From: Malacoraja senta
Taxonomy: Eukaryota
Direction of reading: 5' to 3'
Assembly: GCA_038087875.1 (NCBI GenBank)
Contig: CM075995.1
Coordinates: 1,676,001 to 1,740,000, forward strand
Length of the DNA stretch: 64,000 nucleotides
The translations under genes and the position numbers were made by a program. Under the pieces are notes generated by a model. The model ran no database searches and was not told where the DNA came from. It saw only the letters and a program-made list of their open reading frames with translations. Within the stretch, counting starts at the first letter, position 1. Each line of letters opens with the position of its first letter. Positions 1 to 64,000 of the stretch are shown here, in pieces.

Positions 1-130
1 GGATAGGACAGGTTAGAGGGATATGGGCCAAACGCTGGCAGGTGGGACTAGTGTACACGGGACACGTCGGTCAGCATTGACAAGTCGGACTCATGGGCCT
101 GTTTCCACGCTGTATGACTCTATGACTCTA
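1..130 (+). mobile_element. CR1 LINE 3' end (HER1-like tail)
   Basis: Encodes the ORF2 terminus (DRTG.EGYGPNAGRWD) and ends GGGCCTGTTTCCACGCTGTATGACTCTATGACTCTAT. Confidence 0.8.
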
Positions 131-372
131 TAACAGCTGGAAGAAACTGTCCCTGAATCTGGAGGTGTGCGTTTTCACACTTTTGTCCCTCTTGGCCGAT
201 GGGAGAGGGAGAAGTGGGAGTGACCGGGGTGACGAGACACATCCATGATTATGCTGCTGGCCTTGCCGAGGCAGTAGTGTGAGGTGTAAATGGAGTCAAT
301 GGAAGGGAGGTTGGTTCGTGTGATGGTCCGGGCTGCGTCCACAATTCTCTGCAACTTCTTGCGGTCTTGGTT
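131..372 (-). mobile_element. Rex1/Babar-type LINE, ORF2 C-terminal fragment
   Basis: Peptide RKKLQRIVDAARTITRTNLPSIDSIY...HPGH; same family as 43021-43492. Confidence 0.75.
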
Positions 373-643
373 GAATCTGTCTAAGGCCCATTTGTAGAAG
401 CAGATCGGCACTACTGAGTAGACTCCTCTCAGAGACTGAGGAGAGACCTGATAGAGGTATATAAAATTAGGATAGGTACAGTGAGTTTTGTTGTGGATGA
501 AGTCTTCATTTCCCTGCCACAACGTATGAAGTTCAAGCTCCTGTAGCTCCTCGAATCCTTATTGAGGCTAACTTGTGTAAAAGAGCTTTCATACCCATAA
601 AGGAATGTTTACTATCCTTAAGAAATACACCTGTGGCTATAAA

Positions 644-1356
644 GGTACGTGTGCGGATGTGGCGCCGACGGACGAGAAGCCAAGCTAAGAAGTGGAAGCC
701 AAATAACTGAATGGAAACAAAGCCGAAACGCCAACTAACCGAAAGGATGGGACGCCTAAATGCAAACTAACCGAAAGGGCGGGACGCTTAAAAGCCAACT
801 AACCGAAAGGCTGCGTCACCTAAAAGCAAACTCACAAAATGGCCGCTCTGCGTGGACCACGTGGAGGGTGGCCGTGGGAGAGTGGGGCTGTCCCGAGCCA
901 TGCGCAACTTGGTGCTTGGGTTCAGATTGCCCAGTCACCTATGGCTTGTGTGGGAAAATTACCCTCAACCTCCCACCCTTGGAGACGGGAATGCCGGGGT
1001 CATTTTCCCACAATGCCGAAGGCTGTGGGTTGGGTGGAGCGGAGGTTTGGGACAATGTTCGTCCCAAACATGTGAAGTGATGGACGCGGGGGTCTGGACC
1101 AATCGCTGACAAGTCCCGCCTCCCGGCAACGTCATGTCCGTTATTTGACTTCTCTGTTGAGCGGCAGCCGGTTCGTTGGCTTGCAGGCGACGCAGCCTTT
1201 CGGTTAGTTTGCATTTAGGCGTCCCATCCTTTCGGTTAGTTGGCGTTTCGGCTTCGTTTCCATCTGGTTATTTGGCATTTCGGCTTTGTTTTCATTCGGT
1301 TATTTAGCTCCACTTCTTTGCTTCGGCTTCTCGTCCATCGCGCCACTTCGGGTACC
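644..1356. mobile_element. Foldback-like non-autonomous DNA element with long imperfect TIRs
   Basis: Termini GGTAC...GTACC; the arms are reverse complements over >130 bp with AACTAACCGAAAGG subrepeats; ATAAA flanks both sides (639-643, 1357-1361). Confidence 0.75.
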
Positions 1357-1470
1357 ATAAAAGTACATTTCAAAATAGCATCATAATACAAAATGATGAC
1401 ATAAAATGTGAAATTTGTTTCTGTAATGTACTGGTCATCACATTCCCCTGACATGTGAAAGGTTCCCGGT

Positions 1471-2030
1471 GTGGACAGCACTGTGGCGCAGCGGTAGAGT
1501 TGCTGCCTTACAGCGCCTACAGCACTAGAGACCATGTGAGTTTTCTCCGAGATTTAGTTTAGTTTAGTTTAGTTTAGAGATACAGCGCGGAAACAGGTCC
1601 TTCAGCCCACCGAGTCTGCGCCGACCAGCGATCCCCGCACATTAACACTATCCTACACACACTAGGGACAATTTACACTTACACCAAGCCAATTAACCTA
1701 CAAACCTGTACGTCTTTGGAGTGTGGGCGGAAACCGAAGATCTTGGAGAAAACCCACACGGTCACGGGGAGAACGTACATACTCCGTACAGGCAGCACCC
1801 GTAGTCGGGATCGAACCCAGGTCTCCGGCGCAGCAAGCGCTGTAATGCAGCAACTCCACCGCTGTGCCACCGTGCCGCACTCCGAGATCTTCGGTTTCCT
1901 CCCACACTCCAAAGACGTGTAGGTTAATCGGCTTGGTATAAATGTGTTAGTGTGCGTAGATTGCCGGTCGGCGCGGACTTGCTGGGCCGAAGGGCCTATT
2001 TCCGCGCTGTATCTCCACACTAAACTAAAT
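1471..2030 (+). mobile_element. HE1-like V-SINE (internally deleted), split by a second SINE
   Basis: Head TGGCGCAGCGG at about 1484; V-core and tail resume at 1880; CTCCGAGAT duplicated at 1545-1553 and 1880-1888. Confidence 0.75.
1554..1879 (-). mobile_element. HE1-like V-SINE, full length
   Basis: A-box-like head, B box GGTTCGATCC, V-core GGTTTCC..CCCACACTCCAAAGAC, CR1-like tail, (TAAAC)n, 9-bp TSD. Confidence 0.88.
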
Positions 2031-2353
2031 GAAAATACGACTCCAATTTATTCAACAAAATCTGAAAAAAATTGATTCCTCATTCGAAGTGTTGATAATT
2101 AAAACTGGAACATAATGTAACATTATATTGTCAACATCTTTAACGTTATAATTAGAGCTTTGGAGTGATGTAAAAAAATTAGTCACAATTAGTCAGGCAA
2201 TTAAAGATTAATTGCAGGTTAGTCTGGTTTTAATCACTTATTAAGCAATGAGGAAAGGCCAGTATTTAGTGCAGGCGCGCTGAATATGAGAGGGAGGCTG
2301 AAGGGGACGGGTGTGGAGAAACAGAGAGGGAAAGTGGGGCATGGACAAAGGTT

Positions 2354-2853
2354 GTTTAGTTTAGTTTAGAGATACAGCGCGGAAACATGCCCTTCAGCCC
2401 ACCGAGTCCGCGCCGACCAGCGATCCCCGCACATGAACACCATCCTACACACACTAGAGACAATTTACAATTTTACCAAGCTAATACACCTACAAACCTG
2501 TACGTCTTTGGAGTGTGGGAGGAAAACCGAAAATCTTGGGGGAAAACCCATGCAGGTCATGGGGAAACTCCTTAAGGGCCTGTCCCACTTGGCTGTGTTT
2601 TGCGCGCCATTTAGGCGACCTGCTAGCGTGTGGGTAGCATGTGGGTAGCGTGTGGGTAGCATGTGGGTAGCGCGGGGACGGGCGTACAGAGTGGCGTGGA
2701 GGAGTGTGGACTTCGTCCTGCACGAAATCTTCGCGCGCCAGTGATGGCCCAAGTGGGACAGGCCCTTTACAGACAAGCACCTCGTAGTCAGGATCGAACC
2801 CGGGCCGCTGGCGCTGTAAGGCAGCAACTCTACCGCTGCGCCACCGTGCCGCC
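2354..2853 (-). mobile_element. HE1-like V-SINE interrupted by a Harbinger-type MITE
   Basis: Same head, core and tail as other copies; resumes after the MITE at a TTA duplication. Confidence 0.85.
2575..2766. mobile_element. PIF/Harbinger-type MITE 1
   Basis: TIR AGGGCCTGTCCCACTTGG...CCAAGTGGGACAGGCCCT with TTA TSD. Confidence 0.85.
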
Positions 2854-3212
2854 ACCGTTGTTCTGGGGTAAAGAGGGCATGAGTGGGATGGAGGGAAGGG
2901 AGGAAGGTGAGGAGGAGGGGGAGTGAGATTGGAGGCGGGTGGCTATCTCCACTTGTGCATATGTGCATGGTACGGAGGCTAGTCCCAAAGCCTCGGACAC
3001 AGCTCCGAGCTCATTGTCTATTGAGTGGTTGTGATCCCTGCTCACCTACAGTCCCACCAACCCACATGTGCTCCATATCCCTCCAATCCACAAGTGCTGC
3101 AAGTCTCTACGGGGTAGGTGGGGATGGTCACAGCACAAACAGTGGAAGGAACGGACAACATGTCCAGCAATCCACCTCGCCATCCCAGGAAGCAGCTTCT
3201 GCCCCACCAGAG

Positions 3213-3506
3213 GAAGAGTTGCTGCCTTACAGTGAATGCAGCGCCGGAGACCCAGGTTCAATCCCGACTACGGGTGCTGTCTGTGTGGAGTTTGTACGTT
3301 CCCCCCGTGACCTGGGTGGGTTTCCTCCGAGATCTTCGGTTTCCTCCCACACTCCAAAGACGTGCAGGTTTGTAGGTTAATTGGCTTGGTAAATGTAAAA
3401 ATTGTCCCTAGTGGGTGTAGGATAGCGTTCATGTGCGGGGATTGCTGGTCGGCGCGGACCCAGTGGGCCGAAAGGCCTGTTTCCGCGCTGTATCTCTAAA
3501 CTGAAA
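3213..3506 (+). mobile_element. HE1-like V-SINE, 5' truncated
   Basis: B box, V-core and CR1-like tail present. Confidence 0.85.
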
Positions 3507-3529
3507 CAGTCACAGTGTCATAGAATGAT

Positions 3530-4625
3530 AATCATAGAGTCATAGTCATAGAGTGATACAGTGTGGAAACAGGCCCTTCAGCCCAACATGTCCCCAGCTA
3601 CATTGGTCCCATCTGCATCTTGGTCCACATTGGTCTACATTGGCCCCATCCCATCTTGGTCCATATCCCTCCAAACCTGTCATATCCATGTACCTGTCCA
3701 ATTATTTCTTAAACATTGGGATAGTCCCTGCCTCAACTACCTCCTCTGGCAGCTGGTTCCATACACCCACCACCCTTTGTGTGAAAAAAATACCCCTCGG
3801 ATTCCTATTAAATCTTTTCCCTTTCACCTTAAACTTATGTTCTATGGTCCTCGATTCACCTATTTTTGGGCAATAGACTGTTCATCGACTTGATCTGTTC
3901 CTCTCATGATTTTGTACACCTCTATAAGGCAATGCCTCATCCTCCTGCGCTCCATGGAATAGAGTGCCAGCCTACTCAACCTCTCCCTATAGCTCACACC
4001 CTCTAACCCTGGCAACATCCTCGTAAATCTTCTCTTATGCTGATAGAATGGAGCGGCTGGGCTTGTACTCTCTGGAGTTTAGAAGGATGAGAGGGCATCT
4101 TACTGAAACATATAAGATTGTTAAGGGTTTGGACACGCTAGAGGCAGGAAACATGTTCCCGATGTTGGAGGTATCCAGAACCAGGGGCCACAGTTTAAGA
4201 ATAAGGGGTAAGCCATTTAGAACAGGGACGAGGAAACACTTTTTCTCACAGAGAGTGGTGAGTCTGTGGAATTCTCTGCCTCAGAGGGCGGTGGAGGCCG
4301 GTTCTCTGGATACTTTCAAGAGAGAGCTAGATAGGGCTCTCAAAGATAGCGGAGTCAGGGGATATGGGGAGAAGGCAGGAACGGGGTATTGATTGGGGAT
4401 GATCAGCCATGATCACATTGACTGACGGTGCTGGCTCGAAGGGCCGAATGGCCTACTCCTGCACCTATTGTCTAATGTCTATTGTCTATTGTCTGCACTC
4501 TTTCCAGATTGACAACATCTTTCCTATAACATGGTGCCCCATAACTGAACGCAACACTCTAAATGCGGCCTCACCAACGTCTTATACAACCGCAACCTGA
4601 CCTCCCAACCTCCATGCTCAATGCT
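3530..4625 (-). mobile_element. CR1 3' fragment (HER1-like tail) with a nested CR1
   Basis: Reverse-strand ORF2 C-terminus and (CTATGA)n-type tail; interrupted at about 4036-4494. Confidence 0.8.
4036..4494 (+). mobile_element. CR1 3' fragment, (ATTGTCT)n-tail subfamily
   Basis: ORF 4048-4392 LGLYSLEFRRMRG...HFFSQRVVSLWNSLP...GYGEKAGTGY. Confidence 0.9.
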
Positions 4626-4965
4626 TGGAAATGCGACATTGGAAATGCTGGGAAACAAATACAAGGAGATTAACACTAGCTCTTCGTTCATTCACAGGAG
4701 GAATTCCACCCGGAACTAAATCTGCCTTCAGTGATTAAAAACAGAACAAGTGAAATGAAGTGATCCATGCTTGCCAACTCGTTAAGAGAAGTAGGTGACC
4801 AGCTATTTGTTCTTGGTTCATAAAACCAAAGAGGAACTGCAAATTGCAACCGTGAGCCGACTCAAGCGTAATGAGTAACTTGTATGTTTCTATATTCCCA
4901 ACTATACAAACATATTCCCATCATGAGCACAATTACAGGCACAAAGATTAAACATAGTTAAGTAT

Positions 4966-5600
4966 ACATAGAAACATAGAAAATAGGTGCAGGAGTAGGC
5001 CATTCGGCCCTTCGAGCCAGCACCGCCATTCAATATGATCATGGCTGATCATCCAAAATCAGTACCCCGTTCTTGCTTTCTCCCCATATCCCTTGATTCT
5101 GTTAGCCCTAAGAGCTATATGTAACTCTCTCTTGAAAACATCCAGTGAGTTGGCCTCCACTGCCTTCTGTGGCAGAGAATTCCACAGATTCACAACTCTC
5201 TGTGTGAAAAGGTTTTTCCTCATCTCAGTCCTAAATAGCCTACCCCTTATTCTTAAACGGTGACCCCTAGTTCTGGACTCCCCCAACATCGGAACAGTTT
5301 TCCTGCATCTAGCCTGTCCAATCCTTTAAGAATTTTATATGTGTCCATCAGAAACCCTCTCATCCTTCTAAATTCCGGTGATTACAAGCCCAGTCGACCC
5401 ATTCTTTCATCATATGTCAGTCCCATCATCCCGGGGATTAACCTGGTAAGCCTACGCTGTACTCCCTCAATAGCAATAATGTCCTTCCACAAAGTAGGAG
5501 ACCAAAACTGCTCAAAAATACTCCAGATGTGGTCTCACCAGGGCCTTGTACAACTGCAGTAGGACCCCCTTGCTCCTATGCTCAAATCGTCTCGCTATGA
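4966..5600 (-). mobile_element. CR1 3' fragment, (TTCTATGT)n-tail subfamily
   Basis: ORF 5059-5289 RTRGH...FTQRVVNLWNSLP; characteristic 3' UTR. Confidence 0.88.
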
Positions 5601-5807
5601 ATTGGTAATAGTTGGTAATGTGCATAGAAGGTTTTGTTCAAATTCAGTTGGTACATTCATTAAAGGTTTAGTTCAAAGGTTTCGTTCAAATGCCATATGT
5701 CAAATGTCAAGAGAGTTTTATTGTCATAAGTCCTGAAACGGAACAATGACATATTTACTTGCAGCAGCACAACAGACAAAGAGGGGGCTGGTTGAGTGGT
5801 GGGAAAT

Positions 5808-7020
5808 CATCGAGTGATACAGTATGGAAACAGGCCCTTCGGCCCAACTTGCCCACACCGGCCAACATGTCCCATCTGTGGCAGAGAAGGAATGTTGGCC
5901 TTCATAACAAGAGGATTTCAGTATAGGAGTAGAGAGGTTCTTCTGCAGTTGTATAGGGCTCTGGTGAGACCACATCTGGAGTATTGCGTACAGTTTTGGT
6001 CTCCTAATTTGAGGAAGGACATCCTTGTGATTGAGACAGTGCAGCGTAGGTTCACGAGATTGATCCCTGGGATGGCGGGACTGTCATATGATGAAAGATT
6101 GAAAAGACTAGGCTTGTATTCACTGGAGTTTAGAAGGATGAGGGGGATCTTATAGAAACATATAAAATTATAAAAGGACTGGACAAGCTGGATGCAGGAA
6201 AAAATTTCCCAATGTTGGGTGAGTCCTGAACCAGGGGCCACAGTCTTAGAATATAGGGGAGGCCATTTAAGACTGAGGTGAGAAAAAAACGTTTTCACCC
6301 AGAGATTTGTGAATTTGTGGAATTCCCTTCGACAGAGGGCAGTGGAGGCCAAATCACTGGATGGATTTAAGAGAGAGTTAGATAGAGCTCATGGGGCTAG
6401 TGGGATCAAAGGATATGGGGAGAAGGCAGGCACGGGTTATTGATTGGGGACGATCAGCCATGATCACAATGAATGGCAGTGCTGGCTCGAAGGGCCAAAT
6501 GGCCTCCTCCTGCACCTATTTTCTATGTTTCTATGTTTCTATCTACACTAGTCCCACCTGCCTGTGTTTGGCACATATCCCACCAAACCTGTCCTATCCA
6601 CGTACCTTTCCAGACATTTCTTAAACATTGCGATACTGTCCGCCGCAACTATCTCCTCTGGCATCTCGTGCCATACACCCCCCACTCTTTGTGTGACAAA
6701 GCTACCCCTCAGGTTCCGATTACATCTTTCCCCCTCACCTTAAACCTAAGTGTCTGGTTCTTGACTCCCCTACTCTGGGCAAAAGGCTCTGAGCATTACC
6801 TGATCTATACTGCTCTTGATTTTGTACACCTCTATAAGATCACCTCTCATCCCCCTGCGTTCCAAGAAATTGAGCCTTAGCCTGCCCCAACCTCTCCCTC
6901 TCGCTCTGACCATCGAGTCACGGCAACATTCTTGTCGATTTTCTCTGCACCCTTTCCAGCTGGACAACATCTTTCCTACAACATGGTGACCAAAACTGAA
7001 CACAATACTCATACTCTAAA
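5808..7020 (-). mobile_element. CR1 3' fragment hosting a + strand CR1 at about 5889-6540
   Basis: Host tail at 5808-5878 resumes at about 6540; the insert encodes [15 protein letters not shown]...QRRFTRLIPG. Confidence 0.8.
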
Positions 7021-7180
7021 GGTAGACACAAAGTGCTGGATTAATTCAGCGGGACAGGCAGCATTTCTGAAGAGTAGGGATGAGTGACGTTCCGGGTCGA
7101 GACCCTTCTTCAGACTGAGAGTCAGGGGAGAGGGAGACACAGGCATATGGAAGGGTAAGGTCACCCACTCCTTCTCTCCA
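7020..7180 (-). mobile_element. Penelope-like terminal (pLTR) fragment with degenerate hammerhead-like motif
   Basis: Matches the sequence downstream of the GIY-YIG ORF at 30577-30888. Confidence 0.7.
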
Positions 7181-7790
7181 GCCCTTCAACCCACAGATTC
7201 CGTACCAACCAGCGATCCCTGCCCATTAACACTATCCTACACAAGGGACAATTTTTACATATTTTTACACCAAGGCAAATCACCTACAAACCTGCACGTC
7301 TTTGTTTTGTATCAAAAATAATTTATTTAATTACGATCACGATAGAAAACAAAACCATGGTAACACACCCACCCCCACAGTGCAAAATCACCAAATTATC
7401 TAGGCACTAAATTTTCAAACATTTTTCAACCAATTCAAATTTTCAACCAGTCAAACAACTGCGTTACAATCCTTACAAATATACTAAATAGCTACTATAC
7501 AACTATGTCCCTCTCTAACACCACCCACGTGCGGACGTAACACCGGAAAAGGCGCAAACATCTTGCTCGGGCAGAGCCCTCTTCCGCCTGGCGCCGTAAC
7601 TCGCGGATGGCCAGCTTGGCCAGGCCACCTGTACGCCTTTGGAGTGTGGGGAGGAAACCGGAAGATCTCGGAGAAAACCCACACGGGTCGCGGGGGGAAC
7701 GTACAAACTCCGCGCAGACAAGCACCCGTAGCCAGGATCGAACCCGGGTCTCTGGTGTTGGTAGCTCTGGAAGGCAGCAACTGTGCCGTC
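7180..7790 (-). mobile_element. HE1-like V-SINE interrupted by a Tx1/L1-like 3' fragment (about 7305-7625)
   Basis: SINE tail and head flank an insert encoding LFRCYVRTWVVLERD, homologous to the 12216-12495 element. Confidence 0.7.
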
Positions 7791-7977
7791 GTGCGGCCGG
7801 TAAAATTCTGGAGTAACTCAGCGGGTCAGGCAGCATCTACGCAAAGCAAAGTATTTCACTGTATCTCGTTACATGTGAGAATAAAGTATAATTGAATCAT
7901 TGAATCCTCTCTGGAGAAAAAGAATGGGTGACCCATTCCAATGGGGTGGGACCCTTCTGCTGAAGAAGGTCCTTCTT

Positions 7978-8005
7978 CTGAAGAAGAGTCTCGACCCGAA
8001 ACGTC
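7978..8005 (+). ncRNA. Minimal type I hammerhead-ribozyme-like motif (Penelope pLTR)
   Basis: CTGAAGA-A-GAGTCTCGACCC-GAAA-CGTC. Confidence 0.5.
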
Positions 8006-8914
8006 ACCCATCCCTTTTCTCCGGAGATGCTACCTGACCCGCTGAGTTACTCCGGCACCTTGTGTGTTCCCTTGTTCTGAACCAGCATCCGCAGTCCTTG
8101 TTTCTCTAATCCAATACCTGTCCCAATCCTGGCCATTCCCTCTTCACCTTGCTCGCATCGGGCAGAATGTACTAAGCACGCACCAGACTCAGGAACAGCT
8201 TCTGTTATCCGGCTTCTGAACGGTCCTCGCACAAAGTCATAAGCCACACTCTCCACTGAAGGAGGGAGTCAGGAAATTCATCTAAAAACCAAGTGAGAGC
8301 CAGAAATAAACGTCTAAAAATAACAGGACAGAAGTTCACAAGTGAGAGGAGCGGAATTAGGCCATTTGGCTCATCAAATCCACTCCGCCATTCAATCATG
8401 GCTGATCTATCTCTCCCTCCTAACCCCATTCTCCTGCCATGAACCAGGGTACTGTCCGATTCACCTCTGCTCTATTGTGTCCATTCGGATTTGTCCATGG
8501 AACTGGTGCGCTACAAGGCTGAGAATGACACAGATTGGATCAGATTGGAATAGCATGCAAAATAAAGCTTTTCACATGGGACAAAGTCGGTACATGGGAC
8601 AATAATAATAAAGCTAAACCTAAACCTTCTTATCTTATCTCTGGCCTCTGGTATGTACCTGCCAACCCCACCCTCCTTGTCGGTGTCTACCTGTTACCTG
8701 CCACGCTCTGCCCTGCCTCTCCCCTTTCACAGCTCTCTTCCTCGCCCACCCCCCCCTCCTCCCTCACCCTCCTCACCCCTACAATGTTTGAAGATGGGTC
8801 TCGGCCCGAAACATCACCTATCCATGTTCACCAGAGTTGCTGCCTAACTTGCTGAGTTACTCCAGCACTAAACCGTGGCTATGCAGGCATTGGAGAGGAA
8901 TGGATCACTTGCAG

Positions 8915-9207
8915 ACAATAGACAATAGACGACAGGTGCAGGAGTAGGCCATTCGGCCTTTCGAGCCAGCACCGCCATTCGCTGTGATCATGGCTGATCA
9001 TCCACAATCAGTATCCCATTCCTGCCTTCTCCCCATAACCCCTGACTCCGCTATCGTTAAGAGCCCTATCTAGCTCTCTCTTGAAAGTATCCAGAGAACC
9101 GGCCTCCACCGCCCTCCGAGGCAGAGAATTCCACAGACTCACAACTCTCTGGGTGAAAAAGTGTTTCTTCATCCCCATTCTAAATGACCTACCCCTTATT
9201 CTTAAAC
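8915..9207 (-). mobile_element. CR1 3' fragment
   Basis: (AGACAAT)n tail and ORF2 terminus on the minus strand. Confidence 0.85.
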
Positions 9208-9299
9208 TGCGATAGAGATGGAGTACTTTAACCAGACAGCACGTAGGGCACAGTCATTGCGGGCCGAAGGGCCTGTTCCTATTCCGTACTGTTCAATGT

Positions 9300-9650
9300 T
9301 CTTCTTTTTTTTAATTTTTTTAATTTTTATTAGTAGTAAGTACAATATTGTAGTACATAAGTACCTAATACACACTGAGATATTACAGTTCATGTACAAC
9401 TTCTTATTTTTAATTTAACAATAAAACAGACAATGAAGATAGGAAAGATAGAGGAAAAGAGAGTATCGTTAAAAAGTGGTGAAAGTGTTAGTTCGTGAAA
9501 TAGTAAAGAAAGCCCGAAGAAAGAAACAGGTAAACAAAAAGGTAGAAAATGGTAAAGAGAGAGAAAAAAAAAGAAACAGAAGAAAAAAGAAGTAGAGAAA
9601 AAAAAAAGGAAGGAAATAAAAAGAGAGAGATTACGAGAGATATACCTATT
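9300..9650 (-). mobile_element. L1-like 3' UTR with poly(A) remnant
   Basis: Reverse complement resembles the 3' UTR of the L1-like insert at 23264-23733; a related piece lies at about 10370-10545. Confidence 0.55.
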
Positions 9651-10061
9651 CAATGTTCAATGTTCTGAGACAGGAGATTATGGGCTCAGGTCCCTCCCAG
9701 GAGACGAGTGCTGTATTGCCACGCGATCATTTAATGTCATATTTGTGCAATATTACATACGTGCTGTGCAATAACTGGTCACTTAAATGTCATCATTATA
9801 AATATGCACATGACGTGTTCAGTTTCAGTTCAGTTTAGTTTATTGTCGCATGTACCGAGGTACAGTGAAAAGGTTCTGTTGCGTGCTAACCAGTCAGCAG
9901 AAAGACAATGCATGATTAATGTATTCAATGCCTTGTAACATATCTTTTTGACTGGTGCCAGACCAATTTCCCTCTGGGATAAATGAAGTGGTATCAGATC
10001 GTATCGTATTATTGGCTTCTAACCTGAAGTCCTATCCAAAGCTGGGCATGAAAGACTTCAA

Positions 10062-10242
10062 GGATAGACACAAAAAGCTGGAGTAACTCAGCGGGTAAGG
10101 CAGCATTTCTGGAGAGAAGGAATGGGTGGGTGACGTTTCGGGTGGTGACCCTTCCTCAGACGATGCTGCCTGTCCCACTGAGTTACTCCAGCTTTTTGTG
10201 TCTATCTTCGGTTTAAACCAGCATCTGCAGTTCCTTCTTACA
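10062..10242. mobile_element. Penelope-like inverted pLTR pair
   Basis: GATAGACACAAAAAGCTGGAGTAACTCAG is inverted against CTGAGTTACTCCAGCTTTTTGTGTCTATC; hammerhead-like core on the minus strand at 10132-10159. Confidence 0.75.
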
Positions 10243-10696
10243 GAAAGACCAAGGAACAATTTGAAGGAAGAAGTCAGTGATCTGACCTTCATTTATCCCT
10301 CACACAGAGGATGGTGGGTGTATGGAACGAGCTGCCAGAGGATATAGTTGAGGCAGGTGCTAAAACAGACTTTTTTTAAAAATTTATTTTTTAATTTTAA
10401 TATTTTATTTTATTAGAGGTAAGTACAGTCATATGGCACCAAAGTGCCTAATATATATTTGCATAATACATTTTATGTACATCTTCTTATTTTTTTTAAA
10501 TTATAATAAAGAAAAATAAGAAAAATAAATTAGATAATAAAGACTAAAATAGACTTTAGGACAGGTACATGGATAGGACAGGTTTAGAGGGATATGGGCC
10601 AAACACAGGCAGGTGGGACTAGCGAAGATGGAACATCTTGGTCAGTTTGGACAAGTTGGGCCGAAGGGCCTGTATCATGCTGTTTGATTCTGTGAC

Positions 10697-11201
10697 TCAT
10701 AGAATCATAGAGTGATACAGTGTGGAAACAGGCCCTTCGGCCCAACTTGCCCACACCGGCCAACATGTCCCAGCTACACTAGTCATAGAAACATAGAAAC
10801 ATAGAAAATAGGTGCAGGAGTAGGCCATTCGAGCCAGCACCGCCATTCAATATGATCATGGCTGATCATTCAAAATCAGTACCCCGTTCTGGCTTTTTCC
10901 TCATATTCCTTGATTCCCTTAGCCCTAAGAGCTAAATCTAACTTTCTCTCGAGAGCCCTAGACTCTCCCACAGTGGAAACGATGAGAGCCTTCGACTCTC
11001 CCTGCCTGCGTTTGGTCCATATCCCTCCAAACCTGTCCTGTCCATGTACCTGTCTAACTGTTTCTTAAACGTTGGGATAGTCCCTGCCTCAAGTACCTCC
11101 TCTGGCAGCTTGTTCTGTACACCCACCACCCTCTGTGTGAAAAAGTTACCCCTCGGATTCCTATTCAATCTTTGCCCCTTCACCTTGAACCTATGACCTC
11201 T
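10697..11201 (-). mobile_element. Nested CR1 3' fragments
   Basis: Two different CR1 tails and the peptide RGHRFKVKG...FFTQRVV...YMDRTGLEGYG. Confidence 0.8.
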
Positions 11202-11573
11202 GGGCATAGACTCGGTCAATGGAGATCTCTTTGGAAGTATCGCGCAGCTGTTAATGGGATCCTGCCGTGCACACATGCAGGCTCACTGACAGCCGCACGC
11301 CGACTGCTCTTCTGAAGCACTTTGTGAGCTGCAGCTTAGAGTGGAACCGCCTGTGGATGTGAAAGCAAGTGATTGTTCCCCCTTTATCGTTCAAATCCAG
11401 AATCACTTCTCGTTTGCCCTTGAATCGGTGAGACAAACGTGTTTGCCTTTCCCACAAGTTGGGGGCTTTCAGTCAGTTCGGGAACTTGAAGATAAAGTTG
11501 TGCACTGTAATAGCGGCCCGACAGATGAGGAACCTTCATTCCCCTAATAGATTATTCCAACAGAGGAATCCTC

Positions 11574-12202
11574 TTTTTTTTTCTTTTTTTTTTCAAATTT
11601 TAAATCAAATACTTTATTCCAAAAACAAAATCAACATACAAAATAGTATAGCATTCATATCAATAGACAATAGGTGCAGGAGTAGGCCATTTGGCCCTTC
11701 GAGCCAGCGCCGCCATTCAAAGTGATCATGGCTGATCATCCCCAATCAGTACCCCGTTCCTGCCTTCTCCCCATATCCCCTGACTCCGCTATCTTTAAGA
11801 GCCCTATCTAGCTCTCTCTTGAAAGCATCCAGAGAACCGGCCTCCACCGCCCTCTGAGGCAGAGAATTCCACAGACTCACCACTCTCTGTGAGAAAAAGC
11901 GTTTCCTCGTCTCCGTTCTAAATGGCTTACTCCTTATTCTTAAACTTTGGCCCCCGGTTCTGGACTCCCCCAACATCGGGATCATGTTTCCTGTCCAAGC
12001 CCTTAACAATCTTAAGAGGTACCAAATTTGCCTGTATCGGCAGTTTACAATCGAAACAAAAATTCAAATAAAAATCCTGCCATCCTTGTCTATAATACAA
12101 TCGAACTCCCGCAGCGACCAGCGTTCGCGGAAGGCCTCCGTCTCCGGGGACACCCGGGCACGGACGTAACCCCGGAAAAGGGGCAGGCAGCCGACCCCTG
12201 TG
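11574..12202 (-). mobile_element. Tx1/L1-clade 5'-truncated insertion A (contains a CR1 at about 11661-12015)
   Basis: Poly(T) at the left end, CAGAGGAATCCTC on both flanks, ORF C-terminus LPLFRGYVRARVS. Confidence 0.7.
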
Positions 12203-12215
12203 CAGAGGAATCCTC

Positions 12216-12495
12216 TTTTTTTTTTTTTTTTTCCGTAAATGTTTTTTTTATTAGATTTTTAAACAAATGTACAATTTACAAGGGAGGGTAGAAAGCTCAC
12301 ACAATTTAAAAAACACTTAAACAAAATTATCAAATTAAAATATTAACATTTTTATCTATAATATATTTAACCTCCTGCGGTGACCAGCGTTCACATAAGG
12401 CCTCCACAGTCCCCGTGGACACCGCGTGTTCCCTCTCTAGGGACACGCGGGCACGGACGTAACCCCGGAAAAGGGGCAGGCAGCCGACCCCTGTG
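12216..12495 (-). mobile_element. Tx1/L1-clade 5'-truncated insertion B
   Basis: Poly(T), peptide LPLFRGYVRARVSLEREHAVSTGTVEALCERWSP, flanked by CAGAGGAATCCTC. Confidence 0.7.
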
Positions 12496-12956
12496 CAGAG
12501 GAATCCTCTTGGCGCCTTAGATCTGAACGAAATCAGCGGGCTCGGCTCAGCGAAGCCCCCTTTGTGAACAGCAGAACCTATAAACTTGCAACATGCCTTT
12601 GTTGCCTTTACAATCACTTTGTGCTGGAATGAAGTGAAAGCTTTAGGTCTATTTACCTGCTGCCTCAATGGGAGCGGAGTTGCCAATTCAGTAACAGGGG
12701 GCCATCTGCGACTCCAAGGCTATCGAGTTACAATTAGCACAGCACAAAGGCCGTCGAGTGAGGGACGGGCATCGGCACATCTCCCTGGGAGGGAATCGGG
12801 GAAATAGTTCCCACCCGCAGCAGAACCGTTTCAGTTTGGACCCTTCATTCTTCAGAGACAGGGCCACTGGCTGGCTGCTGTGTGTACGGTGGGCTTATTC
12901 CTCTGCTGTCGTTCACAGCCTCTGCCTCTCCCCGGGGCAACATGTTCACTGTCTGA

Positions 12957-13158
12957 GGTAGACAAAAGTGCTGGAGAAACTCAGCGGGTGAGGCAGCATC
13001 TGTGGAGCGAAGGAAATAGGCAACGTTTCGGGCTGAAAATCTTCTTCAGACATTGCCTATTTCCTTCGCTCCATAGATGTTGCCGCACCCGCTGAGTTTC
13101 TCCAGCATTTGTGTCTACCTTCGATTTTCCAGCATCTGCAGTTCCTTCTTAAACGTTG
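12957..13158. mobile_element. Short Penelope-derived inverted insertion with 14-bp TSD
   Basis: TGTTCACTGTCTGA at 12943-12956 and 13159-13172; internal inverted repeat; hammerhead-like core on the minus strand at 13022-13049. Confidence 0.8.
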
Positions 13159-13443
13159 TGTTCACTGTCTGATGCTGTTTTGATAAATCGCATCAGTCCT
13201 CGGGGGACTGTGAGTGGACTGCTCTGAAAGGTTAGAGACATAAATAGGTGCAGGAGGAGGCCTTTTGGCCTGCACCGCCATTCATTGTGACCATGGCTGA
13301 TCATCCACAATCAGTAACCCGTGCCTGCCTTCTCCCCATATCCCTTGATTCCGCTAGCCCCTAGAGCTCTATCTAACTCTCTTTTAAATTCATCCAGTGA
13401 ATCGGCCTCCACTGTCTTCTGTGGCAGAGAATTCCACAAATTC

Positions 13444-14252
13444 TATACAAAAGAATAGAAGTGAGATCGACCGATTGACCAAATGGTGCCAGCACAATAA
13501 CCTGGCTCTCAACACCAGCAAAACCAAGGAACTGATTGTGGACTTTGGAAGGGGTAGGATAGGGACCCACAGTCCCGTTTATATCAACGGGTCGATGGTG
13601 GAAAGGGTCAAGAACTTCAAATTCCTGGGCGTGCACATTTCCGAAGATCTTTCCTGGTCCCAGCACACTGATGCAATTATAAAGAAAGCACATCAGCGCC
13701 TCTACTTCCTGAGAAGATTACGGAGAGTCGGTTTGTCAAGGAGGACTCTCTCGAACTTCTACAGGTGCACAGTAGAGAGCATACTGACCGGTTGCATCGT
13801 GGCTTGGTTCGGTAACTTGAACGTCCAGGAGCGGAAAAGAATGCAGAAAGTTGTAACCACTGCCCAGTCCATCATCGGCTCTGACCTCCCCACCATCGAA
13901 GGGATCTATCGCAGTCGCTGCCTCAAAAAGGCTGCCAACATCATCACAGACCCACACCATCCTGGCCACGCACTCATCTCTCCGCTACCATCGGGCAGAG
14001 GATACAGCAGCCTGAAATCTGTAATATTCAGGTTCAGGAACAGCTTCTTTCCCACAGCCATCAGGCTATTAAACTCACCAACAAACAGACTCTGAACTGT
14101 AACAGCCTCTTGCACTTTATCTGCTTATTTATGTGTATATTGAACTGAACTGTTCTGTATTTTTGCTTACAATATTCTGTTGTGCTGCAGCAGGCAAGAA
14201 TGTCATTGTCCTATCTGGGACACATGACAATAAACTCTCTTGACTTGACTTG
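13444..14252 (+). mobile_element. Rex1/Babar LINE 3' portion
   Basis: Open ORF2 C-terminus (NNLALNTSKTKELIVDF, KFLGVHI, QRLYFLRRL), (CTTGA)n tail, AAATTC TSD. Confidence 0.9.
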
Positions 14253-15364
14253 AAATTCACAACTCTCTGGGTGAAAACGTTTTTTCACATCTCAGTTTTA
14301 AATGGCCTCCCCTTTATTCTAAGACTGTGGCCCCTGGTTCTGGACTCGCCCAACATTGGGAACATTTTTGCTGCATCTAGTCCTTTTACAATTGTATACA
14401 TTTTTATAAGATCCCCCTCATCCTTCTAAATTCCAGTGAATACAAACCCAGTCTTTCCAATCTTTCCTCATATGACAGTCCCACCATCCCGGGAATTAAC
14501 CTCGTGAACCTACGCTGCACTGCCTCAATAGCAAGGATGTCCTTCCTCAAATTAGGAGACCAAAACTGCACACATTACTCCAGATATGGTCTCACCAGGG
14601 CCATGCACCACTGCAGAAGGACCTCTTTACTCCTATACTCAAAGTGGATAACCTCACATTTATCTCCATTGTACTGCATCTGCCATGCATCTGCCCGCTC
14701 ACTCAACCTGTCCAAGTCACCCTGCAACCTCCTAGCATCCTCTTCGCAGTTCACACTGCCACCCAGCTTTGTGTCACCTGCAAATTTGCTAGTGTTACTT
14801 TTAATCCCATCATTTAAATCATTAATATATATTGTAAATGGTTGCGGCCCCAGCACCGAGCCTTGCGGCACTCCACTCGACACTGCCTGCCATTCTGAAA
14901 GGGACCCGTTTATTCCCACTCTTTGTTTCCTTTCTACCAACAAATTCTCTATCCATGTCAATACCCTACCCCCAATACCATGTGCTCTAATTTTGCCCAC
15001 TAATCTCCAGTGTGGGACCTTATCAAAGGCTTTCTGAAAGTCCAGGTACACTACATCCACTGGCTCTCCTTCATCCATTTTACTTGTCACATCCTCAAAC
15101 AATTCCAGAAGATTAGTCAAGCAGGATTTCCCCTTCATAAATCCATGCTGACTTGGACCGATCCTTTTACTGCTATCTAAATGTGCTGCTATTACTTCTT
15201 CAATAATTGACTCCAGCATCTTCCCCACCACCGATGTCAGGCTAACTGGTCTATCATTCCCCGCTTTCTCTCTCGCTCCTTACTTTAAAAGTGGGATAAC
15301 ATTGGCTACCAATCCACAGGAACTGATCCTGAATCTATAGAACATTGGAAAATGATCACCAATG

Positions 15365-18300
15365 ATCTCACTGCAAGATGGCCGTTGTGTTTGGCTGCCC
15401 GTCGTCTCCCGCCTGAACAAAGACCCATTCAAGGTAATCTCTACCATTCGTATGGCCTGCAGTCAAAGCTGGCGTACGAAGGCAAACATTATTGAATATA
15501 CAAGCCTCGGCCGTCGAGGTCTTCACCCGAGTCCCCGGACCGACCACCGGACGATGCCCCACACCGAGCCGAGCCTCTGTCGTCGAGATCTTCATCTGTG
15601 GCCCCGGACTAGACCCCGGACTGGGCCTCCATCAGAGCCCCGGACTGAGCCCCGGACAAGGCTTTCCTTACCTTTCATTCCTCGCTCGGCTCCCGATGGA
15701 TGTACGGGCTCGGCCTTGTGGCGGCCGGCGCACGCACCGAGCCTGGAGGCGGAGTAAACGCGCAGGCGCCCTGGTAAGGCTGAAGAACCTCGCCCGCGCC
15801 CGTTTAACATCAACTTACCTCGCCCAGCGCGGTGAGGACGGACCTGGTCGGCCCTACCGCTCCATCCATCGACGGTCCCTCGAGCCCAGGTATGTTTTTC
15901 TCCGGTCGATCCTCCCGATCCCCGCTCTGTCGGCCCGCGGGCTCCCAGCCAGGCCCTGTGTGAAGCGCAGCGGCGTGGTCTCCCTGAACCTCCGCCCGCT
16001 GGCATGGGAGCCGCTACCGGCCCTCAACTCACCTGCAGTCCCTGCAAAAGTGGCCCTGATCACTGCGAGATCAGTGCTGAATAAAACCTTCGTCCTCAAT
16101 GACTTCTTCACCGCACGTGGATTGGACTTCCTACTGATCACTGAAACCTGACTTAATCCTGGTGAGCTTGCTCCACTCGTGGAACTCTGCCCCGATACCT
16201 GTAACTTTTTCAGCTCGCCCAGGCTCTCAGGTCGCGGTGGGGGCCTAGCCACCGTGTTTAAGAAGAATTTCAACTGCCGCCTTCTGAACGCTGATCACAT
16301 CTCCAGTTTTGAACATCAACTAATCATAGTTGGTCTAATCTGTCCGCTTTTAATTGTTCTTGTGTATCGCCCACCAAAAACGAATAAGGACTTCATCTCA
16401 CAATTTGGCTAGCTTGTTGCCCAAATTTGACCAGGTCCTGATTCTTGGTGACTTTAACATTCATGTCTGCTGTCCCACGAAGCCTCTTGTGAGTGAATTT
16501 ATGAACCTGGTTGAGTCCTTCAATCTGTCTCTACTCACCACTGGATCCACGCACAAGCTTGGCCATACACTAGACCTAGTGCTTTCGTCTGGTCTCCCAA
16601 TATGTAACATAGATATTATTGATGCCTGCCTGTCTGATCATAGTGCTATTATATTCGATATATCTCTGCCTTTCTCTCCCTCAAAATCCCATCTCCCTGA
16701 TCGCTATTCCCGCTACGTTAACTCCACGACGGCCAGTAAGTTCTCTGAGGCTCTCATAGCCGCCCCCAACATCTGCACTATTGAGGTGTCTACCCCGCAT
16801 CTCAGCACCGACGACCTCATTTCGCTATTCAATACCACCTGCTCTTCCATCCTGGATTCTGTTGCTCCTCTTAAAATGAAAAAGCCTAAGCCTAAAGGCG
16901 AGCCGTGGCTCAATGACACCACTAGAGCCCTAAGAAGAGAATGCAGAAAATCAGAACGGAAGTACAAATCTGATGCTTCAAATTTTCTTTGAACTCCTGA
17001 AAAACAATCTTCACAATTACCAGGAAGCGGTAAAATCTGCAAGAACTAAATACTTTTCCACCCTTATCTCCAAAACCGCTCATAATTCCAAGGTCCTTTC
17101 TAGCACCATCACCTCCATCATTTGTCCTGTCCCCAGCACCAGCTTAACTGGGTCCCCTGCTAAGTGCGAGGAATTTACTACATTTTTCACCAGCAAGGTA
17201 AAAAACATAAGAACAAATATTTCCCCTCCCACCCGTGACCTGGCTGTCTCATTGGTCTGCTCTTCAAAATTAGATTGTTTCCAACCCGTTACTCTAACCT
17301 CCCTTGTAAAACTGATCACCACCATGAAACCTACTACCTGCCCCCTCGACACTGTCCCCTCTGCCCTCCTAAAGGACGTAATTACAACAGCCGGTCCCAG
17401 CATCTTCGCCATCTTCAACAGTTCTCTGGCCACTGGCACTGTACCTACCTGCTTCAAGCACGCGGTGGTCCAACCACTCCTGAAAAAAAATAACCTCGAC
17501 CTCACCTTGCCAAGCATCTACAGACCCATTTCTAAACTGCCTTTCCTCTCAAAAGCCCTTAAAAAGGTAATTTTAAGTCACCTTATGCCTCACCTTCACC
17601 AAAACACTATCTTGGAAACTTTCCAATCAGGTTTCAGGGCTCACCACAGCACAGAGTCTGCCTTGTTGAAGGTACATAATGACCTACTGCTCACCGTTGA
17701 CTCCGGCGACTGTGCAATCCTGCTCCTTCTTGACCTCAGCGCAGCATTTGATACTGTCGACCACACCATCCTAATTGACCGTCTCCGGTACGGGGTTGGT
17801 ATTGATGGCACTGCCCTGAGCTGGTTCATCTCCTACCTCAAAGGTAGGAGTTTCTCGACTAACATAGGCAACTCTTTCTCCTCCCCAGCTAGCCTCTGCT
17901 GTGGGGTTCCACAAGGTTCCATCCTTGGCCCCATTCTCTTCTCCTTGTATATGCTCCCCTTAGGCCAAGTCATTGAAAGGCACGGCATTTCCTTCCATTG
18001 CTACGCAGATGATACACAACTCCATCTCCCCCTGAAGCCCAAAAACCAATCAAACCTGCTTAACCTTACCCACTGCCTCGAGGATATAAAGTGTTGGATG
18101 GCCCAGAACTTCCTCCAACTAAACGAGTGTAAGTCTGAGGTTATCCTTCTCGGCCCCTCGGACTCAATCAAAACGATAGCAGGCAGCCTTGGAAGCCTTA
18201 CCCCACTACTCAAACCTCACGTCAAAAACCTTGCCGTGATATTTGACTCAGCACTGAAATTTGACAAACAAGTCAATGCCGTGGTAAAAGCTAGCTTCTT

Positions 18301-19107
18301 TCAGCTTCGGACGATGTAATAATGTAATAATAATTGATAATATTATCAATTTAAAAATGTAAGACTGTAATGATGTTAATAGGTTGTGTACTTTTCTCCA
18401 ATAAAAAATATTTTCAAAAAAAAAAAAAAAAAAAAAAAAGGACGATAGCTAAAATAAAACAATTCCTCCACTTTGATGACCTCGAAAAGATCATCCACAC
18501 ATTTATCTCCTCCCGCCTAGATTACTGCAACTCCCTTTCCACTGGCATCAGCCAATCTTCCCTGTCCCGCCTGCAACTGGTCCAAAACGCCGCAGCGAGA
18601 CTCCTGACGGGCACCCGAAAAAGGGACCACATCACCCCGATCCTGGCCTCTCTCCACTGGCTCCCTGTGCGGTCCCGTATACATTTCAAGATCCCCCTCT
18701 ATGTCTACAAAGCCCTCAATGGGCTTGCCCCCACCTACATTAAAAGTTTTCTCACCCACCACTCCACCTCCAGGTCCCTCAGATCGGCCGACTTGGGGTT
18801 GCTGAATATCCCGCGGTCTAGGCATAAGCTCAGGGGCGACCGCGCCTTAGCGGTTGTAGCTCCTAGACTGTGGAACAGCATCCCTCTTCCCATCAGAACT
18901 GCCCCCTCCATCGACTCCTTTAAGTCAAGACTAAAAACGTATCTATACTCCCAAGCCTTTCTTGACGTCCTCTGAGTGAGGGCTATATGTATATATGTAT
19001 GTAGTTTGTTTGTTTATATTATTCTTATAACAAATGTAAAGCACTTTGGCCAACGAGAGTTGTTTTTAAAATGTGCTATATAAATAAAGGTGACTTGACT
19101 TGACTTG
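15365..19107 (+). mobile_element. Near full-length L2-clade LINE (APE endonuclease + RT), disrupted
   Basis: APE motifs (ARS..NK, LLITET, VYRPP, LGDFNIH, HTLDLV, SDH) and RT motifs ([31 protein letters not shown]); L2-type C-terminus SRLDYCN...LHWLP; (TGACT)n tail; AATG TSD; one stop and frameshifts. Confidence 0.92.
18316..18439 (+). mobile_element. Tiny poly(A)-tailed retro-insertion inside L2
   Basis: AATAAA at 18400, A-tail, GGACGAT TSD (18309-18315, 18440-18446); the L2 frame is continuous across it. Confidence 0.85.
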
Positions 19108-19698
19108 AATGTGTCCACGATTTCTCGAGCCACCCTGGGATGCAGACCATCAGGCCCTAGGGATTTATCAGCCTTCAATCCCATCAGTCTACCCAATACT
19201 ATTTCTTGCCAAATGCAAATTTCTTTCAGTTCCTCTGTCTCCCTAGATCTTCTGTCCTCCAGTACATCTGGGAGATTGTTTGTGTCTTCCTTAGTGAAGA
19301 CAGAACCAAAGTACATGTTCAAGTCTTCTGCCATTTCCTTGTTCCCCATAATAAATTCACCTGTTTCTGCCTTCAAGGGACCCACATTTGTCTTTACTAA
19401 TCTTTTTCTCTTAACATACCTAAAGATGCTTTTACTATCCTTCTTTACATTCTTGGCCAGCTTGCCCTCGTACTTCATCTTTTCACCCCGTATTGCCCTT
19501 TTTGTTACCTTCTGTTGTCTTTTGAAAGTTTCCCAATCCTCCGGCTTCCCGCCACTCTTTGCGATGTTATGCACCTTTTCTTTTAGTTTTATTCCATCCC
19601 TAACTTCCCTTGTCAGCCACGGTTGCCTCTTACTCCCATTAGAATCTTTCTTCCTCTTTGGAATGAAATGATCCTGCATTTTGTGGATTATGCCCAGA

Positions 19699-20195
19699 AT
19701 CGTGGCTTGGTTCGGCAACTTGAGCGCCCTTGAGAGGAAAAGACTACAAAGAGTAGTAAACACTGCCCAGTCCATCATCGGCTCTGACCTCCCTTCCATC
19801 GAGGGGATCTATCGCAGTCGCTGCCTCAAAAAGGCTGGCAGTATCATCAAGGACACACACCATCCTGGCCACACACTCATCTCCCTACTACCTTCAGGTA
19901 GAAGGTACAGGAGTCTGAAGACTGCAACGACCAGGTTCAGGAATAGCTACTTCCCCACAGCCATCAGGCTATTAAACCTGGCTCGGACAAAACTCTGATT
20001 ATTAATAACCCATTATCTGTTATCTGCACTTTATCAGTCTATTTATTCATGTGTGTATATATTTATAGAATGGTATATGGACACACTGATCTGTTTTGTA
20101 GTAAATGCCTACTATGTTCTGTTGTGCTGAAGCAAAGCAAGAATTTCATTGTCCTATCAGGGACACATGACAATAAACTCACTTGACTTGACTTG
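19699..20195 (+). mobile_element. Rex1/Babar LINE 3' fragment
   Basis: IVAWFGNL...LLPSGRRYRS...SYFPTAIRLLN and (CTTGA)n tail. Confidence 0.88.
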
Positions 20196-20770
20196 AAATT
20201 CCTGCCATTGCTGTTCCACCATTATTCCTGCTAGGATCCTTTTTCAGTCGACCTTGGCCAGCTTTTGCTCTGGTATTATATTTCATTCACGTGTTTAAAC
20301 TATAATGTTTTATACTTAATGTTTTCATGTTTTATTCTTAATGGTTTACTGTATGTCGTATTTGTTACTTGCGAGCGGAGCAACAAGGCAAATTCCTTGT
20401 ATGTGTACATACTTGGCCAATAAACATTCATTCATTCATTCATTCATTTATTCATGCCTTCATAGTCCCATTTGTTCAACTGCAACACTGACACTTCTGA
20501 TTTAACCTTCTCCCTCTCAAATTGCAGATTAAACCTTATCATATTATGATCGCTACCTCCTAGCGGTTCCTTTACCTTGAGTTTAATTTGCTATTTAATT
20601 TAAGTAAGTAAGTAAGTAAGTAAGTTTATTGGCCAAGTACTCACATACAAGGAATTTGCATTGGTGCTCCGCCCACAAGTAACAACATGACATACAGTGA
20701 CAGTTACGAATAACTCAGAAAACACTAAACATTAATAATAATAAAACATTAATGATAAAACACCATTGAT

Positions 20771-21545
20771 CCGGAGGAGGCGCTGTCCAGAACGGCTGCC
20801 TGTCCTGCAGCTGTCCGTTTTTTTCCCTTCTTTTTTATTATTTTTAGTACGTTGAGTGTGTAGTCAGGGGGCCTAATCTTTTTATGTGTGGGGGGTGGTG
20901 GGGGGGAAGAGGGAAACTGCTTTTCGAGTCCCTACCTGGTCGGAGGGGTTGCCTTCCTCTGAGCAGCGCCTTCGACCTGTCCTTGCGGCCTACCAGCGGG
21001 TCCTGGAGCGACGTTTCCCTGAGGGGACCTGGCCAGAACATCGGCTTTGGCGGCGGCGCAGAACATCGGCTTTGGCGGCGGTGCAGAACATCGGCTTTGG
21101 CGGCGGTGCAGCGCTGGAGCGCTGTCGTGGAGCGGGCGATGCCTTTCCTGGGTCGCCGCGCTGGAACTCCAGTATACTGGGACCGCCGATGAGAACATCG
21201 TGGAGCAGCGGTTCTGTGGAGCGGCCCAGCTGCGACGCTGAACGTTACATCCCGGAGCCTGGGATCTCTCGCTGAGGTTGCCAGTGTGTGGAGCTCCGTC
21301 CGGCGCGGTCTGTTGGCTTGGAAGCCGCGGTCTTCGGTGGGAAGGTGGTCGTTCCTGGTACCCCAAGCTGCTGGGGGTTCTCCCGATGCCGGAGTACCAT
21401 CACCCGGCGAGAACATCGGGCGCCGTGGCAGCGACTGCGGAGGCCTCAGTGGGCCCGACTCTGGGTGGACAAGAGGATGGGGACTGGACTTTGTGCCTTC
21501 CCCCACAGTGGGGACCACTGTGGGGGGATGTTTTGGTGTTGAACT
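20771..21545 (+). mobile_element. GC-rich non-coding interspersed element, 3' end missing
   Basis: Head and core homologous to 38838-39870; three copies of a 24-bp unit at about 21034-21110. Confidence 0.6.
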
Positions 21546-21913
21546 TCTTGGAGTACTCGTGGATAAAACTGTTTTTATGTCTGGCTGTGGCAGTTTCTCA
21601 TCTCTCTCTGTCTGCGAGTGTCTCTAGTTTCCTCTCTCGACACTCTCTTGACTCCCTGCCCCTTTCTAACTCAGATGTACCCAAATGTCAGTGGTGGACT
21701 TGGCGCAGAAGACGGGGGGGGGATATTCAAACTTCATTGGGCAGCACGGTGGCGCAGCGGTCGAGTTGCTGCCTTACAGCGATGACAGCGCCGGAGACCC
21801 GGGTTCGATCCTAGCTTTGCCACAGAGAGCTGTGGAGGCCAAGTCAATGGATATTTTTAAGGCAGAGATAGATAGATACTTGATTAGTACGGGTGTCAGG
21901 GGTTATGAGGGGG

Positions 21914-22600
21914 TACGATACGATAGAACTTTATTTATCCCAGGAGTGAAATTGATCTGCCAACAGTCATAAAAACACAAAATACATGAAACATCAAAAT
22001 AAAGTGACGAGTGGAAAGGATTCAGGATGTGCAAAGATTGGGGGGTGGGGGAGAGTCAGTCTCAGTCTCAGTCTACCCAACGACTGAAGGGGGAGGAGAT
22101 GTACAGTTTGATAGCCACAGGGAAGAAGGATCCCCTGTGGCGTTCTGTGCTTTCAAACCAGTCTGTTGCTGAAGGTGCTCCTCAGGTTGACCAGTGCGTC
22201 GTGGAGGGGGTGTGAGCTGTATTGTCCAGGATGCTCCGCAGTTTGAGGAGCATCCTCCCCTCCAAGACCACCTCCCGTGAATCCAACTCCGCCCCCAGGA
22301 CGGAGCCAGCATTCCTGGTGAGTTTGTTGATCCTGTTGGCGTCCGCGGCCTTCGCCCTGCTGCCCCAGCGCACGGCAGCGAAGAAGGTGGCACTGGCTAC
22401 CACCGATTGGTAGAACATCTGCAGCATCTCACTGCAGATGTTGAAAGAGCGGAGCCTTCTCAGAAAGTACAGGCGGCTCTGTCCCTTCTTGTACAGGGCC
22501 TCAGCGTTCCTGGACCAGTCCAGTTTACTGTCCAGGTACACTCCAAGGTACTTGTCCTCCCTGGTAAACTGCACATTCACACCATTGATGGAGACAGGGG
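21914..22600 (-). mobile_element. Rex1/Babar LINE fragment, second subfamily
   Basis: KYLGVYLDSKLDWS...KKGQSRLYFLRRLRSFNI...FYQSVVAS. Confidence 0.85.
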
Positions 22601-22875
22601 ACAGGGGTTTAGAGGAAAAGATAGATCAGCCATGATTGAATCACTAAACTTTACTAAACTAAAGCCAGTGGGAAGACATTCTGGTCAAGGTTATCATCAT
22701 AGTTGATAATATCATAGCAGATATTGCTGGCAAGTGTGGTGTTTATTGCTCATCCTTCTTCCCCTAAACAAGTGGTGATAGAGCTTCTACTATTTGACAC
22801 AAACGAGCGGCAAGACACTTCAGAGTCTGAAGAAGATGTCTCGAGCCAAAACGTCACCTTCTCTCCAGAGATGCT

Positions 22876-23170
22876 GGTGGCACAGCGGTAGAGTTGCTGT
22901 CTTACAGCGCCAGAGACCCTGGTTCGATCCTGACGACGGGTGCTGGTCTGTAGGGAGTTTGTACGTTCTCCCCGTGACCTGCGTGGGTTTTTTCCCCAAG
23001 ATCTTCGGTTTCCTCCAACGCTCCAAAGACGTACAGGTTTGTAGGTTTTACTGGCTCCAGTAAAATTGTAAAATTGTTCCCAGTGTTAACGTACAGGATG
23101 ACCGCTGGTCAGCAGGGACTCGGTGGGCTGAATGGCCCATTTCCACACTGTATCTCCAAAGTACTAAAGT
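22876..23170 (+). mobile_element. HE1-like V-SINE
   Basis: A and B boxes, V-core and tail. Confidence 0.85.
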
Positions 23171-23263
23171 AAATTAGAACAGGTAATTCGAATTTCACTG
23201 TACCTTAATTGGTACGTGACAATACACTTGGCCTTGACCTTGACCTAATACATATATATACTA

Positions 23264-23703
23264 CGCTCAAAATGTGGATTGCAAGTATGTTGGATACCGC
23301 ACATCTTGAGGAAATGCGATTCCTCCTAATAGATAAATTTGACCAATTCATAACGAGTTGGTCTCCATTTGTCGTCTTTTTGGAAACGTATGGTGCAAAA
23401 CAGGTGTAAAAGCTAATCCGTGACTGCGGATGGTCAAGATTATAAATGATCTCCTTCTATTTTCTTTTCTTCTTTTCTTTTCATTTATTCTCTTTCTTCT
23501 ATTTTCTATGTCTCAACTTTCTTATTTCATTCTTTATTTTTCTTTTTCACACACTATATATCTCACATTTTTCTATTTTTCATTATCTAACTTTTTTCTT
23601 TTTCTTCTTTATTTCAAAAAATTTAAAAAATAAGAAGCTGTACATAAAAGGTATTATGAAAATATGATTGTATACAATTGTACTTACTTCTAATAAAATT
23701 AAA

Positions 23704-23733
<30 letters not shown>
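23264..23733 (+). mobile_element. L1-clade 5'-truncated insertion
   Basis: ORF2-like terminus W...HLEEMRF...F...WSPF, T-rich UTR, AATAAA, poly(A), 17-bp TSD AATACATATATATACTA (23247-23263, 23734-23750). Confidence 0.85.
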
Positions 23734-23740
<7 letters not shown>

Positions 23741-23747
23741 ATATATA

Positions 23748-25292
<1,545 letters not shown>

Positions 25293-25848
25293 TGTTCTGG
25301 AGAAGAACAATCAAAGTCACTTCTATTCAAGAATTTCCTTTTAAACCAAAGTAACGTACTCAAAAGAAATCACATCCTCTGGATTAGTCTTCTTCTTAGG
25401 CAGAACCCGGATTGGGGAAGATCTGCTTCCAATTTCATTTTGTGAGTTATGATGACTTTGGAGAAAAGGCAGGAGAATGGGGTTGAGGGAGAAATAGATC
25501 AGCTATGATCTAATGGCAGAGCAGATTCGATGGGCTGAGTTGAAGGCTATGTCTTATGGTGGTCTAATTGGTATTGGTATTTGTTTATCATTGTTACGTT
25601 AACTGAGGTACAATGAAAAGCTTTTGTTTGCATGCTAGCAAATGTCATCAGATAAGGCTATACATCAGCACATCCGAGATACACATCGACGACAGGTAGT
25701 GCAAGAGAATAGCAGAGTGCAGAGTAAAGTGTGTACAATTTTGTAGTGTTACAGTTCCAGAGGAAAATTCCAGAGTCCACAGTGAGACAGGTTGAAAGAT
25801 CAAAACAGTTTTACTGTTTAGTAGCTCATCAAACACCACTGTTTGCTG

Positions 25849-25852
<4 letters not shown>

Positions 25853-25947
<95 letters not shown>

Positions 25948-25985
25948 TGCGTGCGTGCGTGCGTGCGTGCGTGTATGTGTGTGTG
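25853..25985. repeat. (GT)n/(GTGC)n microsatellite
   Basis: Seen directly. Confidence 0.97.
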
Positions 25986-26650
25986 ATAGAGTCATAGAGT
26001 CTTTCAGTGTGGAAGCAGGCCCTTCGGCCTCACTTTCACCCGCTGGTGAGGATGTTCAAACTCCATACAGAGAGCGCCCGTAGTCAGGATCGAACCAACG
26101 TCTCTGGCGCTGTAAGGCAGCAACTCTACCGCTGCGACAGCATGCCGTCCTGTTAAGTGCTGTTGAAATAAAGATTTAAAAGAGTGGAGCGATTGCAGTG
26201 AATGATAGCACGTCCGCTGTTGGGACCGGCACGCAAAGAGTCACCTGGCTTCGGTGCCATCTTGATAAAAGACGCTAGCTCTCCCGCTTTTCCCCCACAC
26301 GATAGACAATAGATGCAGGAGGAGGCCATTCGTCCCTTCGAGCCAGCACCGCCATTCACTGTGATCATAGTTGATCATCCACAATCAGTTCCTGCCTTCT
26401 CCCCATATCATAACACACAGAAGAGCTGGTGGGAATTCCAAATAAAAGCAGAGGCTGGTAGTTTCTCAGTGCAGGAACTGGAGGCTGGATTCGAAGTGTG
26501 TAGTGAAGGAACTGCAGATGCTGGTTTAAACCGAAGATCGACACAAAATGCTGCAGTAAACTCAGCGGGACAGGCAGCATCTCTGGAGAGAAGGAATGGG
26601 TGACTTTTTGGGGTCGAGACCCTTCTTCTGAAGCCTGTCCTGCTGAATAA

Positions 26651-27034
26651 AGGGCCTGTCCCACTTAGGAGACCTAAACAGCAACATCTGGTGACCTTGC
26701 CCGCCACCCAAGGTTTCCATGAGGTTCACCGGAGGTTTTGGTCACTCTCGCTAATGGTCGAAAGTGGTTTCCGCGTGGTCGACGCGTCATCTAGGTTGCT
26801 GCTATTTTTTCCATCATGATTAAACCCGGCCTCGACGTTTGCCGTTTTAAAAATCGATAATTTTTTTGTCGCAGGTCTAGTCGAAGCCGGTTTTCTTCAT
26901 AGTCGAGGAAGGTTTTTAACATATGCGTGGGAGGTGGTAGGAGGTTGCAGGTCACCTCGACCTTGATTTTATTTTGGGTGGCGGGCAAAGTCACCAGAGG
27001 TTGCTGATTAGGTCTCCTAAGTGGGACAGGCCCT
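26651..27034. mobile_element. PIF/Harbinger-type MITE 2, inserted in a Penelope pLTR
   Basis: TIR AGGGCCTGTCCCACTTAGGAGACCTAA; flanks TAA and TTA. Confidence 0.85.
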
Positions 27035-28757
27035 TTACTCCAGCTTTTTGTGTCTATCTTAGGCTGGATTATAACAAATAGGAGAGTGAGTGGCGCTCTG
27101 GATATTGCTGCAGGCTTTCTTGCGACTCGTCCTGTACTCACTGCTCTACAAAGGACAGCCTTTAACTGTGAGCGACTCAAAGAGTGAGCAGGCACAGGAC
27201 TGGTCAAGTCCCGCTTCCCCTTTATTCCAACCGCCTCATTAGTTATCGAGAAATTAGATGGAATACTTAACAAACGCACCAATTCCCCAGAGGCGTCCCC
27301 CGGCTTTGAAGCCTCTTCTTGCATTGTGCCGGGGAGCACTCCACATCAGAAGCTTTCCCATGATCGTTATGCTAACCTTGCAGCGGAAACCTCGCCATTT
27401 GCATTTGAAGGAGCTAAATATTAGCCAAGGAAGAAAGGACTCCCTTTCTCGGGAGAAAAAAAAAAGCATGAGAAAAAGTTTCTTCCCACTGTTCCCCACC
27501 TTCTTGGAGCGGGCTGCGAGATTCTCAACAAGAAACAGGAAAGACCGGAGAAATCTTTCAGAGCCTGTTGCAATAAGTAAGATTGGTGAATCTTACAAGT
27601 CAATGAATTTCACACACAACTGTCCGCCCAGCTTTAAAATTTGCACTCAGATTTACTTTGGTTTAGGATAGCGCTCGTTTACGGGGCAATCGCTGGTCGA
27701 CGCGGATTTAGTAGACCGAAGGGCTTGTTTCTGTGCCGTATCTCTAAACTAAACTAACCAACACTAATCTAAACAGTGACCCAGTTCCCTGAGTTTGATG
27801 ATAAGTTTAAAGGGGATGATAGTATCTACGACACTCAGTTTTAGTTTAGTTTAGTTATGTGTTTAGAGTTACATCACAGAAACAGGCCCTTCGGCCCACC
27901 GAGTCCGTGCCGACCAACGATCCCCACAAGTTATCACTACCCTACACACACTGGGGACTATTTTGCATTTATACCAAGCCAATCAACCCACAAACCTATA
28001 CATCTTTGGATGAATCACATATTGATAGATACTTTTGACGTTCTCAATTTCTTGATTGAGCAAAAATATAATTCTAAAATAGATTTTTAAGATAGATTAA
28101 TTACAGATGTTTACCTTTTCCAATAATTATGGGTTTTTTATTTTTCGCATTGCTGCTGCAGTTTGTCATCAGGAAAAGACCTGCCACATGGATTATTTTA
28201 TCAAGTACCTGTTGCCACGTAGCTAGCTTGGACATGCTTAATTGAACAGCAAAAACTTTTAACCGAAACATTACGTGGAGTGTAACATGATAATCACCTG
28301 GTCTAATTAAACCAAACGGACAGGGCAACAATGAATCTCTTTCACTCAAGGATTAAAGTACTGTTCATTAAAAGTCCTCTGAATATGGACAGGAATGTTC
28401 CCCCCACCATTGAGTCTGCCTGCCTTTTGTCCACTTGCTGATAGAAGTCCTGAAGTTATGCTCACTTATTTATTTCCCATCATTTAAATTTGCTTCCCCA
28501 TTCACTATAACGGAATCAAATCTAATGTGAAAACGTGCTCGACATTAAATACTTGACATGTCAACGTTGATCATTGTTATTCTAAGTTATAAATTTCTCT
28601 GATATAAATCAGTTCATTATAAGTTTGATATTAAGCAATTCATTTTGAAACATATATTTTAAAAGTGCAGCAATATCTATTAAGACATACATCTAAATAT
28701 TATGTAGGTGGAAATATTTTTCTACATAATATATACACCTACATATGATGTCGATTT

Positions 28758-29075
28758 TTTAGTTTAGCTTAGAGATACAACGCGGAAACAGGCCCTTCGG
28801 CCCACCGAGCCCGCGCCGACCAGCGATCCCAGCACATTAACACACACTGGTGAGAATTTTACACTTACACCAAACCAATTCACCTACAAACCTGTATGTC
28901 TTTGGCGTGTGGGAGGAAACCGAAGATCTGGGAGAAAACCCGCGCGAAGAATGTCAGGGGAAGAACGTACAAAATCCGTACGGTTTGCAGCACACAAGGT
29001 CGGGATCGAACCCGGGTCTCTGGCGTTGTAAGCGCTGTAAGGTAGCAATCCTACCACTGCGCCACCGTGTTGCCC
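28758..29075 (-). mobile_element. HE1-like V-SINE
   Basis: Head, V-core and tail. Confidence 0.85.
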
Positions 29076-30333
29076 TTTCTACATAGATGTATGTAGAAAT
29101 AGTTAGTTAAAATATCAATTTCAAAATGAATTGATTAACATCAGACAAACCAATAAAAAATTGGTTTATATCTGATTGATATAGAAATATTAACACATAT
29201 TTCCTCCACATAAAATGGTGCGTTATTTTTATGAAAACTGTCTCAAGAAGAAAAATGTAAAAGAAAAATCATGCAGCAACTAAATGTCACACTTATACAT
29301 GGTGGGGTAATAAACAATGTGAAATGGGTTATGATTCTTTATGATTATATATTCTTTATGATATGATGATTCTTACCTGTGGTATATCTGAACATTAAAA
29401 TGTATCCAAATATCTAAGTATAATGTTTTTATCTCAGTCTGTTAAAAGGATATTATTTAGCGTTGATGCCAATCCCAAAGACATATAGGTTTGTATGTTA
29501 ATTGGCTTGGTATAAGTGTAAATTGTCCTTAGTGTGTGTAAGATAGTGTTAGTGCGGGGATCGCTGGTCGGCGCGGACTCGGTGAGACGAAGGGCCTGTT
29601 TCCACACTGTATCTCTAAACTAAACTAAACTAAAATCGTGGACAGTTGAAGTTTAAAAAGGCGCAAACGCAATATTCAGAAGTTTATTATTTAGAATTTT
29701 GTTTTGCCTTGGCACAAAATACCGTCAGATTTACCAGTGTGGTTTTCCTATAAAAATCACTCTATAATTAAAACCCTGTGCACTCCAAACACTGTAAGGG
29801 TCTATTAGTGGAGGGATCACCTCATTACTTGGGGTATTTTGTTGTTTGCCTTTGAAGATTAACACAGGTTTGGTGCTCACGTTTCCCAGAATTGAGATGT
29901 TAATGGAGTCATTAGTCAGTGCCCCCACATGAAGCTTGCTCTACAAAGTAAGTCCTCTTCAGCAGAAAGCACTTCTTTTTTTTTTAAATGGCTCGCATCC
30001 AGTGGAACTGAACACCTGGCCCAGTTTCCCAGGATCGGTGAATGATGGAATATAGGCTGATCTCAATCTTTGTTGACTTTGTCTCCGAAACACAAATAGG
30101 AGAAAAGTCTGTTCAAATTTCCAGCCATCCATTGCTGACAATGGACGTAGCAACCATGTTGTCACACGAGCTGCCAAGTATTCAGGCGTGATTAGATTCA
30201 AATTTAACACAATTTTATTTGAAAATTGCTTTCCGACGATGCTGTGGAAACTGTCTCAATTTACAGCGGTCAGGCCTCTGTGAGTGGAAAGGCGGTTTAA
30301 TTCAGGCATCAATTCGTCTCATGCCGCTGGGTT

Positions 30334-31227
30334 TTAAGTTGCCCAAGCGAAATATGAGGTGCTGCTCCTCCAATTTGCGTTTGGCCTCACTCTGACCGTG
30401 GAGGAGGCCGCCTTCTGCAAAGTCCGTTCCCTCCGCAACTCCCTGGTCAACTCGTCCCTTCCCACCCCCAAACCACCCCCTCCCCAGGTAACTTCCCCTG
30501 CAACCGTAAGAGATGCAACACCTGTCCCTATACCTCTTCCCTCAACTCCGTCCAGGAACCCTGACAGTCCTTTCAGGTGAGGCAGAGGTTCACTTGCACC
30601 TCCTCCAACCTCATCTACTGTATCCGCTCTTCCAGGTGTGGACTCCTCTATATCAGTGAGACCAAGCACAGGCTCGGCGATCGTTTCGCTGAACACCTCC
30701 ACTCAGTCCATCTCCCGGTTGCTAAACACTCTGACTCCCCCTCCCATTCCCACACTGACCTTTCCGTCCTGGGCCTCCTCCAATGTCAGAGCGAGGCCCA
30801 ATGCAAATTGGAGGAACAGCACCTCATATTTCGCTTGGGCAGCTTACACCCCAGCGGTATGAATATTGACTTCTCTAACTTCAAGTAACCCTTGCATACC
30901 CTCTTTCTTCATCCCTTCCCCTTCATAGTTCTCCGACCAGTCTGACTGTCCTCCTGATTAAATTTTACATAATATGCCTCATTGTCACCTTCCCCCAGCT
31001 AACAATGATCTCTTCAACATTTTTTTAAATCTTTAACACTTTTGATCATTTTCACACCTTACCCTTCCCTATCTCTCGTTTCCCTCTCCCCTGACTCTCA
31101 GTCTGAAGAAGGGTCTCCACCCAAAACATCACCCATTCCTTCTCTCCAGAGATGCTGCCTGTCTCGCTGAGTTACTCCAGCATTTTGTGTCTACCTTTCG
31201 TGTAAGCCAGCTTCTGCAGTTCCTTCC
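30334..31227 (+). mobile_element. Penelope-like element 3' part: GIY-YIG endonuclease remnant and pLTR
   Basis: ORF 30577-30888 FTCTSSNLIYCIRSSRCGLLYISET..RL..RF.EH...E...I...P.GMN; an inverted copy of the ORF end at about 30338-30405; decayed hammerhead-like motif at 31103-31130. Confidence 0.88.
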
Positions 31228-31537
31228 TATGCCATTCTCCTGCCTACTCCCCATAAACCCCTGAGACCGTTACTAATCAAGAATCTGTTAATCACCGCCG
31301 TGGTTAAGAAAATATCCATTCTCTTGGCCTCCACAGCCGTCTGTGGCAATGAATTCAACAGATTCACCACCCTCTCACTGAAGAGGCAGATCTGAGACGT
31401 GTCAGGTGTCAGGTAAACAACAGACATTGTTTCAAGGTGAATGGCAAAAGACTCAGAGGCAGTAGATATTATTTATGTGACATTTTTTTAAATACAAGGT
31501 GTATTGGAAGCAGATCAAATATTAACCTCAGAATAGA

Positions 31538-32092
31538 ATGTGGAGCAGCGGCAGAGTTGCTGCCTTACAGCGCCAGAGACCTGGGCTCGATCCTGACTAC
31601 GGGTGCTGTCTGTACGGAGTTTGTACCTTCTCCCCGTGACTGCGTGGGTTTCCTCAGAGATCTTCGGTTTCCTCCCGCTCTTCAAAGTCGTACAAGTTTG
31701 TAGGTTAATTGGCGTTGGTATAAGTGTAAACTGTCCTCAGTGCGTGTCGGATAGCGTTAAGGGCCTGTCCCACTTTCACGACCTAATTCACGACCGTTTT
31801 TACTCGTGGACATTTTTCATAAGGCTAGAAAAAACGGCCCAACCTACTTGATGCCACGAGTACCTACGACTAGCATCACGGCCTGCTACGACCCATCTAC
31901 GACCTCCTACGACCTCGTGACGACAATGCTGCGAGTATGAGTCAAGGGCAAACTCGGCAGAGGTCGTGAATTAGGTCGTGAAAGTGGGGCAGGCCCTTTA
32001 GTGTGCGGGGATCGCTGGTTGGCATAGAGTTGGTGGGCCAAAGGGCCTGTTTCCGCGCTGTATCTCTGAACTAAACTGAACTAAACTAAACT
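31538..32092 (+). mobile_element. HE1-like V-SINE interrupted by MITE 3
   Basis: SINE sequence is continuous across the TTA duplication. Confidence 0.85.
31760..31997. mobile_element. PIF/Harbinger-type MITE 3
   Basis: About 35-bp TIR AGGGCCTGTCCCACTTTCACGACCTAATTCACGACC; TTA TSD. Confidence 0.88.
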
Positions 32093-32196
32093 AGCACATC
32101 AGCAAGAGGCATGAAAGCAACACAGCTGAGGAAAAAAATTGCTATTTTAATCATTTTACAATGGTTTAAATATCTGTATAAGTTCATAAGTGATAG

Positions 32197-32490
32197 TCAA
32201 GTCAAATCAAGTCAAGTCAAGTCACATTTATTTAGTGACCCAGTCTGAAGAAGGGTTTCGGCCCGAAACGTTGCCTATTTCCTTCGCTCCATAGATGCTG
32301 CTGCACCCGCTGAGTTTCTCCAGCATTTTTGTGTACCTTCACATTTATTTATATAGCACATTTAAAAAACAACTCTCGTTGGCCAAAGTGCTTTACATTT
32401 GTTATAAGAATAGCACAAGCAAAACAAACTACATACATATATACATGTAGCCCTCACTCAGAGGACGTCAGGGAAGGTTTGGGAGTATAT
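32197..32490 (-). mobile_element. L2 3' tail fragment (same family as 15365-19107)
   Basis: Reverse complement of about 18945-19107, split by a Penelope-derived insert. Confidence 0.85.
32235..32338 (+). mobile_element. Short Penelope-derived insertion with intact hammerhead-like core (32245-32272)
   Basis: TCACATTTATTTA TSD; CTGAAGA-A-GGGT-TTCG-GCCC-GAAA-CGTT. Confidence 0.78.
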
Positions 32491-33504
32491 ATAGGAGCAG
32501 AATTAGGCCATTCGGCCCATCAAGTCTACTCTGCCATTCCACCATGACTCACCTATCTCTCCCTCCTAACCCCATTCTCCTGCCTCCACATAACCCCCTG
32601 ACATCTATCTACATCTGCCTTATCTGCATCTTTTCGGCCCTTAAAATTCCACCACAACTTCCTCTTTGCTCCCTGCCCAGCCCCCGCCTCTTGTGCATGC
32701 TTGCCTCCATTCACGAAGGGTCTGAGGGGTTTATTTCTTCCCGTGAATGTGCGGCAGGCTTTCTGCGAGCTATGAATTTTAAAGTGACCATTTTCCTTTC
32801 AGCAGAGGTGGACAATGGGAGGTGGGGTGGAGGAGGGGTGTGGGGAGAGGGGGGGGGTGGAGAAAGTCCTTTGACTCACTTTCACAGCTCGGTGAGTCTC
32901 CCAGATCAACCACATTCCACGTAGACTGGAGTCAGAGGTTGCGTCGGAGGCTCCCACAGAAGGCCAGGGAGCAGGTGGCCGGTCTTTGGGCACTGCCCCG
33001 GCCTTCTCCTGGCGATAAGAAACGGTTGGACATATACATGGTTTGGACAAGTTTGGAGGGATTTGCACCAAGCGCAGGCAGGTGGGACTAGTGTAGCTGG
33101 GACATTGTTGGCCGATGTGGGCAAGTTGGGCCAAAGGGCCTGTTTCCACACTGTATCACTCTATGACTCTATGATAGCCACCAATGCGGGGAAACCAGGC
33201 TATCGATTCCTGAATAGGCCTGTAGGTATGAACCCCTGCACACAGATGGCAAGATCATTACGAGCAGTTAGTTTCTGTAATGTATCTGTAGGACACACTC
33301 CAAGAATGTCATGAACATGTACTGTATGTACTGCAAACTGCTCCCCCCCCCCAGTGGCATTACTGGTTCGAATGCTACAATTGCTAAATAAATTATCTTT
33401 TGCACACACACTCGCACTTCATTACTTTCTGCTTCTCACTGTATCTCGGTACACATGACAACAAACTAACTTGAACTGAAACAGAACTGAACTGAACAGT
33501 TTTC

Positions 33505-33860
33505 AGTCTGAAGAAGGGTCTCGACCCGAACCCTCAATCCCTCCCCCTTCATAGTTCTCCGACCAGTCTGACTGTCCTCCTGATTAAATTTTACATAATA
33601 TGCCTCGTTGTCAACTTCCCCCAGCTAACAATGATCTCTTCAACATTTTTTTTAAATCTTTATCACTTTCGATCATTTTCACACCTTACCCTTCCATATC
33701 TCTCGTTTCCCTCTCCCCTGACTCTCAGTCTGAAAAAGGGTCTCCACCCAAAACGTCACCCATTCCTTCTCTCCAGAGATGCTGCCTGTCCCGCTGAGCT
33801 ACTCCAGCATTTTGTGTCTACCTTCGGTTTAAACCGGCATCTGCAGTTCCATCCTACACA
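33505..33860 (+). mobile_element. Penelope pLTR copy
   Basis: Near-identical to about 30912-31227. Confidence 0.8.
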
Positions 33861-33864
33861 TGAT

Positions 33865-34178
33865 TTCAGTTTAGTTTAGTTTAGAGATACAGCGCGGAAA
33901 CAGGCCTTTCGGCCGTCCGAGTCCGCGCCGACCAGCGATCCCCGCACACTAGCACGATCCGACACACGCTAGGGACAATTTACAATTATACCAAGTCAAT
34001 TAACCTACCAACCTTTTTGGTTGCATTTTGAGCGTGGGAGGAAACTGGAGCTCCCGGGGAAAACCCACGTGGTCACGGGGAGAAGGTACAAACTCTGTGC
34101 AGACAGCACCCATAGTCAGGATCGAACCCGGGTCTCTGGCTCTGTGAGGCAGCAACTCTACCGCTGCGCCACTGTGCC
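33865..34178 (-). mobile_element. HE1-like V-SINE
   Basis: Head, V-core and tail. Confidence 0.85.
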
Positions 34179-34339
34179 AGTTAGTACTTTACGATTAGTT
34201 TGAAATTATTCCATTCCTTTTCCTCTATTGTTTTTAAGTCCGTTTCGTGAAAAGCATTTTTTTTTTCCCACTTTGACCCTTTTATATTTCAAAGTTCAAT
34301 TATACTCAAAAAGGAAGAATAGGTTACTTTGTGCAGTGT

Positions 34340-34468
34340 CGGAAGGAACTGCAGATGCTGGCTTAAACTGAAGATAGACACAAAACTCTGGAGTAACTCA
34401 GCGGGATAGGCAGCATCTATGGAGAGAAGGAATGAGTGACGTTTCAGGTCGAGACCCTTCTTCAGACT
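34340..34468 (-). mobile_element. Penelope pLTR with hammerhead-like core at 34438-34465
   Basis: Reverse complement CTGAAGAAGGGTCTCGACCTGAAACGTC. Confidence 0.75.
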
Positions 34469-34734
34469 TCTTCAGACTTTGGGCAATGTTCTGCCTTGGA
34501 GTCGCAACACTTTCCAAACTAACTTACTTCTTTGAAGTGCAGCATGAGAGTCACAAGAACAATAATATCCAAAGGACAATGTCACTCCATCATGAAATCC
34601 ATGTCTTTCTATTTCTCGTCATCCTTTCCTCTTGTGAACCAAGCTCCTAGATCTTTTCTGCACCCTTTACCAGCTTAACAACATCGTCCTTGTCTCAAGG
34701 TGACCAAAATAATACTCCTAATATGTTCATAAGT

Positions 34735-35430
34735 TGATCACGAGGGGAATAGATCGGGTAGATGCACAGAGTCTCTTGCGCAGAGTAGACGAATCGAGGA
34801 CCAGAGGATGTAGGTTTAAGGTGAAGGGGGAAAGATTTAATAGGAATCAGAGGGGTAACTTTTTCACGCAAAGGGTGATGGGTGAATGGAACAATCTGCC
34901 AGAGGAGGTAGTTGAGGCAGGGACTATCCCAATGTTTATGAAACAGTTAGACAGGTACATGGATAGGACAGGTTTGGAGGGTTATGGACCAAACGCGGCC
35001 AGGTGGGACTAGCGTAGATAATAATAATAATTTATATAGCGCCTTTCTAATACTCAAGGCGCTTTACATCGCATTATTCATTCACTCCTCAGTCACACTC
35101 GGTGGTGGTGAGCTACTTCTGTAGCCACAGCTGCCCTGGGGCAGACTGACGGAAGCGTGGCTGCTAATCTGCGCCTACGGCCCCTCCGACCACCACCAAT
35201 CACTCACACACATTCACACACATTCACACGCAGGCAAAGGTGGGTGAAGTGTCTTGCCCAAGGACACAACAACAGTATGCACTCCAAGCGGGATTCGAAC
35301 CGGCTACCTTCCGGTTGCCAGCCGAACACTTAGCCCACTGTCGCCATCTGTCGTCCCATGGGACATGTTGGCCAGCTTGGGCCAGTTGGGCTGAAGGGCC
35401 TGTTTCCACGCTGTATCACTCTATGACTCT
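34735..35430 (+). mobile_element. CR1 3' fragment (HER1-like tail) split by a SINE
   Basis: ORF 34734-35012; tail resumes at 35358. Confidence 0.85.
35020..35357 (-). mobile_element. tRNA-derived SINE with CORE-like centre and L2-type tail (second SINE family)
   Basis: B box GGTTCGAATCC, GTGTCCTTGGGCAAGACACTT, tail TGTAAAGCGCCTTGAG...GCGCTATATAAAT(TAT)n. Confidence 0.8.
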
Positions 35431-35977
35431 ACCCTCTCTCAGCTTGATACCTGATCTTCCCCTAGCTCACCATGTCTACTGGCTGGCCATTTCTCAGTCT
35501 GAACGCGAGACAGCTGAATTTGCCAGACTCACAAATTAAACCATTCCAGCATATCATGTGAACAATTACTGTTTACTTTAACAAATCTCCAAGGTCGCGG
35601 GCTGGTGAGCGAGCACCTTTTGGGATGGAGGCTGCATATGAGTTTAATTTGCAATCCGTACACAATGGCTATTTTTGTGATCATAAATCCTTTCCGAACT
35701 CAATTTTGCTCGGTAGTAATTCAATTGGAATTCCTCATTCTGTCCCGAAGAGTAAAATCCCTTCCCTGAATCAGAGAACACAGCAGGCAACACGTCATCA
35801 TGTTGCTACCTGTGCCATGACTATGGTCAAACAACTTTGACTTCATCTTCATGGAAAGTTTGTGATACGAGTTAGTAAATTTGAATACAGGCAAGCGAGA
35901 TTAAAAAGCGCAAAATGGAAGCCAAGACAATGGATATTTGTGAAGCAGAGACTCAGCAAAGCAAGACAAGAAAGCAA

Positions 35978-36082
35978 AGAAGGGTCAGTCTGAAGAAGGG
36001 TTTCGGCCCGAAACGTGGCCTATCTCCTTCGCTCCATAGACGCTGCTGCACCCGCTGAGTTTCTCCAGCATTTTTGTGTACC
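35978..36082 (+). mobile_element. Short Penelope-derived insertion with hammerhead-like core
   Basis: ACAAGAAAGCAA TSD; core at 35990-36017 with a GTG triplet at the cleavage position. Confidence 0.75.
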
Positions 36083-37193
36083 ACAAGAAAGCAAGACAGA
36101 TTCTTGACTAGTACGGATGTCAGGGTTATGGGGAGAGGGAAAGAGAATGAGGGGGGCTAGGAGGGACAGACAGATCAGCCATGATTGAATGGCGGAGTAG
36201 ACTTGATGGGCCGAATGTCTTAATTCTGCTCCTAGATTTCAGAGATACGGTGCCGAAACAGGCCCCTTCGGGCCACCGAGTCTGCACCGACCAGCGATCC
36301 TTGCACACTAACGCTATCCTACATGCGCACTGGGGACAATTTACACTTACACCAAGCCAATTAACCTACAAACCTGCACCTACTTAGTCATGGCATTGCT
36401 TGTTAAACAGTGGACTCCTTGTTAAAAATTACTTCTGAACAAGGGTGGCATGGTGGCGCAGCTGGTAGAGCGGCTGCCATACATTGCCCGAGATCTCGGT
36501 TCAATCTTGACCTCGGGTGCTGTCTGTGTGGAGTTTGCACACTCTCCCTGTGACGGCATGGGTTTCCTCCAGGTGCTCCGGTTACCTCCCACATCCAAAA
36601 GATGTGCGGGTTTGTAGGTTAATTGGCCTCTGTAAAAAAAAAAAATCCCTTGATGTACAATGGTATAATTTTAAATTGTCCCTAGTGTGTTTGGGATGGT
36701 GCTGGTGTACAAGAACCAATGGTCGGTGTGGACCCGGTGGGCCGTACAGACAGCACCCGTGGTCGGGATCGAACCAGGGGCTCTGGTGCTGTAAGCAGTG
36801 TGACAGCATGGAACTAGTGTCAACGGGTTCTCAAAGGTTGGCGTGGGCTAGATGGGCCGAATGGGCCTGTTTCCATGCTGTTCCTCTAAATTTGATTGAA
36901 ACAGGTGTCAAGGGTTATGGGGAGAAGGCAGGAAAATGGGAATGGGAGGCAGAGATCAGCCATGATTGAATGGCGGAGTGGACTCGATGGGCCGAATGGC
37001 CTAATTCTACCCCGATAACGTGAACTTGTGAACTCTAACCTAAACGATCAAAGTCTCAGCCTGGCTCTCGGGCTGTTGTTGGACGTACTTTCTCTGCTGC
37101 ACATCACAAGATGTTGACCACGTGAGGGTCAGTACCAGATTTTACAAGTTTGAACAATTTACCCACTGTATTAAGGTAAGCTCCTATAATGAA

Positions 37194-37466
37194 GGGCAGC
37201 CCAGTGGCGCAGCGGTAGAGTTGGTGCTTGACAGTGCCAGAGGCCCGGGTTCGATCCTGACTATGGGTGTTGTCTGTACGGAGTCTCCCCGTGACCTGCG
37301 CGGGTTTTCTCCGAGACCTTCGGTTTCCTCCTACATTCGCGCAGGTTTGTAGGTTAATTGGCTTCTGTAAACTGCCCCTAATGCGCAGGATAGAACTGGC
37401 GTACGGGCGATCGCTGGTCGGCTCCGACTCCATGGGCCTGTTTCCGCGCAGTATTTCTAAACTAAA
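37194..37466 (+). mobile_element. HE1-like V-SINE
   Basis: A and B boxes, core and tail. Confidence 0.82.
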
Positions 37467-37514
37467 AGCTTTTCACCGTGCCTCGTTATGGGTGGCAATA
37501 ATAGACTTTATACT

Positions 37515-37808
37515 TTAGAGATGCAGCGCGGAAACAGGCCCTTCGGCCCACCAAGTCCGTGCCAACCCCGTGCACTAACACTATCCCGCACACACTGGGG
37601 ACAATTTACAATTTTACCAAAGTTAAATTAACCGACAAACCTTCACGTCTTTGGAGTGTGGGAGAAAACCGGAGCACCCGGAGAAAACCCACGCGGTCAC
37701 GGGGACAATGTACAAACTCCGTACAGACAAGCACCTGCAGTCAGGATCGAACCCGGGTCTCTGGCGCTGTGAGGCAGCAACTCTACCGCTGCGCCACCGT
37801 GCTGCCCC
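37515..37808 (-). mobile_element. HE1-like V-SINE
   Basis: A and B boxes, core and tail; tail-to-tail with the previous copy. Confidence 0.85.
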
Positions 37809-37825
37809 AATCATAGGGTCAGTAA

Positions 37826-38526
37826 AGGGCCTGTCCCACCAGCATGCGATTGCATACGTCTAGCGCGACCAAACGTGGTCGCTTGAGGCGTACGGCCGCG
37901 CGGGGCCGGTCCCACTTCGAACCGCGGAGGTGTATGGAGGCTGTGCGGGGCTGGTCCCGACATCATACTCACCAATCAGCTGGGCAGGAGGCGAGCCGAC
38001 TGAATTTGGACGTCGCACGGCGTCGGGCAGTGACATCGCGCAACGGCACGCCGGGCGGTGACGTCATCACGCAATGGCACGCCGGGCGGTGACGTCATCG
38101 CGCAACGGCACGCCGGGCGGTGACGTCATCACGCAATGGCACAAAGGGCGGTGACGTCATCGCCCAACGGCACGCCGGGCTGTGACGTCATCGCGCAATG
38201 GCACGCCGGGCGGTGACGTCATCGCGCAACGGCACGCCGGGTGGTGACGTCATCGCGCAATGGCACGCCGGGCAGTGACGTCATCGCGCAACGCCACGCG
38301 CTAGGCGTACGCCGTCAAGTCGCTGCGGGCCGACAGGCCGTCGGCGTGCGGAATTTTCAGACAGTGCAGGATTTTCGGAGCCCCGCACGATGTCGGGACC
38401 AGCTCCGCACAACTCCATACGCCTCCGCGGTTCGAAGTGGGACCGGCCCCGCGCGGCCGAACGCCTCAAGCGACCACGTTTGGTCACGCTAGACGCATGC
38501 AATCGCATGCTGGTGGGACAGGCCCT
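37826..38526. mobile_element. PIF/Harbinger-type MITE 4 with long TIRs and an internal 31-bp tandem array
   Basis: TIRs >130 bp beginning AGGGCCTGTCCCACC; TAA TSD; CpG-rich. Confidence 0.9.
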
Positions 38527-38837
38527 TAAGTCAACAATCGTTGAGGAGAGGGGGGAGGATGATTCTGAGTAGAAGTTAAAGATGATATTTGTTTCTTAAA
38601 ATAGGTCATGCCTGATTTTCCTTGGTTATGGATTTGGCGAGACGTATGCGCGGTGGTAGCATGCCAGATTGGAATGACATCTGTGAGCAGTCTGCAAGTG
38701 CGCTATTATCATTTTCTGCAACAATGCTGCCTCTGACTCAGAACAGCTGTGCACCCAGCAGCAGCTACTCAGCCTCAAATTATGTGAGCAAACTGCAGAT
38801 TGGACATCGCTGCATCACGGGCAAAGATTAAAGATAG

Positions 38838-39870
38838 AAAGGGTGGTGCTGTCAGCGATGGCAGCCTCGCCAACAGTCTGTCTGTCTTTTCGTCTTTTTT
38901 TTGTTATTTTTAGTGTGTTTTAAAAGTTTGTGTTCAGGGCCTGTCCCACTGTACGAGGTAATTCAAGAGCTCTCCCGAGTTTAAAAAAGAATCAAACTGG
39001 TGGTAAGTACGTAGAATTTGCGTAGCGGGTACGTCAGAGCTCGGGACGTCTCTTAGCGGCTCGTAAAGCTAACGGCAGGTACTCGGGAAACGCAGTAAGC
39101 TGGTGAAGATTTTTCAACATGTTGAAAAATGTCCACGAGAGCCCCGAGTACCCACGAGCGGCTATTACCGTAATTCTCCGAGTTCGAATCAGGGGAAACT
39201 AGGGAGAACTCTTGAATTACCTCGTACAGTGGGACAGCCCCTTTAATGTTCTCTGGTTTGTTTTATGTGAGGGGTGGGGGGAGGCGGTAGGTGGAAACTT
39301 TTTTTCAATCTCTTACCTTGCCGGAGATGCGATTATTTTCCGGATCGTATCTCCGGTCGCTCTGCGGCCTAACATCGTGGAGCTGGCAGCCTTGCTTGGG
39401 ACTGACTTTGAGCCCCACCACGGGGCCGTGGTCTTACCATTGGAGCCGATCCCCTATCTGGGATCGACGCTCCAACCGCGGCCTGCGGACTTCACAGTCT
39501 CGGGTAGAGACCGAGGTCGGGAAGCTCCAAACGACGCAGAAGGTTCGACCAGCCCCGACCCGGGGTCAGATCGCCCGGCGCGGGGAGCTTGATCGCTCCG
39601 AAGAGGAGGTCCCGACCGCCGGCTACGGGAGCCAAGATCACCCCATCAACTCAAGGCCCCCGCCCACGGGAGAACAAAGAAGGGAAGAGATTGAATTTTT
39701 TTTCGCCTTCCATCACAGTGAGGAATGTGGAGGAGTCACTGTGGTGGATGTTTATGTTAAAGTGGATTTTGTGTGTCTTGTTGTTTTTTATTGGTATGAC
39801 TGTATGGCAAATCAAATTCTTGTATGTTGCAAAACATACTTGGCTAATAAAGTATGATTATGATTATGAT
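38838..39870 (+). mobile_element. GC-rich non-coding retro-element with (ATGATT)n tail, split by MITE 5
   Basis: Ends TTGGCTAATAAAGTATGATTATGATTATGA; the same 3' end occurs on the minus strand at about 61713-62205. Confidence 0.65.
38936..39242. mobile_element. PIF/Harbinger-type MITE 5
   Basis: TIR AGGGCCTGTCCCACTGTACGAGGTAATTCAAGAG; same family as MITE 7 in the opposite orientation. Confidence 0.85.
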
Positions 39871-40418
39871 TTTGAAGCAGAACTTTGGAAACCAATCTAT
39901 TTTTTTGCAACATTTTTGGCTGACCCAAAAACACATTCTTTTTTGGATGTTATTTCTGACAAAAATAACAGTGCAGCGAGGGAACAAAGATTCATCTCAC
40001 ATAATCAATTGTGCATGCACGAGAGTTTAGTTGTGTTTAGTTCATTGTCACATGTACCGAGGTACAGTGACAATACGCAATCAAGGGATTTGGGGAGAAA
40101 GCAGGGACGGGGTACTGATTTTGGATAATCAGCCAAGATCATATTGAATGGCGGTGCTGGCTCAAAGGCCGAATGGCCTATTCCTGCACCTATTTTCTAT
40201 GTTTCTAATAGCTTCTTGTTGGGTGCTAACCAGTCAGTGGAAAGACAATACATGGTTACAATTGAGCCGTTCACAGTACATGATAAGGGGAATTACGTGA
40301 ATAACGTTTTGTGCAAGAGAGGTGTATGAGATCATGAGGGGAATAGATGGGGTGAATGCACAGAGCCTTTTACCCAGAGTGGGGGAATCAAGAAGCAGGG
40401 GACGTGGGTTTAAGGTGA

Positions 40419-40765
40419 AGTAAGTAAATCATTTTTATTTATATAGCACTTTTAAATCAAATCACATTGAAGCCAAAGTGCTTTACAGAGAAGAAATTAG
40501 ATTACCATACATCCATATAAAAGAAACAAAGAAAAAAAGACACAATACACTATAGGATTCACCATGAACGTCCCCCCACAGCAGAATCAACACTTTCCAC
40601 TGTGAGGGAAGGCACCAAAAAGTCCAGTCCTCCTCCTCCTCCTCCTAGTCCACCTGAGGTCGGGGCCTATTTGAGGCCTCCGCAGCCAGTCGCCGCAACG
40701 GCGGCCCGATGTTATAGGCCCTCTTGCCGGGAAGATGGAACTCCGGCGTCGGGTGAACACTCAAA
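40419..40765 (-). mobile_element. 3' part of a GC-rich element with L2-type tail, inserted in a CR1
   Basis: Core GCCTTCCCTCACAGTG shared with 21495 and 39705; tail GTAAAGCACTTTGG...GTGCTATATAAATAAA. Confidence 0.6.
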
Positions 40766-40877
40766 GGGAGGAAAGATTTAACAGAAACCCGAGGGGAAAC
40801 TTTTTCCACATAAAGAGTGATGGGTATATGGAACTTGCTGCCAGGATGACATGATGGTAGAGTTGCTGCCTCATCGA

Positions 40878-42091
40878 GTCAAAGAGTCATAGATAGATAG
40901 AGTCAGAGATTAATACAGTGTGGAAACAGGCCCTTCGCCCCAACTCGCCCACACCGGCCAACAATGTCCCAGCTACCCAAGTCCCACTTGCCTGCGCTTG
41001 GTCCATAACCCTCCAAGCCTGTCCTATCCATGTACCTGTTCAACTGTTTCTTAAATGATTGCCTCAACGACCTCCTCTGGCAGCTTGTTCCATACAGCCA
41101 CCACCCTCTGTGTGTAAAAGGTACCTCTCGGATTCTTATTAAATCTTTTCCCCTTCACCTTGAACCTATGTCCTCTGGTCCTCGATTCCCCTACTCTGGG
41201 TAAAAGACTCTGTGCATCTACCTGATCTATTCCTCTGATGATTTTGTACACCTCTATAAAATCTCCCCTCATCCTACTGCGCTCCATGGATTAGAGACCC
41301 AGCCGACTCAACCTCTCCCTATAGCTCACACCCTCTAGTCCTGGCAACATCCTTGTGAATCTTTTCTGAACCCTTTCAAGCTTGACAATATCTTTCCTAT
41401 AACATGGTGCCCAGAACTGAACACAATATTCTAAATGCGGCCTCACCAACATCTAATACAACTGCAACATGACCTCTCAACTTCTATACTCAATACTCTG
41501 ACTAATGAAGGCTAAAATGCCAAAAGACTTTTGGACCACCTTATCTGGCGACTCAACCTTCAAGGAACCATGCACCTGTACTCCTAGATCCCTCTGCTCT
41601 ACAACACTACCCAGAGGCCTACCATCTACTGTGTTGGTCCAGCCCTTGTTCGATGTCCCAAAATGCAACACCTCACACTTCACTGTATTAAATTCCATCA
41701 ACCATTCCTCCGCCCACCTGGCCAATCGATCCAGATCCTGCTGCAATCTTTCACAACTATCTGCAAAACCACTAACTTTTGTATCATCAGCATACTTGCT
41801 AATCTTGCCCTATATGTTCTCATCCAAATCATTGATGTAGATGACAAACAGTAACGGGCCCAGCACCGAACCCTGAGGCACACCACTAGTCACAGGCTTC
41901 CAGTCTGAGAAGCAACCTTCCACCATTATCTTCTGCTTCCTTCCATGGAGCCAATTTGCTATCCATTCATCTATCTCTCCTTGGATCCCATGAGATCTAA
42001 CTTTCCAGAGCAGCCTACCATGCAGCACCTTGTCGAACACCTTACTAAAGTCCATGTACACAACATCTACAGCTCTGCCTTCATCAACCTT
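40878..42091 (-). mobile_element. CR1 ORF2 RT-to-3' end, decayed (HER1-like tail)
   Basis: [45 protein letters not shown]. Confidence 0.9.
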
Positions 42092-42104
42092 TTGAGGTTG
42101 AGGT

Positions 42105-42505
42105 CAGCCAGAGACCTGGGTTCGATCCCGATTACGGGTGCTGTCTGTACGGAGTTTGTACGTTCTCCCCGTTATCTGCCCGGGTTTTCACCGAGATCTT
42201 CAGTTTCCTCCCACACGCCAAGGACATACAGGTTTGTAGGCTAATTGGCTTGGTATAAATGTAAATTGTCCCAAGTATAGTGTTAATGTGCGGGGATCGC
42301 TTGTCGGTGCGGACTCGGTGGGCTGTTTCCGCGCTGTTTCTCTAAAACTAAAACTAAAACAATTTGGTTTGATATGAATGTAAATTGTCCCTGGTGTTTG
42401 TAGGATAGTGTTAGTGTGCTGGTCGGTGCGGACTCAGTGGGCCGAAGGGCCTGTTTCCTCGCTGTATCTCTAAACTAAACTAAAGTAAACTAAACTAAAC
42501 TAAAG
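42105..42505 (+). mobile_element. HE1-like V-SINE with a duplicated 3' portion
   Basis: Two successive tails. Confidence 0.8.
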
Positions 42506-43020
42506 GAGGTAGTTGAGGCAGGTATTATTACAAGATTTCAAAGACATTTGGACAGGTACATGGATAGGAAAGGTTTAGAAGGATATAGGCCAAACATGGG
42601 CAGGTGGGACTCGTATTGATGGGGCATCTTTGTCGGCGTGGGTAAGATGGGCCAAAGGGTCTGTTTCCATGCTGTATGACACTACGACTTTACGACAATT
42701 GATTAATAAGGGTGTCAAAGTTTGTGGGGAGAAGGCAGGAGAATGGGGTTGAGACGGAAAGATAGTTCAGTCATGATTGAATGGTGGAGTAGACTCGATG
42801 GACTAATTCTGCTCCTATGACTTATGAACTTATGAACTTGCGTTTAGTTTAGTTTAATTTATTGTCACGTGTACAGTGAAAAGCTTTTGTTGCATGCTAA
42901 CCAGTCTATCTCTCCCTCCTAACCTCATACACCACAGAATGAGGCCCTTCGGTCCAATTCAATTCCATGCTGACCAAGGTTTCCATCCACACTGGTCTCA
43001 CCGGCCCATGTTTGTTAAAT

Positions 43021-43492
43021 TCAGTTCAGTTTAGTTTATTGTCACGTGTACCGAGGTACAATGAAAAGCTTTTGTTGCGTGCTATCCAGTCAGCGGAAAT
43101 ACAATACATGATTACAATCGAGCCATTGACAGTGTACAGATACATGATAAGGGAATAACGTTTAGTGCAAGGTAAAGGCGGCAAAGTCCTGTCAAGGATA
43201 ATCCAAGGGGCACCCAAGAGGTAGATAGTAGTTCAGCACTGCTCTCTAGTTGTGGTAGGATGATTCAGTTGCCTGATAACAGCTGGGAAGATACTGTCCC
43301 TGAATCTAGAGGTGTGCGTTTTCACACTGCTATATCATTTGCCCGATGGGAGAGGGGAGAAGAGGGAGTGTCCGTGGTGCGACTGGTCCTTGATTATGCT
43401 GCTGGCCTTGCCGAGGCACCGTGAGGTATAAATGGAGTCAATGGAAGGGAGGTTGGTTTGGGCTGCGTCCACAATTCGCTACGGTTTCTTGC
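43021..43492 (-). mobile_element. Rex1/Babar-type LINE 3' end
   Basis: Matches 131-372; ends GTGACAATAAAC(TAAAC/TGAAC)n. Confidence 0.75.
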
Positions 43493-44359
43493 AGAGATGA
43501 CAACTGGTGACAAAATGGCGACGTCTTTGAAACCGCGCCAACGTTTCACACAGACTGGACTTGTATAATGGCCAAGTTCAGAACTGATTTTTAAAAAATT
43601 GTGTTGAACCCTAACTGCACAGTAATCCCAAAGGAAGGTTTTGATTTTTTGTTAATACTGTAAAAATGGCATGTGTTTTAACCCTACGGGTACTGGCACA
43701 AGGCTGGAAAAGTTATTCTGCTCAAAGTACAAATTGTGTTAATGGATTTAAGGAACTGCGATGGTAAACATGATACGATTAGTCAAGCTAGTTCTCAATT
43801 CCAAATAAAACAAGTAGTGTGTTTAAAATCTATTCAAATCTGCATCCATTTAAAATGTTTTTCATGGGCCCTTGAGCATGGATCACGACCTGTACTGACA
43901 AATGTTCCCCCCTTCATTCATTCACCTCATCAACGATCTTGCTGTCCACTGTCCGAGAACTGTCATTTCAAAAATCAACGTGTGGCCACATTTGGAGGAG
44001 ACTGACGCATCTTTGATTAGTAACGGAGGTGTAGCGGTGATTAGTCAGCGACACGGTGGCGCCGCAATAGAGTTGCCGCCTTACAGCGCCAGAAACCCGG
44101 GTTCGACTCTGACCACGGATGCTTGTCTGTATGGAGTTGAGGCCAATTGTCCCTAGTGTGTGTAGGATAGTGTTAATGTGTGGGGATTGCTGGTCGTTGT
44201 GGACTCGGTGGGCTGAAGCACTATTTCCGCGCTGTATCTCTAAACTAATCTAAGTAACAATCTCCCTGCATCTCCACAATAAAGCCCTTTGTAGATTTCA
44301 ATTGTTTTGTCTTTTATTTTAACAAACTCTGAAGAGTATAGTCCCAGTCAATTCAAGTA

Positions 44360-45367
44360 TCTATCTATCTATCTATTTGTCTGTCTGTCTGCCTGTCTGT
44401 CTGTCTGTCTGCCTGTCTGTCTATCTGTCTATCTATACATCCATCTATCCATCTATCTATCTATCTATACATCTTCTATCTGCACATAACTAAATCTCTG
44501 ATCTTATGCTCTTCCGGTTTGCGGGGTGTTTCTATTTGCGCAAAGACGGTACACGTTAGCGCTACGATTTTTCGCCAAGTTACTCACCGTTCTCGTGTGC
44601 TGCGAGTGCAACAAGTTTTGTTCCAAACGGTGGTATATTGTAAAAGTTATCAAGGTTTAAAAATCTTAAAAACCACGCGTGCGCAGATTCCTTCCATCAG
44701 CGTCACGCAGATTGGTCTCTTTCCTGTCAGTCAATACGTCGGCCGGGATGGCGACGCCTCTTCCTGCTCCACCGGCAGCGGCCTGTCCCGCCTCACTCAC
44801 AAACTCCTCTCTCCCCTCCTCACATTAACTTGTCTATCGTCCACCCCACCACCGGCAGCAGCCACGGGGAGGGGGGGGGGGTTCAGTGGAGGCCCAGTGG
44901 AGCCCAGTGGAGGCCCTGGTCCCGTCTCTCTCTCCCTCATCACTCACCCCTCTCCCCTGCCTGCCCTCTGCAGCAATGGCGGGTCCCGTCTACCCGTCCC
45001 TCCGGATCCGTCTCCTCCTCCACCGCCGTTGCGGTAACTCACCCTCACGGCCTTCTCGAGGAGATCTTCTCCACCAGCTCATCTAAACTCATGGTGCCCA
45101 CCGTGACAAACACCGACTCAATTCCCCCCCCCCCCCCCGGCGGCCCTGCGGCGGCAGCGAGCAGGCAGGTAGGCGGGTGGGCAGGGCGGGGATGGGCCGA
45201 GAGGCAGCAGCAGGCGGGTGGGCAAGGCGGGGATGGGACGAGCGGTAGCAGCGGGCGGTCGGACAGGACGCGGACGGGCCGAGCGGTGGCTGAGTCGGAG
45301 TGGGCAGAGGGAGGGAGGGAGAGTCGGGTTGCAGGTTGGCCGAGCAGTTTGAGCGGAGTTTGAGTAA

Positions 45368-45409
<42 letters not shown>

Positions 45410-45792
45410 GGTCCAATCATCAAGTCAACGGGATCTAAACCACAGCTAACAATGAATGACCTGTGGATGCTGCTTTTTATGGATGGAGGGAGGGAGTGAC
45501 TGAGGATAGGGGAAAGGAGAGGGAGGGAGAGGTGAGGAAGGGATTGGGGAGGGGAGGAGAGGGGAAAGAAGAGGGAGGGTGAAGAGGAGGGGGAGGGAGT
45601 GCTGGAGGATGAGGGGCAATGAACCGTGTCTGCGCAGTTGTGGGCTGTGCATGAGTGGTGGAATATTGCGTTGGGGAGACGGGTTGCATTGGGGGAACGG
45701 GTGAATGGTGGAATATTGCATTGGGGAACGGGATGCGTTGGGGGACCAGGCCTCCTGTGTGACAGGGACCCAACGGTTCCCACTTAGTCTAG
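44360..45792 (+). mobile_element. Non-autonomous Helitron-like element B
   Basis: A|TC start in a (TCTA/TCTG)n tract, hairpin GGGACC-CAAC-GGTTCC at 45765-45780, terminal CTAG|T, no TSD; internal (CA)n. Confidence 0.78.
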
Positions 45793-45808
45793 TGTTACAT
45801 CGCATAGA

Positions 45809-46847
45809 GTAGGTATGTTACAATACTTACCTTCAGCAGTGCTGCAGTTCTGCCACTGGCTGTGTGCGCGATTTTGGCGCCTTTGAGGGGGGACGGGGTT
45901 AAAACGCGGGTTTCTCCTACCTTGTCCTGGATTATATTTCGTTGGAGTGCCAGCGTTTGCTGAAAAATCGTTCCGACGGGCGTTTTGTGTAATTTTTATT
46001 TTTATTCGATCGATAAGTTCAGCGCTGGAGATATTTTAAAATCAGCTTCGAAAGCCGTCAACGCCGACAACGGGGACGGATTTCACGCACGGGACAGGTA
46101 AACGAAAGCAGTTTATTTTAATGTATAAAAGTGCTTCTTAAGAGGCCTTTAATTCACATTTTAAAATGTGAAACGGTGATTCTTTTCCCCGAACTAACGG
46201 CAGAATTTTTCATGCCGATACGGGGTTAAATTCACCGCCAATCAACGTTCCAAATGATCGCGTTCTAGAAAACCCCACTCGCAAGATGATTTAAATGCCC
46301 ATTAATTTACAGGTATTAAACATTAAATTCCTTCCATTTGGCCATGACAATGAGATTTAAAAATTATGTTATGTTATATCGTGAATTCTTGTGTGAATGT
46401 TATTTGGACACTTAGGCTATTTAAAAATGTTAATCTATTCTTAAGAAATTGATAGATGTTTAGATCTAGTAATTGAATTTTGTAATTAGCTACAATTAGG
46501 TAACTAACTAATTATATGCTTTAATTTCATGTCATCTAAGTAAGATTGTTTCATATTTGTTTCAGAATGCTTCAATCTATAATAACTGAAATTTCTTTCA
46601 GTTCTCTTAATTTTTAAGAAAGTTATGGGCTTTTGACTGTCCTCGATCACAGCTTTTGTGTTAAGTCAATGGAAAAGCAATAGGGAACAAGATGCTAATT
46701 TCCGAGTATGAAAATGGCCATAACTTTTTTAATACTGAAGATATGAAAGTGAATTAGGTGTCAAATTAAACTTCTTTTTATGCTTTATCTGATGGGATAA
46801 ATTACAGACTTTATTTTCAAAATCTCAAAATGTTGTAACATTGCTAC
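45809..46847. mobile_element. Unclassified non-autonomous DNA transposon
   Basis: 15-bp imperfect TIR GTAGGTATGTTACAA / TTGTAACATTGCTAC; flanks ATAGA and GTAGA. Confidence 0.5.
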
Positions 46848-46909
46848 GTAGAGTAGAAACAAGGAACTGCAGGTGCTGGTTTACACAAAGGGACACAAAG
46901 TGCTTCAGG

Positions 46910-46937
46910 CTGAAGAAGGGTCTCGATCCGAAACGTC
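46910..46937 (+). ncRNA. Minimal hammerhead-ribozyme-like motif within an inverted pLTR pair (about 46855-47040)
   Basis: CTGAAGA-A-GGGTCTCGATCC-GAAA-CGTC. Confidence 0.55.
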
Positions 46938-47230
46938 ACCTATTCCTTCTCTCCGGAGATGCTGCCTGTTCCGCTGAGTTACTCCAGCAATTTGTGTCCA
47001 TTTCTGGTGTAAGCCAGCACCTGCAGTTACTTCTTACACAAACAACTATCTTACTTCTGTACTCAAAGCCTCTCACAACAAAATCTGACGCTCCTAGATC
47101 ACCTGCGCAGTAGCCTTTAATGACTTGCGTATCTTTGAACATCACCAGGCGGCATGGTGGCGTAGCGGTATAGCTTGCAGCCCCGGAGACCCGGGTTCGA
47201 TCCCGACTACGGCTGCTGTCTCCTGCCTCT

Positions 47231-47735
47231 TGCAGCGTAGATTTACAAGGTTAATTCCCGGGATGGCGGGACTGTCATATGCTGAGAGAATGGAGCGGCT
47301 GGGCTTGTACACTCTGGAGTTTAGAAGGATGAGAGGGTATCTCATTGAAACATATAAGATTGTTAAGGGCTTGGATACGCTAGAGGCAGGAAACATGTTC
47401 CCGATGTTGGGGGAGTCCAGAACCAGGGGCCACAGTTTAAGAATAAGAGGTAAGCCATTTAGAATGGAGATGAGGAAACACTTTTTCTCACAGAGAGTTG
47501 CGAGCCTGTGGAATTCTCTGCCTCAGAGGGCGGTGGAGGCCGGTTCACTGGATGCTTTCAAGAGAGAGCTAGATAGGGCTCTCAAAAATAGCGGAGTCAG
47601 GGGATATGGGGAGAAGGCAGGAACGGGGTACTGATTGGGGATGATCAGCCATGATCACATTGAATGGCGGTGCTGGCTCGAAGGGCCAAATGGCCTACTC
47701 CTGCACCTATTGTCTATTGTCTATTGTCTATTGTC
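47231..47735 (+). mobile_element. Young CR1 3' fragment inserted in a V-SINE (about 47148-47940)
   Basis: Open frame QRRFTRLIPG...GTGY; (ATTGTCT)n tail. Confidence 0.9.
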
Positions 47736-48504
47736 TGTGCTCACGTGGGTTTTCTCTGAGATCTTCGGTTACCTCCCACACTCCAAAGACGTACAGGTAT
47801 GTAGGTTAATTGGCTTGGTGTATGTGTAAATTGTCCCTAGTGGGTGTAGGACAGTGTTAATGTGCGGGGATAGCTGGTTGGCACGGACTCAGTGGGCCGA
47901 AGGGCCTGTTTCCTCACTGTATCTCTAAACTAAACTAAACACTACACAATCTCGCGACATTTGACAAATACTCCGCATTAGTGAAATTTGCATCAAAGTG
48001 GACAACCTCATTTTTTTTTCACTTTATATTCCACCTGCCATGCCTTCGCCCTCTCACCTAACTTGCCCATATCCCTTCGAAACACTTTGGCATTTGTCTC
48101 TGCATTCACAATCAAACCAAGAAACCATCTGACATGGAAATGTGAAATGTTGTCATTGTCAGATTGTCACATTCATAAGTGTTAGGAGCAGAATTAGGCC
48201 ATTCGGCCCATCTAGCCTACTGTGCCATTCAATCATGACTGATCTATCTCTCCCTCCTAACCCCATTGTCCTGCGTTCTCCCCACAACTCCTTACTGCAC
48301 GGAAACAGGCCCTTCAGCCCAACTCATCCATGCTGACCAACGTACCCTCCTGACCAAGTCCCATCTGCCTGCATTTGGCCCATATCCCTCTAAACCATTT
48401 ATCCAAATGTCTTTTAAACATTGCATCCGTCTCTACTTCATCTGACAGCTCGTTTAAATCTTTTCCCTCTCGGCTTAAAAGATTGGCTTAAAACCTTGTC
48501 TTAG

Positions 48505-48810
48505 TTTTTAGTCTAGTTTAGAGGGACAGCGTGGAAATGCCCTTCGGCCCACCGAGTCCGTGTCGACCAGCGATCACCCATACACTGGTTCTATCCTACA
48601 CACTAGGGACAATTTTTACAGAAGCCAATTAACCTACAAACCTGTACGTCTTTGGAGTGTGGGGGGAAACCGGAGCACCCGGAGAAAACCCACGCAGTCA
48701 CATGGGAGAACGTACAAACTCCGTGTAGACAGCACCCATAGTCAGGATCGAACCCGGGTCTCTGGCGCTGTAAGGCAGCAACTCTACCACTGCGCCACCG
48801 TGCCGCCCCT
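48505..48810 (-). mobile_element. HE1-like V-SINE
   Basis: A and B boxes, core and tail. Confidence 0.85.
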
Positions 48811-50136
48811 GTGTGGCCTCTAGTTTTAGACTCTCTTACCTTGGGGGAAAAAACTGTAATCATCCGCTTTATTTATACTTCTCTCATCTGACCCTCAACT
48901 AAATCATTGAAGTAGGTCATGAACAGCTGGGGTCCCAGAGATTGATCCCTGTGGTATCATCACGTGGCCAATCTCATCCCCACAGAAGGAATCACTCCTT
49001 GTCACAGTCTGAAATGGACGATTCCTTGTTCTGAGACCATGCCCCTCGATTTACCAGGCAGAAAATAGTCATACAGTCATACGGTGTGTAAACAGGCCCA
49101 CTTGCCCACACATGCCCAACATATCCCATCTGCACTAGGCTCACCTGCCTGCGTTTGGCCCACATTCCTCTAAACCTGCCCTATCCATGTACCTGCTAAC
49201 AGCCAGGTGCAGAGGAATAAACCTCAAAGTTGGTCTTTATGAGTTTTGAATGCGTGTAACTTAAACCAGGTTTCTCCTGCTTTACATATGACATACAACA
49301 ACCAGGAGAGCAGATGCTTTGTCCGTGGCCATAGTCTGGCCATAGGTTGTAGGAGTAGAATTAGGCTGTTCGGCCCATCATGTCTACTCCGCCATTCAAT
49401 CATGGCTGATCTATCTTTCCCTCTTAACCGCGTTCTCCTGCCTTCTCCCCATAACCCCTGACACCCTTACTGATCAAGACCACATGGGTTTCCTCCAGGT
49501 TTTCATAAGTTCTAGGAGTGGAATTAAGCTAATCGGCCTATCGAGTCTAATCCGCCATTCAATCCTGGTTGATCGATCCCCCTCTCAACCCCATTCTCCT
49601 GCCTCCTCCACACAACCCCAGACACCCGTGCCAACCAAGAATCTATCAATCTCTGCTTTAAAAATGTCACTTGTCTTGGCCTCCACAGCCATCTGTGGCA
49701 ATGAATTTCACAGATTCCCGCTCTGTGACTGAAGAAATTCCTCCTCGTCTCCTTGAAACCGTGCTCCAGTTTCCTTCCACATCCCAACGATGTGTTTGTA
49801 GGTTAATTGTCCTCTGTAAATTGCCCCTAGTGTGTAGGGAATGGATGAGAGCGTGCAATACCATAGGACTAGTGTGAACAGGTGAGTTAAATGTAGCTCT
49901 TAGGACCAACGGAATCAAGGGATATGGGGAGAAAGCAGGAACGGGGTACTGACTTCGGACAATCAGCCATGATCATATTGAATGGTGGTGATGGTTCGAA
50001 GGGCCGAATGGCCCACTCCTGCACCTACTTTCTATGTTTCTATGATAGGAGGTGTGGCCGTAGGGCCTGCATCTGTACAGTATCTCTGAACTAAACTGAA
50101 AATGATCATTTGCTAAACCACCGTTAAGCTACTGTA

Positions 50137-50319
50137 CACAAAAAAGCTGGAGAAACTCTGCGGGTGCAGCAGCATCTATGGAGCGAAGGAAATAGGCAAC
50201 GTTTCGGCCCGAAACGTTGCCTATTTCCTTCGCTCCATAGATGCTGCTGCACCCGCTGAGTTTCTCCAGCTTTTTTGTGTACCTTCGATTTTCCAGCATC
50301 TGCAGTTCCTTCTTTAACA
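50137..50319. mobile_element. Short palindromic Penelope-derived insertion with 15-bp TSD
   Basis: CGTTAAGCTACTGTA at 50122-50136 and 50320-50334; about 70-bp inverted arms centred on TTTCGGCCCGAAA. Confidence 0.82.
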
Positions 50320-50343
50320 CGTTAAGCTACTGTAGGTGGATTA

Positions 50344-50448
50344 TGGGCCTGTCCCACTTAGACGATTTTTCAGCGGACTGCCGGCGACTGTTAAGTTGCC
50401 GGCAGTCGCCTGAAAAACTGGCAACGGGAACGGCGACTGTCAGAGTGG

Positions 50449-50493
<45 letters not shown>

Positions 50494-51172
50494 CGCTTCC
50501 TTCACCAGCCCATTATGCAGACGGGGGACAGGGCAAGCGGGGGGGTGGGGGAGCGCTGTCTAAAAAATTCACATGATGCAAAGCCGAGGTGAAACAGACA
50601 CACACCGCGATGAACATGAAGGTTGGCGCTGTAATAAGGACGGCTAAAGCACAGTGTACGGTAAGTCCTTTAAAAGAGGGGGGGGAGGGGGAGAGGGGGA
50701 GAAGGGGAGAGAAGGAGTGGAGACAACTTTTAAGAAACCAGATACACGGCTGTGAAGCTCGGCGGACATTTAACATTACCGGTCGGTTATCCTTGGTTCT
50801 GAAAACTACTGATTAACCTTTTTTTCCCAATGAGCCAATGAAATTCACCGGTCAGCACCGGCTACAACCTACGAGAACCTCCGAGAACCTTCGACCTCCT
50901 GGCAACCCACTAGGACCACCTGGCAACCCACCTACGGCACGAGCATTCTCGCTGCTCTTCATTGCGGCTTCATTCTAGTCTCCGCTAATTTTTAACATGT
51001 TGAAAAATTCACGGCGACCATAATGAGGCCGCGACCAGTTCCCAGAATGCGGGAACTCCTCACGACCATGAAGGCGACTCCCCGGCAACCACCCGCGAAC
51101 ATGTGGCGACCATGTGGTGACCGCATAGTCTCCTGTAGTCGCCTAAAAAGTCGTCTAAGTGGGACAGGCCCA
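50344..51172. mobile_element. PIF/Harbinger-type MITE 6
   Basis: TIR TGGGCCTGTCCCACTTAGACGA; flanks TTA and TAA; internal (CA)n. Confidence 0.85.
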
Positions 51173-51490
51173 TAAGGAAGTGGTTTTTTTTGGAGAAAAG
51201 TACAGGAATTCAGTGGAATGTTATGCTATCCAGAAATGATTAGCAAAACCTTTTATCGCATCTGAAATCAGAGATAGCATATTCAGATTTTCCAAGACTG
51301 CAGCTTTAACTCAGCTCACAGCTTCCATTTAAATTTAGTTCTATCTTTGATCATCTTTTGATAATCAACTCCCTGCGGGGGGGAAACAACAAAATCACAC
51401 GCAGAGAGAGTTGAAAACTTTCTTTTGAAAACTAATTTTTCCGAATTGGAACAAACGACAACAGGCAAAAAAAACCCACATGCTCCACTA

Positions 51491-52617
51491 CTTCCCGTTG
51501 GATTGCAACCTTGTCGTGGTCGGGGAGCTTGTTGGTCTCAGTGACCCCTAGAGCTATGCCAGCGGGAGATTCCTCTCCTGTTAGGGTCTCCCATGCTGGA
51601 CAGGTCGAAGGGTAGAGGCGAGACGAAGAGTGATCCACTGGTCCTCCAGGTTGGAGGTTGAGCACAGGGCTAACAACCCTGTCTCGTAAAACAAATATGT
51701 TACCTAGATACATAGATACATAGAAAATAGGTGCAGGAGTTGGCCATTCGGCCCTTCGAGCCTGCACCGCCATTCAATATGATCATGGCTGATCATCCAA
51801 CTCAGTATCCTGTACCTGCCTTCTCTCCATACCCCCTGATCCCTTTAGCCACAAGGGCCACATCTAACTCCCTCTTAAATATAGTCAATGAACTGGCCTC
51901 AACTACCCTCTGTGGCAGAGAGTTCCAGAGATTCACCACTCTCTGTGTGAAAAAGTTTTTCCTCATCTCGGTCTTAAAGGATTTCCCCCTTATCCTTAAG
52001 GTGTGACCCCTTGTCCTGGACTTCCCCAACATCGGGAACAATCTTCCTGCATCTAGCCTGTCCAACCCCATAAGAATTTTGTACGTTTCTATAAGATCCC
52101 CTCTCAATCTCCTAAATTCTAGCGAGTATAAGCCAAGTCTATCCAGTCTTTCTTCATATGAAAGTCCTGACATCCCAGGAATCAGTCTGGTGAACTTTCT
52201 CTGCACTCCCTCTATGGCTATAATGTCCTTCCTCAGATTTGGAGACCAAAACTGTACGTGATACTCCAGGTGTGGTCTCACCAAGACCCTGTACAACTGC
52301 AGTAGAACCTCCCTGCTCCTATACTCAAATCCTCTTGCTATGAAGGCCAACATACCATTCGCTTTCTTCACTGCCTGCTGCACCTGCATGCCTACTTTCA
52401 ATGACTGGTGTACCATGACACCCAGGTCTGGCTGCATCTCCCCACTTCCTAATCGGCCACCATTTAGATAATAGCCTGCCTTCCCGTTTTTGCCACCAAA
52501 GTGGATAACCTCACAGTTACGGAAACAGCAACTGAAGGAATCAACACTACTGAGTGGAGGACCTTCGTTGCTGTCCCTACATGCCAGGAGGCATAATAGG
52601 CAGTAAGTAAGTAAGTA
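51491..52617 (+). mobile_element. Bipartite non-autonomous RTE derivative (5' UTR + 3' end), split by a CR1
   Basis: RTE-type head ACCTTGTCGTGGT...GAGCTATG, 3' end encoding EWRTFVA, (TAAG)n tail; GTTAC duplicated around the CR1. Confidence 0.65.
51704..52515 (-). mobile_element. CR1 3' fragment with an open ORF2 C-terminus
   Basis: CEVIHFG...LVRPHLEY...GTGY. Confidence 0.9.
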
Positions 52618-52877
52618 CATGTTCCAGTCAGCAAATACATTATCATGTTCATAAGTGATAGGAGCAGAATTAGGCCATTCGGCCCATCAAGTCACTTCCT
52701 CCATTCAATCGTGCAATTGAGCAATATTGGGCACCTTGTCTGAGGAAGGATGTGCTGGCTCTGGAGGGGATCCAGAGGAGGTTTACAAGAATGATGGCGG
52801 AGTAGACTTGATGGGCCGAATGGCCTAATTCTGCTCCTATCACATGACCTTATGACCTTATGATTAAGTCTACTCCG

Positions 52878-53293
52878 TGGATTGTCACCTTGTCATGGTG
52901 GAGAAGCTTGTGTGGACCTGAGATCCTGAGAGAGATGTCGTCTGGAGCTATGCTCCTGGTAGGGCCACCCATGGCGGTAAGGTCGAGGGGGAGGTCTCTG
53001 ACAAAGAGCAATCCAACCAAGACCTCAACCATGGAACAGGCGGAGGACGATGGCTGACTTTAGTGGAGCATCATAGCGGCTGGGAAGGCGGATGAAGGCT
53101 GCAGCACAAAAGGGTCTCCGGTCGTCTTGGACTCCATGCCACTGGATCCTGACCCAGATCTGTCAAGGACTGCAGGGTGGCTGTCTGTGCACCAGTCTCC
53201 CCACGTTAAACAAAGTCACGCACAGGTGTCCTCCATCTAGGGAATAGCACCCTGGAGACATCCATGGTCAGCCATGACTGAAAGGGGCCTAAG
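52878..53293 (+). mobile_element. Second RTE-derived short element
   Basis: Head GGATTGTCACCTTGTCATGGTGGAGAAGCTTG resembles 51500-51531; inserted in a CR1 tail with an ACTC(C/T)G duplication. Confidence 0.55.
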
Positions 53294-53959
53294 ACTCTGC
53301 CAATCAATCATGGCTGATCTATCTCTCCCTTCTAACCCCATTCTCCTGCCTTCTCCCCATAACCCCTGACACCCGTACTAATCAAGAATCTATCTATCTA
53401 TGCCGTAAAAATACCCAGTGACTTGGCCTCCACAACCTTCTGTGGCAAAGAATTCCACAGATTTACCACACTCTGACAATATAAATTCCTCCTCATCTCC
53501 TTCCTAAAGGAATGTCCTTTCATTCTGAGGCAATATGACCTCTGGTCCTAGACTATCCCAACCGTGGAAACATCCTCTCTACATCCACTCTAAGCCTTTC
53601 ACTATTTGGTGAGTGATCCCGCGGCCGATTTGGTCAGCATGGACTCGGTGGGCCGAAGAGCCTGTTTCCACGCTGTATCTCTAAACTAAACCAAGGTCAA
53701 AGATTCCTAATCAGGCTCATTTTATTTTTTTCCGCAATCAAGGACCCGCCAAAGGACCCGCCAAAGTCAATCACAGGAACGGAGCGGGAAAAACTAGAAA
53801 TTATGCCTGTCATTTAAAGAGTGTGTTTAACTAATTACCTGGTATTAGCTTTAAAAAACGTAAGCGGTATGCAGCTGCAGCACCTTTGTTTCGCATATAG
53901 CAGGAAAATGATGTTGGCAGCACTGATAGAAAATGCAAATGTGCAGGTGTGCTTTTCCC

Positions 53960-55250
53960 GCTGCATCCCCTCAGTGTTTAGGGTTAGGGCTAGGGTTGCC
54001 AACTGTCCCGTATTAGCCGGGACATCCCGTATATTGGGCTAAATTGGTTTGTCCAATATTGGACCGCCCTTGTCCCGTATTTGACTGCTACTACTCGGGT
54101 CGGAGCGCCGCGTCCGGCCCCGCATCACCCGGCCCGACGTAGTGCAGCCCGGCCAGCTGTCCGACCTCCGGACCTTCGCTTACCGCCAACACCACCACCT
54201 CTCCTTCTCATGGCTGATCATTGGTTCATGAGTTGGACGGGGTGCCGGACTTTGCGTGCGACGTCGCGCGGCCCGGGCCAAAATACCTCAGCTGGCCCGC
54301 AGGCTGGGCTTTGTGTGCAGTCCAGCACCCGGGCCAACTCATCATTCACCCAGCCACGGCCGAGACGGTCAACGAATTGCCGTCGGGAATTTGTCCCGTT
54401 TTTGGACCTTTTGTCCCTTATTTGGGAGTGAGAAAGTTGGCAACCCTGGTTAGGGTGCAGCATAAAATGGCAATTCATTCCCTCTCTGTTTGGAGGTATG
54501 GTACAGCATTAAATGGCAATGCATCCCCTCTCTTTAGGGTGCAGCATTAAATGCCAATGCATACCTTCTCTGCATCCCTTCTCTGTTTAGAGTTAGGGTG
54601 CACCATAATAATGGCCATGCATCCCCTCTCTGTTAAGGGTGCAGCATTACATGACAAGGCATCCCTTCTGTTTAGGGTTAGGATGCAGCATTAAATGCCA
54701 ATGCATCCTCTCTCTGTTTGGAGCTAGGCTGCAGCATTAAATGGCAATGCAACCCTCTCTGTTTCCATTCCATCACTGTTTGTGATCAGTGTACAATATT
54801 AAATGGCCAAGCATCCACTCTCTGTTTGGGGTTAGGCTGCAGCATTAAAATGCCAATGCATCCACTCTCTGTTTTGGGGTTAGGCTGCAGCATTAAAATG
54901 CCAATGCATCCCTCTCAGTTTGCACCCACTCTCTGTTTTGGGGTTAGGCTGCAGCATTTAAATGCCAATGCACCCTCTCTCAGTTTGCACCCACTCTCTG
55001 TTTCAGGGTTAGAGCGCAGCATTAAAATGCCAATGCACCCTCTCTCAGTTTGCATCCACTCTCTGTTTCAGGGTTAGAGCGCAGCATTAAAATGCCAATG
55101 CACCCTCTCTCAGTTTGCACCCACTCTCTGTTTCAGGGTTAGAGCGCAGCATTAAAATGCCAATGCACCCTCTCTCAGTTTGCACCCACTCTCTGTTTCA
55201 GGGTTAGAGCGCAGCATTAAAATGCCAATGCACCCTCTCTCAGTTTGCAA
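53960..55250. repeat. Minisatellite: degenerate shorter units grading into near-perfect 65-bp units
   Basis: GCAGCATTAAAATGCCAATGCA recurs at 55016, 55081, 55146 and 55211. Confidence 0.9.
53991..54448. mobile_element. hAT-type MITE
   Basis: TIR TAGGGTTGCCAACT / AGTTGGCAACCCTG; 8-bp TSD GTTAGGGC / GTTAGGGT. Confidence 0.8.
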
Positions 55251-55368
55251 TCGCCGCCCAGTGCACTGGAGCGCGGGCGCGGGCGCGCGGCAGCTGAGTC
55301 GGATTGTGTCCCGGGCAGTCCCGGCGCGCGTTGCCATGGCAGCCGCCGGGCCGGCGCCAGCTGGGGCG

Positions 55369-55407
<39 letters not shown>

Positions 55408-55500
55408 GGTGACGTCAGGCGGCTGGCGCCGGGCGGTCTGCGGGGCGCGCTCGGCCAGTGAATGAATGAGCGGTCGGCGGGGGCGCGCTCAGGAATGCAC
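55251..55500. promoter_or_regulatory. CpG-rich island with an RFX X-box-like site and a CRE
   Basis: GTTGCCATGGCAGC at 55330-55343 and TGACGTCA at 55410-55417; dense CpG; no match to repeats elsewhere in the window. Confidence 0.5.
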
Positions 55501-56340
55501 AACACTGGCCTGCCTGCCTGCCTGCAAACACACAGCACAGCTGGGCAGCCAGAGGGGCAGAGTCCTGGGCTGGGAGGGGATGCAAAACTACACGAGATGC
55601 ATGCATGCATGCAACCCCCCCCCCCCCCCTCCCAAATAATAAAATGCATTTAAAAGTCAGTTTATTGTCACATATTCCAGGCAGAACAATGACATTCTTC
55701 CTTGCAGCAGAACAACAAAATATATGAGGCACAAAAAGCTGGAGTGACTCAGTGGGACGGGCAGCATCTCTGGAGAGAAGGAATGGGTGATGTTTTGGGT
55801 TGAGACCCTTCTTCAGACAGAGTCAGGGGAGAGGGTGACTAGATACATGTGTAGGAAGGAACTGCAGATGCTGGTTTACACTGAAGATAGACACAAAAAG
55901 ATAGATAGCAAAATAAATCAGGAGGACCTTGAAACTAGTTGGAGAACTAGGGTTCCATTTCTTATCTCCAGAGATGCTGAGTTACTGCAGCATCTTCAGT
56001 GCAAAGCAGCATTTGCAGTTCCTTCCAACACAGAATATGTTTCCCTATCCCCTGACACTCACTCTGAAGAAGGGTCTCGACCCAAAGTGTCCCCTATTCT
56101 TTTTCTTCAGAGATGCTGCCTAGCCTGCTGTGATACTCCAAACATTTTGTGGAGCATTCTGACTTCAGTTTAACCAGCATTCACTTGCACAGAAAAAGTT
56201 GTCGGATGGGAAATAAGAATTGTTCTGTCTGGGACATATGGAAATAAAACACTCTTGACTTTTAAATGCAATTTATTATTTATTAGCAAGAAAAGACAGA
56301 AGTTACTGGAGTAACTCAGCAGGGTCAGGCAGCATCTCTG

Positions 56341-56431
56341 AAGAAGGGTTTCGGCCCGAAACGTTGCCTATTTCCTTCGCTCCATAGATGCTGCTGCACC
56401 CGCTGAGTTTCTCCAGCATTTTTGTGTACCT
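56341..56431 (+). mobile_element. Short Penelope-derived insertion inside another Penelope pLTR; hammerhead-like core at 56338-56365
   Basis: 20-bp duplication AGGGTCAGGCAGCATCTCTG (56321-56340, 56432-56451). Confidence 0.78.
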
Positions 56432-56677
56432 AGGGTCAGGCAGCATCTCTGGGGAACATGAATAGGTGACGTTTCGGGTCGGGACTCTTCCTCAGTCAGG
56501 ATTCAAAAGTTAGACACAAAGTGCAAAGGATCGGGACCTTCTTGGAACGTCACCCATCCTTGTTCTCCAGCGATGCTGCCTGACCTGCTGAGTTACTCTA
56601 CCATTCTGTGTTTATCTTCGGTGTAAACCGGCATCTGCAGTCCCTTCCTACACTGAAGACACAAAGTGTTGGAGTAA

Positions 56678-56994
56678 TGGCCCTGTCCCACTGTACGAGT
56701 TCATTCAAGAGTTCTCCCGAGTTTGCCCTGATTCGAACTCGGAGATTTACGGTAATGGCCGCTCATAGGTACTCGGGGCTCTCGTGGACATTTTTCAACA
56801 TGTTGAAAAATCTTCACAAGTTTTCCTGAGCTTACCGCGTTTCCCGAGTACTTGCCGTTAGCGTTACGAGCCGCTAAGAGACGTCCCCGAGCTCCGACGT
56901 ACCGGCTACGTACATTCTACGTGCTTCCACGAGTTCGATTTTTTTTCAAACTCGGGAGAGCTCTTGAATGAGCTCGTACAGTGGGACAGGGCCA
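56678..56994. mobile_element. PIF/Harbinger-type MITE 7, inserted in a Penelope pLTR
   Basis: TIR TGGCCCTGTCCCACTGTACGAG; TAA TSD. Confidence 0.88.
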
Positions 56995-57494
56995 TAACTC
57001 AGTGGGGTCAGGCAGCATCCCTGGGGAACATGGGCGGTGTCAGCATCTCTGGGGAACATGGATAGACGATGTTTAGGGTTCGGGACTCTTCTCCAGTCAG
57101 GATTCAACAGTTAGGTCATATATCATAAGGGATAGGAGTAGAATTAGGCCATTCGGCCCATCAATCATGGCTGATCTATCTCTCCCTCCTAACCCCATTC
57201 TCCTGTCTTCTGCCCATAACCTCTGACACCTGTACTAGTCAAGACATTAGTAAAGACGTTAGACACAAAGTGTGGGATTAACTCAGCGGTCAGGCAGCAT
57301 CATTGGAGAAAACGTATGGGTGACGTTTCATGTCGGACCCTTCTTCAGTCAAGAGATGTCTATCCTTGATTCAAGAATCTTGATTCAAGAATATTTTGTC
57401 ATATGTCCGAAACAGCAATGAGATTCTTAAAAGGACACACAGTGCTGGAGTAACTCAGCGGGACAGACAGCCTCTCTGGATGGAAGGAATGGAT

Positions 57495-57522
57495 GACGTT
57501 TCGGGTCGAGACCCTTCTTCAG
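57495..57522 (-). ncRNA. Minimal hammerhead-ribozyme-like motif (consensus copy)
   Basis: Reverse complement CTGAAGA-A-GGGT-CTCG-ACCC-GAAA-CGTC. Confidence 0.55.
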
Positions 57523-57913
57523 ACTGGTGTCTTTTTGGTCTTGTCTGAAGTCATGTCTGAAGAAGGGTCTCGACTGGAAACATTACCCATTCCTTCTATC
57601 CAGTAGACAAAGTTGCCAGATTTGCTGTCATTTTCAAGTCCCATTTGTTATAGGTGTAGAGTTCTTTACCTAACCATGAAGGCCCATTGCACTGGCAGCA
57701 TTGCAGGGTCGGCCTGGCCAAAGCGTAGCCATTGGTGTCCCCCACCACGGCTCCACTGCTCCGTACCGCTGAAGGCCGCGTCCGGTCCACATGCTCGGCC
57801 TCTCGGCCAGCTGAACCCCAGGCTGCTGCAGGGCATCCACCGGCCCACTCCTCTGTCGAGACAGTGAACTCCCTCCCGCAGCCGGTCTGCTCACCGGCCC
57901 TCTGTGCCGACTA

Positions 57914-58527
57914 GTGGGAGAGCCTAGAACTAGAGGTCATAGCCTCAGAATTAAAGGACAATCTTTTAGGAAGGAGATGAGGAGAAATCTCTTTAATCAG
58001 AGGGCGGTAAATCTGTGGAATTCTTTGCCACAGAAGGCTGTGGCGGCCAAGTCAGGAGAGGGGAGAAGACGGATTGACCGGGGTGAGACTCATCCTTGGT
58101 TATGCTGGAGGCTTTGCCAAGGAGTGCAGAAACAGGCTCTTCAAACAATCATGTCCATGGCGAATATAATGTCAAGTTAAAATGTCAAGGAAAAATGTTC
58201 CCTATGTTGGGGGAGTCCAGAAACAGGGGTCACAGTTTAAGAATAAGGGGTAGGCCATTTAGGACTGAGATGAGGAAATACTTTTTTGCCAAAGAGAGTT
58301 GTAAAACTGTGGAATTGTCTACCACAGAAGGCAGTGGAGGTCAATTCACTGGATATTTTCATGAGAGAGTTAGATATAGCTCTTTGGGCTAAGGGAATCA
58401 AGAGGTATGGGGCAAAAGCCGGAACAGGGTACTGATTTTGGATGATCAGCCATGATCATATTGAACGGCGTTGCTGGCTCGAAGGGCCGAATGGCCTACA
58501 CCTGCACCTATTTCCTATGTTTCTATG
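57914..58527 (+). mobile_element. Two CR1 3' fragments
   Basis: RTRGHSLRI and RNRGHSLRI peptides; CR1 3' UTR. Confidence 0.8.
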
Positions 58528-58914
58528 TAAAGTAATCTCCTCTGCTGGCAGGCCATCCATATCCCTGGATATTCCCTGGAAATATTAAAATAATATTGTA
58601 AAATAATATACCTTAGAAAAAGCACCTTACAGTATGGTCCCACACTGTGTGGGACCATACACACTTACAGTATACAAAAGCTAGCACACTTACAGTATGC
58701 TAGCTTTTTTAAACAATTACAATGTTTTAAGTATTAAGTATTTTGTGTCTACTGTTTATGGTGTGTCTCGTTTAGTGTATGTTTATTGGGTGTTATTCCA
58801 ATGCTGTACATATTGACTCCCCCCTGGTTATAGCAGACAATCGACAATAACAAACATTATTCAACCCACCCCCCTTCCCCCTCCCTCCATGGTCTTTTAT
58901 CACAAGGGTTATAA

Positions 58915-60160
58915 ACAATAGACAATAGACAATAGGTGCAGGAGCAGGCCATTCGGCCCTTCGAGCCAGCACCGCCATTCAATGTGATCATGGCTGATCA
59001 TCCCCAATCAGTACCCCGTTCCTGCCTTCTCCCCATATCCCCTGACTCTGCTATTTTTAAGAGCCCTATCTAGCTCTCTCTTGAAAGCATCCAGAAAACC
59101 TGCCTCCACTGCCCTCTGAGGCAGAGAATTCCACAGACTCACCACTCTCTGTGAGAAAAAGTGTTTCCTCGTCTCCGTTCTAAATGGCTTACTCCTTATT
59201 CTTAAACTGTGGCCCCTGGTTCTGGACTCCCCCAACATCGGGAACATGTTTCCTGCCTCTAGCGTGTCCAAGCACTTAACAATCTTATATGTTTCAATGA
59301 GATCACCTCTCATCCTTCTAAACTCCAGAGTGTACAAACCCAGCTGCTCCATTCTCTCAGCATATGACAGTCCCGCCATCCCGGGAATTAACCTTGTAAA
59401 CCTACGCTGCACTCCCTCAATAGCAAGAATGTCCTTCCTCAAATTAGGGGACCAAAACGGCACACAATACTCCAGGTGTGGTCTCACTAGGGCTCTGCCC
59501 AACTGCAGAAGGATCTCTTTGCTCCTATATTCGATTCCTCTCGTTATGAAGGCCAACATGCCATTCGCTTTCTTCACTGCCTGCTGTACCTGCATGCTTA
59601 CTTTCATAGACTGATGTACAAGGACCCCCAGATCCCGTTGTACTTCCCCTTTTCCCAACTTGACGCCATTTAGATAGTAATCTGCCTTCCTGTTTTTGCT
59701 ACCAAAGTGGATAACCTCACATTTATCCGCATTAAACTTCATCTGCCATGCATCTGCCCACTCCCCCAACCTGTCCAAGTCACCCTGCATTCTCATAGCA
59801 TCCTCCTCACAGTTCACACTGCCACCCAGCTTTGTGTCATCTGCAAATTTGCTAATGTTACTTTGAATCCCTTCATCCAAATCATTGACGTATATTGTAA
59901 ATAGCTGCTGTCCCTGCACCGAGTCTTCTGGTACCCCACTAGTCACTGCCTGCCATTCTGAAAGGGACCCGTTAATCCCTACTCTTTGTTTCCTGTCTGC
60001 CAACCACTTCTTTAACCATGTCAGCACTCTACCCCCACTACCATGTGCCCTAATTTTGCCCACTAATCTCCTATGTGGGACCTTATCAAATGCTTTCTGA
60101 AAGTCCAGGTACACTACATCCACTGGCTCTCCCTTGTCCATTTTCCTAGTTACATCCTCA
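58915..60160 (-). mobile_element. Young 5'-truncated CR1 with an uninterrupted 377-aa ORF2 part (59008-60141)
   Basis: YLDFQKAFDKVPH, KFADDTKL, C-terminal GTGY, (ATTGTCT)n tail. Confidence 0.93.
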
Positions 60161-60215
60161 AATGTCTATTCACATTATGTCCCACATGGGATAATGTGTC
60201 TATTCACATTAATCC

Positions 60216-60771
60216 CAAAGATCCTATAGCAAGCAAGATAGCCCACTCGACGAAAAAGACGTAGTAGGGTCATGGGCAGATTCATGGGTAATCTTCTGCC
60301 CCATTTCCGTAACCGGCTTCTGTTCCCGCACTCCTATCCAAAGCAAAGATCCTATAGCAAGATACTATAGCATGCTATAGGATCTTTGATCCAAAGATCC
60401 TAGTGCAAGTTTAATACAAACATCAACTCAAACACAGCACATGAGCCACTTAAAAAAAAGTAAATTTAAAAAAAACATTAAATAAAGAAAATTGACAGAA
60501 TTATAATTTATTGACATATTAATCATTAACAAAAAATAGCAGAATTATGAATTAACAGAATTATGAATAATGGGTCTAACACTATATCACACACACACAA
60601 ACTGTTCCCCTGCAACGCTGATTACACTGCGAGAAGGATTTACAAAGTCGGGTCGGGTCGGGTTTACTAAAATGGCCGACGAAAAGGCTGACGTTCCGCT
60701 CTGTAGCGTATTACACGTCAGCCCATTGGTTTTAGCAGGAGTGCACTATCTTGCTTGCTAGAGGATATTTG
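60216..60771. mobile_element. P-superfamily-like non-autonomous DNA transposon
   Basis: 26-bp TIR CAAAGATCCTATAGCAAGCAAGATAG (2 mismatches) and perfect 8-bp TSD ATTAATCC. Confidence 0.75.
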
Positions 60772-60789
60772 ATTAATCCTGTGTTAATG

Positions 60790-61237
60790 TAGGTTAACAT
60801 ATGATGAGCCTTTGTCGGCACTGGGCCGGTACTCGCTGGAGTTTAGAAGAATGAGGGGGGACATCATTGAAATGTACAGAATAGTGAAAAGCTTGGATAG
60901 AGTGGATGTGGAGAGAATGTTTCTACTCACGGGAGAGTCCAGGAGTAGAGGTCATAGCCTCAAAATTAAAGGAGGTTCCTTTAGGAAGGAGATAAGGAGG
61001 AATTTCTTTAGTCAGAGGATGGTGAATGTAGAATTATTTGCCACAGGAGGCTGTGGAGGCCAAGTCAGTGGCTATATTTAAGGCAGAGATAGATAGATTC
61101 TTGATTAGTACAGGTGTCAGAGGTTATGGCGAGAAGGCAGGAAAATGGGGTTCGGAGGGAGAGATAGATCAGCCATGATTGAATGGCGGAGTAGACGATG
61201 AGCTGAATGGCCCAATTCTGCTCCTATCACATATGAT
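60790..61237 (+). mobile_element. CR1 3' fragment
   Basis: YSLEFRRMRGD...FFSQRMVN and CR1 3' UTR. Confidence 0.85.
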
Positions 61238-61837
61238 CCACAACTACATAGGTGTTGTAAGTCAGAAATATTTGCAGCCTTTATTAATGAGCAATACTTT
61301 CATTTGACGTTTGGATAACAAATACTTGTTTAAATAACGTATAACTTGTCATAAGACAGCATTAAATAAATTAGCAAATCCGTGTCAATATGGATTTCAA
61401 AATGCAGCAGTTTTAAGTTTCGATTTGCTGCAAATTTAGATTGTCGGATTTGGAGCTAACTTCAACTAACCCTTGCTTTCCCTCCTCTGTCCGTCCCTCC
61501 CTCGCCTTAGTTCTCCAACTAGTGTCTTGTCCTCCTGATTAATTTTACAGTTTGTATGCCTCGTTGTCACCTTCCCCCTCAGCCAACAATGAACCATCGT
61601 ACATTTCCTTGATCATCGATTGCATTGATCTGTCCTTTTCACACCTTACGTTTACAGTATACTATGTTTACATATTCTGTTGTGCTGCAGCAAGTAAGAA
61701 TTTCAATGTTCTAATAATCATAATCATAATAGTACTTTATTAGCCAAGTATGTTTTGCAACATACGAGGAATTTGATTTGCCATACAGTCATACCAATAA
61801 AGAGCAACAAGACACCCACATTTTTTTTTAACATGAA

Positions 61838-62182
61838 CATCCTGGCCACACACTCATCTCCCCGCTACCTTCAGGTAGAAGGTACAGGAGCCTGAAGACT
61901 GCAATGACCAGGTTCAGGAATAGCTACTTCCCCACAGCCATCAGGCTATTAAACTTGGCTCGGTCAAAACTCTGAACATTAATAGCCCATTATCTGTTAT
62001 TTGCACTTTACCAGTTTATTTATTCATGTGTGTATTTACGTATATAATGGTATATGGACACACTGATCCGTTTTGTAGTCAATGCCTACTATGTTCTGTT
62101 GTGCTGAAGCAAAGCAAGAATTTCATTGTACTGTCAGGGACACATGACAATAAACTCTCTTGACTTGACTCTTGACTCTTGA
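61838..62182 (+). mobile_element. Rex1/Babar 3' fragment nested in a GC-rich-family tail
   Basis: Near-identical to about 19860-20195. Confidence 0.85.
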
Positions 62183-63174
62183 TCTACCACAGCGACTCCT
62201 CCACTATCTGGGACATATGACAATAAACCATTCTTGACTCTTCACTCTTAAGTCAGGGGGAGAGGGAAATCAAGAGGTATGTATATGTACAAAGTGCGTA
62301 TAAATATGCTCTTTGTACATTTCCATACCTCTAGATTCCCTCTCCCCCTGACTCGCAATCTGAAGAAGGGTCTCGACCCAAAACATCACCCATTCCTTCT
62401 CTCCAGAGATACTCTTCGTACAGTCTTACATCCTGAAACCTAATAAACATTGATGAAAGGGATTAGATCTGTAGCTTTCAAACTGCGAGGTTCAAGCTTG
62501 CTTATTTGTATTGTAAGGTAACTGGGTATTTAATAAAACAACTGACTTTTAGCACAGGCAATCTAGACAATTTGCTCAATTCATTCAGTGGAAAGTAATG
62601 GCTTGTCATCATGCTAAATCTAACAGCCTTGTTAGATAAAAAGGAATTACCCTGAAACAAATGTAAATATTAACTAAAGCTTGTGAGTTTTTGGAATATC
62701 CTCAGATAATCAATCTGTTCTCCTGGGATGCTGCCTGACCCGCTGAGTTACTCCAGCATTTTGTGTCCTTATGTGTATTAACCATCATGTGCTGTTCTTT
62801 GTTTAAATTACATACAATGATAGACACAAAGAGCCAGTCTGAAGAAGGGTCTCAACCCGATACGTCACCCATTCCTTCTCTCCAGAGATGCTGCCTGTCC
62901 TGCTGAGTTACTCCAGCTTTTAGTGTCTATCTTCGGTTTAGATTGGCATCTGCAGTCCCTTCCTACACATACAATGATAATACCTTACACATTATAGTGG
63001 ACAAATGGCAACAATCCAGCACTTTATGGCCTTTCTTAGAATAATCAATAGTTGTCCTCCCCACCTTCTATTTCTCTGCAACTTAAAAATTATTTTTTTC
63101 CAATCTTTTTCCAGTTCCGATAGTGGTTATCTTGAAATGCGACGTCTGTTTAGCCCTTTACAGAGTAGTTTACC

Positions 63175-63510
63175 TTGGTTTAGTTTAGTTTAGTTTAGTT
63201 TGGTTTGGTTTAGTTCAGTTCAGTTAAGAGAAACAGTGTGGAAACAGGCCATTCGGCCACCGAGTCCGTGCCGACCAATAATCACCTGTACACGAGTTCT
63301 GTCCTGCACACTAGGGACAATTTAGACAAGCCAATTAACCTACAAACCTGAACTTCTTGGGAATGTGGGAGGAAACCGGAGCACCCAGAGAAAACCCGTT
63401 CAGTCATAGGAAGAACGAACAAACTATGTCCAGACAGCACCCATGGTCAGGATCGAACCCGGGTCTCTGGTACTGTAAGGCTGCAACTCTACTGCTGGCC
63501 CGTGTGCCGA
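63175..63510 (-). mobile_element. HE1-like V-SINE
   Basis: B box, core and (TAAAC)n tail. Confidence 0.8.
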
Positions 63511-64000
63511 GCAGGTTCAGAATTTTCTGAATGATTTCAGATTTCCAATGGTATTCTGCGGTATTTATTTTTTGCAACGTAGGTTACTAATTCAACTTCC
63601 CATGAAAAATCCCAGCCACTGGTCTAGATTGGACCTGATCTAGACTGGTCTAGAGTGAGTGTGGAGAGGATGTTTCCACTGGTGGGAGAGTCTAGGACCA
63701 GAGGTCATCGCCTCAGAATGAAAGGGCGCCCTTTTATAACCATATAACAATTACAGCACGGAAACAGGCCATCTCGGCCCTTCTAGTCCGTGCCGAACAC
63801 TTACTCTCACCTAGTCCCATCTACCTGCACGCAGACCATAACCCTCCTTTCCTTTGGAGGAGGTGTGGAGGAACTTCTTTAGCCAGAGGGTAGTTAATCT
63901 GTGGAACTCATTGTCACAGAGGGCTGTGGAGGCCAAGTCAGTGGATATATTTAAGATCGACAAATTCTTGATTAGAACTGGTGTCAAGTGGGTTAATAAC

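What the first reader, a model, noticed from the sequence alone, without database searches (positions are those of the whole stretch)
60336..60396. 45-bp structure that looks like a P-element excision footprint
Seen: ATCCAAAG | CAAAGATCCTATAGCAAG (18 nt of the host TIR) + filler ATACTATAGCA + TGCTATAGGATCTTTG (16 nt of the inverted TIR) | ATCCAAAG. This is two truncated TIR ends with their own perfect 8-bp TSD, nested inside an element of the same family. Established: Drosophila P transposase makes a 17-nt staggered cut that leaves TIR overhangs at the donor site, and end-joining leaves roughly 15-18 bp of each TIR with templated filler. Inference: a family member inserted here and later excised by P-type chemistry, which would be a fossil of P/THAP9-like transposase activity in this vertebrate germ line.
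Basis: partly seen in the sequence, partly recalled or inferred. Interest (0 to 1): 0.75.

Follow-up and report, generated by a model that had tools for sequence, protein, structure and literature searches.

The report
Transposon excision scar in a ray
A 45-base scar in a shark- or ray-type genome looks like the mark left when a cut-and-paste jumping gene, probably a relative of the fruit-fly P element, left its site; similar scars in other organisms suggest these relatives cut deeper inside their own ends than the fly enzyme does.

Summary
The structure is real: 45 bp (60344-60388) of two inward-facing stubs of the host element's end plus end-derived filler, between perfect 8-bp repeats, inside a 556-bp non-coding TIR element with its own 8-bp TSD. 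0 of 100 shuffles gave one. It matches published Drosophila P excision junctions in design. The family is abundant in the four related organisms laid; two carry host plus scar, so the event is old or was copied along. A metagenome scan gave 25 double-ended cores (30-52 bp, five assemblies) with the same 12-nt end: one sister family has 8-bp TSDs, others 7-bp, the pair known from P and 1360/Galileo. In the 8-bp family 7 of 20 arms end at 24 nt and only 1 at 17. So 'P-type excision scar' is well supported, '17-nt cut' is not, and no transposase was found, so P membership is indirect. This scan noted P-like scars before in another genome.

The parts
60208..60215 (.). left 8-bp TSD of the host element
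   Evidence: identical to 60772-60779
60216..60771 (.). 556-bp non-autonomous TIR element (host); no Pfam or Rfam match
   Evidence: TIRs and TSD; relatives' contigs leave the alignment at 60215/60216 into unlike flanks (table 7)
60216..60248 (+). left TIR of the host
   Evidence: I5, 33 nt, 88% complementary to 60739-60771
60336..60343 (.). left 8-bp TSD of the scar
   Evidence: perfect repeat of 60389-60396
60344..60359 (+). left retained TIR stub, at least 16 nt; can be read to 60361 (18 nt) or 60364 (21 nt)
60360..60372 (+). filler copied from the TIR itself (TIR nt 4-16 with one mismatch, or nt 9-16 exact under the 21-nt parse)
60373..60388 (-). right retained TIR stub, 16 nt exact
60389..60396 (.). 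right 8-bp TSD of the scar
60392..60401 (+). 10-nt piece of the TIR start, probably an older stub at a deletion junction (inferred)
   Evidence: family consensus upstream of 60422 agrees with the window only from about 60402 (table 7, X4); joint 60338 to 60402 (table 5)
60739..60771 (-). right TIR of the host
   Evidence: I5
60772..60779 (.). right 8-bp TSD of the host
59008..60165 (-). flanking LINE reverse-transcriptase fragment (context; places the window among cartilaginous fishes)
   Evidence: RVT_1; best named hits ray 83% and shark 79% identity

Best explanation
A member of the same TIR family inserted into the host element and made the 8-bp TSD (inferred from the perfect flush repeat). 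Its transposase then cut it out with a long stagger inside both ends, as P transposase does, leaving single-stranded TIR tails on the chromosome (inferred). End joining trimmed the tails, copied 8-13 nt from the tail itself and sealed the break (filler origin shown; enzyme inferred, polymerase-theta-like). The scar is dead DNA, since inherited or copied as a passenger. The family is probably of the P superfamily. The cut depth is at least 16 nt and may be about 24 rather than 17.
For: Unique in the window, 0 of 100 shuffles. Same design as real P junctions, e.g. 16+11+16 with a TIR-like filler (PMC2895639 Table 1). hAT, Transib and MULE cut with the hairpin on the flank side (PMC5499845 passages), which should leave no TIR at the donor site. 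25 cores with the same 12-nt end, lengths 30-52. Sister family A: 8 of 10 have an 8-bp TSD with at most 1 mismatch, 69 of 80 positions against 20.2 expected; 8 other loci, one per shared-flank group: 30 of 56 positions at 7 bp against 13.8 expected, 11 of 64 at 8 bp. P makes 8-bp and 1360/Galileo 7-bp TSDs, hobo 99.8% 8-bp. Family A arms: 7 of 20 at 24 nt although the pattern allowed 58-bp cores; 6 of 10 junctions sit on 2-5-nt overlaps. A form with one copy of the 8-mer and no scar appears in run X8 (table 5c, 60310 to 60389).
Against: No transposase found: 0 DNA-transposase domains in 244 window ORF queries or in 100 of 140 ORFs from the 25 loci. The full TIR length of the sister families is unknown, so the 24-nt cap may be the TIR length and not a cut site; 4 of the 7 arms at 24 come from the two loci that served as reference. 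Families A and B were grouped after seeing the data; adding L067 leaves 30 of 63 at 7 bp. The shared end with the sister families is only 12-14 nt. 19 of the 25 loci come from one assembly. The target-site motif (A at -1, G-T-C at +1..+3 in 10-11 of 18 half-sites) also fits hobo. The X8 empty-site contig is one record whose extent past 60389 is not shown; it could be another family end.
Confidence: 0.72

Rival explanations
1. The family is hAT or another 8-bp-TSD group, and the stubs come from aborted gap repair or internal deletion of a nested copy, not from the transposase cut.
For: 8-bp TSD and a G-T target start also fit hobo/Hermes. The terminal five bases fit the hAT end motif as well as the P motif (recalled). 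No transposase was seen. The 24-nt cap could be the TIR length.
Against: Sister families with the same end show 7-bp TSDs. In the window both stubs stop well inside a 27-33-bp TIR. None of the 25 cores is longer than 52 bp and arms pile at fixed lengths, where aborted synthesis should give a broad spread (inference).
Confidence: 0.13
2. One complex templated insertion at a deletion junction made all 63 bp (60339-60401) in a single repair event, and the 8-bp repeat is a by-product, not a TSD.
For: All but 3 of the 63 bp are TIR pieces. One X4 contig joins 60338 to 60402 with unknown letters between.
Against: The repeat is perfect, flush with both ends and of the family's TSD length. X8 shows a form with one 8-mer and no 45 bp (table 5c). 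Sister scars carry true TSDs.
Confidence: 0.08
3. The 45 bp is a tiny mobile element that moved here as a unit.
For: It has two ends and a TSD. Three 36-bp cores of near-identical sequence sit at different sites in one assembly (L057, L061, L066). Gap patterns inside the 45 bp recur in up to 23 contigs of run X4 (table 4).
Against: One copy in the window. Sister cores come in 13 lengths between 30 and 52 bp; two of the three 36-mers are 20+20 arms on a 4-nt overlap, a product that repair would make repeatedly. P ends need inner transposase sites beyond the TIR (PMC7776569 legend). In relatives it is found within host sequence (table 8).
Confidence: 0.07

Closest known systems
Drosophila melanogaster P-element excision junctions (17-nt 3' tails; PMC2895639 section with Table 1 read; PMC7776569 passages)
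   Same: 8-bp TSD kept on both sides, two inward TIR stubs of about 16 nt, TIR-like filler of 10-15 nt, many junctions on short microhomologies
   Different: Unrelated TIR sequence; natural fossil in a cartilaginous fish; sister families keep up to 24 nt; transposase not identified
1360/Hoppel and Galileo (P superfamily; PMC3698922, PMC4168063, PMC3276498 passages)
   Same: 7-bp TSD, as in the second group of sister cores; 7- and 8-bp TSDs side by side in one clade
   Different: No sequence link tested; the passages read give no cut depth for them
Zebrafish Pdre2 / zfTHAP9 (PMC10983969, parts 1-2 of 7 read)
   Same: Vertebrate P-like element with 8-bp TSD and internally deleted copies; excises its own element in cell assays
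   Different: 13-bp TIR of other sequence; about 50 copies; reported excision products were larger flanking deletions, not TIR-stub scars
hAT elements (hobo, Hermes, Ac; PMC5499845, PMC3276498 passages)
   Same: 8-bp TSD; G-T at the start of the target
   Different: Hairpin forms on the flank, so TIR stubs are not an expected excision product; hobo TSD is 8 bp in 99.8% of insertions

Membership tests
P superfamily | 7- or 8-bp TSD | tested here: met
   8 bp for host and scar; 8 bp in sister family A, 7 bp in the other group
P superfamily | TIRs starting with CA (motif recalled) | tested here: met
   shared with hAT, so not diagnostic
P superfamily | Autonomous partner encodes a THAP + RNase H + GTP-binding P transposase | not testable with these tools
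   No genome held; no such ORF in the window or in the loci scanned; no paired ends with a TSD in 120 viral loci
P superfamily | Long staggered cut leaving TIR tails at the donor site | tested here: inconclusive
   Pattern fits, but the cap cannot be told from TIR length in the sister families
P superfamily (Drosophila P) | Cut 17 nt inside the end | tested here: inconclusive
   Window stubs 16-21 and 16 nt; sister family A arms 12-24, modes 24 (7 of 20) and 20 (6 of 20), 1 of 20 at 17
P superfamily | GTP-dependent transposition | not testable with these tools
   needs the protein
hAT superfamily | 8-bp TSD | tested here: met
   met in the window and family A; not in the 7-bp group
hAT superfamily | Excision leaves flank-derived footprints without TIR sequence | tested here: not met
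   The scar is made of TIR sequence with both TSD copies intact; expectation from PMC5499845 passages
hAT superfamily | hAT transposase in the autonomous partner | not testable with these tools
   as for P
Mobile micro-MITE | Identical dispersed copies with different TSDs | tested here: inconclusive
   one copy in the window; genome not held; sister cores mostly differ in length

The most novel reading that the evidence does not exclude
An undescribed P-superfamily lineage, marked by a conserved 12-14-nt end, has been highly active in sharks and rays and in at least one other eukaryote lineage, and its transposase cuts about 24 nt inside the ends instead of 17. Cut depth would then be a variable trait of P transposases that can be read directly from genomic scars, and the window's scar would be a trimmed 24-25-nt tail.
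Probability: 0.35. Interest if true: 0.65.

Novelty: new member of a known kind. Interest (0 to 1): 0.45.

Why it matters
The deep staggered cut has been measured for the Drosophila enzyme (17 nt); for vertebrate relatives the papers read give no cut position, and zebrafish THAP9 excised but did not integrate in cell assays. Scars with intact TSDs show that a family both inserted and excised in a fish germ line, and counting them genome-wide would give the cut depth and the repair route without bench work. The single scar has no function of its own.

Tried and rejected
No whole genome is held, so the genome-wide count could not be run; metagenome records could not be opened further. The long fish TIR gave 0 hits in metagenomes and in prokaryote genomes. 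The pattern lacked one base of the family-A end and is uninformative. The one scar-pattern hit in prokaryote genomes (L071) is a hairpin flanked by A and T runs with no TSD; it is not among the 25. No RNA holder was listed for the stretch. The unique left flank (60166-60188) had no cover in the four runs, which proves nothing, so orthologous locus and amplified subfamily could not be told apart. Gap rows inside the 45 bp (table 4) hint at 43- and 39-bp forms but may be ordinary element ends aligned there; not used as support. Summed depth is not a copy number. A 6-mer self-copy measure of filler origin was too noisy to use. A window ORF (27258-27668) had no homologues. The host taxon of the 25 loci stayed open: four unnamed hits. 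Rfam: 0. Paper searches for the TIR string (one unrelated paper, listing only), for P/THAP9 with shark, skate or chondrichthyans and for natural P-like footprints listed no description of this family or of such scars in fish; the library lacks most subscription papers and Repbase/Dfam, and no supplements were read. That P inserts into ends of resident P elements is recalled; one search was seen as a listing only.

Full report
Observation. The sequence is as described. A perfect 8-mer at 60336-60343 and 60389-60396 encloses 45 bp that start with the first 18 nt of the host's left end and finish with the reverse complement of its first 16 nt. The host is a 556-bp element (60216-60771) with 33-bp TIRs at 88% and its own perfect 8-bp TSD. 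It has no Pfam match among 16 short frames over it and no Rfam match. A scan of all 64 kb for short TSD-flanked inverted ends found this site only, and 0 of 100 shuffles produced one. The LINE fragment beside it has ray and shark proteins as best named hits (83% and 79%), so the window is from a cartilaginous fish (inference).

Anatomy. The middle of the 45 bp is TIR sequence too. It can be read as 16+13+16, 18+11+16 (one mismatch in the filler) or 21+8+16 (no mismatch, if one 4-nt repeat unit of the TIR slipped out). So this one scar fixes only that at least 16 nt of each end were kept. The right 8-mer overlaps another 10-nt piece of the TIR start (60392-60401). In run X4 the family consensus upstream of 60422 agrees with the window only from about 60402, and one contig joins 60338 to 60402. 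I infer an earlier event that left a 10-nt stub at a deletion junction, and a second insertion into that junction.

Relatives. No genome is held. Twenty of 23 listed runs hold part of the stretch, none half of it; the 14 best (share 0.29-0.43) belong to seven coded organisms. Four were laid: 4214-5469 contigs each, with summed depth of 10^5-10^6 near the ends against about 10-100 for single contigs. This shows an abundant family; it is not a copy count. In X1 and X3, contigs leave the alignment at 60215/60216 into unlike flanks (agreement 0.36-0.37), which confirms the left boundary. The main family leaves the window's interior at about 60320, and depth over the 45 bp is about 800-2500, so the scar is not in the main consensus. 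But host plus scar occurs elsewhere: X3 record 12 covers 60253-60387 with 12 substitutions and no gap, X4 record 20 covers 60284-60428 with 17 gaps, X4 record 21 covers 60342-60456, and X4 record 19 reaches 60368 (under the 31-letter bridging limit). One X8 contig runs from host sequence into 60389 without the 45 bp, the expected empty form, though its extent is not shown. Only 32 of 19683 pieces were listed, so these are not counts. The excision is therefore older than the split from these organisms or was copied along in a subfamily; I could not tell which.

Sister scars. A metagenome scan for 12 nt of the end, 4-34 free bases and the inverted 12 nt gave 25 loci from five assemblies (19, 2, 2, 1, 1). 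The long fish TIR gave none, so these are other families. The DNA looks eukaryotic (DUF4517, tetraspanin, PHD and RT matches, most below curated cut-offs); the taxon stayed open. Core lengths run from 30 to 52 bp. Ten loci share a longer end (family A): 8 of 10 have an 8-bp TSD with at most one mismatch, one has a 9-bp repeat, one none; 69 of 80 positions match against 20.2 expected. Of the other 15, two groups of four share flanks, i.e. scars carried inside repeats, as in the window. Taking one per group and setting L067 (8-bp) apart leaves 8 loci with 30 of 56 matches at 7 bp against 13.8 expected and no excess at 8 bp; with L067 it is 30 of 63. The flank consensus of the 30-bp group gives a perfect 7-bp repeat. 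The grouping was made after seeing the data.

Arm lengths. In family A the 20 arms are 12, 16 (3), 17, 18, 19, 20 (6) and 24 (7); six of ten junctions lie on 2-5-nt overlaps, one on 1 nt, three have 1-4 nt of filler. L051, outside family A, is 24+4+24. The pattern allowed cores of 58 bp and none passed 52. This is what a fixed tail of about 24 nt with microhomology joining would give. Against it: four of the seven 24s come from the two reference loci, and with no full-length element in hand, 24 may be the TIR length.

Mechanism. Drosophila P is cut at the 3' end and 17 bp inside on the other strand (PMC7776569, passages). The donor keeps 17-nt tails, and sequenced junctions keep both TSD copies, 10-17 nt of TIR on many ends, and fillers that resemble the TIR, including 16+11+16 (PMC2895639, passages and the section with Table 1). 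The window's scar has this design. hAT, Transib and MULE form the hairpin on the flank (PMC5499845, passages), so they should leave no TIR behind. P makes 8-bp and 1360/Galileo 7-bp TSDs, while hobo is 8 bp in 99.8% of cases (PMC3698922, PMC3276498, PMC4168063, passages). Shown here: TSD, stubs, filler origin, sister scars and their TSD lengths. Inferred: insertion then excision, the staggered cut, the repair enzyme, and kinship of the fish and sister families, which rests on 12-14 shared terminal bases.

What is missing. No transposase: none in 244 ORF queries from the window, 100 of 140 ORFs from the sister loci or viral contigs. The target motif fits P and hobo alike. So it works like a P excision scar (0.72), while membership in the P superfamily is likely but rests on indirect features, and a link to THAP9 is untested.

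Novelty. P footprints are known from fly experiments, and vertebrate P-like elements from zebrafish (PMC10983969, parts 1-2 of 7). Ten paper searches listed no account of this family or of such scars in sharks and rays; a vertebrate TE survey (PMC4350176, passages) has no occurrence of 'P element' in its main text. Repeat databases, subscription papers and supplements were not seen and may hold the family. Verdict: real, a new member of a known kind, interest 0.45. The bolder reading, a widespread P lineage that cuts about 24 nt deep, has probability 0.35.

Noticed in passing
window 50134-50282: Near-perfect palindrome: two 74-nt arms, 99% complementary, 1 nt apart, apparently two head-to-head pieces of a common repeat.
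   Followed up: partly
window 60392-60401: Second TIR stub at what looks like a deletion junction, overlapped by the scar's right TSD; suggests two events of the same family at one spot.
   Followed up: partly
L049, L053, L056, L069: A repeat of about 1.0-1.4 kb at 73-86% identity carries the same 51-bp scar; in L049 it lies beside an ORF piece matching DUF4517.
   Followed up: partly
L046, L048, L063, L064: A diverged repeat family carries a 30-bp scar with a 7-bp TSD in its consensus.
   Followed up: partly
L071 10001-10047: Bacterial hairpin with the same 14-nt arms, flanked by A and T runs, no TSD; looks like a terminator and a chance match.
   Followed up: yes
window 16354-18975: Long LINE with endonuclease and reverse-transcriptase frames in pieces.
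   Followed up: no
window 24327-25369: About 1 kb of a four-base simple repeat.
   Followed up: no
window 60163-60211: 15-nt perfect direct repeat, 34 nt apart, just left of the host element (D18).
   Followed up: no
window 27258-27668: 137-codon frame without Pfam match or homologues among longer proteins.
   Followed up: partly
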